Assembly: GCA_965541585.1 (NCBI GenBank)
Contig: CBEUCH010000003.1
Span: 181,516 to 245,515, forward strand
Direction: 5' to 3'
Length of the DNA stretch: 64,000 nt
From: an uncultured bacterium
Lineage (GTDB): Bacteria > Zixibacteria > MSB-5A5 > UBA10806
Part shown: in pieces, positions 1-64,000 of the stretch
Position numbering within the stretch: the stretch's first letter is position 1
Layout: every line of letters starts with the position of its first letter
Position numbers and translations under genes: made by a program
Notes under the pieces: model-generated
Database searches by the model: none
Seen by the model: only the letters and a program-made list of their open reading frames with translations
What the model was told of the DNA's origin: nothing

Positions 1-11
1 AGGATTCTCAG

Positions 12-443
12 ATGGTTCTAACATTCCTGACTAAATACCGGGATGCCGGATTGCTGACACTTCGAGTTGGACTCGGCATAATGTATATGTTTCATGGCGC
101 TCCGAAAATGTTCGGCGGGCCGGAGAGGTGGGGAAAGCTGGGAATGGCCATGGGCAATTTCGGGATCGATTTTCTCCCGGCATTCTGGGGATTCATGGCC
201 GCATTTTCTGAGTTTTTTGGAGGCATTCTCTTGATATTGGGGCTGTTCTTTCGACCCGCATGTATATTGTTGACTATCACCATGATTGTAGCGGCGGGTT
301 TCCATGTAGGGAGGGGCGACGGTCTAATGGGAGCCTCGCATGCTATCGAGAACGGTATAGTATTATTAAGCTTGATACTCATCGGACCCGGCAAAGTCAG
401 TCTGGATAAATGGCTTAGTCGGGACAGCGATAATAATACATAG
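12..443 (+). CDS. DoxX family membrane protein
   Basis: LRVGLG..MFHG..K, EFFGGILLILGLFFR and GPGKVSLD are typical DoxX motifs; about 4 TM helices. Confidence 0.85.
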   Translation: MVLTFLTKYRDAGLLTLRVGLGIMYMFHGAPKMFGGPERWGKLGMAMGNFGIDFLPAFWGFMAAFSEFFGGILLILGLFFRPACILLTITMIVAAGFHVGRGDGLMGASHAIENGIVLLSLILIGPGKVSLDKWLSRDSDNNT

Positions 444-569
444 AATAGTATTTATAGATATCCCGGTATCCCGCCTTTTGCGAGCGGCTGTTTGTATAAT
501 TTAAAATCCTTGCTTAATCTCCATTTCCCGATATCTTGAAATCAGGGATAGTATTCACCCGGAATAGAT

Positions 570-3290
570 ATGAAAAAGCACTCGAAAGCTGACAGCGGGA
601 TAGAAGGAAAGGCCGGGGCGTCCGAGAAATCCTCGGCGAAACTCCATCAAGCCGAAAAAGAGCTGCAATACCGCCTCGAATTTGCCAAACTGATATCATC
701 AGTTTCCGCAAAGCTCGTCGGTTTCAAGCCCCAACAATTTAAGCGTGTGACCGATTGGGTTTTGAAAAAGATCGGTGAATTCGCGGGGGTGGATAGATGC
801 TATATCGTTTTGTTCTCCGAGGGAAGGGCCAACCCACAGGATATCCACGTTTGGCGCGCAAGCGGCGTAGCAAAGATCCATATAGATGAGCAGGGGTTTT
901 CATTTGACTCGTTTCCGTGGGCTATGGGGAAACTAAAGAAACTCGAGCATATCCGGATTTTGAACAAACAGGATCTTCCCTCAAGCGCAAAAGCCGAGAG
1001 AGATGTATTTGAACGTTTCGGCGTCGATTCACTGCTGGTGATACCGGTCGCCTGTGAGAGCAGACTTATAGGCTGCCTGGGCTTCACCTCGCGACATGAT
1101 AAAAGAATGTGGGACGATGATATCATCGCGCTTTTAAGAATGCTGGGAGAATCGTTTGCCAATGCTTACGAGAGAAAAAAAATTGAAGAAGATCTGAGGG
1201 AAAGCGAGGAAAAATTCAAAAGAATTGTCGAGCGGAATTTCGATATGATATTCACTGCTGATTTACAGGGAAGACTCACGTATGCCTCGCCATCGGTCGA
1301 GAGAGTGCTCGGCTATCACGCGGATGAGATGATTGGAAAACTCACAACGGATTTCGCCTCCGAGATCGAAATCCCCGGGGTTATTCAATCTTTCAAGGAT
1401 ATAGCAAAGGGAAAAGAGGTTGAAGGTCAACAGCTATCGCTTGTTAGAAAGAATGGTACTATTGCACACATTGAGCTTAACAGTTCTCCTATTTACAGGG
1501 ATGGAAAAATCGTCGGGGCTACAGCTATAGGCAGAGATATCACCGAGCGCAAACTGGCTGAGGAAGCTCTGCGCGAAAGCGAGGAGAAATTCCGCAACCT
1601 TGCTGAATATTCTCTTCAAGGGATCATTATCTCGCGAGATGGCAAGAATCTTTACGCTAACAGAAGCCTGGCAGAGATTCTGGAGACTACCGTGGAGGAT
1701 ATACTGGAAACTCCCACGAGAGAATTGTTAAGTAAACTTGTAGATCCTTCCTTTGAGAGTATGGTAACTGCCTTGTTCAAGTCCCGCCAGAAGGGGATCA
1801 GCGTTCCTCCTCGCTACGAAATCAAAATTAGGTCTTGCAAGGGCAGCGAGCGCTGGGTGGAAATTTTCGTGACCAGTATCACGCATAGGGATGAATTGGC
1901 TCAATATGCCGTAATTGTCGACATCACAAAACGCAAGCAAGCACAAGAGGCTCTGCGCGAAAGCGAAGAAAAATACCGTCTGCTGATCGAAAATGCAGGG
2001 GAAGCAATATTTTCGGTGGACTATGACGGTGTTTTTCTGGTGATGAATAAAATGGCGGCGCGATACTTGGACGGAGAACCCGAGGGATTTATTGGCAAAA
2101 CCATGTGGGATATTTTCCCCGAGGGAATCTCAGATAGACAGTTAGACTCGATCAGACAAACGATCAGGTATAATAGGAGCCAGGTAAAAGAGGAAATGAC
2201 CCTGGTCAAAGGAAAAGAAAGATGGTTCAGAACGAGCATACATCCCATTTATGATTCAAACGGCCAGGCGAATGCCGCCCAGCTGATCGCCCATGATATT
2301 ACTAAAGAGCGCCAGATAGATATCCGTAATGCTGCGAGAATGAGACTCCTGGATAATCTCAGGAATGCGAAGGACATCGACCAATGCCTGAAATACGGCT
2401 GTGAAGCTCTTGACGACGCGCGGCTATTCAAGCGGGCCGTTCTTACATTGAACGATCAGGATCGGCGGATTACGCATCTCGGACAGTTCGGACTGGAAGA
2501 CAATCTCGTCTCTGATGCGAAAAACTCTCCCCCTCTTGGAAAAGAAGTCGTTAAGAAAATCGTCCGGGGAAAATACAAAATCAGCCACTCATTTTTTGTT
2601 CCTGTGGAAAATGGTGTAAATCTAGAAAAATCAGGCAGATACATACGGCAGAAGAAACGCAAAGCCAGTGACGATTCGTTTTGGCAGGCGGGAGATGAAC
2701 TCTTTGTACCTATGCTGGGCAATGACGGTAAGTTTGAAGGCTGGCTTTCGGTCGACACACCATTTGATGGAGAAAGACCGTCATCCTATACAGTGAGATT
2801 TCTGGAAGAAGTAGTCGATATCGTCACCCAGCAGATACAGGAAATCCAGAGTCGGGAAAAACTGGATCTGGAACGACAGGCCCTTAAGGAAAAAAACATC
2901 GCTCTTAATGAAGTTCTGGCGTATATCGAAGAAGAGAAAATGGAAATTAAACGGCGGATAACTGAGAGCATTGATAATATCCTTCTCCCGATCCTGAGCA
3001 AGCTTGCAGATGAAAGCAAAGTCATTGATCCAGCATATGTAGATCTTCTTAAGAGTGGTCTTATCGACCTTGCTTCTCCGTCCGGAGGATCTCAGCACGT
3101 CTATTCGAAGCTATCTTCCAGGGAAAAGGAGATCTGTATCATGATAGGGGATTTTGCGACGAATAAGGACATTGCGAAAGCCCTTAAGATCAGGGTAAAT
3201 ACGGTTCGGAAACATCGTGAGGCGATTAGACGTAAACTTGGCCTGACTAACAGGAAGATTAATCTTGCAGCTTATCTGAATAGCGGTTAA
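570..3290 (+). CDS. One-component multi-sensor transcriptional regulator (GAF + 3 PAS/PAC + GAF-like + LuxR-type HTH)
   Basis: Three 'LRESEEK(F/Y)' linkers, each followed by a PAS domain ending in DIT; N-terminal GAF (SLLVIPV..RLIGCLGF); C-terminal LSSREKEI..IAKAL.I..NTVRKHR..IRRKLG LuxR HTH; no HisKA or receiver motif. Confidence 0.85.
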   Translation: MKKHSKADSGIEGKAGASEKSSAKLHQAEKELQYRLEFAKLISSVSAKLVGFKPQQFKRVTDWVLKKIGEFAGVDRCYIVLFSEGRANPQDIHVWRASGVAKIHIDEQGFSFDSFPWAMGKLKKLEHIRILNKQDLPSSAKAERDVFERFGVDSLLVIPVACESRLIGCLGFTSRHDKRMWDDDIIALLRMLGESFANAYERKKIEEDLRESEEKFKRIVERNFDMIFTADLQGRLTYASPSVERVLGYHADEMIGKLTTDFASEIEIPGVIQSFKDIAKGKEVEGQQLSLVRKNGTIAHIELNSSPIYRDGKIVGATAIGRDITERKLAEEALRESEEKFRNLAEYSLQGIIISRDGKNLYANRSLAEILETTVEDILETPTRELLSKLVDPSFESMVTALFKSRQKGISVPPRYEIKIRSCKGSERWVEIFVTSITHRDELAQYAVIVDITKRKQAQEALRESEEKYRLLIENAGEAIFSVDYDGVFLVMNKMAARYLDGEPEGFIGKTMWDIFPEGISDRQLDSIRQTIRYNRSQVKEEMTLVKGKERWFRTSIHPIYDSNGQANAAQLIAHDITKERQIDIRNAARMRLLDNLRNAKDIDQCLKYGCEALDDARLFKRAVLTLNDQDRRITHLGQFGLEDNLVSDAKNSPPLGKEVVKKIVRGKYKISHSFFVPVENGVNLEKSGRYIRQKKRKASDDSFWQAGDELFVPMLGNDGKFEGWLSVDTPFDGERPSSYTVRFLEEVVDIVTQQIQEIQSREKLDLERQALKEKNIALNEVLAYIEEEKMEIKRRITESIDNILLPILSKLADESKVIDPAYVDLLKSGLIDLASPSGGSQHVYSKLSSREKEICIMIGDFATNKDIAKALKIRVNTVRKHREAIRRKLGLTNRKINLAAYLNSG

Positions 3291-3312
3291 TGCGTATATC
3301 TATATACGCATT
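3289..3312. promoter_or_regulatory. Perfect inverted repeat, candidate transcription-factor operator
   Basis: AATGCGTATAT-ct-ATATACGCATT (11-bp arms), about 20 bp upstream of the -35 at 3333. Confidence 0.55.
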
Positions 3313-3332
3313 TATTACGTATTTAATTAGTA

Positions 3333-3360
3333 TTGACAAATAACTGTAAATCCCTATAAT
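3333..3360 (+). promoter_or_regulatory. Sigma70-type promoter, perfect consensus
   Basis: TTGACA (3333-3338), 16-nt spacer, TATAAT (3355-3360). Confidence 0.8.
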
Positions 3361-3366
3361 TGTTTT

Positions 3367-3496
3367 GGGTGAGTTAAAAGATCCTCCTTTACGAGGAAAT
3401 CGGAGAAATCAGGCCCAAAGGGAAGCAATTCCCGGGGGGAAGAAACCGGGCCGTGAGCCGGGTCATCTTTGCTTCGCAGATGACCCGGCATTTTTT
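3367..3496 (+). ncRNA. Candidate ~130-nt structured small RNA (family unassigned)
   Basis: Lies between a consensus promoter and a strong intrinsic terminator; contains the GGGAA-GCAA-TTCCC GNRA hairpin, TCCTC/GAGGA and GGCCC/GGGCC stems; no ORF with an RBS. Confidence 0.55.
3457..3496 (+). terminator. Rho-independent terminator
   Basis: GCCGGGTCATCT-9nt-AGATGACCCGGC (12-bp stem) followed by ATTTTTT. Confidence 0.85.
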
Positions 3497-3598
3497 ATCA
3501 AAACTGTCATCCGTGGCTCTTGGCTCCCCGGATGTGAACCTGATTTAGCCCTCTTCTTTTTGGCATAGACTTCTATCCTCCGTGGCCCCATTAATCGC

Positions 3599-3627
3599 TT
3601 GAATTTAAATCCGATAAGATATATCAT
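3599..3627 (+). promoter_or_regulatory. Putative sigma70 promoter of the antiporter gene
   Basis: TTGAAT-N17-TATCAT, upstream of an AGGAGAGG RBS. Confidence 0.45.
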
Positions 3628-3647
3628 CCACGAAATTTATAGGAGAG

Positions 3648-5051
3648 GTGCGGCAGATGACAAAAAAAAGGATAATTCTAATAGCGCTCATTTTCATAAT
3701 ACCTATCATGTTGATAACTTCTTCGGGAGCTAATCAAAATGTCAGTATACATGATTCTGCGGATTCTGCTGACGGCCAGTTACAGTCTGCCGAGAGTATA
3801 TCTGAAACTGCTCCGGGCGAGGAGGAGGGCGGGGTTGGCCCGATTTTGTTTTCTCTGATCATAATCCTTCTGGCCGCCAAATTCGGCGGTGACCTGGTCG
3901 AACGAATGAAACAGCCTGCCGTCTTGGGCGAATTGATTTTCGGGATGATCATAGGGAACCTCGCGCTTCTGGGAATACACGTATTCGAGCCTCTCAAGCA
4001 TCATATTACGATAGAAATTCTAGCCGAGATCGGAGTCATCATCTTGCTTTTCGAGGTCGGTCTGGAATCGAGTTTAAAGGAGATGCTCTCTGTAGGACTG
4101 ACGTCATTCTTTGTAGCTTTGATTGGAGTTGTAATTCCTTTTCTGCTGGGTTGGGGCGTTTCGGCCATGTTTTTCCCGGCGGAGTCAATTTTTGTTCACA
4201 TATTTATTGGGGCTACTCTGACCGCAACGTCTGTGGGCATTACGGCCAGAGTCTTGAAAGACATACACAAAATCCGAACGCGGGAAGCAAAGATCGTCCT
4301 CGGTGCGGCAGTCATCGATGATATACTCGGCCTGGTGGTGCTGGCGGTTGTAGTTGGTGTAATCGGAGCTCATAATACCGGCGGAAGCCTGTCGTCGCTG
4401 AGGATTCTCTGGATTGTGGCAAAGGCGTTTTTGTTTATTTTCGGCGCGCTTGTAATTGGCACGCTGCTGGCGCCGCATTTTTTTAGGATGGCCTCGAAAT
4501 TGAGAGCCCAGTCGATACTGATCACGTTTTCCCTGATGTTTTGCTTCGTCTTCGCCCTGGCCGCCGACAGGATGGGTTTGGCGCCCATCGTTGGCGCCTT
4601 TGCAGCCGGAATGATACTTTCAGGCATTAACTTTGAAGACATATTCCTTCATGAGCAAAGAAAACTGGAGGATCTGCTTCAGCCGATTTCAGCATTTCTG
4701 GTGCCGATTTTCTTTGTCTATATGGGGATGAACGTCGATCTGTCTACTTTCGGGAATTATCAGGTGATTTCCTTCGCGTTGGTTCTTACCCTGGCAGCAA
4801 TTATCGGCAAGCAAATATGCTCGCTGGCGGGGATTTTCGAGAAAAAGATCAACTCATGGGTCATCGGGGTCGGAATGATCCCCAGAGGGGAGGTCGGCCT
4901 GATCTTCGCCGGCATAGGCGCCAAACTGTATGTCGACGGCGCCAGGGTGGTCAGCCCGGACATCTATTCGGCTGTTATTATTATGGTTATGATCACAACT
5001 CTGGTGACTCCCCCTATTCTGAAACTATTGTTTGTTGACAAAGCCTCTTAG
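3648..5051 (+). CDS. Cation:proton antiporter, CPA2 (NapA/KefB-like), with N-terminal extension
   Basis: PAVLGELIFG, LLFEVGLES, ATSVGITARVL, GAAVIDD, GMIPRGEV motifs; start may be ATG 3657. Confidence 0.9.
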   Translation: MRQMTKKRIILIALIFIIPIMLITSSGANQNVSIHDSADSADGQLQSAESISETAPGEEEGGVGPILFSLIIILLAAKFGGDLVERMKQPAVLGELIFGMIIGNLALLGIHVFEPLKHHITIEILAEIGVIILLFEVGLESSLKEMLSVGLTSFFVALIGVVIPFLLGWGVSAMFFPAESIFVHIFIGATLTATSVGITARVLKDIHKIRTREAKIVLGAAVIDDILGLVVLAVVVGVIGAHNTGGSLSSLRILWIVAKAFLFIFGALVIGTLLAPHFFRMASKLRAQSILITFSLMFCFVFALAADRMGLAPIVGAFAAGMILSGINFEDIFLHEQRKLEDLLQPISAFLVPIFFVYMGMNVDLSTFGNYQVISFALVLTLAAIIGKQICSLAGIFEKKINSWVIGVGMIPRGEVGLIFAGIGAKLYVDGARVVSPDIYSAVIIMVMITTLVTPPILKLLFVDKAS

Positions 5052-5102
5052 GTTTCATTTCTCAGGCTGAGTGTCGATATATTATTTGGAAGGAATTGGT
5101 AT

Positions 5103-6668
5103 ATGCTTTTTGCGACAAAAGTAAAGAGAATCTATCCTTATCTGCATGCTTTTTTGCTTACCGCGGGTTTTCTGTGGTGCTATCTGGGCGGACTGGCATC
5201 CGATCTGAGAGATCTAATTCTCTTCGCTCTATTGACTTATGCCATTCTGATCCTCGTATTTAATTGGCTGCATTCAAGGAAATATTTCAGCGCAGATAGA
5301 CTATATTTTGTGAGCCAGTTTTTTGACGCTGCCATTATCGCAGTGTTGATTCGACATACGGGAGGGCTGGACTCAGAATTTTACCTGGCGTTTTTTCCCG
5401 TAGTCGCCCTGGCATCGATATTTTATAGCGGCTGGCGTTCCCTGGTGGGGGCTTTATGGTATGGCTTTTGTTATCTTCTCGCCATTTACAATACCGAATT
5501 CTGGACGGACGGCTGGCAGATAGGTTTCTTTCGCCTGGCTGCCATCCTGTCTGCAGGTCTCGTTACCAATGCGGTAGCACACTTCATGCGCTCCTCGGAA
5601 AAGAAGCTGCTCAAAACGCTGGATACGCTCAACGAGCGAACCTGGGAGCTGGAATCGTCGCAGCTCCAGCTCTCCAATATCTACGAGACGACGAGGGCGC
5701 TCTCGGGAATCCTGGATATGGACCAGCTGCTCGAGGAGGTCTTGATAGTATCCCAGAGAATCTTCAGATTTCAGAAATGCCAGATCTTCCTTTCCAATAT
5801 AACGGGCGATTGTCTGTATCTTTACGCCACTCTGGAAAATGGGAATCGCCATATATTTGAAGACCCTATTCCTCATGGAAGAGATATAAGTGGTCTTATG
5901 GAGATGCAGGATCAGAGCTCAATGATCAGGCAGCTGAACCGCAAGAATCGCGATAGCGGCTCCAATCAGGTTGATATCCCGTTGCTCTCCCGGGGAAAAG
6001 TACTCGGCATAATGCAGATAAGAACCGAAACGGGGAAAACGCCCTCCGGCCGGGATAGACGCCTGCTGATGATTTTCGCAGGTTCGGCGGCAGTTGCCAT
6101 CGATAATTCTCTATTGCACAAGAAGACCGAGGAGCTTACTATTATAGATGCCTTGACAGAGCTTTACAACTACAGGTACTTCCGCGCCAAACTCACCGAC
6201 GAGCTAAGGAGGGCGGATCGATACCGTCAAAAGCTATCGATTCTGATGCTCGATTTAGATCACTTCAAGGAAGTCAATGATCGATATGGGCATCAGACCG
6301 GAAATCTCATCCTCCGCGAGGTATCCAACATCATAGAACAGTGCGTGCGAGATATCGATGTGGTCGCCCGTTATGGTGGTGAGGAGTTTGTGGTGATTCT
6401 TCCCCAGACACACGAGGAGGATGCTGCTATAATAGCGGAACGAATCAGGGAAACCGTGGAAAAAAATCATTTCCCAAACAGTAATGGCCAGCGTGAAATC
6501 AGGATCACCGTCTCCCTCGGGATTGCCACGTATCCCGAAGGCATTCACAACTTAGATCAGCTTCTTGAGAAAGTAGACAGGGCGCTTTATCAGGCCAAAG
6601 CCGACGGGAGAAATCGGGTGTGCAGGGCGGAAAAAACCAGAAGGCGAACCGCCGATATGAATCAATGA
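5103..6668 (+). CDS. Membrane-bound GAF-GGDEF diguanylate cyclase
   Basis: About 5-6 N-terminal TMs, GAF, DALTELYN, DLDHFK.VND.YGH, RDID I-site (RxxD) and GGEEF active site. Confidence 0.92.
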   Translation: MLFATKVKRIYPYLHAFLLTAGFLWCYLGGLASDLRDLILFALLTYAILILVFNWLHSRKYFSADRLYFVSQFFDAAIIAVLIRHTGGLDSEFYLAFFPVVALASIFYSGWRSLVGALWYGFCYLLAIYNTEFWTDGWQIGFFRLAAILSAGLVTNAVAHFMRSSEKKLLKTLDTLNERTWELESSQLQLSNIYETTRALSGILDMDQLLEEVLIVSQRIFRFQKCQIFLSNITGDCLYLYATLENGNRHIFEDPIPHGRDISGLMEMQDQSSMIRQLNRKNRDSGSNQVDIPLLSRGKVLGIMQIRTETGKTPSGRDRRLLMIFAGSAAVAIDNSLLHKKTEELTIIDALTELYNYRYFRAKLTDELRRADRYRQKLSILMLDLDHFKEVNDRYGHQTGNLILREVSNIIEQCVRDIDVVARYGGEEFVVILPQTHEEDAAIIAERIRETVEKNHFPNSNGQREIRITVSLGIATYPEGIHNLDQLLEKVDRALYQAKADGRNRVCRAEKTRRRTADMNQ

Positions 6669-7648
6669 ATAGCAATTTCAATCCCGGAAAATTCTTCATC
6701 CTTGGTTTTGATGCCGTCAGGCCGGAAGGTGATTTTCTCCATCTGATTGAGAACTACCCCCCGGCGGGTTTTCTCCTCATGCAGCAGAACTACGAAGACC
6801 CGGAGCAATTGAAATCGTTGGTTTCCTATCTGAGATCGATTGTAGACGATGATGTATTGTTCGCGGTCGATCAGGAGCCGGGACGGGTCCAGCGATTCAA
6901 AAAGGGATTTCCGAGGTCGAAACTGCCTTCGGAATATCTGAAAGATAATTCTGTAGATCAATATAGGGTCTGGTGCAGCGGGACGGCTTCGATACTGGCG
7001 GAGGTCGGAATCAACCTGAACCTGGCCCCGGAAATAGATCTTACACCGAAGGCATCTGAATTTTCCGTATTGAACGGCAGATCCTTTGGCGGCGATTCGG
7101 AGAGAGTTACAGGGTTCGCCCGGATCCTGGTGGAGGAGCACAGGGATAAAGGAGTATTAACCTGTGCCAAGCATTTCCCCGGACTGGGGGCGGGAGAGTT
7201 TGATCCCCATGAGAAGATCTCGATCTCCAGGGAACCTCTTCGTCGATTCGAGAATTACCACTGGCATCCGTTCAGGGCCGCCGTCGGCTTTGGCGTGAGC
7301 ATGGTAATGACGACACATCTGTTAGCCCCGTCGCTCGATAACGGAAACTGCGCAACGTATTCGAGGCGGATATTAAGCCATCTGCGCAAAGATATCGGAC
7401 ATACGGGGCCGGTTATCTCCGATGATCTGTATATGAAAGGAGCTGGCGGACAGGATCTCCTCGATCAATCGTCGATAAAATCGATTCAGGCCGGCCATAA
7501 TCTGGTAATCATCTCCCGGGACATTAACCTACAGCGTAAAGCCATTGAAAGAGTATCCTCGCTGGTCGAACAGGATGAGGCTTTTCGCCAGGCAGCGATG
7601 GAAAATGAGAGAATCATCGAAGAGCTTAAGAATGATATTCGATCATAG
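6665..7648 (+). CDS. nagZ: Beta-N-acetylhexosaminidase (GH3, NagZ)
   Basis: AVDQEPGRVQR, RSFG, KHFPGLG...DPH, ISDDLYM; ATGA overlap with the DGC stop. Confidence 0.85.
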   Translation: MNSNFNPGKFFILGFDAVRPEGDFLHLIENYPPAGFLLMQQNYEDPEQLKSLVSYLRSIVDDDVLFAVDQEPGRVQRFKKGFPRSKLPSEYLKDNSVDQYRVWCSGTASILAEVGINLNLAPEIDLTPKASEFSVLNGRSFGGDSERVTGFARILVEEHRDKGVLTCAKHFPGLGAGEFDPHEKISISREPLRRFENYHWHPFRAAVGFGVSMVMTTHLLAPSLDNGNCATYSRRILSHLRKDIGHTGPVISDDLYMKGAGGQDLLDQSSIKSIQAGHNLVIISRDINLQRKAIERVSSLVEQDEAFRQAAMENERIIEELKNDIRS

Positions 7649-8786
7649 GAGCAAGAACGCCCTCAGGGCCCCTTTTCATATAATCGGGCTTAACTCCGGA
7701 ACCAGTGGCGATGGCCTTGATGCCGCGCTGGTGCAATTTCGGCAAGACAAGCCCCCGAAAGTCCTGACCGGCGAAACCTTCAAATATGCGAAAAGTGTCA
7801 GAGAGAATATAATAAATTGCGCTGAGGCTGGCTTTGCCGATGGCCTCAGATGGCTTGAGCTCGATTCCGAACTCGGAAATATTATGGGACGTTACGCAAA
7901 AAGATTCCTGACGCGAGTTAAGAAAGCAGGCATAAGAGCAGATCTTATAGGCTTCCATGGACAGACCATTAGACATCTGCCGTTTGCCTTCAAGTATCCT
8001 CTGACATTGCAGATCGGAGACCCTTCGTACATAGCACAGATCACGGGTTTGCCGGTCGTGGCCGATTTCAGAAGGTCCGATCTGGCTGCCGGCGGTCAGG
8101 GTGCGCCGCTGTCTCCGGTTTTGCATGAACGTCTATTTCGCCACGAGAAAAAATGGAGGGCGGTTGTGAACATTGGCGGTATAGCCAATATTACCGTTCT
8201 TCCTCCGATAAAGTCGCGCCGGTCACCGTTGGCCGGTGACTGTGGTCCCGGCAATATGGCAATAGACCTTGCGATGAAAAGGATATACGGCAAGACATTT
8301 GACAAAGGCGGCCGCGCAGCGCTGTCGGGAGCCCCGCATGCTAAGCTTGTATCACAGATCCTGCGCCGCAAATTCTTCACATTATCGCCTCCCAGATCGA
8401 CGGGTAGAGAGCAGTTCGGGCGTCGATTTGTCGACGAAATTTTTGATAGACTGGGGAAAACCACGGGGCAGGATGTTATCTCTACAATTACTGAGATCAC
8501 CGTCGGAGGGATTGCAGATTTTCTGAACCGCTTTGCGAAAAAAGTCGACGATATATATCTTTGCGGAGGGGGAGCGAAAAACGAGTATATTGTCTCACGC
8601 TTGAGGCAGTTATTTCCGCGAATGCGAATTGAAACAACGGCGGCGTTGGGTTACGATCCGGATTATTTGGAAGCCGTGCTCTGGGCTTATTTAGCCTGTT
8701 GCTTCCTGATAAAGAGACCTATCGATACCTCCGGATTTACCGGCGCGACCAGGCCATACATATCAGGGAGACTATGCTTTTCTTGA
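7632..8786 (+). CDS. anmK: Anhydro-N-acetylmuramic acid kinase
   Basis: GLNSGTSGDGLD, GFHGQT, DFRRSDLAAGGQGAPL, NIGGIANIT, DCGPGN, STGRE, CGGG. Confidence 0.93.
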   Translation: MIFDHRSKNALRAPFHIIGLNSGTSGDGLDAALVQFRQDKPPKVLTGETFKYAKSVRENIINCAEAGFADGLRWLELDSELGNIMGRYAKRFLTRVKKAGIRADLIGFHGQTIRHLPFAFKYPLTLQIGDPSYIAQITGLPVVADFRRSDLAAGGQGAPLSPVLHERLFRHEKKWRAVVNIGGIANITVLPPIKSRRSPLAGDCGPGNMAIDLAMKRIYGKTFDKGGRAALSGAPHAKLVSQILRRKFFTLSPPRSTGREQFGRRFVDEIFDRLGKTTGQDVISTITEITVGGIADFLNRFAKKVDDIYLCGGGAKNEYIVSRLRQLFPRMRIETTAALGYDPDYLEAVLWAYLACCFLIKRPIDTSGFTGATRPYISGRLCFS

Positions 8787-10015
8787 GATTCATATCAGCC
8801 ATTTTGTTCCTTTGCTCGGTGGCTTTTGGATTTTCCGCCAGGAAACCCGAGATTCCTCCTCTGGCAGAATTTGAAAAAGAAATCCCGGTTCAATTATACG
8901 AGGGCCTCAGCGTGCGGATCGAAGTTCAGGGATCTGTGGCTCTGGAATGTTATCGAGGCGTGAAACTATCCGAGGTCTATTATTTTTCGTCGGATATCAA
9001 TCTGGGGCACAAAGAAAACGGCATAGAGGTCTTTGATCATAACGGACAATTAACCTCCGGGCTGACCGAAGTTAGATGTAAACCGCGGAATAAATCAACC
9101 TCTCTGGGATTCAACGGAAAGGCCTATCGAGGCCATCTGCGTGGAGTGTTCAGCGACAGGCCGGAGGGGATTATCCTCCTCAACATGGTCGATATTGAGG
9201 ATTATCTGATGGGTGTTCTCCCCGGAGAGATCGGGGATCGGACCGAGGAGGAATTCGAGGCCGCTAAGGCGCAGGCGGTGGCAGCACGCACATATGCAGT
9301 GTGGAAATTGACCAACGATGGAACCAGCGGCACGCTTTTTCCTACAATTGCCGATCAATTATACTTGGGGAAAGACTCGGAGATGGAGCTTCTTTCCAAA
9401 GCTGTCCTGGAAACCGGGGGAGAGATCATGACCTATGATAACCAGCCCATAGCGGCGTACTACCACGCAGTCTGCGGTGGTCGCACATCGGCTATCGAGG
9501 ATATCTGGCCGGGAAGAGGGAAATCGGTATATCTCGTCGGCACGGATGACGATGACTATTGCGCCTGGGCTAAAACCTATTCATGGGCCGAGACCTTTGA
9601 TGATTCAACCCTGCTGGAAAACCTGAACGCCTACTTCGCCGGTCGGTCGGGCCAGGAGGCTGCTAATCTCAAAGAACTTATGGATATCGAGTTTTCTACT
9701 GATGGATCGTCGGAACGAGTGGTGGAGATGAAGATCTTCACTGAAAATGAAGTATTGGTTGTGGGAAAAGACCAGATCCGATGGGCCCTGGGAAGACCGT
9801 CTTCACCCGGGACGATCTTGCCGTCCACAAGATTCAAAGCCGTGAAGAGTCGTGACGGCAATGGTCTTTTACAGCTTGCCATAACGGGAACCGGCAACGG
9901 CCATGGTGTTGGTGCCTGTCAGTGCGGTGTTATCGGCAGGGCACGGGCCGGTCAGAAATACGATCGGATTCTCAAAGCCTACTATAAGCATATAGAAATC
10001 GAGAAGATCTATTAA
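8774..10015 (+). CDS. SpoIID/LytB-domain protein (secreted lytic transglycosylase-like)
   Basis: Signal peptide; EDYLMGVLPGE, AAKAQAVAARTYA, GNGHGVGACQ..A, ILKAYY. Confidence 0.9.
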   Translation: MLFLRFISAILFLCSVAFGFSARKPEIPPLAEFEKEIPVQLYEGLSVRIEVQGSVALECYRGVKLSEVYYFSSDINLGHKENGIEVFDHNGQLTSGLTEVRCKPRNKSTSLGFNGKAYRGHLRGVFSDRPEGIILLNMVDIEDYLMGVLPGEIGDRTEEEFEAAKAQAVAARTYAVWKLTNDGTSGTLFPTIADQLYLGKDSEMELLSKAVLETGGEIMTYDNQPIAAYYHAVCGGRTSAIEDIWPGRGKSVYLVGTDDDDYCAWAKTYSWAETFDDSTLLENLNAYFAGRSGQEAANLKELMDIEFSTDGSSERVVEMKIFTENEVLVVGKDQIRWALGRPSSPGTILPSTRFKAVKSRDGNGLLQLAITGTGNGHGVGACQCGVIGRARAGQKYDRILKAYYKHIEIEKIY

Positions 10016-10119
10016 ATGCCGGATGTTATCATAAGCATAGTGGCGTAGTTGTCCTGAGAAATCTGAAGGATGATTCAATCGAGGTCAATATCCGGGACAA
10101 AACTTTAAAGATTGCTCTT

Positions 10120-10860
10120 TTGCAGGATGGGCCCGGGTCGGGGATACGGAAATCCTTTATGGATAAGCTGATTGCCGAACCTCCGGATATACTGGCCCTC
10201 CCCGAATATTATTTCGTGGTATCAGCGTATGAAAGCGTCGTCGATTCTTCCTTCAGAAGTGACAAAATAATCGTGCAACTGAAAGAACTCTCGTCCGCGC
10301 TGGGATGTATCCTGGTGGGCGGGAGTATAGTAGAGCGTGTAAACGGGAATTATTATAATCGCTCTTATCTGTTGGATTCGGGTCAGATTATCGGTTCTTA
10401 CGATAAGATTCATCCCTATGATAACGAGGGCCGTGGCCTGATAAGAGAGGGAACGGAATATAAGGTTTTCGAGGTCCGCGGTCTCAGAATCGGCATACTT
10501 ATCTGCGCTGATGTTCTCTACCGGGGATCCTTTGAAAATATCAGGGGACTTAAGCCCGATCTGATATTTGTTCCCACGACCTCGCCATATAGATCCCGCG
10601 AAAGTACGAGCATCAAGTTCGCCAGGGACATGCGGATATTTGCCCGCGGGGCGAGCAGGGCAAACTCAATCATCTTCAAAATCTGCGCTTCGGGATCCAT
10701 CGTCGGCCACAGGCTGCAGGGGCGCAGCCTCATCGCCTCGCCCGGGAAAATCCTGTGGAGAATCGAACCTGAATTCGAGGATAGAGCGGCTTTGATTGTT
10801 GCAGAACTCACCGGTGATACATCGGCTCCACGCCTTGACATTACGGTCAATCGTGCTTAA
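10120..10860 (+). CDS. Carbon-nitrogen hydrolase (nitrilase superfamily); true start probably upstream
   Basis: Catalytic E-K-C triad: LPEY, YDKIHP, ICADV; the in-frame KIALLQ strand begins upstream of the TTG at 10120. Confidence 0.85.
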   Translation: MQDGPGSGIRKSFMDKLIAEPPDILALPEYYFVVSAYESVVDSSFRSDKIIVQLKELSSALGCILVGGSIVERVNGNYYNRSYLLDSGQIIGSYDKIHPYDNEGRGLIREGTEYKVFEVRGLRIGILICADVLYRGSFENIRGLKPDLIFVPTTSPYRSRESTSIKFARDMRIFARGASRANSIIFKICASGSIVGHRLQGRSLIASPGKILWRIEPEFEDRAALIVAELTGDTSAPRLDITVNRA

Positions 10861-10869
10861 CTTCGATGG

Positions 10870-11310
10870 ATGAGTTCATTCAGGCCCGTCGATGTCAGAA
10901 TCATTGTATTTCTATCAATACTGGTCCTGATCGGATCGGTTTTAACCCTGCTTAAGAGACAGGGTGCTCTTTCAGATCTGGATTTAGGAATATTCCTGGA
11001 AAACGATCCTTATAGATACAGCTATAGATCGTCGGAATTTACGCCGGATAATGATTTGAGCAGCTCTGTTAAGGATAGCCTGGCGCAATCCGAAAGCGAA
11101 GCGATAAAAGCGTATAAGAAAATGAATCTGAACAGGGCGGGATTCTATGATCTCCAGAGCCTCCCCGGAATCGGGCCGGTGATTGCGGAGCGGATTCTGG
11201 CCTATCGCGATAGTGTGGAGAGGTTTGAAGTGGTTGAGGATCTCTTGAAGGTCAAGGGAATCGGACCGGCGAAGTACAAGAGATTAAAGGATAGGGTAAC
11301 TGTCGGGTGA
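10870..11310 (+). CDS. comEA: ComEA-like helix-hairpin-helix DNA-binding protein with N-terminal TM anchor
   Basis: NLNRA...LQSLPGIGPVIAERI..YR...F...EDLLKVKGIGP. Confidence 0.8.
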   Translation: MSSFRPVDVRIIVFLSILVLIGSVLTLLKRQGALSDLDLGIFLENDPYRYSYRSSEFTPDNDLSSSVKDSLAQSESEAIKAYKKMNLNRAGFYDLQSLPGIGPVIAERILAYRDSVERFEVVEDLLKVKGIGPAKYKRLKDRVTVG

Positions 11311-12152
11311 TCCTGAGCGTATTGCTAAAAAGAAACAGTCTGTTCTTAATGGTCCACAGGGGCGATGAGGGGCCGCCCGAATTTTATCGTTACGATGTAA
11401 CGTGGGAAGATTCTGATACCGACCTGTCCCGGGGCTGCATCTGGGATCAAACCGACGATACCGCAAGAAAATTATGCGTTGATGCCAGGAAGATAGTAGT
11501 CGTTCTTCCGGCATCGGTCTGCATGGCAAGAAAGATAGAATTGGATAATCAGCTAATAGATAAGATCCCGGATTATAAGAACTGGCGCGCTGGAATTCAG
11601 TTGCCCGGCGACTTGAGTATGTATTGCTATGGATTCATACCGCTGACCAGGAGTTTTGACGGTGGAAAGATCGAGACATTTTTCTTCGCCGCGCCTGCTG
11701 CCGTCGTGAAGCGGCTTACTAAAGCTTTATCCGGGGCCAACGATACGCGAAAGATTGAACTGTTTCCGGAGCATATAGGTCTTGTAAAGGTAGCTGAGAA
11801 ATCTCTGGGCACGGACGATATCCCGCAGGCGGCGCTTATCCATTGTGACGCCGAAGGCATGGTGGTTGTTTTTATAAGAGATGGCAGATTCCATAATGGT
11901 CGATATTTCCCCGTCACATCTGGAAACAGAGAAGAGCTTTCCACCGATATCGAAACCTATCTTCTCAGCCTTTCCAGTCCGGATGAGTCTCTGCCACTGG
12001 TGATTACCGGGTCGGCCGAGAATTTCAAAACCGATTGGTCACCCATAATACCCGCTTTTCTGAACGTTCAGGACCTGGACTTCTCGCCGGTCTGGGGTCT
12101 GGCGGAGTTCGTTCATGCAGGGGGAAAATGCGAATTGTCGGCGGCATTCTGA
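11307..12152 (+). CDS. Hypothetical protein, degenerate PilM/GspL-like actin fold
   Basis: VVVLPASVCMARKIEL, ALIHCDAEGMVVVFIRDGRF..GRYF and LVITGS resemble PilM-family segments (by eye). Confidence 0.4.
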   Translation: MILSVLLKRNSLFLMVHRGDEGPPEFYRYDVTWEDSDTDLSRGCIWDQTDDTARKLCVDARKIVVVLPASVCMARKIELDNQLIDKIPDYKNWRAGIQLPGDLSMYCYGFIPLTRSFDGGKIETFFFAAPAAVVKRLTKALSGANDTRKIELFPEHIGLVKVAEKSLGTDDIPQAALIHCDAEGMVVVFIRDGRFHNGRYFPVTSGNREELSTDIETYLLSLSSPDESLPLVITGSAENFKTDWSPIIPAFLNVQDLDFSPVWGLAEFVHAGGKCELSAAF

Positions 12153-12670
12153 AAGGGCGGCATATAGGGGTCCCCGGGGGGCGAGATTTGAGGCCCTCTA
12201 CCGATAAGACGCGGGGAGCCATCTTTTCTGTTCTGGGAGATGATATTATTGATTCGAAGGTGGCCGATCTCTTCTGCGGCAGTGGAGCCCTGGGGCTGGA
12301 AGCCCTCTCTCGCGGAGCAGATTGCGCCTTATTTGTGGATTCATCTAAAAAGGCAATCTCAGTCGTCAACCATAATGTCAAAGAACTCGAACTGAAAACC
12401 AGGGCCGAGATAAGATCCATGGACGTCTTTGAAATCAAGCCATCGCTGCTCGAGGACATTTCGATTATCTTCGCCGATCCGCCGTATAGAAAGCTCTACG
12501 GCGATAAGTTGACCTCGTTATTATCCTTGAAAAAATTCGCGTATGATGGAATAATAGTATTGGAACATGAACGCGAATGGAGTTACAGCGGATCCGAATT
12601 TCAGATTTTGAAGGAAATCGGTTTCGGTGATTCATCCGTGAGCTTCTTGCTTGCGGCTCGAAGAAGTTGA
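12128..12670 (+). CDS. rsmD: 16S rRNA m2G966 methyltransferase
   Basis: MRIVGG..KGR, LRPSTDKTR, DLFCGSGALGLEALSRGA, FADPPY. Confidence 0.93.
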   Translation: MRIVGGILKGRHIGVPGGRDLRPSTDKTRGAIFSVLGDDIIDSKVADLFCGSGALGLEALSRGADCALFVDSSKKAISVVNHNVKELELKTRAEIRSMDVFEIKPSLLEDISIIFADPPYRKLYGDKLTSLLSLKKFAYDGIIVLEHEREWSYSGSEFQILKEIGFGDSSVSFLLAARRS

Positions 12671-12714
12671 TTGTTGCTTTTAGTTCGAACGATCTGGAGA
12701 AAAGGAAGCGGATC

Positions 12715-13197
12715 ATGAAGGATACGGCGCTTTATCCCGGGACTTTCGATCCTGTCACCCTGGGACATGTTGATATTATCAAAAGGGCCGCCGGGCTTTT
12801 CGACAAACTGGTAGTGGCGGTGGCTGACAATCCGGAAAAAGAAACTCTTTTCACTGTGAAAGAAAGAGTGGAGCTATTGGAAAAGGCCATGGGGGATATG
12901 GAGAGAACCAAGGTTACATCCTTTAACGGTTTGACTGCGAAGTTTGCCAGGTCGATCGGCGCCACGGCAATTATACGTGGTATCAGGGCTGTCTCCGATT
13001 TCGAATTCGAATTTCAGATGGCAATGATGAATAGGAAGATCGAACCCGAAGTGGAAACCGTTTATATGATGCCAACGGATAAGTACAGCTATTTATCATC
13101 GTCCCTGGTTAAGGATATTGCCAGGGGAGGCGGGGATATTACATGTTTCGTTCCCCCGGCTGTCCTGGAGGCCCTGAAACAACGATTTTCATCCTGA
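12715..13197 (+). CDS. coaD: Pantetheine-phosphate adenylyltransferase
   Basis: YPGTFDPVTLGH, RGIRAVSDFEFE, SSSLVK. Confidence 0.96.
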   Translation: MKDTALYPGTFDPVTLGHVDIIKRAAGLFDKLVVAVADNPEKETLFTVKERVELLEKAMGDMERTKVTSFNGLTAKFARSIGATAIIRGIRAVSDFEFEFQMAMMNRKIEPEVETVYMMPTDKYSYLSSSLVKDIARGGGDITCFVPPAVLEALKQRFSS

Positions 13198-13240
13198 GTC
13201 ATCGGGCGACGGTTGCATACGATTTTTGCGGAGAATATTG

Positions 13241-14740
13241 ATGAGCGAAGAAATTAGAGAAATATCGAAAGTCCGACGTGAGAAATTGGAAAAGCTGAGG
13301 GCGAAGGATATCGATCCCTACCCGTTCAGATTCGAGCGGACTCACCTATCATCGGATATAATATCGGATTTCGATGCCCTGGAAAAATCCGAAAAAAAGA
13401 TAAGCGCCGCCGGGCGTATCATTAGCTGGCGCGGTCACGGCAAGACCCTGTTTGCACATTTGCAGGATAGGGCGGGAAGAATCCAGGTTTATCTGCGTCG
13501 GGACGATATCGGGGCCGAATTATTCGAAGATTTTTCGCTTTTCGATCTCGGCGATATAATAGGCGTAGAGGGTAGTGTCTTTAAAACCAAAACCGGTGAG
13601 ATCACCATACGCGTATCGGATTTCGAAATACTGGCCAAATCGCTCCTGCCGCTGCCGGAAAAATGGCACGGCCTGCAGGATAAAGAAATCCGCTATCGGC
13701 GAAGGCATCTCGATTTGATAGTTAATCCCGGAGTCATGGAGACATTCAAAAAACGCACCAGGATTATCAAAAGCGTTCGCGAGTTCCTGGATGACCGTGG
13801 GTTTCTGGAGGTGGAGACTCCGGCTTTACAGGTCTTGTATGGCGGCGCCAATGCCCGTCCGTTCAAAACCCATATCAATGCGCTCGACATGGATATGTAC
13901 CTTCGTATTGCTGACGAGCTTTATCTAAAAAGACTGATTGTCGGAGGAATGGAAAGAGTTTATGAAATCTGTAAGGATTTCCGCAACGAGGGCATCGATC
14001 GAAATCATAATCCCGAATTCACGATGCTTGAATTCTACTGGGCCTACGCCGACTACAAGGACCTGATGAATCTGGTCGAGGAAATGATGTTTAAGATTAC
14101 TATGGATGCTCTCCAGAACGATAAACTAAAGCTTCGGGACAGGGAAATCTCTCTTAAACCGCCGTTTAAACGAATCTCGTTTTTTGGCGCCGCGAAAGAC
14201 GTTCTGGGAAGCGATATAATTGATCTCTCGGAAAACGAGCTTAAAACGCTGGCAGGGAAGAAGGGGCTTGATATCGAGGGGGTCAACGGCCGCGGGGCGG
14301 TGCTGGATGAGATTTCTAAGGAATTCATCGAGCCTGCCCTTTTTGAGCCCACCTTCCTTTTGGATTATCCGGTTGAGCTATCGCCTCTGGCGAAGAAGCA
14401 TCGAAGCGATTCGCGATTGGCGGAACGTTTTGAGCTCTTCATCGGCGGAGTGGAATTCGGCAACGGCTTTTCGGAATTGAATGATCCGGACGATCAGAGA
14501 CAGCGGTTTGAAGCGCAGGCCGCCATGAGAAGATCGGGTGATATGGAAGCGCACCCGATAGACGAGGATTTCGTGCTGGCCCTGGAACATGGCATGCCTC
14601 CGACAGCCGGGTATGGACTGGGCATTGACCGGCTGGTAATGCTTCTCACCGGCAATAGCTCCATCCGCGACGTCATTTTCTTTCCTATAATGAGGCCGGA
14701 GCAAATTAGCGAAAACGGCCCGCCACGGAAAGACGGCTGA
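13241..14740 (+). CDS. lysS: Lysine--tRNA ligase (class II)
   Basis: LPEKWHGL.D.E.RYR.R, GGANARPF, FRNEGID..HNPEF, GMPPTAGYGLGIDRL. Confidence 0.97.
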   Translation: MSEEIREISKVRREKLEKLRAKDIDPYPFRFERTHLSSDIISDFDALEKSEKKISAAGRIISWRGHGKTLFAHLQDRAGRIQVYLRRDDIGAELFEDFSLFDLGDIIGVEGSVFKTKTGEITIRVSDFEILAKSLLPLPEKWHGLQDKEIRYRRRHLDLIVNPGVMETFKKRTRIIKSVREFLDDRGFLEVETPALQVLYGGANARPFKTHINALDMDMYLRIADELYLKRLIVGGMERVYEICKDFRNEGIDRNHNPEFTMLEFYWAYADYKDLMNLVEEMMFKITMDALQNDKLKLRDREISLKPPFKRISFFGAAKDVLGSDIIDLSENELKTLAGKKGLDIEGVNGRGAVLDEISKEFIEPALFEPTFLLDYPVELSPLAKKHRSDSRLAERFELFIGGVEFGNGFSELNDPDDQRQRFEAQAAMRRSGDMEAHPIDEDFVLALEHGMPPTAGYGLGIDRLVMLLTGNSSIRDVIFFPIMRPEQISENGPPRKDG

Positions 14741-14743
14741 TTG

Positions 14744-15973
14744 ATGTCGCTTGAGTTTTTTATAGCCAGAAGATATTTCACGTCCCGCCACCGCCAGGGC
14801 TTTCTCTCGCTCCTGGGATTCATATCTATCTCGGTCGTGGTGCTATCCACCGCCTCCCTGCTTATAGTCCTTTCTGTAATGAATGGTTTTGAAATGGAGG
14901 TCAGAAGCAGGATTATAGGCACCATGGCACATATAATGGTCAGCTCTCGCCTGTCCGGAGGCATGGAAAACTGGGTTGAAATTCAAGAGCAGATTCGCAG
15001 TGTCGAAGGCGTCCTGGCCACAAGCCCGGTGGTGATCGAAAAATCGGCTATATCGTCAAAATATGAAACCGATGGCATCGTCGTGCGGGGCATCGTGCCT
15101 GAAGCAGAAAGCACCGTTACGGAGATTGCGGAATACCTTATCACGCGGGATTTGTCGTTTGAAACGCCGGACGAAAAATTCACCGGCGTCTGGCTCGGGA
15201 TTAATCTGGCCAACCGGCTTAACGTCACGCTGAATGATAAGGTAAGATTGTATTCTTTAAGAGATGTGGGAAGCGGCCTGACCGGTTTCTCCCCGAAGAT
15301 CAGGAATTGTATGCTTGCAGGAATCGTGGAAACCGGTATGTCTACATATGATGATAATTTCGTCTATATGCCCCTGGAGGCTGCTCAGGAATTGTTTGAT
15401 CTCGGAAAGGCCGTCACCACGATCGAGGTAAAAACGACTGATTTCTATACGGCCTTCAGAACGGCCGAGAGGATTCAGGAACTGCTGGGGTATAGATATG
15501 ACGCCATAGACTGGAAGGATTTCAATCGTAATCTGTTCTCGTGGATGACGCTGGAAAAATGGATGATGTTCCTGGTCCTTATGCTCTTCGTCCTGGTGGC
15601 CGCAAGCAATATTATAGCGCTTCTTATCATGATGGTTCTGGCAAAAAGGGTCGATATCGGTGTTCTTATGGCGTTCGGCCTGTCGAAACGCAGGTTAAAA
15701 AAGATTTTCGCTTATCAGGGCTTGATAATAGGCCTGATCGGAGGCCTGTTGGGGACTACTCTGGGACTGACATTGCTTTTTATCCAGAAGAAATATTCAT
15801 TAATATCCTTGCCCAGCGACATCTACTTTATATCGGCTTTGCCGGTGGAAATCAGGGCGGTGGATACTATCTTGATTCTGATCCTGGCAGCCCTGATCGG
15901 TTTCTTATTCTCGATCTATCCGGCAATGAGGGCGTCCCGCCTGGATCCTGTTGAGATTATCCGTTACCAATAA
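14744..15973 (+). CDS. lolC: Lipoprotein-releasing ABC transporter permease LolC/E
   Basis: [35 protein letters not shown]. Confidence 0.88.
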   Translation: MSLEFFIARRYFTSRHRQGFLSLLGFISISVVVLSTASLLIVLSVMNGFEMEVRSRIIGTMAHIMVSSRLSGGMENWVEIQEQIRSVEGVLATSPVVIEKSAISSKYETDGIVVRGIVPEAESTVTEIAEYLITRDLSFETPDEKFTGVWLGINLANRLNVTLNDKVRLYSLRDVGSGLTGFSPKIRNCMLAGIVETGMSTYDDNFVYMPLEAAQELFDLGKAVTTIEVKTTDFYTAFRTAERIQELLGYRYDAIDWKDFNRNLFSWMTLEKWMMFLVLMLFVLVAASNIIALLIMMVLAKRVDIGVLMAFGLSKRRLKKIFAYQGLIIGLIGGLLGTTLGLTLLFIQKKYSLISLPSDIYFISALPVEIRAVDTILILILAALIGFLFSIYPAMRASRLDPVEIIRYQ

Positions 15974-16670
15974 GAGCGATGAGTTGGAGGTCTTGAATCA
16001 CGTGCTTGTAGATGCCGAGAATATATTTAAGAAGTTCCGTTCGGGTGATGGCAATCTCGAGGTACTGAGGGGGGCGAGTCTGAATCTGGAGCCGGGATCA
16101 ATGGCAGTCCTTTCGGGACCGTCGGGCTCAGGGAAAAGCACCCTGTTGTATATCCTGGGTGGCCTGGAGAAACCTGATAACGGCAGCGTGATGTTCAAGG
16201 GCGAGTCCGTCTGGGATTTCAGTTCTGATCGCCTGGATACATTCAGGAACAGGAATATCGGATTTGTCTTTCAAATGCATTACCTGATGCCGGATTTCAC
16301 GGCTTTAGAAAACGTGATGATCCCCGCAATGATAAATAATATGCCGCATAAACAGGCTCTTGAAAGAGCGCAGTTGTTGCTGTCGGAATTATCAATTTAT
16401 GAGCGGAAAGACCATTATCCCAATCAGTTATCCGGTGGGGAGCAGCAGAGAACGGCTATCGCCCGGGCGCTTATTAACTCGCCGGAGCTTATTCTGGCAG
16501 ATGAACCTACTGGCAACCTCGATACAGAAAACGCCAATTCACTCTTAAAGTTATTTCACAAACTTGTCGAAACCACTGGTGTAAGCGTTCTGATCGCCAC
16601 CCACGATGAGAAAGTGTCTTTGATGGGTCAGGTGATGTTCCGGTTAACAGGGGGAAAGATAGAGACTTAG
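15951..16670 (+). CDS. lolD: Lipoprotein-releasing ABC transporter ATPase
   Basis: [44 protein letters not shown]; exact start uncertain. Confidence 0.88.
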
Positions 16671-16768
16671 TGAAGCCGAAATCACTTGCAGTGCTTTGAG
16701 ATTTTCGGCTATATTGATGGGGAACAGACTGTTGCGGCTCAGGGTTGTAGAGATTGAGGGAGATGCAG

Positions 16769-17287
16769 ATGGAGAAAATTTGCCAGGATTGCAATAAACA
16801 TGAATCCACTGTTCATTTGACGCAGCTTATCAACAATAAAAAAGTGGTGCTGCATCTCTGCAAGGATTGTGCTGAAAAGCGAGGATTCCATTCCCCCTTT
16901 GAGAATATGCCGTTTCCGCTGGCTGAATTTGTAACCGGCATGGTGGGGATCGGCAAAGCAGCCCCGGCGAAACCGGGCAAAAGAGCCGGAAAGCAGAAGA
17001 AATGTGCGTTTTGCGGGATGTCATTTGAAGATTTCGGAAAGCTTGGGCGTTTGGGATGCGGTAAATGCTATTCCATATTCAGGAATGACCTTACCGACCT
17101 TATGCGGAAGATTCACGGATCCTGCGAGCATCGTGGCAACGTCCCGGTCGGAACCAGCGACGCCATGAAACCGTTGCGGGAGGAGAGAATCTTAAGGGAG
17201 GAGCTTAAGAGAGCCATCGAGAAGGAGGATTTCGAAAAGGCGGCGGAGTTGCGCGATAAGATAAGCGAGCTTGCCGGCAAGTTATAG
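16769..17287 (+). CDS. mcsA: McsB activator McsA (CxxC motifs + UVR domain)
   Basis: CQDC, HLCKDCA, CAFCG, GRLGCGKCY, H.G..P, C-terminal EDFEKAAELRD. Confidence 0.92.
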   Translation: MEKICQDCNKHESTVHLTQLINNKKVVLHLCKDCAEKRGFHSPFENMPFPLAEFVTGMVGIGKAAPAKPGKRAGKQKKCAFCGMSFEDFGKLGRLGCGKCYSIFRNDLTDLMRKIHGSCEHRGNVPVGTSDAMKPLREERILREELKRAIEKEDFEKAAELRDKISELAGKL

Positions 17288-17297
17288 GTTGGATCTT

Positions 17298-18368
17298 ATG
17301 TCTTTAGCGATGATAGATGAGATGGCGACAAAACCGGCTCCCTGGTTGAGCGGCGAGGGCCCGGATTCGTTTGCAGTGCTTTCTTCGAGGATCAGGCTGG
17401 CTAGAAATGTCTCGGAATTTCCCTTTCCACCTGCGGCCGGCAGCGATGTAAGGGAGAAATTAATAGATTATGTATTTGCCGCTTTTGAAAAGACAAAGGC
17501 GCTCGAGAACGGCAGCTTCTATCGGTCGACCGATATCGATCCCATGAATCAGGAATTCCTCGTCGAGAGGCATATTATCTCTCCGGAGTTTATGAGAGGC
17601 GGAGTAGGGAGAGGCCTTTTTGTCGACGATCAGGAAAAAATCTCCGTCATGGTTAACGAGGAAGACCATTTGAGATTACAGGTGATTTCTTCCGGTATGT
17701 CGCTTGAGGATTGCTGGAAAGACATAAACAAGGTCGAATCGGATCTGGCGGGCTTAGTCGAATTTGATTTTGATGATGCTTTCGGGTATTTGACCTCATG
17801 CCCTACAAACGTCGGGACGGGTCTCAGGGCGTCATTGCTTATCCACTTGCCCGCTCTGGTCCTGACCGATAAAATGGACGAGGTGATCGGTAGAATATCG
17901 AAGGTCGGCCAGATGGTTCGTGGTTTCTATGGCGAGGGGACCGATGTTCTGGGAAATCTCTTCCAGATATCGAATCAGACTACTCTGGGAAGAACCGAAG
18001 AGGAAATCATAGATTCGCTGGCGAAAGTATCCATGCAAATTCTGGAGCATGAAAAGAGCGCCCAGGAGACCCTGATGAGGGACGCCCCGGAGATGGTCGA
18101 GGATAAGATCTGGCGTTCATACGGTATCCTGAATAACGCCAGGGTACTGTCGTCCAACGAAGTTATGAATATGCTTTCGCTTTTGCGCTTGGGAATATCC
18201 CTTGAATTAATTGACAGGATAAGCTATAAGGAATTGAACGAATTGATGATAATGACTCAGCCGGCCCACCTGCAGAAGCTTGTGGGTCGTGAAATGGATA
18301 ATAACGAACGCGATGTGATCCGCGCCAATCTGGTGAGAGAGCGACTTGGCAAAAGTGGGAAATCTTAG
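17298..18368 (+). CDS. mcsB: Protein arginine kinase McsB
   Basis: SSRIRLARN, NEEDHLR, GYLTSCPTNVGTG.RAS, RGFYGEG, QISNQ, QPAHLQ. Confidence 0.95.
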   Translation: MSLAMIDEMATKPAPWLSGEGPDSFAVLSSRIRLARNVSEFPFPPAAGSDVREKLIDYVFAAFEKTKALENGSFYRSTDIDPMNQEFLVERHIISPEFMRGGVGRGLFVDDQEKISVMVNEEDHLRLQVISSGMSLEDCWKDINKVESDLAGLVEFDFDDAFGYLTSCPTNVGTGLRASLLIHLPALVLTDKMDEVIGRISKVGQMVRGFYGEGTDVLGNLFQISNQTTLGRTEEEIIDSLAKVSMQILEHEKSAQETLMRDAPEMVEDKIWRSYGILNNARVLSSNEVMNMLSLLRLGISLELIDRISYKELNELMIMTQPAHLQKLVGREMDNNERDVIRANLVRERLGKSGKS

Positions 18369-18392
18369 TGTATTGCAAAAGAGGTGTGTGCG

Positions 18393-20867
18393 ATGAACGA
18401 AATGTTCACCGAGAAAGCTCGTAAAGCGATTGAGTATGCCAGGGACGAAGCGGCCAGGCTCAAGCATGATTATATAGGAACAGAGCACCTGCTGCTGGGA
18501 CTGATTCGATTGGGCGAAGGGCTTGCCGTCGAGATTCTAAATAATATCGGAATAGATGCCAATGAGCTTAAAGCGTCTGTCGAAGAAATGGTGCAGCCAT
18601 CCGGCGGAACCATGCAGATGGGGCAGCTGCCCTTGACCGCCCGTGCCAAGAAGACGCTGGAGGTTTCGGGAAACGAGGCCCGTGCTCTGAAGTCGAAAGA
18701 TATCGATACCCAGCATATCCTGCTGGCCTTATTGAAAGATGAGGAAGGCGTGGCCGCGCAGGTCATGTCCATGTATGATGTGGATTACAAGGAGGTCTAC
18801 GAAGAGCTTCGCAACATTCAGTCGGGTAAACCTTCGGCCTTCGGCCGCAAGCGCAAGAAATCAAAGACTCCGGCCCTGGATCATTTCGGGCGGGATCTGA
18901 CCGAGCTTGCCCGTAGGGACCAGCTCGATCCGATTATAGGCCGTGACGATGAAATAGAGCGGGTAACGCAGATCCTTTCGCGGCGAAAGAAAAACAATCC
19001 GGTTCTGATCGGTGAGCCGGGAGTCGGGAAAACAGCGATCGCAGAAGGCTTAGCTCAGAGGATTGTAGTGAGCAAGGTGCCGCAGATTCTGGAGGGTAAA
19101 AGGATCGTCACTCTCGATATGGCATCCCTCGTCGCCGGGACCAAATATCGCGGTCAGTTCGAAGAACGGCTCAAGGCCGTCATGAACGAGATTCTCAATT
19201 CAAAGGACGTCATTATCTTCATTGATGAGCTACATACTATAGTCGGAGCCGGCGGAGCCGAGGGGTCCCTCGACGCGTCCAATATTTTTAAACCTGCTCT
19301 TTCAAGAGGCGAACTGCAGTGCATCGGGGCTACCACTTTGAACGAATACCGCAAGTATATTGAAAAGGACGGGGCGCTGGATAGACGATTCCAGACCGTG
19401 ATGATCGACCCTCCATCGACAGCCGATACTATCGAGATCCTGAAAGGGCTCAGATCACGGTATGAGGAGCATCACAAGGTGACCATAACGGACGAGGCGA
19501 TTCTGGCGGCGGTGAATCTCTCCGAAAGGTATATTTCAGGTAAGTTCCAGCCCGATAAAGCCATCGATATTGTGGATGAGACCGGCTCGCGGGCGCATCT
19601 CTCCGCTTATACCAAACCGGATACCTTCGCCCAACTCGAGGATGAGATCGCCAATTTGACCACCCAGAAGGAAGCGGCGGTCAAAAGCCAGGAATTCGAG
19701 CGAGCGGCCCAGCTTCGCGATACTATAAAATTTAAGAGAGAAGAGTATGAGAAGCTGAAAAAGGAGTGGGAGGAGCAAAGGAACAGCGAGAAAATCGAGT
19801 TGAAAGAGGACGATATCGCATTTGTTATCTCCAAAATGACAGGTATCCCGCTGTTCAAGCTCGAAGAAAAGGAATCAAAAAAACTCCTTCGTATGGAAGA
19901 CGAACTCTCCCGGAGAGTGGTCGGACAAGAAGAGGCGATAAACGCAATTGCCAAGGCCATCAGAAGGACCAGGGCTGGCCTGAAAGATCCCCATCGACCG
20001 ATCGGGTCGTTCTTATTCCTCGGCCCGACGGGCGTCGGCAAAACCGAGTTAGCCAAAGCTCTTTCAGCGTTCTTGTTCGAGGACGAAGAATCTCTGGTGC
20101 GGATAGATATGTCCGAGTATATGGAAAAGTTTGCGGTGTCGCGCTTGATCGGCGCGCCCCCCGGTTATGTGGGATATGAAGAGGGTGGACAATTGACGGA
20201 AAAAGTCCGCCGTAAACCCTACTCCGTCGTTCTGCTCGATGAGATTGAAAAAGCTCATCCCGAGGTTTTCAATATTCTCCTGCAGCTCCTGGACGAGGGA
20301 CAATTGACCGATTCTTTCGGGCGCAAGGTCGATTTCAGAAACACTGTGGTCATTATGACCTCCAATATGGGAACTCGGCAGGCAATAGCCGGCAAATCTC
20401 TGGGATTCCAGAAAGATGATGCCAAGACCGACTATGACAAAATGAAAGAACGTATACTCGATGAAATGAAAAGAACCTTTAATCCCGAATTGATAAACAG
20501 GATCGATGAGACGGTTATTTTCCATGCTCTCAGCAAAGACCACATTCTTGAGATCATAGATATCCTGATGGCAGATCTGGCGAAAAGGTTAGTAGAGAAG
20601 AACATCACTATCGAGCTTCAACAGGACGCCAAAGAATTCATAGCTGATAAAGGCTGGGATCCGACGTTCGGAGCCAGGCCGCTGAAGCGCTCGTTGCAGA
20701 AACATCTCGAGGATCCGCTTGCCGAGGAAATGCTGAAAAGCGAGCTTCCGAGTAATTGTGTCGTCACAGTCTCCAGGGAGCAGAACGAGGACGGACTTAC
20801 CTTCGATATCAAAGTGATAAAAGACGCAGATAAGGCGAAAGCGCAAGAATCCAATGCCTCAGGCTGA
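18393..20867 (+). CDS. clpC: ATP-dependent Clp protease ATPase ClpC
   Basis: Double Clp-N repeat, two AAA+ modules ([16 protein letters not shown]), UVR middle domain, LGF ClpP-binding loop. Confidence 0.96.
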
Positions 20868-20926
20868 GATATTATGAGTTTCATCCGGCGATCCCGGAGC
20901 AGAATATCAAAAAATTAAAAAGAGAC

Positions 20927-20954
20927 TTGACAGAGCGAAATGAAATTGTAAATT
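20927..20954 (+). promoter_or_regulatory. Putative sigma70 promoter of rpmA
   Basis: TTGACA-N16-TAAATT preceded by an A-rich UP-like tract. Confidence 0.55.
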
Positions 20955-20979
20955 GTGACGTTTAGGAAAGGGGAATGTA

Positions 20980-21231
20980 GTGGCGCACAAAAAGGGACTC
21001 GGTTCTTCCAAGAACGGGCGGGACTCACACGGTCAACGGTTGGGTGTTAAAGCCTACGGGGGCCAGTGGGTAACTGCCGGTTCTATTATCGTGCGCCAGC
21101 GTGGAACCAATATCCATCCTGGTGAGAATGTTGGTCACGCCAAGGATCACACTCTGTTCGCTCTGATTGATGGCAGGATACAGTTTCTGCGCAAAGGCCG
21201 GGATAAAAAACTGGTTTCGATCGTCTCGTAA
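20980..21231 (+). CDS. rpmA: 50S ribosomal protein L27
   Basis: [30 protein letters not shown]. Confidence 0.97.
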
Positions 21232-21260
21232 AAGCGCCCCGCGCAAAGGCGCGGGGTTTT
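21230..21260 (+). terminator. Rho-independent terminator after rpmA
   Basis: CCCCGCGC-aaag-GCGCGGGG followed by TTTT. Confidence 0.75.
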
Positions 21261-21273
21261 GTTGTTGTTCTCG

Positions 21274-21291
21274 ATGTGAATAATATCACAT
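21274..21291. promoter_or_regulatory. TGTGA-N6-TCACA palindrome (CRP/FNR- or Rex-type site)
   Basis: ATGTGA-ATAATA-TCACAT, ending about 20 bp upstream of the 21313 start. Confidence 0.5.
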
Positions 21292-21312
21292 GATCTTTAA
21301 AAGCTAATTGAA

Positions 21313-21942
21313 ATGGCAATGTCCCCCAGGAAAATAGGGTTATTCATCACGGGAGGCAATCCCTGGGAGATCGTCTTTAGCATACTGCACCTTGAGAAAC
21401 GAAAATTACTAAGACTTCCCATTACAATAGACATAGATGGTTCTTCAGCTTCTGATGTGGAATTGGAAAAAGAACTCTCTCGGTTGACGCCGATCTCGAT
21501 TGAGAAAGTCAAAGCGACCGGGATCGATGCTGTCATCATACCGGGCGGCATGCGTTTTTTCAGGGGACTTTGCGATTTTGAGGCAGCCCGTGACACCATG
21601 AAAGTTGACGATAGGCTGAAGACTCTCATAAAAGGGATTTATCGTCTCGGAAAACCTATAGGGGCTTTCGGTCCCGGGGCATTGCTGGTGACGAAAGCGC
21701 TCCAGGGGATAACCAGGTCGGGGCCCGTGGTAACCGTCGGCAACGATCCCAGGCTCCAGGCGGGAATAGAGAAAAACGGCGCTCAGACCGTGATTACGCG
21801 TCCCGGAGAGGTCGTTCTCGATGAGACTAACAAACTGGTAACATCCGGGGGAGAACTTGGAACCAAGAGAGTTGGCGAGGTTAACGCTGCCTGCGAAAAT
21901 CTGCTTTCCGGTCTGACCGAATTAATGATAGATAGGAAGTGA
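21313..21942 (+). CDS. ElbB/ES1-like DJ-1/PfpI superfamily protein, degenerate active site
   Basis: DAVIIPGG, KPIGA, VTVGND, VVLDETNKLVT match ElbB; the Cys of GxxC is absent. Confidence 0.7.
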   Translation: MAMSPRKIGLFITGGNPWEIVFSILHLEKRKLLRLPITIDIDGSSASDVELEKELSRLTPISIEKVKATGIDAVIIPGGMRFFRGLCDFEAARDTMKVDDRLKTLIKGIYRLGKPIGAFGPGALLVTKALQGITRSGPVVTVGNDPRLQAGIEKNGAQTVITRPGEVVLDETNKLVTSGGELGTKRVGEVNAACENLLSGLTELMIDRK

Positions 21943-22787
21943 CTATGAGAGATATCGACGTTGGCGAGATCACCAGTGCGATCAAAGGCCTGTCCACGGA
22001 AGCCAACTATTATCTGGGCGACGATGTAGTTAAGGCGCTTAATTCTGCTTCCGAAAAGGAGGAATCTCCTCTGGGAAAAGAGATCATAAACCAGATTCTT
22101 GAAAACGCCAGAATCGCCGCAACCGAGGATATGCCCCTGTGCCAGGACACTGGCCTTTCGGCCATCTTCGTTGATTTAGGGCAGGATGTGCATCTCGTGG
22201 GTGATGGTTTGGAAGAGGCGATTCAGGACGGAATCCGACAGGGCTACGGCGATGGTTACCTGAGAAAATCGATGGTGGAGGATCCTCTTCGGCGTAAAAA
22301 CACGGGCGATAATACTCCTGCTGTCATATCAGTCAGGATTGTCCCCGGCGATAAGATCAGGATCACAATACTGCCCAAGGGTGGCGGCTCGGAGAATATG
22401 AGCGCCATCAGGATGCTCAAACCCTCTGATGGTGAGTCAGCTGTAAAAGACTTCATCCTGGAGACAGTCAGAAATGCCGGTGGGAATCCGTGCCCGCCGA
22501 TTATCGTTGGAGTGGGTGTCGGAGGCTCGTTCGACAAATGCGCTTATCTCGCCAAGCGGGCGCTTCTTCGCGAAGTGGGCAGCGTTCATTCCGACCGGTA
22601 CTACGCCGGAATGGAAAAAGAGCTTCTGGAGAGAATAAATGATACCGGCATAGGTCCCCAGGGGCTCGGTGGCAGGACTACGGCTCTGGCCGTTCATATC
22701 GAAACGCATCCCTGCCACATTGCAAGTCTTCCGGTTGCCGTCAACCTCCAATGCCATTCGGCTCGCCACAAAGAAATCGTGATCTGA
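21939..22787 (+). CDS. Class I fumarate hydratase, alpha subunit (Fe-S hydro-lyase)
   Basis: PLCQDTG, NTGDNTP, KGGGSEN, NPCPP, HIASLPVAVNLQCH. Confidence 0.9.
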   Translation: MTMRDIDVGEITSAIKGLSTEANYYLGDDVVKALNSASEKEESPLGKEIINQILENARIAATEDMPLCQDTGLSAIFVDLGQDVHLVGDGLEEAIQDGIRQGYGDGYLRKSMVEDPLRRKNTGDNTPAVISVRIVPGDKIRITILPKGGGSENMSAIRMLKPSDGESAVKDFILETVRNAGGNPCPPIIVGVGVGGSFDKCAYLAKRALLREVGSVHSDRYYAGMEKELLERINDTGIGPQGLGGRTTALAVHIETHPCHIASLPVAVNLQCHSARHKEIVI

Positions 22788-22800
22788 GGAGTTTATCAAT

Positions 22801-23352
22801 ATGCAAGCGATTAGATTAAATCCACCGTTGAAAGACGAGGATATAAAAAAACTCCATTCCGGTCAGAAAGCGATTATAACGGGATACATTTATACTGCAC
22901 GCGATGCCGCCCATAAGAAGATGGTCGAACTTGTAGAGAAAAATGAGAGTCTGCCTTTCGATCCCACGGGGCAGATAGTCTATTTTGTCGGCCCTACTCC
23001 TGCAAAGCCGGGTCGGATTATCGGTTCGGCCGGGCCAACGACATCCGGCAGAATGAACAAATATTCACCCGTTATGCTGAAGGCAGGTTTAAAGGGAATG
23101 ATCGGCAAAGGCGAAATGGGCCCCGAGGTTGCTGAGGCCCTCCGGGAATATAAAGGTGTCTATTTCGTGGCTACCGGTGGAGCCGGGGCGCTTATTGCCA
23201 AAAAGATTTCGGAATCCGAGATAGTCGCATACGAGGAATTGGGGCCGGAGGCCGTTCGTCGACTTAAGGTTACTGATTTCCCGGTGATCGTCGCCCAGGA
23301 TTGCCACGGAGGAAATCTATTCAAAGAAGGAGTCGTGAAATACAGAAGATGA
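22801..23352 (+). CDS. Class I fumarate hydratase, beta subunit
   Basis: TARDAAH, GPTTSGRM, GMIGKG, ELGPEA. Confidence 0.9.
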   Translation: MQAIRLNPPLKDEDIKKLHSGQKAIITGYIYTARDAAHKKMVELVEKNESLPFDPTGQIVYFVGPTPAKPGRIIGSAGPTTSGRMNKYSPVMLKAGLKGMIGKGEMGPEVAEALREYKGVYFVATGGAGALIAKKISESEIVAYEELGPEAVRRLKVTDFPVIVAQDCHGGNLFKEGVVKYRR

Positions 23353-23542
23353 TGGAATCGTCATCAGGTTTCAACGCAGATAGATATTTTAAAAAGCGGA
23401 CTTTTTTGACCCGAGTCGTGAAAAACAATCGCTCCCGCCGAAAATTTTGCTCTCTCATTATTGCGATTCTTTCCAGGGGAAAGATGATATTTATGAATCT
23501 CTGCCAATTCGGCATCGGCCGAATCTTTGCAGGAGGCGTTAG

Positions 23543-23920
23543 ATGAATCATACGATCGCATCCAGAAGCGTATTATTCTGGCTGCTTCAACGAGTATCCG
23601 GTCTGCTCCTGGCGATCTTCTTATTTACTCATGTGAAAGTACTCCACTGGGATTTTGATTTTACAACTCAGGGCTTGTTGGATTTCACCTTCGTGATAGA
23701 CCGGCTTCAGGGAAGTGTGGGTTGGTCTATATTCTACTTTCTTTTTATCATCTCGGCCTTGTTCCACGGCCTTAGCGGACTCTGGGCCGTCGTGCTCGAT
23801 TTCAGACCGTCTAAAATATTCCAGCATGTGTGGTTGGCGGTGTTATGGACGGTGGGTATTATAGCCGCCTATTACGGTCTCACTACCCTGAGCGCATTCT
23901 TCAGAGGGGGGGCGGCATGA
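23543..23920 (+). CDS. sdhD: Succinate dehydrogenase hydrophobic anchor subunit (SdhD-like)
   Basis: WLLQRVSG..H, FHG..G...V..DF; 3 TMs. Confidence 0.75.
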   Translation: MNHTIASRSVLFWLLQRVSGLLLAIFLFTHVKVLHWDFDFTTQGLLDFTFVIDRLQGSVGWSIFYFLFIISALFHGLSGLWAVVLDFRPSKIFQHVWLAVLWTVGIIAAYYGLTTLSAFFRGGAA

Positions 23921-24333
23921 AGATCATAGATGTATTCAAGGGTACCCTGGATGAGGTTAGACTCAATCCAAACGTTGGCACCTGGTCCTGGATTCTTCAC
24001 CGTATTTCGGGACTCCTTCTTCTATTTTACCTGTTTACCCATCTCTGGGTGCTGGGATCGGTGAATAGCGGTCAGGAAGCGTTCAATACCCGAATGCAAT
24101 CGGTTCAAACGCCGCTTTTCCATTTCCTGGAAATCGGCCTGGTTCTTGTGATCTTTTATCACATGGTAAACGGCATCGTTATAGCCTTCATGGATTTTGC
24201 GGATATTTCGGAAAAACATAAAATCCTGGTTACGGTTATGGTGGCTCTGTTTGCAATCCTGGCCATCGTTACATTTGCAGTCATGCTGCCGAGGGTATTT
24301 GGCTCCCATGCAATGGTGGGGGTGCACGTATGA
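23917..24333 (+). CDS. sdhC: Succinate dehydrogenase cytochrome b subunit (SdhC-like)
   Basis: GTWSWILHRISG..H, YHMVNG; ATGA overlaps on both sides. Confidence 0.78.
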   Translation: MKIIDVFKGTLDEVRLNPNVGTWSWILHRISGLLLLFYLFTHLWVLGSVNSGQEAFNTRMQSVQTPLFHFLEIGLVLVIFYHMVNGIVIAFMDFADISEKHKILVTVMVALFAILAIVTFAVMLPRVFGSHAMVGVHV

Positions 24334-26033
24334 TTTTCCACGACGTTGTGGTAGTTGGGGGTGGTCTGGCCGGTATGCGGGCCGCCATCGAGGCCGCCAG
24401 CGGTGGCGCTGATGTGGCTTTAATCTCGAAGGTTCACGCTCTAAGATCTCATTCCGGAGCCGCCCAGGGTGGAATCAACGCTGCCGTGGCGAATAATCCC
24501 GATTCCAGCGATGACACTCCGGAGAGACACGCCTACGATACTATCAAGGGCTCCGATTTCCTGGCGGATCAGCAAGCGGCTATAAACATGACATCCGATG
24601 CCCCCGGTGTGATCTATGAAATGGAGCACTGGGGTTGCCCTTTTTCGAGGATGGAGAACGGGAAAATCGCTCAGCGTCCATTCGGCGGAGCCGGCTATCC
24701 CAGGACCTGCTATGGCGCCGATAAAACCGGGCTATATCTGCTTCATACACTCTATGAGCAAACCATTCGACTCAATACCCGCTACTATGAGGAATGGATG
24801 GTTCTCCAGCTGGCAATCGATGAATCAGGTACCTGCAAGGGCGTGGTTGCCTTAAACATCCCCGATGGCACCCTGGAGATGATAGCCGCTAATGCGGTTA
24901 TATTTGCCACCGGCGGTTCGGGCAGGTTGTATGGAAACACGACCAATGCGCATATCTCTACCGCCTTAGGCCTGGCAATACCTTATTGGGCGGGGATTCC
25001 TCTGAAGGATATGGAATTTATCCAGTTTCACCCGACCGGCTTATTTAAGTCCAATATACTGATGACGGAGGGGTGTCGTGGCGAGGGTGGTTACCTGACC
25101 AATGCCGACGGTGAACGATTTATGAAGCGATACGTCTCGGAGAAGGTGATGGAACTGGCTCCGCGTGATATCGTCAGCCGCTCCATCGCCACGGAGATCG
25201 AGGAAGGACGAGGATTTGAAGGCGGCTACGTCCATCTCGATTTGCGACATCTCGGCAAAGATAAGATACTCGAACGTCTTCCCGGTATTCGCGAGATTTG
25301 CCTGGACTTCGCCGGCCTGGATCCGATCGATAAACCCATCCCCATCAATCCGGCTGTGCATTATACCATGGGCGGAATCGACTGCAACGCCGATGGCGAG
25401 ACAAAATCTCCCGGGTTTTATGCCGCAGGGGAATGTTCATGCGTATCGGTTCACGGCGCCAACAGGCTCGGCGGTAATTCCCTGCTGGACACGATTGTTT
25501 TCGGCAGAAGAACAGGGGCGGCGGCGGCTAAATATGTAAAGAGCCTGAACAAGGCTGGCGATGATGCGACTTTGAACAAAGCCAGACAAAAAATCGAGGA
25601 TCGGATAGCGGCAATGTCCAATCCCGCAGGCACGGAAAATCCCTACAAGATCAAAGATGAATTGCAATCAATGATGCCTGTTAATGTCGGCATCTATCGC
25701 ACCGGCAATGAGTTAGAGGCAGGACTTAAATTTATACATGATTTGAAAAATCGCTTCGGGAAAATTAGACCTCCGAGTAAAACCCGGGCTTTCAATATGG
25801 ATAAAGTCTGGATTCTGGAACTGTCCGGAAATCTCGATATCGCCGAGGTGGTCTGTGCCGGTGCTATTCGACGTACCGAAAGCCGGGGGGCCCATTTTAG
25901 ACGGGATTATGACAAACGTGATGATGATAACTGGCTGCACCATACTCTGGCAACTTGCACCCCATCGGGACCGGAATTTTCTACCAGTGTTGTCGATCTC
26001 CTCAAATATCCTCCGGAGGAAAGGAAGTACTAA
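24330..26033 (+). CDS. sdhA: Succinate dehydrogenase/fumarate reductase flavoprotein
   Basis: GGGLAG, RSHSGAAQGG (covalent FAD His), QFHPT, ELAPRD, HYTMGG, HGANRLGGNSL. Confidence 0.95.
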   Translation: MIFHDVVVVGGGLAGMRAAIEAASGGADVALISKVHALRSHSGAAQGGINAAVANNPDSSDDTPERHAYDTIKGSDFLADQQAAINMTSDAPGVIYEMEHWGCPFSRMENGKIAQRPFGGAGYPRTCYGADKTGLYLLHTLYEQTIRLNTRYYEEWMVLQLAIDESGTCKGVVALNIPDGTLEMIAANAVIFATGGSGRLYGNTTNAHISTALGLAIPYWAGIPLKDMEFIQFHPTGLFKSNILMTEGCRGEGGYLTNADGERFMKRYVSEKVMELAPRDIVSRSIATEIEEGRGFEGGYVHLDLRHLGKDKILERLPGIREICLDFAGLDPIDKPIPINPAVHYTMGGIDCNADGETKSPGFYAAGECSCVSVHGANRLGGNSLLDTIVFGRRTGAAAAKYVKSLNKAGDDATLNKARQKIEDRIAAMSNPAGTENPYKIKDELQSMMPVNVGIYRTGNELEAGLKFIHDLKNRFGKIRPPSKTRAFNMDKVWILELSGNLDIAEVVCAGAIRRTESRGAHFRRDYDKRDDDNWLHHTLATCTPSGPEFSTSVVDLLKYPPEERKY

Positions 26034-26034
26034 T

Positions 26035-26760
26035 ATGGCCGGATCATTTAAGATTTTCAGATTTGACCCCGATGACGGCCGTGAGCCCCACTTCCAGACC
26101 TTTCAGGTGGAGGCCACGGAGGGAATGACGGTTCTGGAGGGGATTTTCTGGATTCTTGAGAATGTGGATCCCTCGCTGGCATTCAGATGCAGTTGCAGGG
26201 AGGCCAATTGCGGCTCCTGTGCCATGCATATCAACGGTAAGTATCGCCTGGCCTGCAATACTCAAATCCACAGGCTCAAAGAACCGGTTACGCTCCGTCC
26301 GCTGTCTCATCTTCAGGTGCTCAAAGACCTGGTAGTCGATATGAAACCGTTCTGGGATACCTACGAAAAAATCAAACCGTATCTCATCCCGGGGGATGAG
26401 CCGCCGGAGAAAGAATATTATCAGTCGGTTGAGGACAGGAAGAAAATAGATCATCATATTGACTGCATTCTATGCGGGGCCTGCTACGGCTCCTGTCCTG
26501 TAGCTTATGGCGATCCCGATTATCTCGGGCCGCATGCGCTTCTGAAGGCTCTGAGATTTGTCGATGATTCCCGGGACGGGGCCGACGATGAGCGACTTGC
26601 AATGGTGGCCTCGGATAACGGCGTCTTCCGCTGTCATACGATCTTCAACTGCCAGATTGTCTGCCCCAAGGATCTCAATCCCACCGGCGCCATAAGCAAG
26701 CTGAAGAACAAGATCATTGTCAAAAAATACCCGTTCCTGAAATTCCTTGTTAGAAGTTAA
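26035..26760 (+). CDS. sdhB: Succinate dehydrogenase iron-sulfur subunit
   Basis: CREANCGSC..C, CILCGACYGSCP, CHTIFNCQIVCP. Confidence 0.95.
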   Translation: MAGSFKIFRFDPDDGREPHFQTFQVEATEGMTVLEGIFWILENVDPSLAFRCSCREANCGSCAMHINGKYRLACNTQIHRLKEPVTLRPLSHLQVLKDLVVDMKPFWDTYEKIKPYLIPGDEPPEKEYYQSVEDRKKIDHHIDCILCGACYGSCPVAYGDPDYLGPHALLKALRFVDDSRDGADDERLAMVASDNGVFRCHTIFNCQIVCPKDLNPTGAISKLKNKIIVKKYPFLKFLVRS

Positions 26761-26776
26761 AGCGATACAATTTTCC

Positions 26777-26800
26777 GTAGGGGCGAGGTCTCCTCGCCCT
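26777..26800 (+). repeat. GTAG-type REP-like palindrome, likely also the sdh terminator
   Basis: GTAG-GGGCGAGG-tct-CCTCGCCC followed by TTTTT. Confidence 0.65.
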
Positions 26801-26814
26801 TTTTCTCAGAATCT

Positions 26815-26858
26815 GTAGGTCGGGTTCCGCTGTGAGCGAAGCGAACGAGAAACCCGAC
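26815..26858 (+). repeat. GTAG-type REP-like palindrome
   Basis: GTAG-GTCGGGTT...AACCCGAC; the same arms recur at 27582-27624. Confidence 0.65.
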
Positions 26859-27003
26859 AGCTTGAATTATCGGCCTTTTCAGCGGCGTCGGAAACCCATA
26901 ATCGCGAGCCTTTGGTATTACAAATCAGGCCCTTTATGACAACGAATAGTTGGCAAGCTCCGGCCTTTAAACGCTGCCAGATAATGAAAACACAGCAAAT
27001 AAT

Positions 27004-27546
27004 CTAATGAAATTGTCTAAAAAGCCATTTATCTTCAAATTTATATAATTGCGTGCCGGCACCATCATAAATACTTCGAATTCCGTCGGAATTCATTTTT
27101 TGATCCGCAGGCCCTTTTTGTTTGGGATTATCAAGATAAACGAATTGATCCAGAGTCAAACTTGTATCTTTGAATACAGATAAACCGCGTGGAAAGTCAG
27201 GTATAAGCAAAACTTCATCTATGGATAACATGTCCCGAAAGTGTTCCCTCTTCGCGATAATAATAAAATATTCTTCTTTACCGCCTTCCAGTCTTTTACA
27301 CCAGAATACGGCACTATTATACTTCTTTACCCTGCCTTCATAAGGAAAATAACCGTAAACAAAACAAGGTTCTAAAGTACCTGGTCTCTTCGAATAGAAA
27401 TTCTGTAATTGTTCGTATCCATTATTTTCAGCAAGAGTAACCAGTTCTTCGGACATAATTAATATCTTTTCACCATCCGCCTTGATTGTGTTCCAGCATA
27501 TAGCCGCAACAACAACCGAAATCATAACGACAATAATTCGCTTCAC
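27004..27546 (-). CDS. Hypothetical secreted protein (AT-rich orphan)
   Basis: AAGGAG RBS, GTG start, Sec-like signal peptide MKRIIVVMISVVVAAICWNTIKA. Confidence 0.75.
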   Translation of the reverse strand: MKRIIVVMISVVVAAICWNTIKADGEKILIMSEELVTLAENNGYEQLQNFYSKRPGTLEPCFVYGYFPYEGRVKKYNSAVFWCKRLEGGKEEYFIIIAKREHFRDMLSIDEVLLIPDFPRGLSVFKDTSLTLDQFVYLDNPKQKGPADQKMNSDGIRSIYDGAGTQLYKFEDKWLFRQFH

Positions 27547-27581
27547 TTTTTCTCTCCTTATCTGAAGTTATTGATAAAGCG

Positions 27582-27624
27582 GTAGGTCGGGTTTTATGCG
27601 GTCATTAGGTGGACAAAACCCGAC
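27582..27624 (+). repeat. GTAG-type REP-like palindrome
   Basis: GTAG-GTCGGGTTTT...AAAACCCGAC. Confidence 0.65.
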
Positions 27625-27739
27625 ATTTATTCAATTACTTCCCAAATCCACATTTAAATTTCGGTTTTTCAATAACGCCCCAATCCCTTTGATAATACCT
27701 TATTATCGGCTACTTCATCATCCTTTTTAAAGCCTTGAT

Positions 27740-27764
27740 GCGGGAAGACAAGCTCCCCGCCTAC
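27740..27764 (-). repeat. GTAG-type REP-like palindrome (imperfect)
   Basis: Minus strand reads GTAG-GCGGG...CCCGC. Confidence 0.5.
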
Positions 27765-27858
27765 ATATTTCCGTATGTGCCTTGCCTGCGAGTCATGGCT
27801 TGCCATGACCGCCCATAATTCCGCATATGCGTTTGACAAAACGCCCTTTTGACACGAC

Positions 27859-27882
27859 GGGCGTTCAATTGAACGCCCCTAC
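27859..27882 (-). repeat. GTAG-type REP-like palindrome overlapping the rqcH stop codon
   Basis: Minus strand reads GTAG-GGGCGTTCAATTGAACGCCC (perfect 20-bp palindrome). Confidence 0.65.
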
Positions 27883-29519
27883 TGTTCTTCCTCCCTGCCG
27901 AAATCATCCGGGTCGGCAGGCTTAACCATAAGCTGCTTTTCCCGCTCGACTATTACCTTGCCCGGTGGGAATTTTCTTGGCTTGCGGACATATTTCACCT
28001 GCGTATAGATGACCGGCACCTTCGAAGATTTTCTGGCTTTAGAGAAATGAGCTGCCAGCGAGGCCGCCTCCAGAAGCGTCTGCTTATCGGGGATCGAGTT
28101 TTTCGACGGCAACCTTAAAACAGTGTGCGAACCAGCCGCCTGCCAGGCATGAAACCAGTAGTCGTCTTTCGAGGCAATTCTCAGAGTTAACTCATCATTG
28201 TCTCTGTTGGATTTGCCGATCAAGATTTCCCAGCCGCAGGAGGCCTGGAAAGTTCTGTAAGGCTTGCGCTTAGGGATCTGTTTCCTGGGCGAGGCCCCCG
28301 CCCTGGATGGGAATAGTCTCTGTATTTCATTCTCGAGGTTATCGACATCATTATAAAAGTTCGTCTTTACTGCCTCCAGCGCCCCCGATTTCCGCTTGAC
28401 CTCCGCAAGTCTTCGTTTCAGCGTCTCTTGAGAGGATACTGATTTCCTGTATCTTTTATAATAATTCTCGGCGTTGGCAGCCGGCGATTTCGAGGGGTCC
28501 AGACCAATCTCAATAAACTGAGGTGATGAGCTCCCCAGATTCCGCAATTTTACCTTGTCCGCCCCTCTTTCTATATCGCGGATATTCGCCAGGATCAAAT
28601 CTCCGAATACCTTGAACCTGGCAGCATCCTCCGCACTTTCAGACTCCTTTTTTATGGCGGCCAGTTTTTTCTTTTGACGGGCTATCTCCGCAGATAGAAT
28701 TTTCTGAAGCGGTTTCAGCCGGCGGTTTTCCTCATCGGCTTCAGATGCCTCACTATAATAAGCCTCGTACATAGATAAGGCAGAATCATATCTAACGGCC
28801 ATTTCATCGGCCCCCAACTCTGGCTCAACGAGGGAGAAGCCGACGATTTGATCGCCCTCTTTGATTACCCAAGCCGGGCTTGGCTTGATGGCTCGATCCG
28901 CGTAATTTCGCAAGGCTTCTACCGTCTGGTGCGGGTCGTCCGTGAGTTCCCTTGTGACGTTTTTGATATCTCTCTGGCTCAATCCATAGATTTCCTCATG
29001 GATATCGCGGCCATTTTCAATAATCGGAATCAGTCGGCTATTATCGAAATTCAATATGGTTGCCTTTTTCAATGGAGCGGGAGGACTGTATAGTCTGATA
29101 TCTTTCCTCCTGAGCATGCCTTTGACCGCTCCCTTATCATCCGTTAAGTACATATTCCCCATATTGGGGATGATCTCAAAGATGATTCGCGCGCATTTCT
29201 TCCTGCCCAGCCGATCCTCTTTCTCGAGATGAATCGATATAATTCTGTCGAAATTTAACTGTTCGGCTCTGGTGATCACGGATCCGACCTGGCCGGGGAA
29301 AATGCTCTGAGCGTCTGCATCGACGATCTCTGTTATAGCGATAAATGCGAATTTTCTCTCCACGACATATTTCAGAATCAAATCAGGATTGGCTAATTTA
29401 AGGTAGAGGGTTTTTCGGGATCGGCTGCGAGATATCCCCTGGATTTTTGAATTCTCGAGCCGGGCGATCTCGCGGCTGATACGGGCGGCATCGAGTACGG
29501 TCGGTTTCTGCAAATCCAT
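27879..29519 (-). CDS. rqcH: NFACT/FbpA family ribosome quality-control protein RqcH
   Basis: FDRII (DR motif), GDLILANI, I.LDP.KSP.ANAENYYKRY, GKSN..ND.LT, WFHA...GSH, V.YT.VKYVRKP. Confidence 0.88.
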   Translation of the reverse strand: MDLQKPTVLDAARISREIARLENSKIQGISRSRSRKTLYLKLANPDLILKYVVERKFAFIAITEIVDADAQSIFPGQVGSVITRAEQLNFDRIISIHLEKEDRLGRKKCARIIFEIIPNMGNMYLTDDKGAVKGMLRRKDIRLYSPPAPLKKATILNFDNSRLIPIIENGRDIHEEIYGLSQRDIKNVTRELTDDPHQTVEALRNYADRAIKPSPAWVIKEGDQIVGFSLVEPELGADEMAVRYDSALSMYEAYYSEASEADEENRRLKPLQKILSAEIARQKKKLAAIKKESESAEDAARFKVFGDLILANIRDIERGADKVKLRNLGSSSPQFIEIGLDPSKSPAANAENYYKRYRKSVSSQETLKRRLAEVKRKSGALEAVKTNFYNDVDNLENEIQRLFPSRAGASPRKQIPKRKPYRTFQASCGWEILIGKSNRDNDELTLRIASKDDYWFHAWQAAGSHTVLRLPSKNSIPDKQTLLEAASLAAHFSKARKSSKVPVIYTQVKYVRKPRKFPPGKVIVEREKQLMVKPADPDDFGREEEQ

Positions 29520-29616
29520 AGATTACCAATTTAAGATAGAATATTGAGTTGACAAAACGTCTTTTTAGGGTATTTTGTAAGTTTTGTGAAAATGGGCTTT
29601 CCTAAAAGGAGTGCAG

Positions 29617-30492
29617 ATGGCGCGCAGTATGACCGGTTTCGGCAGGGCCGATGCCGAAAGAGACGGCAATAAATTTACTGTCGAGATAAATACCGTCAAT
29701 AATCGCTACCTGGAATATCAAATCAGGATTCCAAAATCCCTGGCGCCTCTGGAGAGTGAGATCAAAGACCTGTTGAATGACACCTTCCGCCGCGGCAAGA
29801 TTATGGTAAACGTAAACTGGGAGAAGGATTCAGGAGAAGAAGACTTCGTCTTGGACGAAACCAGAACAAACGCCTATATGAAAGTGTATGAAATGTTGAG
29901 GGACAAATATAAAATCAAGGGGGAAGTTTCCTTCAGGGATTTCGTAGCCCTGCCTGACCTCGTTAAAGCCTCAAAAAAGGATGATGATCTTGATGAGATC
30001 TGGGGGGTCTTAAAGCCGGTCTTGACGGAGGCTGCCGGTGCCGCCGATGAGATGAGATGCACCGAAGGCAAAAATCTCGTTTCAGATATGTCTCGGCGAG
30101 TGTCGGCGATAAATAGTGTAACCGAGGAGGTTGAATCGCGGGCCTCGAAAAATGTGGAGGTATTTCGGGAAAAGCTGAAATCTCGGATCAAGGAATTGCA
30201 GGAAGATTTTCCGGTCGATGAGCAGCGGATCGCACAGGAGGTGACCATTTTTGCCGAAAAATCGGATATTACAGAGGAATGCATCAGACTTAAGTCGCAT
30301 ATATCTCAATTCGAGCAAAGTCTTGGCCAGGAAAAACCGATAGGGAAGAGATTGAATTTTATCCTGCAGGAACTCAATCGCGAGGCTAATACTATCGCCT
30401 CCAAATCCTCGGATTACGAAATATCCCACCGGGTTATAATGATAAAAGAAGAGATTGAACGTTTGCGCGAGCAGGTTCAGAATATTGAATGA
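29617..30492 (+). CDS. yicC: YicC/YloC family endoribonuclease
   Basis: SMTGFG, VNNRYL, RGK, DITEE..RL.SH, GKRLNFILQE.NRE.NT..SK, REQVQNIE. Confidence 0.95.
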   Translation: MARSMTGFGRADAERDGNKFTVEINTVNNRYLEYQIRIPKSLAPLESEIKDLLNDTFRRGKIMVNVNWEKDSGEEDFVLDETRTNAYMKVYEMLRDKYKIKGEVSFRDFVALPDLVKASKKDDDLDEIWGVLKPVLTEAAGAADEMRCTEGKNLVSDMSRRVSAINSVTEEVESRASKNVEVFREKLKSRIKELQEDFPVDEQRIAQEVTIFAEKSDITEECIRLKSHISQFEQSLGQEKPIGKRLNFILQELNREANTIASKSSDYEISHRVIMIKEEIERLREQVQNIE

Positions 30493-30549
30493 CATTGGAT
30501 ACCCCTCGGATTTTTCGCGGTATCTTGAACTCCGGGATACGGCTAGTCT

Positions 30550-31188
30550 ATGAATGCCAGGTATAAATCGCCAGGTCTTGTTGCCATCCTGTCGGCGCCA
30601 TCGGGAACCGGCAAGACGACAATTTGTAATAAACTCGTTAAGCGGCATCGCGATTATAGATTCTCTGTTTCAGTCACGACCCGTTCCCCGAGGAGAAAAG
30701 AGCGGGACGGTATCGACTACTATTTTGTAACGAATGAACAATTCGACTCTCTGATAAAAAATAAAAAACTCGCCGAATGGGCATCCGTTTTTGGAGATCG
30801 CTACGGTACGCCGCTTTCAGAGATAAAGAAGGCAATCTCCGCAAATGAGGTTCTTTTATGCGAGATCGATGTTCAGGGGGGGATGAGTCTCAAACAGAAA
30901 TATGACGAGGCCGTAGCCATTTTTCTCGTTCCTCCATCTATGGCGGAGTTAAGGCGAAGGTTATTCGGGAGGAAGACTAATACGGCCGAACAGAGAAAAG
31001 TCAGGCTTCAAACGGCGGTCTGGGAATTAAGCTTCTGGAATAGATACGATTATATTGTCTTAAATGATGACCTTAAGAAAGCAACGGAAATGGTCGATAC
31101 GATAATAGCCGCTGAGAGGGAAAAGACGATAAGGCGGAATGATCGACGACTCTGGAGACCGCCGCAGGCCAGGCTTCTGGGCCTGTAA
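30550..31188 (+). CDS. gmk: Guanylate kinase
   Basis: SAPSGTGKTT, SVTTRSPR..E.DG.DY.F, YGTP, IDVQG. Confidence 0.95.
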   Translation: MNARYKSPGLVAILSAPSGTGKTTICNKLVKRHRDYRFSVSVTTRSPRRKERDGIDYYFVTNEQFDSLIKNKKLAEWASVFGDRYGTPLSEIKKAISANEVLLCEIDVQGGMSLKQKYDEAVAIFLVPPSMAELRRRLFGRKTNTAEQRKVRLQTAVWELSFWNRYDYIVLNDDLKKATEMVDTIIAAEREKTIRRNDRRLWRPPQARLLGL

Positions 31189-31241
31189 GGGGAACCATCG
31201 ATTACCGTGCATTGTTTAAGTTCAGCAGCGTAGGAGGAGTT

Positions 31242-31487
31242 ATGGAAGAAAAAGAGACGAAAGAACCCAACTTAAACGACTACGAAGCAGTGCTCGTGGC
31301 TGCCAAGCTTGCGCGCAGGATAAATGACCTCCGGCTTGCCGCCAAGGAAGAGCTTGCTCCGGAAGAACTGGCCGGAATGGATCAACGAAAGGTCACTACG
31401 GTCGCCCTCGAGGAATTAAAGAGCGGCAAGGTTCGGCTTGAACGCGTGAAGCCGCAAGAAGAAGAAGAAACTTATGATCTGACCTGA
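31242..31487 (+). CDS. rpoZ: RNA polymerase omega subunit
   Basis: YEAVLVAAK.AR.I, K.T.VALEE; follows gmk; AGGAGG RBS. Confidence 0.8.
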   Translation: MEEKETKEPNLNDYEAVLVAAKLARRINDLRLAAKEELAPEELAGMDQRKVTTVALEELKSGKVRLERVKPQEEEETYDLT

Positions 31488-31551
31488 TAGGTTTTATCAG
31501 GACAGCTACTTAATATTACTGATTTTTCGGATTTGATCCGGGGGATGAGAT

Positions 31552-33774
31552 TTGGCAAAGAACCTTGTAATAGTTGAATCGCCCACGAAATCGAAGACCT
31601 TAAAGAAATTCCTGGGGAAGCAGTTCGATATACTTGCATCCGGAGGTCATATAAAAGACCTGCCGGTTTCTAAACTCGGAGTGGATATAGAAAACGATTT
31701 CGAACCGGAATACGTTACTATTCGAGGTAAAGCAAAGGTGATCAAGAGTCTCAAGGATGCGGCGAAATCTTCGAATAAGGTTTATCTTGCCCCGGACCCT
31801 GATCGAGAGGGAGAAGCCATCGCTTATCATATCGCCGCGGAGATATCCAAAGCTGCCAAAAACCTCTACAGAGTCACTTTCAATGAGATTACCGAAAGGG
31901 CAGTGCTCGGAGGCATTGAAAACGCCGGAGAGATAGATTTAAATAAGGTGAATGCCCAGCAGGCCAGAAGAATTCTCGATCGGCTGGTGGGATATAAGGT
32001 CAGCCCGCTTCTATGGAAGACGGTGTTCCGGGGTCTCTCTGCGGGACGAGTTCAGTCGGTAGCCCTGAAAATCATTTGCGACCGGGAGGAGGAAATAGAG
32101 AAATTTATTCCCCGGGAGTATTGGACGTTCGAAGTGGAATTCAAGACGGGGAAGGGCGAGAGATTCAAGATCAAGCTAACGAAAATTGACGGTGAAAAGT
32201 CTGACGTTGGATCGGAAGCTGAAGCCAAAAAGATAAAATCGGGAATCGGATCCGCCTCCTTTGTCGTCAAGAGCCATGAAAAGTCCCAGATGAAGAGGAC
32301 GCCGCCTGTCCCATTTATCACCAGCAGCCTTCAGCAGGATAGCTTTAATAAACTCCATTTATCCAATAAGGCCACCATGATGATCGCGCAACAACTCTAT
32401 GAGGGAGTCGAGCTCGGGGAAGAGGGTCTGACCGGTCTTATTTCTTATATGCGTACCGACTCGACCCGTGTATCCTCGGAGGCGAAATCCGCGGCCAAGA
32501 CGACAATCAAAAAGCTTTTTGGAGAACAGTATGTCGCCCACAGCGAACGCAAAACCAAAAAAACCAAAAAAACCCAGGATGCCCACGAGGCCATTCGCCC
32601 TACCTCCCCTGATTTGACGCCTGATTCGCTAAAGAAGTTTCTCTCGAGAGATCAGCATCGGCTCTACGACCTAATATGGCGGCGCTTTATGGCTTCCCGG
32701 ATGGCGTCAGCGGAATACGATGTGGACACCATCGAGGTGGAGGGAGGCAGATTCCTGTTTAAGTCCTCCAAACAAAAGATGGTATTCGACGGGTTCACCC
32801 GTGTATATAACGACAGTGATAAGGATAATAACAATGGTTTCCCGGAGGTTAGAGCCGGTGAAAAAGTCGATCTGGAGGAAATTTTCGCCGATCAACATTT
32901 TACCGAGCCACCGCCGCGGTTCAACGCCGGCAGCCTTGTGAAAGAGCTCGAACAAAAGGGAATCGGTAGACCCTCGACCTATGCTCAGATTATCTCCGTG
33001 CTCCTCGATAGAAAATACGTTTCGTCCGAAAAAAGGCGTTTTAGCCCCACCGACCTGGGCCGGACGGTGAAGAAGATTTTAATTGCCAACTTTCCCGATA
33101 TATTTTCCGAGGAATTCACTGCCCGAATGGAGGAAGAGCTGGATAAGGTGGAGGACGGTTCTTCCAACTGGGTCGATGTTTTGAATGATTTTTATAAGCC
33201 TTTCAAGATCGATCTCGACAGGGCGGAGGCGCAAAAGGATGAAATCAAGAAACAGGCTGAGGAAAAAACCGATGAGGTCTGCGAGAAGTGTGGAGAGCCC
33301 ATGATCATCAAACTCGGCAGGAACGGAAGATTCATGGCCTGTTCCGGCTATCCGAAATGCAAAAATACCAAATCGCTTGAAAACGATTTCCAGGATATCG
33401 ACGAGAAATGCCCTGCCTGTGGTTCTGTCATGCAGATCCGTCATGGCCGTTTCGGACGATTCATCGCCTGTACCAATTATCCGGAATGCAAAACGACCAA
33501 GAACATTCCTACAGGCGTCAAGTGCCCTGAATCGGGATGCAAAGGCGAGCTTGTGGAACGATCTACAAGACGCGGCAAACTGTTTTTTTCATGCTCCGAA
33601 TATCCTGCCTGCGAACATTCGACTTGGTATAGGCCCGTTGACAAGAAGTGCAAATCCTGCAAATTCCCGTATATGGTGGAAAAATCATCGCGTGTCAAAG
33701 GAGATTATCTATCATGTCTGAAGTGCAAAGCCACCCGGAATATAAAGGTCGAAGAGCCTGTTTCGGCAGGTTGA
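31552..33774 (+). CDS. topA: DNA topoisomerase I
   Basis: LVIVESP.K, D.DREGE, SAGRVQS, YMRTDS, GIGRPST, C-terminal C4 zinc ribbons. Confidence 0.97.
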   Translation: MAKNLVIVESPTKSKTLKKFLGKQFDILASGGHIKDLPVSKLGVDIENDFEPEYVTIRGKAKVIKSLKDAAKSSNKVYLAPDPDREGEAIAYHIAAEISKAAKNLYRVTFNEITERAVLGGIENAGEIDLNKVNAQQARRILDRLVGYKVSPLLWKTVFRGLSAGRVQSVALKIICDREEEIEKFIPREYWTFEVEFKTGKGERFKIKLTKIDGEKSDVGSEAEAKKIKSGIGSASFVVKSHEKSQMKRTPPVPFITSSLQQDSFNKLHLSNKATMMIAQQLYEGVELGEEGLTGLISYMRTDSTRVSSEAKSAAKTTIKKLFGEQYVAHSERKTKKTKKTQDAHEAIRPTSPDLTPDSLKKFLSRDQHRLYDLIWRRFMASRMASAEYDVDTIEVEGGRFLFKSSKQKMVFDGFTRVYNDSDKDNNNGFPEVRAGEKVDLEEIFADQHFTEPPPRFNAGSLVKELEQKGIGRPSTYAQIISVLLDRKYVSSEKRRFSPTDLGRTVKKILIANFPDIFSEEFTARMEEELDKVEDGSSNWVDVLNDFYKPFKIDLDRAEAQKDEIKKQAEEKTDEVCEKCGEPMIIKLGRNGRFMACSGYPKCKNTKSLENDFQDIDEKCPACGSVMQIRHGRFGRFIACTNYPECKTTKNIPTGVKCPESGCKGELVERSTRRGKLFFSCSEYPACEHSTWYRPVDKKCKSCKFPYMVEKSSRVKGDYLSCLKCKATRNIKVEEPVSAG

Positions 33775-33829
33775 TTTCTCTCTTTACAACTTGATTAAAC
33801 GTTTATAACTCATTATAATCCGGACAGGT

Positions 33830-34774
33830 ATGTCGGAGTGGTATAAATATTTATCGGGATTTACCGGGCATATCCAATCAGCTGAGGGATTGGCTAGCAA
33901 TACGCTTATCGCCTATCAGTCGGATTGCAGGTCGTTTATCCATTTTCTGAAAGAGAATCACCCGGATTCCTGGAATTCCGGGAGGGTATCTGCCGCGGAG
34001 GGAAGGCTCTTCCTAATTTCCCTCAAGAAAAAAGGGCTGAAGAGGGTATCTCTGGCCAGAAAGCTCGATTCACTCAAGAGATTCGGAGACTATATTACGG
34101 AAATCGGCAGGTGGACATCAAATCCCTTTCGGGAACTGCCATATCCGAGGAAGGAACATTATCGCGCCGAATATTTAACCCCTGAAGAGGCGTATGGCAT
34201 GCTGTCCCTGGAATTTCAAAACAACTTCATCGGCATTCGTGATTGTGCCATGCTCGAACTTTTCTATGGTTGCGGGATCAGGTTATCGGAACTGGTCGGT
34301 ATAGATATTAAAGACATACGATTCAGGGAGAGAATTATCAGAGTTTTCGGAAAAGGTGGCAGGTACCGGATAGTGCCCTTAGGTTCCAAGGCAGCCGATA
34401 TTTTACAACGATATCTTGATGGGAGAAAGAAAAAAATCACCTGCGAAGGTATCGAAGAGTTAGCGGGTCAGGCTGCATTTTTGAACAATCGCGGAGGCCG
34501 CATATCTCCAAGAAGCGTGGGCAGAATCATCAAGGGATATCTTCTGAAATCATCGGAGAAGCAAAAACTCTCCACTCACAGCCTGAGGCACTCATTCGCC
34601 ACCCACCTGCTGGAGGCGGGCGCGAATCTCAGGGCAGTTCAGCAGATGCTGGGGCATTCGAGCCTGAAAACCACACAACAATACGCCCACACCACAACAG
34701 GCCGCCTGATCTCCGTATACAAAAGGGCTCATCCCCGATGGGAGAAAGAGGGAAATGAAAGAAAGAGCTTATAG
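33830..34774 (+). CDS. xerC: Tyrosine recombinase XerC
   Basis: GIRLSEL, GKG, HSLRHSFATHLL, LGH, catalytic Tyr; topA-xerC-hslVU context. Confidence 0.85.
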   Translation: MSEWYKYLSGFTGHIQSAEGLASNTLIAYQSDCRSFIHFLKENHPDSWNSGRVSAAEGRLFLISLKKKGLKRVSLARKLDSLKRFGDYITEIGRWTSNPFRELPYPRKEHYRAEYLTPEEAYGMLSLEFQNNFIGIRDCAMLELFYGCGIRLSELVGIDIKDIRFRERIIRVFGKGGRYRIVPLGSKAADILQRYLDGRKKKITCEGIEELAGQAAFLNNRGGRISPRSVGRIIKGYLLKSSEKQKLSTHSLRHSFATHLLEAGANLRAVQQMLGHSSLKTTQQYAHTTTGRLISVYKRAHPRWEKEGNERKSL

Positions 34775-35294
34775 ATCAACAACGGTCCTTGCCATGTTGG
34801 ATAAGAATGGTGCGGCCATGGGAGCCGACGGCCAGGTGAGCCTGGGCGATACAATCATGAAATCGAAGGCTACGAAAATCAGAAAGCTCTATAATAATTC
34901 CGTGCTGGCCGGATTTGCCGGCACATCATCGGATGCAATCACCTTGTTTGAGAAATTCGAATCCAAGATCGATGAATACTCCGGTAACCTTTCACGGGCG
35001 GCGGTAGAGCTGGCCAAAGAATGGCGCACGGATAAATACCTGCGGCGTCTGGAAGCCGTCATGGCAGTGATCGATAGAGAAAAAGTACTCATGATATCCG
35101 GCAATGGCGATGTTATAGAACCGGATGATGGTATTATCGCGATCGGTTCCGGTGGGGCTTATGCGCTGGCCGCCGCCAGGGCCTTAAAATCGGAGACAAA
35201 GTTACCGGTCGAGAATATTGTGACCAAATCCCTTGAGATCGCCGCCACCATATGTGTTTATACAAATAACAGCATCGTCGTGGAGAAACTATGA
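34755..35294 (+). CDS. hslV: ATP-dependent protease peptidase subunit HslV
   Basis: STT N-terminal nucleophile, ADGQV, AGFAG, WRTDK.LRRLEA, GSGG. Confidence 0.96.
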
Positions 35295-36667
35295 GCGGTG
35301 CCATGGGCAATCATAAAATTGATTCTCTGACCCCCGGCCAGATAGTCGCCGAATTGGATAAATATATTATCGGTCAGGCTAATGCCAAGCGAATGGTAGC
35401 TATTGCTATGCGGAACCGCTGGCGTCGGCAAATGGTCGACGAGGATCTTCGCAACGAGATAATGCCCAACAATATAATCATGATTGGCTCGACCGGAGTC
35501 GGTAAGACCGAGATAGCTCGACGGCTATCCAGCCTCGCGAATGCCCCCTTTATAAAGGTGGAGGCCTCGAAATTTACTGAAGTGGGCTATGTGGGCCGGG
35601 ACGTCGAATCGATGGTTCGAGATTTGACGGATATTGCGGTCAGTATCGTAAAGAAAGAAAAACAGGGGAAAATCGAATCGAAGGCGCGCAAGATGGCCGA
35701 GGAGAAATTACTCGATCTTTTATTGCCATCTTCATCGCAAAAAAGATACCCCCGACAGGCGGAGGATAACGAGGCGGTGGACAAGAGCCTTGTCGCCAGA
35801 GAAAAACTCCGCAAACAACTGCATGACGGCAAGCTCGAAAATCGGCATGTCGAAATTGATGCGGCCCCCAACCGATTCCCTATAGTCGAAATATTTTCCC
35901 CCATGGGAATGGAGGAGCTGGGCGTTAATATGCAGGAGATGTTCTCCGGCATGATGCCGAAAAAATCCAAAAAGAGGCGCGTGGCTGTAGCCGAAGCGAT
36001 CAATATTCTCGAGGCGGAGGAAACCAACAAGCTCATCGATATTGAGGAGGTAATCGTTGAAGCGATAGAGAGAGTGGAGAATTCCGGTATGATCTTCGTA
36101 GATGAAATCGATAAGATTGCCGGGGAGAAATCGAAAACCGGCCCGGATGTTTCCCGGGAGGGCGTCCAACGAGATATTCTCCCGATCGTCGAGGGGACAA
36201 GCGTAATGACCAAATACGGTCTTGTCAGGACCGACCATATCCTGTTTCTGGCGGCCGGGGCATTTCATATGTCTAAACCTTCGGATCTGATCCCGGAACT
36301 CCAGGGGCGTTTTCCGATCAGGGTGGAGCTCGATGATCTGACTGCGGGGGATTTTGTTCGTATTTTAACGGAACCTGAAAATGCACTTATCAAACAATAC
36401 ACGGCGCTTTTGAAAACGGAGGGGGTGCAAATTTCGTTCGAGGAGTCCGCTATCCGGGAAATAGCTCATATTGCGTTCGAGGTCAACTCCCGGACCGAGA
36501 ATATCGGCGCCAGGCGCCTTCAGACAGTTCTGACCAAGCTTCTGGAGAATATTATGTATAATGCTCCGGACGTCGACAGGAAGAGAATCCGGATAACCAG
36601 GAAATTCGTCAGAGATACACTGAAGGAAATAGTAGAAGATAAGGATTTGTCGAGGTATATACTGTAG
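35291..36667 (+). CDS. hslU: ATP-dependent protease ATPase subunit HslU
   Basis: [31 protein letters not shown]-terminal SRYIL. Confidence 0.97.
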
Positions 36668-36680
36668 ACATCAAGTAACT

Positions 36681-38123
36681 ATGAAACCTTCAATCATTTC
36701 CTCTATATTGCCGGACGGAATTATCCCGAGATCAATTGTAGCAAGGCCATATTCTAACGCGGCTATAAACGTCGCTTCAGCAATCATCCTTATGATCTCT
36801 ATGTTTGCGACTCTTTATTGGGATACTAAAGCATTGGCTGTTCCTCTCATAATTTTGATCGTAATCCTGATCCTTCGATATCGCAGTTTCTTAATATATA
36901 TGTTACTGATAACGGCGCCTTTTTGCCCTTATTATTTCCCTGAATTTAGTACTGTGTATGTCTATTTATTAGTATTGCCAATAATTGCCCTGTGGCTAAT
37001 CAGGAAATTTATTATGGGTAACGAGCCTATTCAGTTTGCGGCGCCGCTAATGGCGTTTTTGATGACATTTATGTTTTTCACACTAATGTCTGCTCTAAAT
37101 GGAGGTATAACAACAGCGGAGCAATATTCGCTTATTAGATTCTCAATTTTATTCGCTCTCATAATTGTATTGTATGATATTTATAGAATCGCTGATACAG
37201 TCAAAATTATGATTTCAATCACAATTCCTCTTTTGGCATCGACGTATTTTATGATCTCTGCTTATGCTCATGCAGGCGGGATTTTTGAAATTCTGAAGCT
37301 ATATAGGTTGAAGCCAGCCGGATTATTCCTGAACAGCAATTCATTTGGGGCGGTGATCTTGATTGTTGCTCCGTTTTGGCTTGCATTGTCGATATGGAGT
37401 AGGAAGAAATATAAAAGGATAGTATCGGGGATTATAGCGGCCATTTTAATAGTTGCATTGATTGGGACCAATTCTCGTGCATCTATGGTAGGATTTCTAA
37501 TGACGGTGATACTATTTTCATTCTGGAAAAGGAGAATAAGGCGCAATTTGGCGATATTCGCCATAGCAGCTGCAATAGTATTTTCAATTCCAACAGCAAG
37601 GATCATTTTTTCGGTAGGCTTAAGGGTAGAGCAGGGTAGTACTGGGAGAATGGATGTTTGGAGGAATACTGTAGAAATAATCAAGCAAGATCCTTGGCTC
37701 GGTGTAGGGATAGGCAATTTTGGAAAGGCGTATATGCCTTATTTTGAGACCGTCTGGCACCGGAATTTCTTCGGAAGTATGTCGAGCGCACACAACCAGT
37801 ATTTATCGAAGACGGCGGAGTTGGGGATTATGGGATTTGTTTTGATGATTATTCTATATTACTTTCCCCTTAGATCGGGCATCAATGCCTTGAGGATAGT
37901 AAAGGAACGGAATAATCAAGCCGCTTTATATGGCATACTCGGAGGAATAGTGGCCATTTACGGGCAGTCTATCTTTGAGACGTGGGTGTTGGGAGTAGGA
38001 CGCATATATCCGGATATATTGATTTGGATTCTTATCATCATGGTCTTGAAGATCGAGAGAGTTGAGGAAATGCAATCCGATTCCTTGATTTCATTTGCGA
38101 AGGCAGCGAAGGGGAAATCATAA
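36681..38123 (+). CDS. O-antigen ligase/polymerase (Wzy_C) family membrane protein
   Basis: About 12 TMs; TNSRAS, R...W, PWLGVGIGNF, AHNQYL...AELGI.G; AT-rich. Confidence 0.82.
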   Translation: MKPSIISSILPDGIIPRSIVARPYSNAAINVASAIILMISMFATLYWDTKALAVPLIILIVILILRYRSFLIYMLLITAPFCPYYFPEFSTVYVYLLVLPIIALWLIRKFIMGNEPIQFAAPLMAFLMTFMFFTLMSALNGGITTAEQYSLIRFSILFALIIVLYDIYRIADTVKIMISITIPLLASTYFMISAYAHAGGIFEILKLYRLKPAGLFLNSNSFGAVILIVAPFWLALSIWSRKKYKRIVSGIIAAILIVALIGTNSRASMVGFLMTVILFSFWKRRIRRNLAIFAIAAAIVFSIPTARIIFSVGLRVEQGSTGRMDVWRNTVEIIKQDPWLGVGIGNFGKAYMPYFETVWHRNFFGSMSSAHNQYLSKTAELGIMGFVLMIILYYFPLRSGINALRIVKERNNQAALYGILGGIVAIYGQSIFETWVLGVGRIYPDILIWILIIMVLKIERVEEMQSDSLISFAKAAKGKS

Positions 38124-38210
38124 GGGCAGCGTGTGAAAGAATTGATATCGAAATATTTTGAAAAAATCCGACCTTGTCTTGAAAGAAAGATATTCTGAAG
38201 GGGAATTATC

Positions 38211-39122
38211 GTGAGCAGAGATTTCTTAGCCATCACCGATTTCAGTGAATCTGAAATAAGAGAAACGTTTAAACTGGCAGCAGATTTAAAAAAGAGGAAA
38301 GGACAGTTTCTCGATGTCCTCAAGGGCATGACAGTCGCTTGTATATTTCATAAAGCGTCTCTCAGAACCCGGGTTTCATTTGAGGTCGGGATACATGAGC
38401 TCGGGGGGCATTCCCTGTATATTACCGACAAGGAGATTGAACTGGGCGTCAGGGAGTCGATCCATGACGCGGCCAAGGTCCTTTCCCGCTATGTAGGCAT
38501 GATCGAGATTAGAACTTTCTCCCATAAATCGGTGGTTGAACTGGCCAGACACGCACTTGTTCCGGTTATTAACGGTCTTACGGATTTTTTGCATCCATGC
38601 CAGGTAATGGGGGATATGTTCACCATGATCGAGCACAAGGGAAAGATCGATAATCTGAAGATCGCATACCTTGGAGACGGCAATAACGTCTGCAATTCCT
38701 GGCTGAAAGCGTCGGTCCGAATTCCACTCGATCTCAGAATCGGCACGCGGAAAGAGACCATGCCCGATCCGGACATCGTCGACGAGGCCAGAAGCTCCGG
38801 CCGATCCAGAATAAAAATCACCGAGGATCCCCGAGAAGCGGTGCGAGGAGCAGATGTCGTCTATACTGATGTCTGGGCCTCCATGGGCCAGAAAGGCCAG
38901 GCGGAATCTCGGGCGGCCTTGCTGAAGGATTTTCAGCTTAATACTCGTTTGCTTGCCTCGGCTGATTCGAACTATATTGTAATGCACTGTCTTCCTGCTG
39001 AACGTGGTCGTGAGATAACTGATGATGTCATGGACGGCGAGCATTCGGTGGTTTTCGATCAGGCGGAAAACCGTCTGCATATTCAAAAGGCTATTATGGT
39101 CAAATTAACTCAAGGGGCTTGA
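38211..39122 (+). CDS. argF: Ornithine carbamoyltransferase
   Basis: SLRTR, HPCQ, GDGNN, DVWASMG, HCLPA.RG.E, QAENRLH. Confidence 0.92.
   Translation: MSRDFLAITDFSESEIRETFKLAADLKKRKGQFLDVLKGMTVACIFHKASLRTRVSFEVGIHELGGHSLYITDKEIELGVRESIHDAAKVLSRYVGMIEIRTFSHKSVVELARHALVPVINGLTDFLHPCQVMGDMFTMIEHKGKIDNLKIAYLGDGNNVCNSWLKASVRIPLDLRIGTRKETMPDPDIVDEARSSGRSRIKITEDPREAVRGADVVYTDVWASMGQKGQAESRAALLKDFQLNTRLLASADSNYIVMHCLPAERGREITDDVMDGEHSVVFDQAENRLHIQKAIMVKLTQGA
39060..39107 (+). repeat. Copy 1 of 48-bp diverged direct repeat (argF 3' end)
   Basis: 42/48 identical to 41091-41138 by manual alignment. Confidence 0.85.
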
Positions 39123-39315
39123 TTCTCCCGATAAAAGATCTGTAAGAATAAACAAAATGCACTACATTCCCTTTTCGTAATTACGTCTGAGATATAAGCG
39201 CGCCTGCGGATCTCATGGATAACCGCTTCTAGAACATGGAATCTGTTATCCCCCCGAGGAAATCGCTATTTTTATTGGACGCTGAACAAGTCGTATAATC
39301 CGGCTCGGGCGGAAA

Positions 39316-40776
39316 TTATATCCTTTTGAAGACTGCCATTCCGAGTTGTTCTGTGTCCCGGATGAATTCAAATCTCTTGATCTCTTGAAAATTCTCTTTT
39401 ATGTACGCTATCTGCTCGAATTGATCCAGATACTTTATTCTGAGAATTAAATAATCAGGATCAGCAAGTCTGATCTTTTTGGAGCGATTAGCTGCGTTTT
39501 GCTCAAGGTAATTCAACTCTATGAATTGTGGTGAAATGAGCCCGGCGTCGTCATAAATGTATCTTCGGCTGTGATAGCCTATGATACCTATAGGTTCCAG
39601 GTATAGGGTGGCCTTTTTCGGAGTATTCTGCTCTAAAAACTTCCCGATACTGGTGCGAAACGTTTTGAAGCTATATTCGCTTTGTAATTGGACTATTTTT
39701 GAGATAAACAACGGCGCCGTCGATACCAGCAGGATGAAAGCCATGGCGATCTGCAAGAAGAGCCTTCGTAAACTTGTTTTCCTGATGATATAGTCGTATA
39801 TGGTTATGACGGCAATTCCCGTAATTATGATATAAGCGAATAAAGGCGGTATGTAATACCAACCGTGTACATTTGTGTTTGCATAAGCGAGCGCTCCATA
39901 ATAAAGAAAAAACCATAAGATTATCGGGTAATATCTCAATTTTTTGACGAAGACGACGGTCATCCCCATCAGGAAAGCCAGGGTAGGGAGGGAACTCAAA
40001 TAACGGCCTTTGAGAAAGAACTTGGAAAGAATCAGCATTAATGCAGATATGCTTGAAGTCTGATGACCGGCATAAAGCACCAATTTCGCCCTTAAGGTAG
40101 TAGGAACAAACGTATCAAAATACGCGAAGATGAATAATTCCCACGCCATAAAAATGAGGAATGGGATTAGAAATGTTTTTAGTCGCAACGGTCTCTGGTC
40201 GAAGAGAATGAATATGGTTACGACGGCTACTGCGCTCAAGCCGTCAATCCTCAAAATGGCGCTTAAGAAAGCAAACAGCAGTGATAAAAGATATCTTTCC
40301 TTAAAGAGACTGTAAAAAGAAATTGCCAAAAGGCACGCGAAAAAGGCTGTTTCCATGCCTGAAATAGCCCAGCTTATATTGGACGGGGAAAAAACAAATA
40401 GGAGGGACGGAATGAAAGCTATTTTACTGCGGGAATAGCTGTATATCATTTTATAAACTATAAGACTTGTAATCCCTTCGGCAACAAGACTCATTGCAAG
40501 CGAGCTCACTATACATGGAATCCCGACTACTCTGAACAGAGCCAGAATTAGAGCGAATAATGGAGTTGTCGTACCAAGAACTTGCTCCCCGACGTTGTAG
40601 ACGAATCCGTTCCCCGCCGCCAGGTTTTCGGCATATCTCAACGTGATAAAAGCATCCTCATATATATTGGGTATAAATAGAAAGATAACCAGCCGCGTGA
40701 AAATGGTTAAGATAGGAATCAGCAATATATTGCTGTCATCCTTAATCAATTTGGCAGTCTTATGAATTATGTTCAT
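39316..40776 (-). CDS. GT-C fold membrane glycosyltransferase (AftB/PMT-like)
   Basis: EDAFITLRYAENLA.G.GFVYN.GE.V.G.T.PL, SGMET, R.DG; many TMs; AT-rich. Confidence 0.78.
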   Translation of the reverse strand: MNIIHKTAKLIKDDSNILLIPILTIFTRLVIFLFIPNIYEDAFITLRYAENLAAGNGFVYNVGEQVLGTTTPLFALILALFRVVGIPCIVSSLAMSLVAEGITSLIVYKMIYSYSRSKIAFIPSLLFVFSPSNISWAISGMETAFFACLLAISFYSLFKERYLLSLLFAFLSAILRIDGLSAVAVVTIFILFDQRPLRLKTFLIPFLIFMAWELFIFAYFDTFVPTTLRAKLVLYAGHQTSSISALMLILSKFFLKGRYLSSLPTLAFLMGMTVVFVKKLRYYPIILWFFLYYGALAYANTNVHGWYYIPPLFAYIIITGIAVITIYDYIIRKTSLRRLFLQIAMAFILLVSTAPLFISKIVQLQSEYSFKTFRTSIGKFLEQNTPKKATLYLEPIGIIGYHSRRYIYDDAGLISPQFIELNYLEQNAANRSKKIRLADPDYLILRIKYLDQFEQIAYIKENFQEIKRFEFIRDTEQLGMAVFKRI

Positions 40777-41090
40777 CGTATATCACGATCAATTAAGAAA
40801 GCGCTGTGAATAGCAATTCTATTTATGCTTCCACCTATTCACAGATCGAACTCAATTTTGCTGGCCCTCCTCGTAGTCAGCGTTGGATAAACAGATTCGT
40901 CCGAAAGCCGGCCACGCATTTTGTCCAGGCAACGGATGTACTTACCGCGCTTGGTGTTGTTAGATATGCAACTTCTCATTTTGTGTCAAGATATTTAGCC
41001 CTTTCTCGATCGATTCATCGTTTCCCTCCTGTAAAAAGAGGGTGTTTCCTCGGCATCTTGTCCACTGCTGCCTCTCACCGAAAGATTAAC

Positions 41091-41156
41091 CAGGCGGAGA
41101 ATCGTCTACATATTCAAGAGGCGATCATGGTCAAATTAGCGCAATCACTGGCCTGA
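41091..41156 (+). pseudogene. Duplicated argF C-terminal fragment (QAENRLHIQEAIMVKLAQSLA*)
   Basis: Matches the argF C-terminus QAENRLHIQKAIMVKL; no argF sequence upstream of it. Confidence 0.8.
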
Positions 41157-41317
41157 TCTTTCAAAGGTTCGTAGAATTATCCTGAGATCCTCGTATTTAT
41201 CGATCTATCTTTAATTATCCGGATAAATAGATTCTCAACGGCCACAAACTTGTTGATTTTATAGTGGCAGGTATTATTTTGCCGGGAGCGTTTCAACACG
41301 GTGCTTGGAGGTGTTTG

Positions 41318-42190
41318 ATGCCGAGGGTTTTGGAAAATATTCAGATAGGGCCGCTCAACTGGAAGATGAAGGTCCATGTCCCGAAATTGGTGAAGAAAGC
41401 GCAGGCCGGTCAATTTGTCATAATCCGTGTGAATGAGCAGGGGGAGCGCGTACCGATGTCTATTGCAGGGCTGGATCGCGAAGGCGGCGTACTTACCATA
41501 ATATACCAGGTGGTGGGGAAGACGTCGGCTCTGATGGCCACAGTGCCCGCGGGCGGGGAGATAATTAATTGCGTGGGGCCGCTCGGCCTGCCGACCCACG
41601 TTAAAAATTGGGGTACCGCTATTCTGGTTGGCGGGGGGATTGGTATTGCCCCGATCTACCCGATAGCGCAGGAATGGAAGAAGGCTGGCAATAAGTTATA
41701 CACCATCATCGGGGCTCGCTCGAAGAATATCCTGTTCTACGAAGATGAGCATCGGGCTGTAGCTGATGAATTGCATGTCTGCACCGACGACGGTTCCTAT
41801 GGCCATCATGGTTTCGTCTCTGATGTTTTAAAGCAGATTCTGGATAGCGGCGAGAAAATCGGCATGATTATGGCCATCGGGCCGGTGCCGATGATGAGAG
41901 TAGTATCGGAACTCACCGGGCCTTACAACGTTCCCACCTATGTGTCATTGAATCCTCTCATGGTCGACGGTACCGGCATGTGTGGTGGATGCCGGGTGGC
42001 CATTGGAGATACCACCAAATTCGCCTGTGTCGACGGCCCCGATTTCGACGGTCATAAGGTCGATTTCGACCTGCTTACAAAGCGGTTGTCGGCTTACAAA
42101 GCACAGGAGCGGGAATCGTTTCATAAATTTGTCGAATCTCCCGATTGCAAACTTCACAATTCCATAAAGGAACTGGCTCAGGCGATGTAG
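41318..42190 (+). CDS. nfnA: Electron-bifurcating transhydrogenase small subunit NfnA (SudB-like)
   Basis: GQFVIIR..E.GERVP, GPLG, GGGIG.AP, DGTGMCGGCRV, CVDGPDF. Confidence 0.92.
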   Translation: MPRVLENIQIGPLNWKMKVHVPKLVKKAQAGQFVIIRVNEQGERVPMSIAGLDREGGVLTIIYQVVGKTSALMATVPAGGEIINCVGPLGLPTHVKNWGTAILVGGGIGIAPIYPIAQEWKKAGNKLYTIIGARSKNILFYEDEHRAVADELHVCTDDGSYGHHGFVSDVLKQILDSGEKIGMIMAIGPVPMMRVVSELTGPYNVPTYVSLNPLMVDGTGMCGGCRVAIGDTTKFACVDGPDFDGHKVDFDLLTKRLSAYKAQERESFHKFVESPDCKLHNSIKELAQAM

Positions 42191-42231
42191 CGAGAGCATT
42201 CAGGGTATAGCAGGTAGTAGATTATTTTTTA

Positions 42232-42249
42232 TGGTGAAAGAATTCACAA
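42232..42249. promoter_or_regulatory. Rex-box-like operator upstream of nfnB
   Basis: TGGTGAA-AGAA-TTCACAA, one mismatch to TTGTGAA-N4-TTCACAA. Confidence 0.55.
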
Positions 42250-42277
42250 CATTGCATGTCTGTGAAGGAGAATAGAA

Positions 42278-43719
42278 TTGGCGAAGGATAGAATAGAGAA
42301 AAAAGAACGGATGAAAATTCCTCGCTGCACGATGCCGGAGCAGGATCCGGGTGCCAGGGCGGCGAATTTTGATGAGGTCCCTTATGGATTGACCGCGGAA
42401 ATGGCCATCAGAGAAGCGACGAGATGCATTGAGTGTAGCAAGGAGCCATGTGTGGCTGGATGTCCGGTTGAGGTGGATATTCCCGGTTTCATATCTTTGA
42501 TAATAGAAAAATTTTTGCCGGAGCTGCCCGCAAGATCAAGGAGACAAACTCACTACCTGCTATCTGTGGTCGGGTCTGTCCGCAGGAGGAGCAATGCGAG
42601 GTGGTCTGTATACTCTCGAAGAAATTCAAGCCGGTTGCTATCGGCCACCTCGAGAGATTCGTGGCGGATTATGAACGCGAACATGATCTCGTGCAGATTC
42701 CTGAGTTGGCGCCCCCGACCGGTTTCAAAATCGCCGTCGTCGGCGCAGGCCCGGCGGGGTTGACCGTGGCGGGCGACCTGACGCTCCTCGGACACAAGGT
42801 TACAATTTTCGAAGCGCTCCACAAACCCGGCGGCGTTCTGGTCTATGGCATTCCCGAATTCCGTTTGCCCAAGAAAATAGTGCAGGCCGAATGCGATTAT
42901 CTGGCAGACATGGGAGTTGAATTCGAAAACTCCATTGTCATTGGCAAAAGCGACACCATCGATGAGCTCTTTGAGATGGGAAACGATGCCGTCTTTATCG
43001 GCACCGGGGCCGGCCTGCCTAACTTCATGGGCATTCCCGGCGAAAATCTGATCGGCATTTATTCCTCGAATGAATACCTCACCAGGTCAAACCTGATGAG
43101 GGCCTTCGATTTCCCAACGTACGACACGCCGATCATTCGCGGCAAGAACGTCGCCGTCCTGGGCGGGGGGAATACCGCCATGGATTCCGTCAGAACGGCG
43201 TTGAGGTTGGGAGCAGATAACGCTTATATCGTCTACCGCCGATCGGAGGCCGAGATGCCTGCCCGGGCCGAGGAGATACATCATGCTCAGCAGGAGGGGG
43301 TGCAATTCCACATGCTAACGAACCCCGTCCGCTTTATGGGCAACGATGAGGCTAAGGTTGTGGCCATGGAATGTATCCAGATGAAATTAGGAGAGCCCGA
43401 CGATTCCGGCAGGCGCCGCCCGATCCCGATCGAGGACTCCAACTTCACCATGAATGTCGACCTGGTAGTGGTGGCAATAGGGAACTCCTCCAATCCGTTG
43501 ATCCCTCAGACTACTCCCGGCCTGGAGACAAACCGCTGGGGCAACATTGTTGTCAGTGAAGAGACCATGCAGACGTCCCGCGAGGGCGTATATGCCGGCG
43601 GTGATATCGTCACCGGTGGGGCTACGGTAATTCTGGCGGCGGGAGCGGGCAAGATGGCCGCCAAAGCCATGCATCAATACCTGATATCGAAAAAAGATAT
43701 GGCCGCGGCTGAGGGTTAA
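42278..43719 (+). pseudogene. nfnB: NfnB (SudA/GltD-like) large subunit, split by a frameshift near 42507-42516
   Basis: The first frame encodes RCIEC..PCVAGCPV.VDIP; the -1 frame continues AARKIKETNSLPAICGRVCPQE..C, GAGPAG, YGIPEFRLP, GGGNTAMD, GGD...G.ATV. Confidence 0.88.
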
Positions 43720-43816
43720 ACCATAGGTTCAACGATTTCGGTTAGTTGATTACAAGGGAAGAATATATATATTAGAGATGAGGCATGCCTGATCCCCATT
43801 TTGTCTTAAACCATCG

Positions 43817-45223
43817 CTATTTCAAAAGCGACATTCTTATAACCGCAGTTTCATCGCCCGCTGCTAATCTGGCGAAATAAATGCCGGATGATTTATCCTC
43901 AGCATTCCATACAACTTGATGATACCCGGCTGGCTGTTCTCCCTGAATCAACCTTTCGACCTTACGGCCGAGTATGTCGTAGATGTCGATGGTTATATCG
44001 GAGGCTGAAGGCAGGCTATATTGAACGATTGTAAAAGCGTTGAAGGGATTGGGATAGTTTTGGGAAATACTGAAACTCTCAGGCAGAGATGCTTCGGGAG
44101 AATTATCTACACCTGTCGTGCTTGAAAGATTTATCAATATTGAAACATCATCAGAGTAATAATTAGCCACAGCCAGGTCATTGTCGCCATCGCCGTCGAG
44201 GTCAACCGCGAAAACTGAAGTAGGCCAATTCCCGGCCCCGTAATTAATCGCCTCCTGAAATGTCCCGTTACCGTTATTCAGAAGGACTGAGACATTGTGC
44301 AAGGCACTAATAACCACGGCCAGGTCATTGTCATCATCGCCATCGAGGTCAATAGCAAGAACTGATGCAGGACCTATCCCGGCCCCGTAATTAACCGCCT
44401 CCTGAAATGTCCCGTCACCGCTATTCAGAAGGACTGAGACATTGCCGGAATTCCAATTAGCCACGGCCAGGTCATTGTCGCCATCGCCATCGAGGTCAAC
44501 CGCGAAAACTGAAGAAGGTTCTTGCCCGACCCCGTAATTAACCGCCCGCTGAAATGTCCCGTCACCGTTATTCAGAAGGACTGAGACATCGTCGTACCAA
44601 CTATTAGTCACGGCTAGGTCATTGTCGCCATCGCCATCGAGGTCGACCGCGAAAACTGAAGAAGGATGATTCCCGGTCCCGTAATTAACCGCCGCCTGAA
44701 ATGTCCCGTCACCGTCATTCAGAAGGACTGAGACATTGTAATCCCTATGATTAGCCACGGCCAGGTCATTGTCGCCATCGCCATCGAGGTCAACCGCGAA
44801 AACTGAATGAGGATGATCCCCGGCCCCGTAATCAACCGCTTGCTGAAATGTTCCGTCACCATTATTCAGGAGAATTGAGACGTTGTCGGATTCACCATTA
44901 GCTACGGCCAGATCATTGTCGCCATCGCCATCGAGGTCAACCGCGAAAACTGAATGAGGATGATGCCAGGCCTCGTAATTAACCGCCTGCTGAAATGTCG
45001 CGTCACCGTTATTCAGAAGCACTGAGACATTATCGGAATAACCATTAGCCACGGCCAGGTCATTGTCGCCATCGCCGTCGAGGTCAACTGCGAAAACTGA
45101 ATAAGGAGCATCCCCGGCTCCGTAATATACCCCATCCTCGAAGAGTTGTCCGAACGTCGGTGAACTCACCACTAAAATTAAAACACATAGGATTGTGAGG
45201 ACTGTGCAGACCCTTTTCATCAT
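43817..45223 (-). CDS. Secreted FG-GAP/VCBS repeat protein (7 x 49 aa) with T9SS-like C-terminal sorting domain
   Basis: Signal peptide; 7 DLDGDGDNDLAV repeats; SQNYPNPFN..IYDILGRKV..SSGIYF.RL..LLK tail. Confidence 0.9.
   Translation of the reverse strand: MMKRVCTVLTILCVLILVVSSPTFGQLFEDGVYYGAGDAPYSVFAVDLDGDGDNDLAVANGYSDNVSVLLNNGDATFQQAVNYEAWHHPHSVFAVDLDGDGDNDLAVANGESDNVSILLNNGDGTFQQAVDYGAGDHPHSVFAVDLDGDGDNDLAVANHRDYNVSVLLNDGDGTFQAAVNYGTGNHPSSVFAVDLDGDGDNDLAVTNSWYDDVSVLLNNGDGTFQRAVNYGVGQEPSSVFAVDLDGDGDNDLAVANWNSGNVSVLLNSGDGTFQEAVNYGAGIGPASVLAIDLDGDDDNDLAVVISALHNVSVLLNNGNGTFQEAINYGAGNWPTSVFAVDLDGDGDNDLAVANYYSDDVSILINLSSTTGVDNSPEASLPESFSISQNYPNPFNAFTIVQYSLPSASDITIDIYDILGRKVERLIQGEQPAGYHQVVWNAEDKSSGIYFARLAAGDETAVIRMSLLK
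44130..45140 (-). repeat. Intragenic tandem repeat array, 147-bp period, 7 units (boundaries approximate)
   Basis: The block gtcattgtcgccatcgcc(a/g)tcgaggtcaaccgcgaaaactga recurs at 147-bp spacing (e.g. GAGGTC at 44198 and 44345). Confidence 0.9.
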
Positions 45224-45391
45224 ATCCTCCTTGCGAGGTATTTATCCTTGCTGTCTATCGCAGATGCAATTTACACTTATACAATATACATAAAGAATTA
45301 TTCCACAATTCCACGTAAATGTCAAGGATTTTCGGTGTTTGCGAGCGTATATGCCCCGTCCCTCAACCGCCTAGGGTAGGGGAGAAGCCCC

Positions 45392-45428
45392 AAAAGAAAA
45401 GGGCCTATCGAAATGATAGACCCTTCTT
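45392..45428 (-). terminator. Putative terminator of the peptidase gene
   Basis: AAGGG(C)CTATC..GATAG(A)CCCTT hairpin with an A-tract on the + strand (U-tract on -). Confidence 0.55.
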
Positions 45429-45446
45429 CGTCTATATGCCAGGTCG

Positions 45447-48380
45447 CTATTTCAGAAGCGACATCCTGATAACTGCGGAATCATCACCGGCTGTTAATCT
45501 GGCGAAATAGATACCTGATGATCTATCCTTGGCATTCCATACAACTTGATGATAACCGGCTGGCTGTTCTCCCTGAATCAACGTTTCGACCTTACGGCCG
45601 AGTATGTCGTAGACGTCGATATTGACATTTAAAGGCTGAGGCAATGAGTATGTTATCACTGTCGATGCATTAAACGGATTGGGATAATTCTGCCTGAGCG
45701 TCAGATTCGAGGGAAGCTGAACAGCTTCATCCTCTGTCTTTGTAACCTCGCCTGCGCCGGTTATCCTGATGCCCCAGTTGTTCAGGGTGCCGCTGTTGCC
45801 CGGCTCCCTATCGGATGAATTGAAACGCCATCCGCCCTGGGATCGAAGGCCGACGAACCTGTTCATATCACCGGGGCCGTCAGGGATAATATCATCATCG
45901 TACCAGCCGAGAATGTCGTCGGCGCCGCCGCCGGATCTGTTATGCAGAAATGTCGTGGAATTATCCGGCGCCCGAACGAATACAAGCAGATCGCCGATAT
46001 TCGGATGAGTTATATCTACGAACACGTCCACCTCGAATATCTCCAGGTCCTCCATGACGAAAATAGTGTCGTCCACTCCGGCGTTGAAGTCGTCGGGTAT
46101 GGGGAAGCTTTCATCGGCCATGTATGTAACCGTGACCATATTCAGGACGTCGAACGAGAAATAGCCTTCCTCCGGCAAGTATGCGATATTGCCGTTGGCC
46201 GATACGTCCCTGGCCTTCAGCCTGTATTCGACAAAATCTCCGCCCTCGGCAAATTCGCTGAATTCACCCAGCCAGACGCTGTCGGCGTCGTCGAAGATCA
46301 GAGCGACGGTTTGAATCGGGCCAGAATTGATTCTAAATTCCATCCATGCGGAATCCACGCCGATGTTATCAGTAACCTGGGCGGTTACTGTTGCCGGCCA
46401 GTATACTTCTGGAAAATCATCCAGTGGTTCATGAGAGATCACCGGGGCTTGCGCGTCCGTTCCGGCAAAGAATGTAAACGGTCTGTCGGGAGACGTTACG
46501 GGCAAAACGGTGATAAGACCTCCGCTGTCCACGGCCCTGATGTAGTAGTACACATCGGATTCTTCGCCGGGCCCGGGTATTTCGGCCATGTACTCTTCGG
46601 GATTGCCGGTGGGATTCATATCAACTGTAATGAATTCCGAATCGGGATCATATCTATAAAAAACATGGACAGTATCGAGCCGGTTCGTATGATCGAATAT
46701 TGCCAGAACTTCGTAAGGCCCGTCGAGATCCTCGGTATCGGTCAGGGGCTGATGATATATATCCAGCACGATCGGCATCTCCTCCAGAATACCCCTGTCC
46801 ACAAACGCCTGCCCGATATCCATCAAATGAGCGCCTTCATATATGTTAATATCCGCTTGGACAATGGCATTAGCGCCGTCAACGAATCCCGCAGAAGAGG
46901 TCAGATAAAAATGGCTCTCGAGAACCAGTCGAGCTGTCGTATCGTATTCAATGGCATTCTGGATATCCCATAGGCATCTGCTCCATATCTCGCCGTCGGC
47001 ATGGACACTGCCGGTCATATCCTCGGGGTAATGTTTATCCTCATCAACCCTTCTGCCGGGCCAGAAATGCTCGACCGGGCCGAGATCCCAGTCGAAAACC
47101 TGCGCCTCGTCCCAATCGTTGAATACCGGATGGGCGAAGGCCACACTCAAATAGTCGCCGAATCCTTCCCCCATGGAACCACCCTCATGGGTCTGGCCCC
47201 ATCCCGGCACCTGATTGTGCTGCGTGGCGTGGCCATATTCGTGTATCACCACGTCACAGTCCTCGCCGTCATCCACTCCGCCGAACCCAAAGGTTAGCTG
47301 GCGGTTCGACGGATTATACCAGGAATTGTCCTGGCTGGTACCGTTGACGTTGACCCCGATCGAGAAATTCATGATGTTATCGAAACCGAGTGATTCGTAG
47401 AAGGCGTGGCAGGTGCTGATCTCGTAATAGACCACTACCTCCTCGAACTTGTCGTCATAGCGATTATAATGAAATGCATCAGGATCGTCTTCATTGGCCC
47501 TGTTGGATGTAGGGATGGTGTTCACATGCGGCCCGGAGAGGTAATAACGACCTCCATCAGGAGGATCCAGATCCTCCAGTATCACATCGAAACGGGCTGC
47601 AGTCAAAGCCTCATAGTTCCGATCGGAGGAGTCCGGCAGATTGAGTGTTCGCTCCGAGACCACGGGATTGGGATCGAATGTATATCCGGAACCATCTTCG
47701 AAACATAGAATATTCGATTTGTGGATAATCCGGCCGGTAATAGCATCGACAAAAACCTGCCATTCCCCGAGTGGATCATCGGCGGGTATCGATACCTTCC
47801 AGCAAAGGGCAGCGTCATTATTCGCTGCGTATACAACCAGTTCAAATTCAGGTTCGCCCCGGTATAATTGAACGTTAATGTCCGCGGCTGCAATTGCGGT
47901 AGCCAACACCCGAGAAATTGAGGCTTGTGTGGGCACGTCTATACCATGTTTGTAGTCTGAGATGACCGATGAGACGACATTCTCGAAAGTCACATTTATC
48001 AAAACCTGTGATGCAAAAACCGGTATGCCATTATAAACCTGTTGATATCTATAATGGTAAGCCGAAAGCGATCTGTTTATAGAGATTAATTCCAGATCGG
48101 AACCGCCCGGTTCTATTCCAAGGAGTGGAGAATATTGCCTCAAAAAATCCTCCACGACCCTCTCCGGTTCAACGGAATTGGCAGAAAAGGATGGATAATA
48201 GAGCCTTGACGCATAACCGTCGGATGAAATCCTGTCCTGCAGCATCTTTTCCGTGACAGGTTCCGGTGCGTTGTCGTTTTGTACAATGCTCTCGGGCCCG
48301 GGCGGTTTTTTGGCGGAAACCGCACCCAGCATTACGAAAGCGGTGATGAAAATTGTGAGCATACTCTTGCCGAACTTCAT
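45447..48380 (-). CDS. Secreted M36/M4-type zinc metallopeptidase with FTP/PepSY propeptide, P-domain and T9SS-like C-terminal domain
   Basis: HYRYQQVYNGIPV (FTP), VFVDAITG (PepSY), HEYGH + EGFGD, VHADGEIW, VDITH..IGDL (P-domain), QNYPNPFN tail. Confidence 0.88.
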   Translation of the reverse strand: MKFGKSMLTIFITAFVMLGAVSAKKPPGPESIVQNDNAPEPVTEKMLQDRISSDGYASRLYYPSFSANSVEPERVVEDFLRQYSPLLGIEPGGSDLELISINRSLSAYHYRYQQVYNGIPVFASQVLINVTFENVVSSVISDYKHGIDVPTQASISRVLATAIAAADINVQLYRGEPEFELVVYAANNDAALCWKVSIPADDPLGEWQVFVDAITGRIIHKSNILCFEDGSGYTFDPNPVVSERTLNLPDSSDRNYEALTAARFDVILEDLDPPDGGRYYLSGPHVNTIPTSNRANEDDPDAFHYNRYDDKFEEVVVYYEISTCHAFYESLGFDNIMNFSIGVNVNGTSQDNSWYNPSNRQLTFGFGGVDDGEDCDVVIHEYGHATQHNQVPGWGQTHEGGSMGEGFGDYLSVAFAHPVFNDWDEAQVFDWDLGPVEHFWPGRRVDEDKHYPEDMTGSVHADGEIWSRCLWDIQNAIEYDTTARLVLESHFYLTSSAGFVDGANAIVQADINIYEGAHLMDIGQAFVDRGILEEMPIVLDIYHQPLTDTEDLDGPYEVLAIFDHTNRLDTVHVFYRYDPDSEFITVDMNPTGNPEEYMAEIPGPGEESDVYYYIRAVDSGGLITVLPVTSPDRPFTFFAGTDAQAPVISHEPLDDFPEVYWPATVTAQVTDNIGVDSAWMEFRINSGPIQTVALIFDDADSVWLGEFSEFAEGGDFVEYRLKARDVSANGNIAYLPEEGYFSFDVLNMVTVTYMADESFPIPDDFNAGVDDTIFVMEDLEIFEVDVFVDITHPNIGDLLVFVRAPDNSTTFLHNRSGGGADDILGWYDDDIIPDGPGDMNRFVGLRSQGGWRFNSSDREPGNSGTLNNWGIRITGAGEVTKTEDEAVQLPSNLTLRQNYPNPFNASTVITYSLPQPLNVNIDVYDILGRKVETLIQGEQPAGYHQVVWNAKDRSSGIYFARLTAGDDSAVIRMSLLK

Positions 48381-48594
48381 TCCTGACCTCCAGATATTTC
48401 TTTTTCTTAATATATTTCAATAATATGAAAACACAAGCAAAAGTCCCTCATTTGAGAGCAGAACCTCAAGGATTCATATTGACTGCAGAATAAGCATCTT
48501 TTAAGTTATGCGGGAGCGGACAAAACAGATAGGAAAGCCTGTCCGGCCACGATCGTTGGGCCAATTGAAACCAGATTTGAAGCGCTGAGGAAGA

Positions 48595-49176
48595 ATGACA
48601 GATCTTTCGATAGCAGTTTTCGCCTCAGGCGGAGGGACAAACTTACAATCTTTGATAGATGCCTCAAAAGGAATGATCTTTAACGGACAGGTTGCCGCAG
48701 TAATCTCCAATAATTCAGGCGCTTATGCGCTGGAGAGGGCCAGAAAAAAGAACATCCCCGCATATCATATAAGCAGTAAGACTCATCCGGAAAGAACAGA
48801 ACTCGTCTCGAGGCTCTTTGAAGTGTTCGATGAAAGCAGCATTAACCTGGTGGTATTGGCGGGATACATGAAGCTTCTCCCGGTTGAGGTAGTGAGGAAA
48901 TATAGAAGTAGAATAATCAATATCCATCCCGCCCTGCTGCCCAAATACGGCGGCAAAGGGATGTATGGAACTAACGTCCACAAGGCAGTGCTCGAATCAG
49001 GAGATAAAATTTCCGGGGCCACGGTCCATTTAGTCGACGAAATCTACGACCACGGTGCGATTCTCATTCAGCGCACGGTTCCGGTCTCGCCGGACGGCAC
49101 ACCCGAATCGCTGGCAGCGCGGGTGCTGAAAGTGGAGCATAAGATCCTGCCTGAAGCTGCGGCCATGTTCCTATGA
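48595..49176 (+). CDS. purN: Phosphoribosylglycinamide formyltransferase
   Basis: ASGGGTNLQ, LAGYM, NIHPALLP, GATVH.V...YD.G. Confidence 0.95.
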   Translation: MTDLSIAVFASGGGTNLQSLIDASKGMIFNGQVAAVISNNSGAYALERARKKNIPAYHISSKTHPERTELVSRLFEVFDESSINLVVLAGYMKLLPVEVVRKYRSRIINIHPALLPKYGGKGMYGTNVHKAVLESGDKISGATVHLVDEIYDHGAILIQRTVPVSPDGTPESLAARVLKVEHKILPEAAAMFL

Positions 49177-50795
49177 AAATAACCGGAATATTCACAGCCG
49201 CTATCGTTGCCATGGCAACATCGGCATTCTTGTTTGAGATAAGAGCGGGAGCCGATGATCTCGCTGAATACGAAGGCAGGATTATCAAGAGCATCGGAAT
49301 TGTCAGAAAGAACGTCTTCGACGATCTCATGGACGGAAGTAAACGATTCTATTATCGATGGGCGAATAGTCTCCACATCACGACTAAAGAGAAGATTGTA
49401 AGAAACGAATTGCTCTTTGATATCGGTGAGCCCCTCGACATTGATAAGATAATAGAAAGCGAGCGGAACCTCAGGCTTCGTGGATTCATCGGAGAGGCAT
49501 TCGTGACAGCCGAACCGAACGGTCCTGATAGTGTCAGTCTGATCGTCACAACCATAGACTACTGGAGCACCAAAATCTCGTTATTCTCAGAGCTTGGCGG
49601 CGGCGATTACGTACTCGGCGCCGCAGCCTCGGAAGTGAATTTTCTCGGTTACGGACAGACGGTGGAGGTCTCGGCTCAGACCGGCAGTGAGAGCGATGGT
49701 TACTCGTTTTTTCTGGCTGAAAACAGGCTCGGTGGTTCAAGACTGGCAACCAGCCTGTTTTATGCCGACTATACACTTGGAGAAGGTTTCTCATTCTCGC
49801 TGGCCCGCCCGCAGTATTCGCTTGCCGTCAGCTCAGGGTTTAGAACGATATACCGGAAAAATAACGGCATAGGCCGACTTTACTATGAGGGCCGGGAATT
49901 TTTCAGATACAAGAGATCCTTTCATGAGTTTGATCTAAGAACAATTTATTCCTGGGGTCGTTACAGAAGAGCTGATCTTTATCTCGACTTCACCTATGAC
50001 TCTCGCGAATATTCTCCCGATGATATCAATTCACCTTTCAACACTCTGATCCCTGCCGATGAGACGAGGTCATATCCTTCAATTGGTGTCGGTCTGTCGT
50101 TTATCAGATATGACATGGAGCGTTTTCTCGATGAAGCGGGCACTCCTGAGGATTTGACACTGGGCGCATCGCTGCGGTTCTCCATAGGGAGATCGCTGTC
50201 GGCATTCGGCGCTGATTTTCAGGGGACGAAACCGGAAATCTCGTTGAGTGTCCTGACAAGACCGGCCGATCGAATTTTTCTGGGGGCAAGAGATATTGTC
50301 TGGTGGTGGCATCACAGTGGTTATAATACGGAGATCAGACATCGAACAGAGGCGATGCTCTATTATAAGACCGGCTCCTCTCAGGTCTTGGCGTTGAGAG
50401 GTTTGACTGATTTCGCCTGGCGCCAGAAACGAAATTATCAATTAATCCTGGGTGGTAGGAATGGATTGCGAGGATACTCAGCCTATGAGTTCTCGGGAAA
50501 CAGGATGGCTCTGGGCAATATAGAATATAGATTCTATTTCCCTCTTGAAATCCTGACCGTCAGGCTGGGGGGCACCGCATTCTTCGATGTCGGCCATGTC
50601 TGGTACAGGGGAGAACAAATCGATCCCGGGGACCTCAGATCCGATATTGGGATCGGACTCCGTTTCGGTCTGACGAGGTCGTCCACTTCGCGGGTCCTGA
50701 GGCTTGATCTGGCGAAGTCACTATCAGATAATGATCTTTTCGTGTCATTTGCAACCGGTATGCTATTCAGCTTGAAGACATTCGATGGGCATTAG
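49173..50795 (+). CDS. Omp85/BamA-TamA-like outer-membrane protein (POTRA + beta-barrel)
   Basis: Signal peptide; T...IVRNELLF..GE...ESERNLR POTRA, E.NFLG.GQ, GG..GLRGY, FFDVG, G.GLRF. Confidence 0.72.
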   Translation: MKITGIFTAAIVAMATSAFLFEIRAGADDLAEYEGRIIKSIGIVRKNVFDDLMDGSKRFYYRWANSLHITTKEKIVRNELLFDIGEPLDIDKIIESERNLRLRGFIGEAFVTAEPNGPDSVSLIVTTIDYWSTKISLFSELGGGDYVLGAAASEVNFLGYGQTVEVSAQTGSESDGYSFFLAENRLGGSRLATSLFYADYTLGEGFSFSLARPQYSLAVSSGFRTIYRKNNGIGRLYYEGREFFRYKRSFHEFDLRTIYSWGRYRRADLYLDFTYDSREYSPDDINSPFNTLIPADETRSYPSIGVGLSFIRYDMERFLDEAGTPEDLTLGASLRFSIGRSLSAFGADFQGTKPEISLSVLTRPADRIFLGARDIVWWWHHSGYNTEIRHRTEAMLYYKTGSSQVLALRGLTDFAWRQKRNYQLILGGRNGLRGYSAYEFSGNRMALGNIEYRFYFPLEILTVRLGGTAFFDVGHVWYRGEQIDPGDLRSDIGIGLRFGLTRSSTSRVLRLDLAKSLSDNDLFVSFATGMLFSLKTFDGH

Positions 50796-52248
50796 TAAAA
50801 AGCTATACTATTTTATAGCCGGTATTACGATATTCAGGCTATTATATGCAATTATTCTTCCTATAGCCCCGCAGGAAGCTTATTACTGGAACTACAGCAG
50901 ACATCCGGCTTTGTCATATTTCGACCACCCGCCTTTTGCCGCATATCTGATTAAGCTGACAACCTCATTGGGGGTGTCGAATTTCTCTGTCCACCTGGCC
51001 GCCATTATTCTCTCGGTTTTGATGAGTCTCGCAGTTTACCGCCTGGCATCATTGCTTTTCGACGAAAAAGTCGGCTTCTGGAGCGTTGTTGCGATCAATC
51101 TGACATTCATATACGCACTCGGTGGACTGGTTATTACACCCGATGGTCCTATGATTTTATTCTGGGTAATGAGTATGATTGCCTGCTATCAAATCGATCG
51201 CACCGGTGAGCGAATCTGGTGGATACTCTTAGGCATTTTTCTGGGAGCGGGCTTTATAAGCAAGTATACCATGATGTTTGCCGTCTTAGGCGCCTTTCTG
51301 TTTTTCATATCCTCAAAAGAGAGAATGAAGTGGTTTGCTACGATCTGGCCCTATGTCGCCGTGTTGTCTGCACTTGTTGTCGCCTTACCGGTTGTGTACT
51401 GGAACTATCAGAATGAGTGGGCGAGCTTCCTGTTTCAGACGCAAAGACGAGCGGGAGAGATAGCAGGGTTCAGACCGGATTTCTTCTTCGGATTCATAGG
51501 AACTGTAATTGCAATCTATAGCATCGTTCCGCTGCCTTTGCTATTTGCCGGGCTCTGGGATTCGATCAAACGCTACATTCGGCGGCGATCGTCCGAACAT
51601 GCTCTTCTGGCTTGCTTTTCAGTCCCTCTGATTGCTGTCCTGCTTTCCCTGGCTGCACGTTCCTGGGTTAAAATGAATTGGACCGCACCCGCTTTTATAG
51701 GATTATTCCTGGCGGGCGTGGCCTATTATTTCCGGCTTTCGAAAACTCGAAGGTGGGTACGGTTGTGGGGCAAGGCCAGCATAATAACCTTGATAGCGAC
51801 CTTCATCATAGTTCATGTTGTGATATTGCTGCCCGGATTTTATTTCGGTAAAGGCGACTATCTCAGCGGCTGGGAATCCCTGGCTGCCCGTGTCGGCGAA
51901 ATCAGAGCAGATATGCCGGGACCTTATTTCATATGCGGCTATGAGTACAAAACGGCCTCCCTGCTGGCATTTTATCTTGATGGGCATCCCGAGACCCTCT
52001 CGAATAACATAGTCGGTAAGGGCGGCTTACAGTATGATTATTGGTCTGATCCGGATACGCTTGTTGGCTACAATGCCATCCTTATATATGATGAGCGGGT
52101 CGAGTATAAAACTCCGGAGCGCCTTGCCGACCTTTTCGATTCTGTTTCCCCGGAGGAAATATTGACCGTAAAAAAGGGCGGGAAACTTCTGACAAAATTT
52201 CATATATTCAGATGTTATGGCTACTATGGATTGGGAGGGATTAACTGA
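50785..52248 (+). CDS. ArnT/PMT-like (GT83/GT39) membrane glycosyltransferase
   Basis: EAYYW..S..PALSYFDHPP, TPD.P, SKYT, P...WN. Confidence 0.85.
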   Translation: MGISKKLYYFIAGITIFRLLYAIILPIAPQEAYYWNYSRHPALSYFDHPPFAAYLIKLTTSLGVSNFSVHLAAIILSVLMSLAVYRLASLLFDEKVGFWSVVAINLTFIYALGGLVITPDGPMILFWVMSMIACYQIDRTGERIWWILLGIFLGAGFISKYTMMFAVLGAFLFFISSKERMKWFATIWPYVAVLSALVVALPVVYWNYQNEWASFLFQTQRRAGEIAGFRPDFFFGFIGTVIAIYSIVPLPLLFAGLWDSIKRYIRRRSSEHALLACFSVPLIAVLLSLAARSWVKMNWTAPAFIGLFLAGVAYYFRLSKTRRWVRLWGKASIITLIATFIIVHVVILLPGFYFGKGDYLSGWESLAARVGEIRADMPGPYFICGYEYKTASLLAFYLDGHPETLSNNIVGKGGLQYDYWSDPDTLVGYNAILIYDERVEYKTPERLADLFDSVSPEEILTVKKGGKLLTKFHIFRCYGYYGLGGIN

Positions 52249-53163
52249 ATGAACAACACAGTATTCGAAACGGATATTCGAGAATATCCCCTTGCCAGGC
52301 GCGGAAAGGTGAGGGATGTCTACGATCTTGGCGAGACGTTGTTATTTGTCGCCAGTGACAGGATTTCCGCCTATGACTGGATTTTGCCCAACGGCATTCC
52401 CGGCAAAGGCAAAATCCTAAACTCGATGTCTCTTTTCTGGTTTGGCAATACGAATCAATTATTTCCGAATCATCTCGTTACCGGCGAATTCAACTCGTTT
52501 CCGGAACCTCTGAAGAAATACAAATATCTCGATGGCCGGTCGATGATCGTCAAGAAAGCCGAAAGGATAGATATCGAATGTGTCGCCCGCGGATACCTGA
52601 TAGGCTCAGGATATAGGGATTACATGAAATCTCTGGAGGATTCGGATTCAAAGGAGAATGTTGATCTCTACGAAAACGAATTGCCCGGCGATCTAAAGAT
52701 TGCCGATAAACTTCCCGCTCCCATCTTCACGCCCGCCACAAAAGAGGAAGATGGACACGACCTGAATATCTCTTACTCGGATGTTGCTAAAATGGTAGGA
52801 GAGGAGCTGGCATCGAAACTCCGGGATGCCACCCTGGCGATATATACTAAGGCTTTCGAATATGCGTTACTCCGGGGAATAATAATAGCGGATACCAAAT
52901 TCGAATTTGGCTTTGTTGACGGGGAGTTGACCCTAATAGATGAAATCCTCTCGCCGGATTCGTCGCGATTCTGGCCGGTTGATTCTTATAAACCGGGTTC
53001 CAATCCGTCATCGTTCGATAAGCAGTTTATCCGTGATTGGCTGGATACCACCGGTTGGGATAAGAATTCGACTCCGCCTGCAATGCCCGATCATATTATT
53101 GAAAAGACATCAGAAAAATACAGGCAGGCGCACAAGATGATAATCGGCCGCGATGCGGATTGA
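52249..53163 (+). CDS. purC: SAICAR synthase
   Basis: RGKVRDVY, DRISAYD, FTPATK, ADTKFEFG, PDSSRFW, DKQ..RDWL. Confidence 0.96.
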   Translation: MNNTVFETDIREYPLARRGKVRDVYDLGETLLFVASDRISAYDWILPNGIPGKGKILNSMSLFWFGNTNQLFPNHLVTGEFNSFPEPLKKYKYLDGRSMIVKKAERIDIECVARGYLIGSGYRDYMKSLEDSDSKENVDLYENELPGDLKIADKLPAPIFTPATKEEDGHDLNISYSDVAKMVGEELASKLRDATLAIYTKAFEYALLRGIIIADTKFEFGFVDGELTLIDEILSPDSSRFWPVDSYKPGSNPSSFDKQFIRDWLDTTGWDKNSTPPAMPDHIIEKTSEKYRQAHKMIIGRDAD

Positions 53164-53174
53164 GGAGTGACGGT

Positions 53175-54719
53175 ATGAGAATAAAGCGAGCGCTGCTGAC
53201 AGTCTTCGATAAGACGAATATCATAGAACTGGCGCGCAGGCTGAGGGAATTCGAGGTCGAGCTGGTAACCACCGGCGGTACCATGAAAGCGCTCCGCAAA
53301 GAGGGCATCGAGGTCAAATCGGTTTCGGATATGACAGGGTTTCCGGAGATACTCGACGGTCGTGTTAAGACGCTGCATCCCAAAATCCATGGGGGTATTC
53401 TCGCTCTCAGGGATAAAGGAGGGCATATATCGCAGCTTAGCGAGCACGGCATATTTCTTTTCGACCTGGTTGTCGTGAACCTATATCCATTCGACAAGGT
53501 AATCGCCAAAGGCGACATATCCGAAGAGGAAGCGCTTGAGAATATCGATATAGGCGGGCCTGCTATGATAAGGTCGGCGGCGAAGAATTATCAGTCTGTC
53601 TGTGTCATGACCTCGCCGTCAGATTACGATCTTCTCATAGAAGAACTCGAGAGAGGAAGCGGGCTCACGAGCCTCGAATTCCGCAAGAAAATGGCAGGAA
53701 TTGCCTTTTCCAGAACGGCTGCCTACGATACTATCATCACAAACTATTTCGGAAGGGATGATCAAGATTTTCCTGAATTATTAAACCTCACTTATGGCTT
53801 GAAGTCGTCTTTACGTTATGGGGAAAATCCCCATCAGGAAGCTGCCCTGTATTCTAAGCACGGTTTTCCATTCTCATCGGTCGCATCGGGGGAGCTGCTT
53901 TCGGGCAAAGAACTATCTTTCAATAACATCTGGGATCTGGAGGCGGCCTTGCAGATGGCGCTGGATTTCGATGAGCCTTTTGCGGCGGTGATCAAACATA
54001 CCAATCCCTGCGGAGCGGCCGTGGGTGATAGTCTCGCCGAGGCATATAAAAAAGCCCTGGCCTCCGATCCGCTATCGGCATTCGGCTCGGTGATAGCCCT
54101 TAACCGTAAGGTGGACACGGATACGGCGGAGCTTCTGAACGAAACACCCTTCATTGAATGTATCCTCGCTCCCGGTCTCGAAAAGAAATCCCTCGAGCTT
54201 TTACAGAAGAAAAAAAACCGGCGGCTCCTCGATATCGGCGAGCTGAAAAGGTCTCCCGAAAATGAGTTCGAACTGAGACCGATAAGCGGCGGTATCCTCG
54301 CACAGTCTCCGGATCGGAGGGAGCTAAGCGAAGACGATCTTCGAATCGTAACCCGGAACCAGCCGACAAAGGAAGAAATCACCGAGTTGCTCTTCGCCTT
54401 TAAGATAGTAAAGCATATAAAGTCGAATGCCATTGTAATCTGCAAAAACGGTGCCACAGTTGGCATCGGCTCGGGGCAGACGTCGAGAGTGGATTCATCC
54501 ATGATCGCTGTTCGCAAGGCCGGAGATCGGGCCAGGGGTGCCGTGGCTGCCTCCGATGCCTTTTTCCCTATGCCGGATGGCCTTGAGGTACTGGCCAGAG
54601 CAGGAGTTAAGGCAATAATCCAACCAGGCGGCTCGAAAAAAGATCCGGATGTGATAGAGGCCGCCGACAGGCTGGACGTGGCCATGGTCCTTACCGGTAT
54701 AAGACATTTTAAGCATTAA
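53175..54719 (+). CDS. purH: Bifunctional AICAR formyltransferase/IMP cyclohydrolase
   Basis: GRVKTLHP, IDIGGP, RYGENPHQ, KHTNPCG, SDAFFP, IQPGGS, RHFKH. Confidence 0.97.
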   Translation: MRIKRALLTVFDKTNIIELARRLREFEVELVTTGGTMKALRKEGIEVKSVSDMTGFPEILDGRVKTLHPKIHGGILALRDKGGHISQLSEHGIFLFDLVVVNLYPFDKVIAKGDISEEEALENIDIGGPAMIRSAAKNYQSVCVMTSPSDYDLLIEELERGSGLTSLEFRKKMAGIAFSRTAAYDTIITNYFGRDDQDFPELLNLTYGLKSSLRYGENPHQEAALYSKHGFPFSSVASGELLSGKELSFNNIWDLEAALQMALDFDEPFAAVIKHTNPCGAAVGDSLAEAYKKALASDPLSAFGSVIALNRKVDTDTAELLNETPFIECILAPGLEKKSLELLQKKKNRRLLDIGELKRSPENEFELRPISGGILAQSPDRRELSEDDLRIVTRNQPTKEEITELLFAFKIVKHIKSNAIVICKNGATVGIGSGQTSRVDSSMIAVRKAGDRARGAVAASDAFFPMPDGLEVLARAGVKAIIQPGGSKKDPDVIEAADRLDVAMVLTGIRHFKH

Positions 54720-54722
54720 AAG

Positions 54723-54745
54723 TTTTCCACATACGTTGTGGAAAA
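54723..54745. promoter_or_regulatory. Inverted repeat of two TTTTCCACA 9-mers (DnaA-box-like, or a terminator hairpin)
   Basis: TTTTCCACA-tacgt-TGTGGAAAA; each arm fits TTWTNCACA. Confidence 0.35.
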
Positions 54746-54824
54746 ATATCTCTTGTCTTCTTGTAGTTATTATTTGTTTATTATGACAGGAGGGTTTCTG
54801 CGAGAGAATAATCCAGATTGAATC

Positions 54825-56042
54825 ATGACCTTGATGAAAGATAAAAAGATTCTCCTGGGTGTCAGCGGCGGTGTTGGCGCTTTCAAAGCCTGCGAGCTTT
54901 TGAGGCTATTCGTTAAGGCCGATGCTAAGGTTCGGGTGATTATGACGAAGGCGGCCTCGGAGTTTATTACACCTTTATCGTTTCAATCTCTGGGCGCCGA
55001 ATCCGTATCGGTGGATATGTTTCATGAAAAAAGGGACGTTCTCGAACACGTATGCTGGGCCGATTGGGGAGAAATCCTGGTCATAGCTCCGGCGACCGCC
55101 AACATAATAGGCAAACTGGCCAACGGTATCGCCGATGAGATCTTATCCACGCAGGCCTTAACTTATGACGGGCCGGTATTGATCGCCCCCGCCATGAATG
55201 TAAAAATGTACAACAACAAGGCCGTCAGGAAGAATATATCATACTTGAGATCTCTCGGAGTCCGTTTCATCGGGCCCGAGGTGGGACAACTGGCATCGCT
55301 GATAACCGCCGCCGGACGTATGGTCGAGCCCGAGGTTATCTTCGCCAGGGCGAGGCAGATACTTCTGGGAAGAAGAGAGCTCTCGGGCAAGAAGGTCGTG
55401 GTCACAGCCGGACCGACTCAAGAGCCATTAGATCCTGTAAGGTACCTATCGAATTATTCGTCGGGGAAGATGGGATATGCTCTGGCCGATGCTGCGGCAG
55501 GTTTCGGCGGGGAAGTAATCTTGATTTCCGGGCCGACGGCCCTGTCCGGCCTGCCCGATGTCAAGCATATTTCGGTTCAGACCGCGTCCGAAATGCAGAC
55601 GGCTTTATTTAAGTATTGTCGCGGGGCGGATTATCTCTATATGGCTGCAGCGGTCGCCGATTATAAGCCGTCAGGTTATCGCAAACAGAAAATCAGGCGC
55701 TCGAATCGTTCTATGGAATTCGATCTAAAACCTGTTCCCGATCTTCTGAAATCGCTCGGCAGAAACCGCCCGAAAGTCGTGGTGGGATTCGCGCTTGAAA
55801 CGGAGAATATGGAGGCCCGGGCTCTGGAGAAAATGCGATCTAAAAAGATCGATATGATAGTGGCTAACAACCCGACTGAGAAGGGCATCGAATTCGGCTC
55901 GGATTTCAACAGGGTGGTTATCTTCTCACGCGGCGGGAAACGGCTTCAGCTTGAGCGGATGCCAAAATTCGAAGTGGCCGTAAATATCATTGAGGAATCG
56001 CTAAAACTAAAGAGGGGAAGTGGCGCTAAAAGGAAAAAATAA
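54825..56042 (+). CDS. coaBC: Bifunctional phosphopantothenoylcysteine decarboxylase/synthetase
   Basis: APATAN, PAMN, TAGPT.E.LDPVR..SN.SSGKMG, AAVADY, GFALET. Confidence 0.95.
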   Translation: MTLMKDKKILLGVSGGVGAFKACELLRLFVKADAKVRVIMTKAASEFITPLSFQSLGAESVSVDMFHEKRDVLEHVCWADWGEILVIAPATANIIGKLANGIADEILSTQALTYDGPVLIAPAMNVKMYNNKAVRKNISYLRSLGVRFIGPEVGQLASLITAAGRMVEPEVIFARARQILLGRRELSGKKVVVTAGPTQEPLDPVRYLSNYSSGKMGYALADAAAGFGGEVILISGPTALSGLPDVKHISVQTASEMQTALFKYCRGADYLYMAAAVADYKPSGYRKQKIRRSNRSMEFDLKPVPDLLKSLGRNRPKVVVGFALETENMEARALEKMRSKKIDMIVANNPTEKGIEFGSDFNRVVIFSRGGKRLQLERMPKFEVAVNIIEESLKLKRGSGAKRKK

Positions 56043-56715
56043 GCTCAGGCAGTATCTTCTGCAACAAAAAGAGCTTGGCTATGAGGAGATCTATCTGCCT
56101 GTCTCGACGAGGCCCCGCCCTCCGGCGCCGGTGAAGCGGCTCGGCATAGACAGGTTCAAGGAGTCCGAGACGCTGGAGCAATTAGAGATGACGATTAACA
56201 GCTGCCAGAAATGCCCTCTCGGAAAGAGCCGTACCAGGTTTGTGTTTGGTGTTGGGAATCCTCATGCTAAAATCATATTTATAGGCGAGGCGCCCGGCAG
56301 GGATGAGGATATCAAGGGGGAACCGTTTGTCGGCCGGGCCGGAAAGCTCTTAAACAAGATGCTGCCTGAAGTAGGACTGAGACGGGAAGATGTCTATATC
56401 GCCAATATCTTGAAATGCCGGCCGCCCAATAATCGCGATCCTCAAACCGAAGAGATCGACGAATGCGAACCCCACCTGCTTATGCAAATCAAGCTTATAA
56501 AACCGAAAGTTATCTGCTGTCTGGGAAGAATCGCTGCCCAGACGCTTTTGAAGACCACCATGACACTGGGCGCCATGCGGGAGCGGTGGTTTGATTATCA
56601 TGGCATCAAATTTATGGTTACCTATCATCCTGCGGCTCTTCTCAGAACGAACGCCTATACCAAGGCGGCTATGGATGATCTACGCCGGCTGGTTGATGAG
56701 GTAATGACCGATTAA
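56020..56715 (+). CDS. Uracil-DNA glycosylase family 4 (Fe-S)
   Basis: CQKCPL, GEAPG..ED..GEPFVG, KCRPP.NR, HPA. Confidence 0.92.
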
Positions 56716-56732
56716 GCTCGGGAGGGAGCCCG

Positions 56733-58091
56733 ATGGCAAGTACTAAAGAAAAAATACCCCCGCAAGCGGTAGAAGCCGAGCAAACAGTGCTGGGAGCTAT
56801 CCTTCAGCACCAGGAAGCCCTCCATACAGGTATTGAAATGCTCAAAGAGGAAAGCTTCTATCTGCCAAAGCACAAACGGATTTTTTTCGCCATAAAGAAG
56901 TTATATGAATCATCCATGGCTGTAGATCTTATCACCGTTCCGGATGAGCTTGCCAATCAGGGCCAGCTGGAGGAAGTCGGAGGGCGAAGGTACCTGCTGG
57001 ATCTGGTAGATTCGGTTGTAAGCATTGCAAATCTCGAGCATCATATACGGATAGTCCGGGAGGCGGCGGTAAAGAATCAGCTAATAAGCGATTGCAGCGA
57101 TATAATCAGCCGGAGTTACGACGCCGGCAGCACTGCCGATGAACTTCTTGATTATTCTGAAAGAAAGATATTTTCCATCAAAGAAGAATCTCTGCAGGGT
57201 GATTTCGTATCCCTCAAGGAAATCCTGCCTCAGACGTTTGAACAGATAGAGGATTATTCGAAACGAGAGGGACATGTGACCGGCGTGCCGACAGGATTCC
57301 CGGAGCTTGATACTTTAACATCAGGTTTTCAGAAATCAGAACTCATAATCATCGCCGGAAGACCATCCATGGGCAAGACGGCCTTCGCGCTGAATGTCGC
57401 CGAGAATGTGGCCGTAAACAAGAGTCTGCCGGTATGCATCTTCTCCCTTGAAATGGCCAAGGAACAGCTAAGTCAAAGGCTCTTATGCAGCCGCGCCCGG
57501 ATTTCATCGCATCAGTTGCGTACCGGGCGAATCGCCGATCATCAATGGACCAATCTCTCGATTGCCGTCGGACCCCTGTCGGAAGCCCCGATCTACCTGG
57601 ATGATTCGGCTTCCCTGACCGTCATGGAGATCAGGGCTAAGGCCAGAAGGCTGAAGCTCAAATCCGATATCGGCCTTGTGATTGTTGACTACCTGCAGCT
57701 TATAAGGGGTCACCGTGAAGCGGAGAGCAGGCAGCAGGAGATTACTTACGTTTCCCAGTCGCTGAAAGCTCTGGCCAGAGAACTGAAGATACCAGTGATC
57801 GCGCTTTCGCAGTTGTCGCGTCAGGTTGAGATGCGGGGTAGCGGCGCTCGCCCCCAGCTTTCCGATCTGCGCGAATCCGGAGCCCTTGAACAGGATGCCG
57901 ACCTGGTTATTTTCATTCATAGGCCCCGCGATGAGGATGGCCAACCTGGAAGTATCGCCGAGCTCATAGTAGGCAAGCAGAGAAACGGCCCGACCGGTAT
58001 CATAAAGCTCGCTTTCGTTAAGGATTTCGCCCGCTTCGAGCTTCTGGATACTCATCACGGCTCGCCGTATCAAGCTGAGCCGGCAGGATGA
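56733..58091 (+). CDS. dnaB: Replicative DNA helicase
   Basis: PPQ..EAEQ, GRPSMGKT, FSLEM, DYLQL, LSQLSR, DLRESGALEQDAD, KQRNGP; no intein. Confidence 0.97.
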   Translation: MASTKEKIPPQAVEAEQTVLGAILQHQEALHTGIEMLKEESFYLPKHKRIFFAIKKLYESSMAVDLITVPDELANQGQLEEVGGRRYLLDLVDSVVSIANLEHHIRIVREAAVKNQLISDCSDIISRSYDAGSTADELLDYSERKIFSIKEESLQGDFVSLKEILPQTFEQIEDYSKREGHVTGVPTGFPELDTLTSGFQKSELIIIAGRPSMGKTAFALNVAENVAVNKSLPVCIFSLEMAKEQLSQRLLCSRARISSHQLRTGRIADHQWTNLSIAVGPLSEAPIYLDDSASLTVMEIRAKARRLKLKSDIGLVIVDYLQLIRGHREAESRQQEITYVSQSLKALARELKIPVIALSQLSRQVEMRGSGARPQLSDLRESGALEQDADLVIFIHRPRDEDGQPGSIAELIVGKQRNGPTGIIKLAFVKDFARFELLDTHHGSPYQAEPAG

Positions 58092-58138
58092 TCCTTGCCT
58101 GAAACTTCATACTGCCTTATATTCGCCGATCATAGAGG

Positions 58139-58933
58139 ATGTATAATGGTCGAGGGGGATTTGTGACGATCGTTTCGAGTCTTGGCAGAAGGGGCATAAG
58201 CTTCGTAAAGCAGGTCGGGGAATTATCTTTACTCGTCTGGCGCCTTATAAAAGCCCTGCCATTAATGGTGAAGAATCCCCACCTGACGTCCGAACAGATG
58301 CTCTTTATGGGTGTCAATTCCCTGCCATTGGTAATTTTTACATCGGTGTTCACGGGCGCTGTCTCCGCAGTGCAGGCGGCCTATCAGTTTCAAAATTTCA
58401 TACCGATGCGATACCTCGGCACGGCCGTGGGCAAAGCTGTGATAATCGAGTTGGGGCCGGTATTGACGGCGCTGGTCGTGGCAGGCCGGGTCGGCGCCTC
58501 CATCGCTGCTGAATTGGGAACCATGCGGGTCACGGAGCAGATCGACGCTCTGGAAACGATGGCCTTAGACCCGGTAAGGTACCTGGTGGTGCCGAGATTC
58601 CTGGCGGGGATTATCATGTTGCCCATTCTGACTATTATCGCAGACCTGGTGGCCATTCTTGGAGGACTTGCGGTGGCCGTCTGGTTTCTAGATCTGACAT
58701 CCTATACTTTCTTGAACGGCGTCAGGCTGTTTTTTGATCTGCAGGATCTTTTCGCCGGTCTGGTAAAATCAATAGTGTTCGGTGGTATCATAGCTACAAT
58801 AGGATGCTTTCAGGGTTTCAGAACCCTCGGCGGCGCTGAGGGTGTCGGCTTCTCAACCACCAGAGCTGTCGTGGTATCATCGATTTTGATTCTTCTATCC
58901 GATTACCTGATCGCCTCCATCATTTTTGGGTAA
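58139..58933 (+). CDS. mlaE: MlaE family ABC transporter permease
   Basis: ELGPVLTAL..AGRVG..IAAELGTM.VTEQIDAL, GVG..TT.AVV; start uncertain. Confidence 0.9.
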   Translation: MYNGRGGFVTIVSSLGRRGISFVKQVGELSLLVWRLIKALPLMVKNPHLTSEQMLFMGVNSLPLVIFTSVFTGAVSAVQAAYQFQNFIPMRYLGTAVGKAVIIELGPVLTALVVAGRVGASIAAELGTMRVTEQIDALETMALDPVRYLVVPRFLAGIIMLPILTIIADLVAILGGLAVAVWFLDLTSYTFLNGVRLFFDLQDLFAGLVKSIVFGGIIATIGCFQGFRTLGGAEGVGFSTTRAVVVSSILILLSDYLIASIIFG

Positions 58934-58959
58934 AGGATCGGGAATACGGAAACAGTGTT

Positions 58960-59760
58960 ATGATTGAAATCGTAGATCTTCACAAATCATTCGGAGATAA
59001 CAAGGTTCTCGATGGTGTGAATCTAACTATAAATACCGGTGAAACATTGACTATAATCGGTCGCTCAGGGGAAGGCAAATCGGTTCTTATAAAGCATATT
59101 ATAGGATTACTGAAACCCGATTCCGGCACCGTCAGAATCGATGGCGACGATATAACCAGGTATAATCTTTCTCAGATGGTGAAACTCCGGAAACGTTTCG
59201 GCATGCTTTTTCAAGCAGGAGCCTTGTTTGATTCTATGACGGTCGATGAAAATGTCGGGCTCGGGCTGAGGGAGCATAACATTTATCCGGAGGGAAGAAT
59301 CAGGCGAATTGTGGCCGAAAAACTGAATCAGGTCGGCCTTCACGATGTTGAAGATATTAAACCCGCAGAGCTTTCCGGGGGAATGAAAAAGAGAGTCGGA
59401 CTTGCCAGGGCTATTGCAATGGACCCGGAGTTCATATTGTATGATGAACCGACCACAGGCCTCGATCCCATCATGGCCGACGCCATCAACGATCTGATTA
59501 TTCATATGAAGAATACTCTGACGATCACATCCGTTGCCGTCACTCACGATATGGTCTCGGCCTACAAGATCTCGGACCGGATAGCCATGTTATATAAGGG
59601 AAAGATCATTATTGTGGGCACTCCGGACGAAATAAGAGGTTCAGATTCAGAGATCGTCCAGCAATTTATCACGGGCAGCGCACGTGGGCCGATTACCGAT
59701 CGGACAGTATTTATCGGGTCGGCGATAAAGAATGGTCGGCAGACGCCGAATAAAAAATAG
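58960..59760 (+). CDS. mlaF: MlaF/Mkl family ABC ATPase
   Basis: GRSGEGKS, FQ.GALFDSM, LSGGMKKR, YDEPTTGLDP. Confidence 0.9.
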   Translation: MIEIVDLHKSFGDNKVLDGVNLTINTGETLTIIGRSGEGKSVLIKHIIGLLKPDSGTVRIDGDDITRYNLSQMVKLRKRFGMLFQAGALFDSMTVDENVGLGLREHNIYPEGRIRRIVAEKLNQVGLHDVEDIKPAELSGGMKKRVGLARAIAMDPEFILYDEPTTGLDPIMADAINDLIIHMKNTLTITSVAVTHDMVSAYKISDRIAMLYKGKIIIVGTPDEIRGSDSEIVQQFITGSARGPITDRTVFIGSAIKNGRQTPNKK

Positions 59761-59852
59761 GTTGTAAATGATTTCCCTTTAACATATCATTGGCAGGATG
59801 GTAATTAGTGGATACAGCCTTAGAGACCAGAAGCACCGGACTTAGAGAGAGT

Positions 59853-60881
59853 ATGCCCCTTTTCGGATTTCTTACCAACGACATCGGCATCGACCTCGGT
59901 ACGGCCAATACTCTCGTATATGTAAAAGGACAGGGAATCGTCCTCAATGAGCCGTCGGTGGTGGCCCTGGAGAAACGCACTGGCAAGGTTCTGGCAATCG
60001 GTATCGCCGCCAAGGAAATGCTGGGCCGCACTCCTTACGAAATCTCCGCCATACGTCCGATGAAGGATGGTGTCATAGCTGATTTCGAAATAACCGAGAG
60101 GATGCTTGCGGATTTCATAAAACGTGTTGTCAAACACAGATACCTGATGAAACCACGAATCGTGATCTCAGTCCCGTCCGGTATAACCGAGGTGGAGAGG
60201 CGAGCGGTCAGGGATTCTGCAGAGAATGCCGGGGCCCGCGAAGTTTATCTCTTACCTGAGCCGATGGCCGCTGCTATCGGGGTCGGCCTGCCGGTCGATC
60301 AGCCGTCCGGCTCAATGGTTATCGATATAGGAGGCGGGACATCTGAGATCGCAGTTATAGCCCTTAACGGGATCGTCAATAACACCTCCATCAGGATTGC
60401 TGGCGACGAGATGGATGAGGCTATCGTCAGTTACCTGAAAAAAAATTACAACCTGCTAATCGGCGAGCGAACTGCGGAGGAAATCAAGTGGAAGATCGGA
60501 TCAGCGTATCCTATGGAAAAAGAAGAACCTATGGAGATCAAGGGAAGGGACTTGGTTGCCGGGGTACCGAAAACCATGAAGATTACATCGGCCCAGATTC
60601 GAGAAGCCTTAGCCGAGCCGATAGCTGTTATCGTGGAGGCGGTCAGGCAGGCCTTGGAGCAGACGCCGCCGGAGCTCGCCTCGGATATCCTTGATCGAGG
60701 CATAATCATGACCGGTGGCGGCGCCCTTCTGCACGGACTTGACAAGAGATTGCGTCAGGAAACAAACCTGCCGGTGATTGTTGCCGATGATCCGCTAACC
60801 TGTGTGGCTCGTGGAACGGGTAAATGCCTCGAGGATCTCCGCCAGTATTCGAAAGTCCTCTCCAAGTCGCGTCGCGGCTGA
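59853..60881 (+). CDS. mreB: Rod shape-determining actin MreB
   Basis: [27 protein letters not shown]. Confidence 0.95.
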
Positions 60882-60945
60882 ACAAAATCCCATAAATTAA
60901 CGTTAAACCCGATTACGCTTTCCGGGGTCAAATCAATTGGATGCA

Positions 60946-61482
60946 ATGAAAATTGGAGGCCTGAAGGGGAAGATAAGCGATGAGAATTTCAGTGAAGCCG
61001 TTGTCAAATATCGGGATAGGATTTTCTTGGTGATATCGAAATACATCAGAAACAGAGAGGATGCCAGAGATCTGACTCAGGAGGCTTTTATAAAGGCCTA
61101 TCGTTCTCGAGAATCATTTCGTGGAGAATCGAGTCTATACACATGGATTTTCAGGATAGCGGTAAATCTGGCTCTCAACCACAAAAGCAGGAGCCGCACA
61201 TCCTTGTATTCATCGCTTGAAGACTCTCCAGAACTGCATGATGGCAGCGATCCGTCCAGCGGCGTTGCAGGGCGAGAGCTTAATCAAAGGATCGATGAAG
61301 CAGTCAGTGAACTGCCCAACAGGCAGAGGATGGCTTTTGTTCTTAGATATTACGAGGAATTACCCTTCGCCGGTGTGGCGGAAAATCTGAATATCACGGA
61401 GGGGGCCGCCAAGGCCAACTATCACCAGGCGATAAAAAAGCTTCGGCGAAAACTCATCCCTTATCTCAGAGGTGAAACCTGA
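60946..61482 (+). CDS. ECF RNA polymerase sigma factor
   Basis: DL.QEAF.KAY, F.GES...TW.FRIAVN, LP.RQR.AF.LRY; only regions 2 and 4. Confidence 0.9.
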   Translation: MKIGGLKGKISDENFSEAVVKYRDRIFLVISKYIRNREDARDLTQEAFIKAYRSRESFRGESSLYTWIFRIAVNLALNHKSRSRTSLYSSLEDSPELHDGSDPSSGVAGRELNQRIDEAVSELPNRQRMAFVLRYYEELPFAGVAENLNITEGAAKANYHQAIKKLRRKLIPYLRGET

Positions 61483-62066
61483 TGAATTGCAGGGAGTTTC
61501 AGGAAGAGGTCGATCAGAAATTCCGAAGCGGTTCAACTGGGTTGCCATCGGAATTGAAGCGGCATATGCAAGCTTGCGATTCATGCGGCGCCTATCTCAC
61601 AGAGCTTTCCAGGTTAAGGGAATCATTGAATGGGCAGAGGTTCGAGGTGCTTCCCGGCGAGCTGGACGATATGACGTTTGAAAAGATATCTCGATTGGGG
61701 CGCGCTCAAGCTGAAAAACGGGCGGTTTTCAGCGGGTTCCGGCGGTGGGCCTGGGCGCCGGTGGCCGTCGCTGTTATAATAATTCTGGCCGTAATCCCTC
61801 AATTCAGCGACTGGGTCGCCACGATATATCAGCAGAATGAATCATCCGGCGTGGCGGACATTGTGGATGAATACGCTGTGATCGAGTCTGATGATGATTT
61901 AGCCCTCGTCGTTGTTTCTTTGCTTGAAGACGATACCGATTTCGATCGGGCTGCTGAGGAGATGATGTTGGATTGGCACTATGACGATCAGATCGACGAT
62001 CTAACCGATGGTGAATTGAAAGCTTTATATGATAGAATCGAAATGATAAACGGGAGTGTGGGATGA
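61482..62066 (+). CDS. Zinc-binding (ZAS) transmembrane anti-sigma factor
   Basis: MNC...H.x3.C.x2.C (HMQACDSC), one TM, acidic periplasmic tail; coupled to the sigma gene. Confidence 0.8.
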   Translation: MNCREFQEEVDQKFRSGSTGLPSELKRHMQACDSCGAYLTELSRLRESLNGQRFEVLPGELDDMTFEKISRLGRAQAEKRAVFSGFRRWAWAPVAVAVIIILAVIPQFSDWVATIYQQNESSGVADIVDEYAVIESDDDLALVVVSLLEDDTDFDRAAEEMMLDWHYDDQIDDLTDGELKALYDRIEMINGSVG

Positions 62067-62557
62067 GAACAATTAGATTTCTTGTCGCGATATTGATACT
62101 GTCTTCCTCGGTAATCTTAAGCCAGCCGGGCCCGGGGCCGGGACCAATGAGAGAGAAAATCCGCCAGAGAATAAAAACGATCAAAATCTGGCAGATGACC
62201 GAAGCGGTGGGGCTGACCCCTGAGCAATCGGAGAGGTTTTTCCCCGTGTATAACAAGCATCGGGATGCTATGCAGAATCTCGAAAGAGAGAAACACGAAG
62301 CCCTCAAACGTCTGAATTCTCTTACCGACGATCCCGACGTATCGGATGCTGATATCAATAAGGCCATGATGGAGATCGACGATTTCATTCGGCGGTCTGT
62401 GGAAATGCGGCGGGATTACATGGAGGAAGTGTCGACAGTGTTGTCGCTTCGGCAACGGGGAAAACTCATGGTATTTGAAGAAATGTTCAAAAAAAGAATG
62501 CAGAAAATAATAGAGGATATCCGCGGCGATTTTCGCGGCCGGCGGATGAGGGATTAA
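62063..62557 (+). CDS. Periplasmic Spy/CpxP-like helical protein
   Basis: Signal peptide; LTPEQ and LSLRQ (LTxxQ-like) motifs. Confidence 0.7.
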   Translation: MRTIRFLVAILILSSSVILSQPGPGPGPMREKIRQRIKTIKIWQMTEAVGLTPEQSERFFPVYNKHRDAMQNLEREKHEALKRLNSLTDDPDVSDADINKAMMEIDDFIRRSVEMRRDYMEEVSTVLSLRQRGKLMVFEEMFKKRMQKIIEDIRGDFRGRRMRD

Positions 62558-62597
62558 AATCCGTGAAGGGCCGTACGGCTCGTATGGGAGGTTTGAG

Positions 62598-63116
62598 ATG
62601 TTTAAGGTAATCATAGCGCTATCGATGTCGTCGCTTCTGCTCATATCCATGGCAAACGCACAGCCGAAAGGCGGTATCATGAAGGCCGCCCATGAACTCG
62701 GGCTGACCGATGATCAGATGGATAAAATGGCGGATATGCGATTCGAGCATCAGAAGGAGATGATCAGGAAGAAAGCCGCGTTGCAAGAAGTCAGGCTGGA
62801 AATGCGCCATTTAATGAGGAATGCCGAGGTGGATAAGAAAGCCGCTCTCGCCACGCAGAAAAAAATCTCCTCCATTAAGGCAGATGTTACTAGAATCAAG
62901 CTTGATCATCGTCTCGAAATGAGGGGGGTCCTTTCCAGCGGGCAACTCGAAAAGTGGATGAAGATCTGCCGCAAGCATGGCCAGCGGGATGGAATGCGCC
63001 ATAAAGGTGAGCGTGGTCACCGCGATATGGGACCGCACCATGAGGAAGGTCATAAAAGTGGCGTGGGGCCGAAAGGTGATGCGGGACCAGGAGCTGACCA
63101 CGGTTTATGGGATTGA
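62598..63116 (+). CDS. Periplasmic Spy/CpxP/ZraP-like protein with His-rich tail
   Basis: Signal peptide; LTDDQ and LSSGQ motifs; His/Gly-rich C-terminus. Confidence 0.75.
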   Translation: MFKVIIALSMSSLLLISMANAQPKGGIMKAAHELGLTDDQMDKMADMRFEHQKEMIRKKAALQEVRLEMRHLMRNAEVDKKAALATQKKISSIKADVTRIKLDHRLEMRGVLSSGQLEKWMKICRKHGQRDGMRHKGERGHRDMGPHHEEGHKSGVGPKGDAGPGADHGLWD

Positions 63117-63191
63117 AATCCAATAGGCGTATGCGTCAGGAGGGAAATGAAATGACATCCTGACGCTGACGGAGAATACATAGCAATCCGA

Positions 63192-63218
63192 AAAGCCCTG
63201 GCTCACATCGGGGCTTTC
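63192..63218 (+). terminator. Putative intrinsic terminator
   Basis: AAAGCCCTG..CGGGGCTTT hairpin between convergent genes. Confidence 0.5.
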
Positions 63219-63255
63219 CTTAAAGTATTTTGACTAGCGCATTCTTTAATTATTT

Positions 63256-63279
63256 GTGGGGCTGAACATCGTTCAGCCC
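63256..63279 (+). repeat. REP-like palindrome (GTGG variant)
   Basis: GTGG-GGCTGAAC-atc-GTTCAGCC(C); same architecture as the elements near 26.8-27.9 kb. Confidence 0.45.
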
Positions 63280-63285
63280 AATATC

Positions 63286-64000
63286 CTACTGCGAGGCCGA
63301 CACCGCCTTTTTCACTACCCGGGTCTTCAACGCCGGGATTCCCAGCGGCCGGTTATCGCCGGCTAAGAACCTGCCCGATCCCGGACAATCCGGACACCCG
63401 GAGAGCGGTTCGGGGCCCCTGTAGGCCGCAATCGATTTAACCACGTCTTCCAGTTCAAAGGGTGCACAATCTCCATCCACATCTGCGGAAGGTCTATATT
63501 CGGGAATCTCTTCGGTACAATAGCAGACGTAACCCGGTTCCAGAAAGCCTCTGTAGTAGGCGATCATCATAACAACGTCTGTAAGCTCACGCGCGGCGCC
63601 GTTTTCGTCGCTGTCGCCGGGGACGTAATTACAATCTTCGAGCACGATTTCAACAGTAGGCTCGGATAAAATAAGAGTAGGAGCATCGTCCATGTAGAAT
63701 CGCGGCGGACCATTGTTTTCATCGGCTTCAGGAACCAGGGGGTGGTTTGTGCCAACAGCATTCTCGGATATTTCCACCTGGAGTGTAAGAGCTCTTGCCA
63801 TCTCCGGGAAACTGGCCCTGTTGTTAAAAGAGATATGATCGCCAATCAACAAAAATGTAACGGTATTCAGAGTATCGTCGTTCCCGGGAGGCATGTTTTC
63901 CCTATAGTGTGTGCATAAAGCCCAATCCTCTAAGGCCGGCTCTCGAGAGGAAACAAATATCGTATTAATATTCTCGTTATCGTAAGCCAGAGAGAAATTG
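63286..64000 (-). CDS. C-terminal part of a probably secreted protein with a dockerin-like duplicated EF-hand domain (5' end outside window)
   Basis: Frame stays open to the window edge; PGDSDENG...TDVV and ADVDGDC...EDVV repeats. Confidence 0.65.
   Translation of the reverse strand, partial: NFSLAYDNENINTIFVSSREPALEDWALCTHYRENMPPGNDDTLNTVTFLLIGDHISFNNRASFPEMARALTLQVEISENAVGTNHPLVPEADENNGPPRFYMDDAPTLILSEPTVEIVLEDCNYVPGDSDENGAARELTDVVMMIAYYRGFLEPGYVCYCTEEIPEYRPSADVDGDCAPFELEDVVKSIAAYRGPEPLSGCPDCPGSGRFLAGDNRPLGIPALKTRVVKKAVSASQ

Follow-up and report, generated by a model that had tools for sequence, protein, structure and literature searches.

The window analysed here is a 64,000-nucleotide stretch of one contig from an uncultured Zixibacteria bacterium, and the locus of interest holds the following features:

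570–3290, forward strand: gene for a LuxR-type one-component regulator, by Pfam matches
3289–3312, no strand assigned: inverted repeat with operator boxes 1 and 2, 11-bp arms and a 2-nt spacer, centred about −66 from the predicted start
3291–3296 and 3305–3310: box 1 (TGCGTA) and box 2 (TACGCA)
3316–3321 and 3327–3332, forward strand: box 3 (TACGTA) and box 4 (TTAGTA), with an 11-bp period and abutting the −35 hexamer
3333–3360, forward strand: sigma-70-type promoter, TTGACA-N16-TATAAT, 12/12 match
3367–3496, forward strand: predicted small RNA of ~130 nt, its start placed from the −10 position
3412–3452, forward strand: stem P1, GGCCC (3412–3416) with GGGCC (3448–3452), compared by self and cross-lineage duplex energy
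3420–3433, forward strand: hairpin P2, GGGAA-GCAA-TTCCC, stem conserved and loop not
3429–3450, forward strand: target-pairing core, the G6 run at 3434–3439 plus flanks, complementary to contig C7 of the analysed genome (G000)
3457–3496, forward strand: intrinsic terminator with a 12-bp stem, 9-nt loop and T6
3599–3627, forward strand: candidate antiporter promoter, TTGAAT-17-TATCAT, 9/12 match
3657–5051, forward strand: CPA2-type cation/proton antiporter gene, a syntenic neighbour

Pfam matches in the regulator comprise a GAF domain, three PAS domains and a C-terminal GerE/LuxR HTH, which bears out the PAS sensor joined to a LuxR-type HTH described in an earlier note on this DNA. An additional GAF-like region was spotted by eye, no receiver domain was among the Pfam matches, and the recognition helix reads TVRKHRE. 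Since G000 encodes three paralogous LuxR proteins, we can only infer which of them reads the operator at 3289–3332; the GAF/PAS-LuxR protein is likely to bind these four boxes right behind its own stop codon. The palindrome at 3289–3312 had been called a perfect 24-mer. It is present and centred at about −66, but it matches at 22 of 24 positions, with a non-palindromic 2-nt spacer between the 11-bp arms, and forms only the first half of an operator of four 6-bp boxes spaced by 8, 5 and 5 bp, then by 0 before TTGAC.

Conservation beside homologous regulators, which the note had proposed to look for, was found: the operator lies behind 116 of 205 related LuxR genes in an enlarged set, 34 times at an identical offset from the stop. 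A score of at least 15 was reached after 97 of 155 luxR stops, compared with 0/145 coding and 0/155 shuffled controls, using a matrix iterated on the same loci that it scores. The exact pattern gave 30 matches, in 10 of the 14 family genomes, and the reversed control gave 0. Operator boxes and LuxR recognition helices change together: 103 of 105 helices with Glu have a TACG box, with G as its fourth base, and 4/4 non-Glu helices (Q, Q, R, N) have TACC, with C as the fourth base. This covariation requires three changes on the tree, the non-Glu cases being few and at least two events being forced by strong branches. Two loci (L145, L192) are counter-cases that combine a helix Glu with a TACC box, and two further non-Glu proteins (L239, L240) have TGACCA or TACTCA boxes at unchanged spacing. 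Such variants would make natural orthogonal activator/promoter pairs.

At uhpT, UhpA uses an extended operator with a primary dyad and secondary sites toward −35. LiaR likewise has a primary dyad site and secondary sites toward −35 (PMC4482077). The operator described here resembles both in that the dyad comes first and secondary sites reach −35, and differs in box sequence and in its one-component protein. Because the operator reaches no further than −36, so that the stretch from −35 to −10 stays clear, activation is favoured over repression, and we regard it as probable.

Both the consensus promoter (12/12) and the terminator, with its 12-bp stem 3457–3468/3478–3489 and T6 at 3491–3496, were confirmed. 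Homologs keep the TTGAC/TTGC element, often with a weaker −10, and double changes occur in 8 of 13 terminator pairs in an RNAalifold alignment of orthologs; the terminator of G001 has no U tract. A conserved small ORF in the RNA region was considered and rejected, as the reading frames differ among orthologs (judged by eye). The RNA locus thus has its own promoter and terminator without a conserved ORF. Rfam gave no match for the stretch, the whole window or six related loci, in agreement with the proposal that the RNA region belongs to no known family; the best match (E 0.023, far below the gathering score) covers the AT-rich operator and not the RNA. Similarity to SRP 4.5S RNA (RF00169) was dismissed as a CAGG..AGCA look-alike only, the true SRP RNA lying at C1:26473. 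A literature search, supplements of large RNA-motif screens aside, found no paper on small RNAs of Zixibacteria.

In 9 of 11 orthologous loci the antiporter comes next in the same orientation, and a CCC tract in the RNA has two alternative pairings; the segment 3367–3496 could therefore be the 5' leader of the antiporter mRNA, acting as a riboswitch or attenuator. We consider this very unlikely, since conservation extends to a second promoter ahead of the antiporter gene: its own candidate at 3599, as previously suggested, matches at 9/12, and the TATCAT −10 recurs in 7 of 11 orthologous loci. Moreover, sister modules face convergent genes (the next long ORF is convergent at 35 of 116 operator loci), no Rfam riboswitch matched, and complementarity to a distant site co-varies, as described below. 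Conservation of operator and RNA, the operator-helix covariation and the 35/116 convergent neighbours instead support the idea of a one-component PAS-LuxR protein driving an undescribed stand-alone sRNA. A stand-alone RNA also fits one genome (G006) in which an operator plus G-run RNA was found away from luxR. Judged from sequence, the sensor-operator-RNA module is real; the RNA at 3367–3496 is predicted, and we infer its production.

The MFE fold of the RNA holds both the P2 hairpin and the P1 closing stem (z −2.6; 2 of 200 shuffles as good). The closing stem GGCCC/GGGCC was thereby upheld. The GNRA hairpin was present as claimed, but its GCAA loop is not kept: P2 loops in 11 orthologs, parsed together with P1 by script, are GCAA (twice), CAA, TACT, AACT (twice), TCA, GTGT, TTAT, TTCG and TTCAT. 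What these orthologs retain is the two stems, a run of six to eight G's and the terminator, whereas neither the GNRA loop nor GGA loops are retained. Covarying structure beside homologous regulators was likewise found, with pairs in P1, P2 and terminator changing in compensation. P1 has three different sequence solutions, with a mean duplex energy of −10.3 kcal/mol for self pairing and −6.2 kcal/mol across lineages, and the P2 stem of G011 carries an AGGA/TCCT double change. A MAFFT/RNAalifold alignment of the orthologs did not recover P1 or P2. A covariance model (R1) gave strong matches in only 9 of 81 genomes, eight of them training genomes and one (G010) new; six of the weaker matches, in other families or coding DNA, were inspected and looked like chance.

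The G run at 3434–3439 is a conserved feature absent from the earlier note. Runs of at least five G's occur in 53 of 115 loci compared with 3 of 115 for C's and an expectation of 16.2, and GGGGG is 5-fold over expectation across 96 loci (97 vs 18.9). Folding splits on whether the run is free: in G003 and G007 the CCC tract pairs mainly with it, and RNAalifold favours this CCC/G-run hairpin, in which the run is paired.

A target prediction was fixed in writing before the occurrence of the site was examined. RNA positions 3429–3444 are perfectly complementary (16 nt) to G000:C7:113287–113302, with four more pairs past an internal loop. This C-run belongs to a glmS-HTH-glycosyltransferase operon, a set of cell-envelope sugar genes on contig C7 distant from the RNA locus, and lies 13–59 nt after the stop of a gene for a likely DNA-binding Myb-repeat HTH protein; in the ESM Atlas this protein fell with Myb/sigma-r4/GcrA-like clusters at 0.90–0.91, recognition being below threshold, so these are leads only. 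A run of at least six C's behind the HTH stop is present in 10 of 18 genomes, namely all nine with the RNA plus G002, where a contig end truncates the luxR ortholog, and is absent in all eight RNA-less genomes. The longest perfect complement measures 11–21 nt within a genome and does not exceed 12 nt between genera. For 9/9 sites the best binder is the RNA of their own genus, and the true pairing of the five genera is the best of 120 by both duplex and net energy, the nine RNA-bearing genomes being five genera of one family and not independent samples. G and C run lengths are equal in 7/9 own pairs but only 22/62 cross pairs, and flank pairs average 2.9/4 (own) against 1.1/4 (cross). The 3' flank match is poor in G007 and G010 (1 and 2 of 4), G005 and G008 have G8 in the RNA against C6 at the site, and when scored by duplex energy only 6/9 RNAs find their best site in their own genus. 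Among 5,623 gene-end windows of G000 the site comes first, as it does by net energy among 184 non-coding sense C-runs, there with a margin of only 0.6 kcal/mol; among all 776 runs of at least six C's on either strand it is not in the top 8. As the G run and the C-run site change together in nine genomes, we predict that the RNA pairs at this site and likely controls the glmS-HTH-glycosyltransferase operon through this pairing. It is unusual for a predicted target to be backed by co-evolution with its sRNA that can be followed base by base through five genera.

Matching stretches of this kind might also be sites at which a single protein, such as the Myb-repeat HTH protein, binds DNA, or they might meet in an RNA-DNA R-loop. 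The partner gene does encode a likely DNA-binding protein, both stretches lie upstream of a gene, and G-rich RNA forms stable R-loops. We nevertheless find this quite improbable, because the same nucleotides co-vary with the intramolecular RNA stems, the matching extends past bulges, runs are anywhere from 6 to 8 long, the spacing to neighbouring genes is not fixed and the strands fit sRNA-mRNA pairing.

The earlier note had likened the RNA to CsrA/RsmA-titrating decoys. GacA and UvrY activate RsmY, RsmZ and CsrB RNAs, and the layout here is similar in its LuxR-family HTH regulator, upstream palindrome and short self-terminating RNA; it differs in that no receiver domain and no repeated GGA loops were found and that CsrA belongs to a FliW-type flagellar cluster. 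A csrA gene, which the note had proposed to look for, is encoded in the genome, as it is in 270 of 285 phylum genomes, and the four GGA motifs are there, but only two of them are predicted to be unpaired (0.72 and 0.86; the others 0.15 and 0.02). Across 96 loci, GGA exceeds its expected frequency by a factor of only 1.2 (271 vs 222.5), a conserved GGA hairpin loop was not found among the orthologs, and Rfam gave no CsrB/CsrC/RsmX/Y/Z match. The csrA gene is part of a flgK-csrA-flgL cluster 2 kb from fliW, an arrangement that we take to be the protein-antagonised CsrA type, and the flagellin leader carries A-rich AGGA motifs unlike the G run. A titrating decoy, which would also leave the target covariation unexplained, is extremely unlikely, and the RNA is not a Csr/Rsm RNA. 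Because GGA is not enriched and the target co-varies, base-pairing with a specific mRNA site is favoured over CsrA titration.

With a probability of about 0.68, we propose that the LuxR sensor activates the ~130-nt RNA, which would pair with the C-run of the glmS-HTH-glycosyltransferase operon, likely leading to an RNase III cut. The GAF/PAS-LuxR protein would bind the four-box operator behind its own stop and, once bound, activate the stand-alone RNA. Pairing would nucleate between the unpaired G run and the C-run directly behind the HTH stop in the glmS operon mRNA, then invade P2 and P1, and RNase III would cut the duplex, uncoupling this mRNA. Of all the steps, the outcome of pairing is the one of which we are least sure. 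Cleavage by RNase III has somewhat less than an even chance, masking of a Rho loading site is a tentative second option, some other outcome is improbable, and release of an icaR-like anti-RBS is unlikely. The genome encodes RNase III and Rho; Hfq was not found in it. When the C-run was paired with the RBS of the HTH gene itself, as at icaR, no consistent register emerged in nine genomes (−8 to −24 kcal/mol). An anti-SD decoy was also considered, but the assembly yielded no 16S 3' end.

The variant in which the C-run is a Rho loading site, so that pairing lets RNA polymerase reach the glycosyltransferase genes, fits several observations. The site is untranslated, mostly unpaired, pyrimidine-rich and directly behind a stop codon, no terminator hairpin was seen around it, Rho is encoded, and the interval from the site to the glycosyltransferase gene holds no consistent promoter (at least 9/12 in 4 of 10). 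Furthermore, sRNAs are reported to modulate rut access in the cfa leader (PMC12691595). We find it doubtful, since with the run removed the 100 nt past the stop show no more C than G in 6 of 10 site-bearing genomes, a weak rut, and perfect pairing of up to 21 bp exceeds what masking needs.

To our knowledge, pairing of a trans-acting sRNA beyond the stop codon of its target has been described in only a few cases. RsaI is reported to pair with the icaR 3'UTR in S. aureus (PMC7821165), and Spot 42 and SdsR with the hilD 3'UTR in Salmonella, needing Hfq and RNase E (10.1101/2022.09.07.507058). As in those accounts, a trans-encoded sRNA here would act at a site downstream of a transcription-factor coding sequence, and icaR is likewise part of an exopolysaccharide circuit (PMC7821165); unlike them, as far as described, the site is a short intercistronic C-run with 11–21 perfect pairs and visible co-evolution. 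RosA of B. subtilis and RsaI are described as stand-alone RNAs whose single-stranded G-rich regions pair with C-rich RNA (PMC8216469). Since these regions bind C-rich sRNAs and the C-run here is exposed, the RNA might be a RosA-like sponge for a C-rich sRNA released from the 3' end of the HTH gene. This is distinctly unlikely, as neither a terminator nor a conserved sequence or structure was seen around the C-run beyond the pairing region, and the site is not one of the 2 of 110 non-coding runs of at least six C's in G000 that precede a terminator. Our preferred partner differs from those described for RosA and RsaI in being an mRNA intercistronic region and not a known sRNA.

The proposed chain is best read as a VqmA/VqmR-like one-component sensor with an Hfq-independent sRNA and an intercistronic mRNA site, on present sequence comparisons. 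VqmA of Vibrio cholerae is reported to be a cytoplasmic PAS and HTH one-component regulator activating the base-pairing sRNA VqmR (10.1101/2021.04.15.439952; 10.1101/2019.12.19.881847), and the likeness extends to the PAS sensor with LuxR-type HTH and to promoter choice set by HTH residues. The present system differs in its GAF plus several PAS domains, its four-box operator behind the regulator stop, several paralogous cassettes per genome, its G-run seed and the lack of a detected Hfq. Rfam gave no VqmR match, and VqmA was absent from the PDB matches of the HTH.

Possibly, though we hold this wider picture only tentatively and as a whole, the locus exemplifies a repeatedly duplicated sensor-operator-sRNA module found throughout the phylum Zixibacteria. 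Each multi-sensor LuxR would carry its operator at the stop, re-tuning helix and operator together; the RNA would be Hfq-independent, with the bare G run as a general seed for post-stop C-runs and the flanking bases as address; and operons would be cut or read through at intercistronic sites, not at the RBS. For other G-run RNA families, 11–12-mer patterns sought in 5, 3, 4, 3 and 7 genomes matched, besides the RNAs, only at unrelated positions, and a target is therefore shown only for the family of the 3367–3496 RNA. There, the proposal would give a full regulatory chain for an uncultured phylum, from sensor and operator code to sRNA and target.

The regulator upstream of the small RNA is a 906-aa ORF (570-3290) with a GAF, three PAS and a GerE domain, and a domain search found no receiver domain in this LuxR protein. 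The promoter proposed in the earlier note (12/12 match), its 12-bp terminator and its RNA fold (z -2.6) were all borne out. The palindrome described there as perfect turned out to be imperfect, with 11-bp arms and a 2-nt spacer; together with the -35 it was found again by BLAST in the host genome (G000), where the window spans C3:181516-245515, and in relatives. The operator consists of four 6-bp boxes (consensus TACGCA) with spacings of 8, 5, 5 and 0 bp before TTGAC. The C-terminal LuxR family occurs in 202 of 285 phylum genomes, and the operator was sought within 600 nt of 155 distinct luxR 3' ends. It was present at 97 of these and at none of 145 coding and 155 shuffled controls, with a matrix that had been iterated on the same 155 loci that it scores. 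After addition of 60 of the remaining LuxR-family matches and two paralog loci, 116 of 205 loci carried the operator, 34 with an offset from the stop identical to that in the window. A fixed operator pattern matched 30 times, spread over 10 of the 14 family genomes; its reversed control had no match. The position of the operator suggests activation by the LuxR protein, since the boxes end at the -35 hexamer.

The recognition helix was compared with the operator boxes at the 109 of 116 operator loci that were parsable (7 left out). Where the residue after HR is Glu, position 4 of box 2 is G in 103/105 cases, and the four proteins with Gln, Gln, Arg or Asn at the same helix position all have C there (4/4). 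On the tree this switch amounts to three changes, at least two of them forced. Glu is known to read cytosine, and Arg guanine. Two more non-Glu proteins fall under the score cut-off; they have different boxes at the same spacing, and their box 1 is the mirror of their box 2. No operator accompanies two non-Glu proteins, and a TACC box occurs with two near-identical Glu proteins. Extended binding sites are described for LiaR, of the same family, in PMC4482077.

Four operator sites in the host genome lie away from luxR, and these would form a small regulon of likely exported or envelope proteins, as judged from the downstream genes.

Operator-promoters away from luxR (host genome:contig:position)
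G000:C19:48378, minus strand, before an unannotated ~375-aa protein
G000:C2:123917, plus strand, before a protein with a Por_Secre_tail secretion sorting domain
G000:C4:74286, plus strand, before an Amidase_3 protein
G000:C1:424234, minus strand, before a subtilase

Some operator promoters beside luxR precede ECF sigma or HTH_11/DeoR-type genes in place of an RNA (loci L116, L250, L267; L133, L134, L136, L229, L259), assigned by Pfam for L116 and L134 and by resemblance for the rest. A paralogous PAS-LuxR (L034, G000:C21:38313, minus strand) has a KHRQ helix and TACCCA boxes at the same spacing, and its operator is predicted to drive a hairpin transcript that is very short and likewise contains a G6 run. 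A third LuxR paralog of this genome (C4, beside groES/groEL) is without an operator.

Of the 116 operator loci, 35 have a convergent next long ORF and 34 a co-directional one, and the remaining 47 were left uncalled; with convergent ORFs, many operator promoters would be able to make short RNAs only. Runs of at least five G's, 30-150 nt past the -35, were found in 53/115 operator loci, against 3/115 for runs of at least five C's and an expected 16.2; the G and C counts for operator-less loci were 12/84 and 8/84. The RNA of the module had no match in Rfam. Its 11 orthologs, from nine genomes and two metagenome contigs, share stem P2, a run of 6-8 G's with AA after it, stem P1 and the terminator. 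P1 has three different sequence solutions, with pairing energies of -10.3 kcal/mol (self) vs. -6.2 kcal/mol (cross-lineage) and a single one of the 62 cross pairs equal to self pairing, and P2 carries a double change in the related genome G011. The GNRA hairpin loop noted earlier is not conserved among the 11, and the folding is ambivalent, as the CCC can pair upstream or with the G run. The downstream antiporter has its own promoter candidate, which recurs in orthologous loci.

The proposed analogy with Csr/Rsm titration was not supported: the RNAs have no conserved GGA loops, and GGA is enriched only 1.2-fold in operator loci. A csrA gene is indeed present in the host genome, within a flagellar cluster (flgK-csrA-flgL, loci L002/L036, C3:57842-63626) with fliW ~2 kb downstream. 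CsrA was found in 270 of 285 phylum genomes and is thus so nearly universal that its absence cannot settle the Csr question. No Hfq turned up in the host genome, which is 98% complete.

A weak covariance-model match (E 4e-4), also a 16-mer BLAST match (E 0.65), pointed to G000:C7:113287-113302. On the coding strand this is a C-run that begins 59 nt 3' of an HTH gene's stop codon, the HTH gene being flanked by glmS and a glycosyltransferase gene, and a 17-nt block there is unchanged in G000, G001 and G002. We predicted beforehand that the site should vary with each genome's RNA, and then retrieved the HTH gene for 18 of the 24 genomes of the order. A run of at least six C's lies 13-59 nt past the HTH stop in 10 of the 18, namely all nine RNA-bearing genomes and G002, whose luxR ortholog is truncated by the end of its contig; G004 and seven sister-family genomes had neither an RNA match nor a C-run site. 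The flanks follow the RNA: the home genus has AAGAA, G003 has AATGT, G013, G005 and G008 have AATAC, and G011 has AATGC together with a CCT change, making 21 perfect pairs; the flank match is weak in G007 and G010. The own-genus RNA was best for 9/9 sites, the own-genus site was best for 6/9 RNAs, and the true assignment over five genera was the best of 120, by duplex and by net energy. In the host genome the target came top among 5,623 gene-end windows and, by a margin of 0.6 kcal/mol, among the 184 C-runs on the sense strand of non-coding DNA; it was outside the top 8 among all 776 C-runs on both strands. Taken together, we give odds of roughly two in three that this is a real, conserved regulator-operator-small RNA module whose predicted mRNA target co-evolves with it.

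In the HTH protein, an HTH at the N-terminus is joined by three tandem repeats; the protein resembles T5 D5-like and Myb-like regulators, which are leads only. glmS lies 5' of its gene in 17/18 loci, and the G003 contig begins inside the HTH gene. At sister-family loci (L351, L353, L354, L358, L360) a putative cobalamin riboswitch, recognized by eye 3' of the HTH gene, replaces the C-run and the glycosyltransferase. Non-coding C-runs followed by GGG at G000:C6:135848 and C24:25077 (both minus strand) may serve the RNA as secondary targets.

In the mechanism we propose, a signal would reach the GAF/PAS domains, the LuxR protein would load from the dyad to -36, and the RNA would then be synthesized. 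Its G run would nucleate on the exposed C-run and P2 and P1 would be invaded, giving an Hfq-independent duplex of 11-21 bp, and RNase III would cleave the duplexed mRNA. Cleavage is favoured because the enzyme is present and the predicted duplex is long; masking of a Rho site by the pairing is less favoured, for although Rho is also present there is little C>G skew outside the C-run. An icaR-type anti-RBS role of the C-run lacked consistent support.

The upstream half of the module would work like VqmA-VqmR (10.1101/2021.04.15.439952), the downstream half would resemble RsaI, Spot 42 and SdsR, which pair with 3'UTRs (PMC7821165, 10.1101/2022.09.07.507058), and the G run is like the G-rich seed of RosA (PMC8216469). 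The module belongs to none of these systems. Among the papers listed for Zixibacteria with small RNA, LuxR or RNA motif, none was relevant.

At least four other short-RNA sequence families lie 3' of luxR operators; every one of them contains a run of 5-8 G's, sometimes in a hairpin loop.

Other G-run RNA families, by locus
L037, L045, L051, L080, L149
L094, L104, L111
L059, L062, L063, L167
L117, L127, L177, L280

Partner sites for these families, sought with short patterns, were not found, and a phylum-wide reading of the cassette therefore stays a conjecture. Remote from any luxR, 3' of an ABC ATPase gene, locus L296 (G006:C104:11317-11425, minus strand) combines boxes resembling the operator with a TTGAC-17-TATAAT promoter and a short, terminator-ended RNA that has a G run; a search of G006 for the HTH target gene came up empty. 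Within the window, positions 5103-10015 hold a peptidoglycan-recycling cluster, in which a gene for a GGDEF membrane protein precedes nagZ-like, anmK and SpoIID genes.
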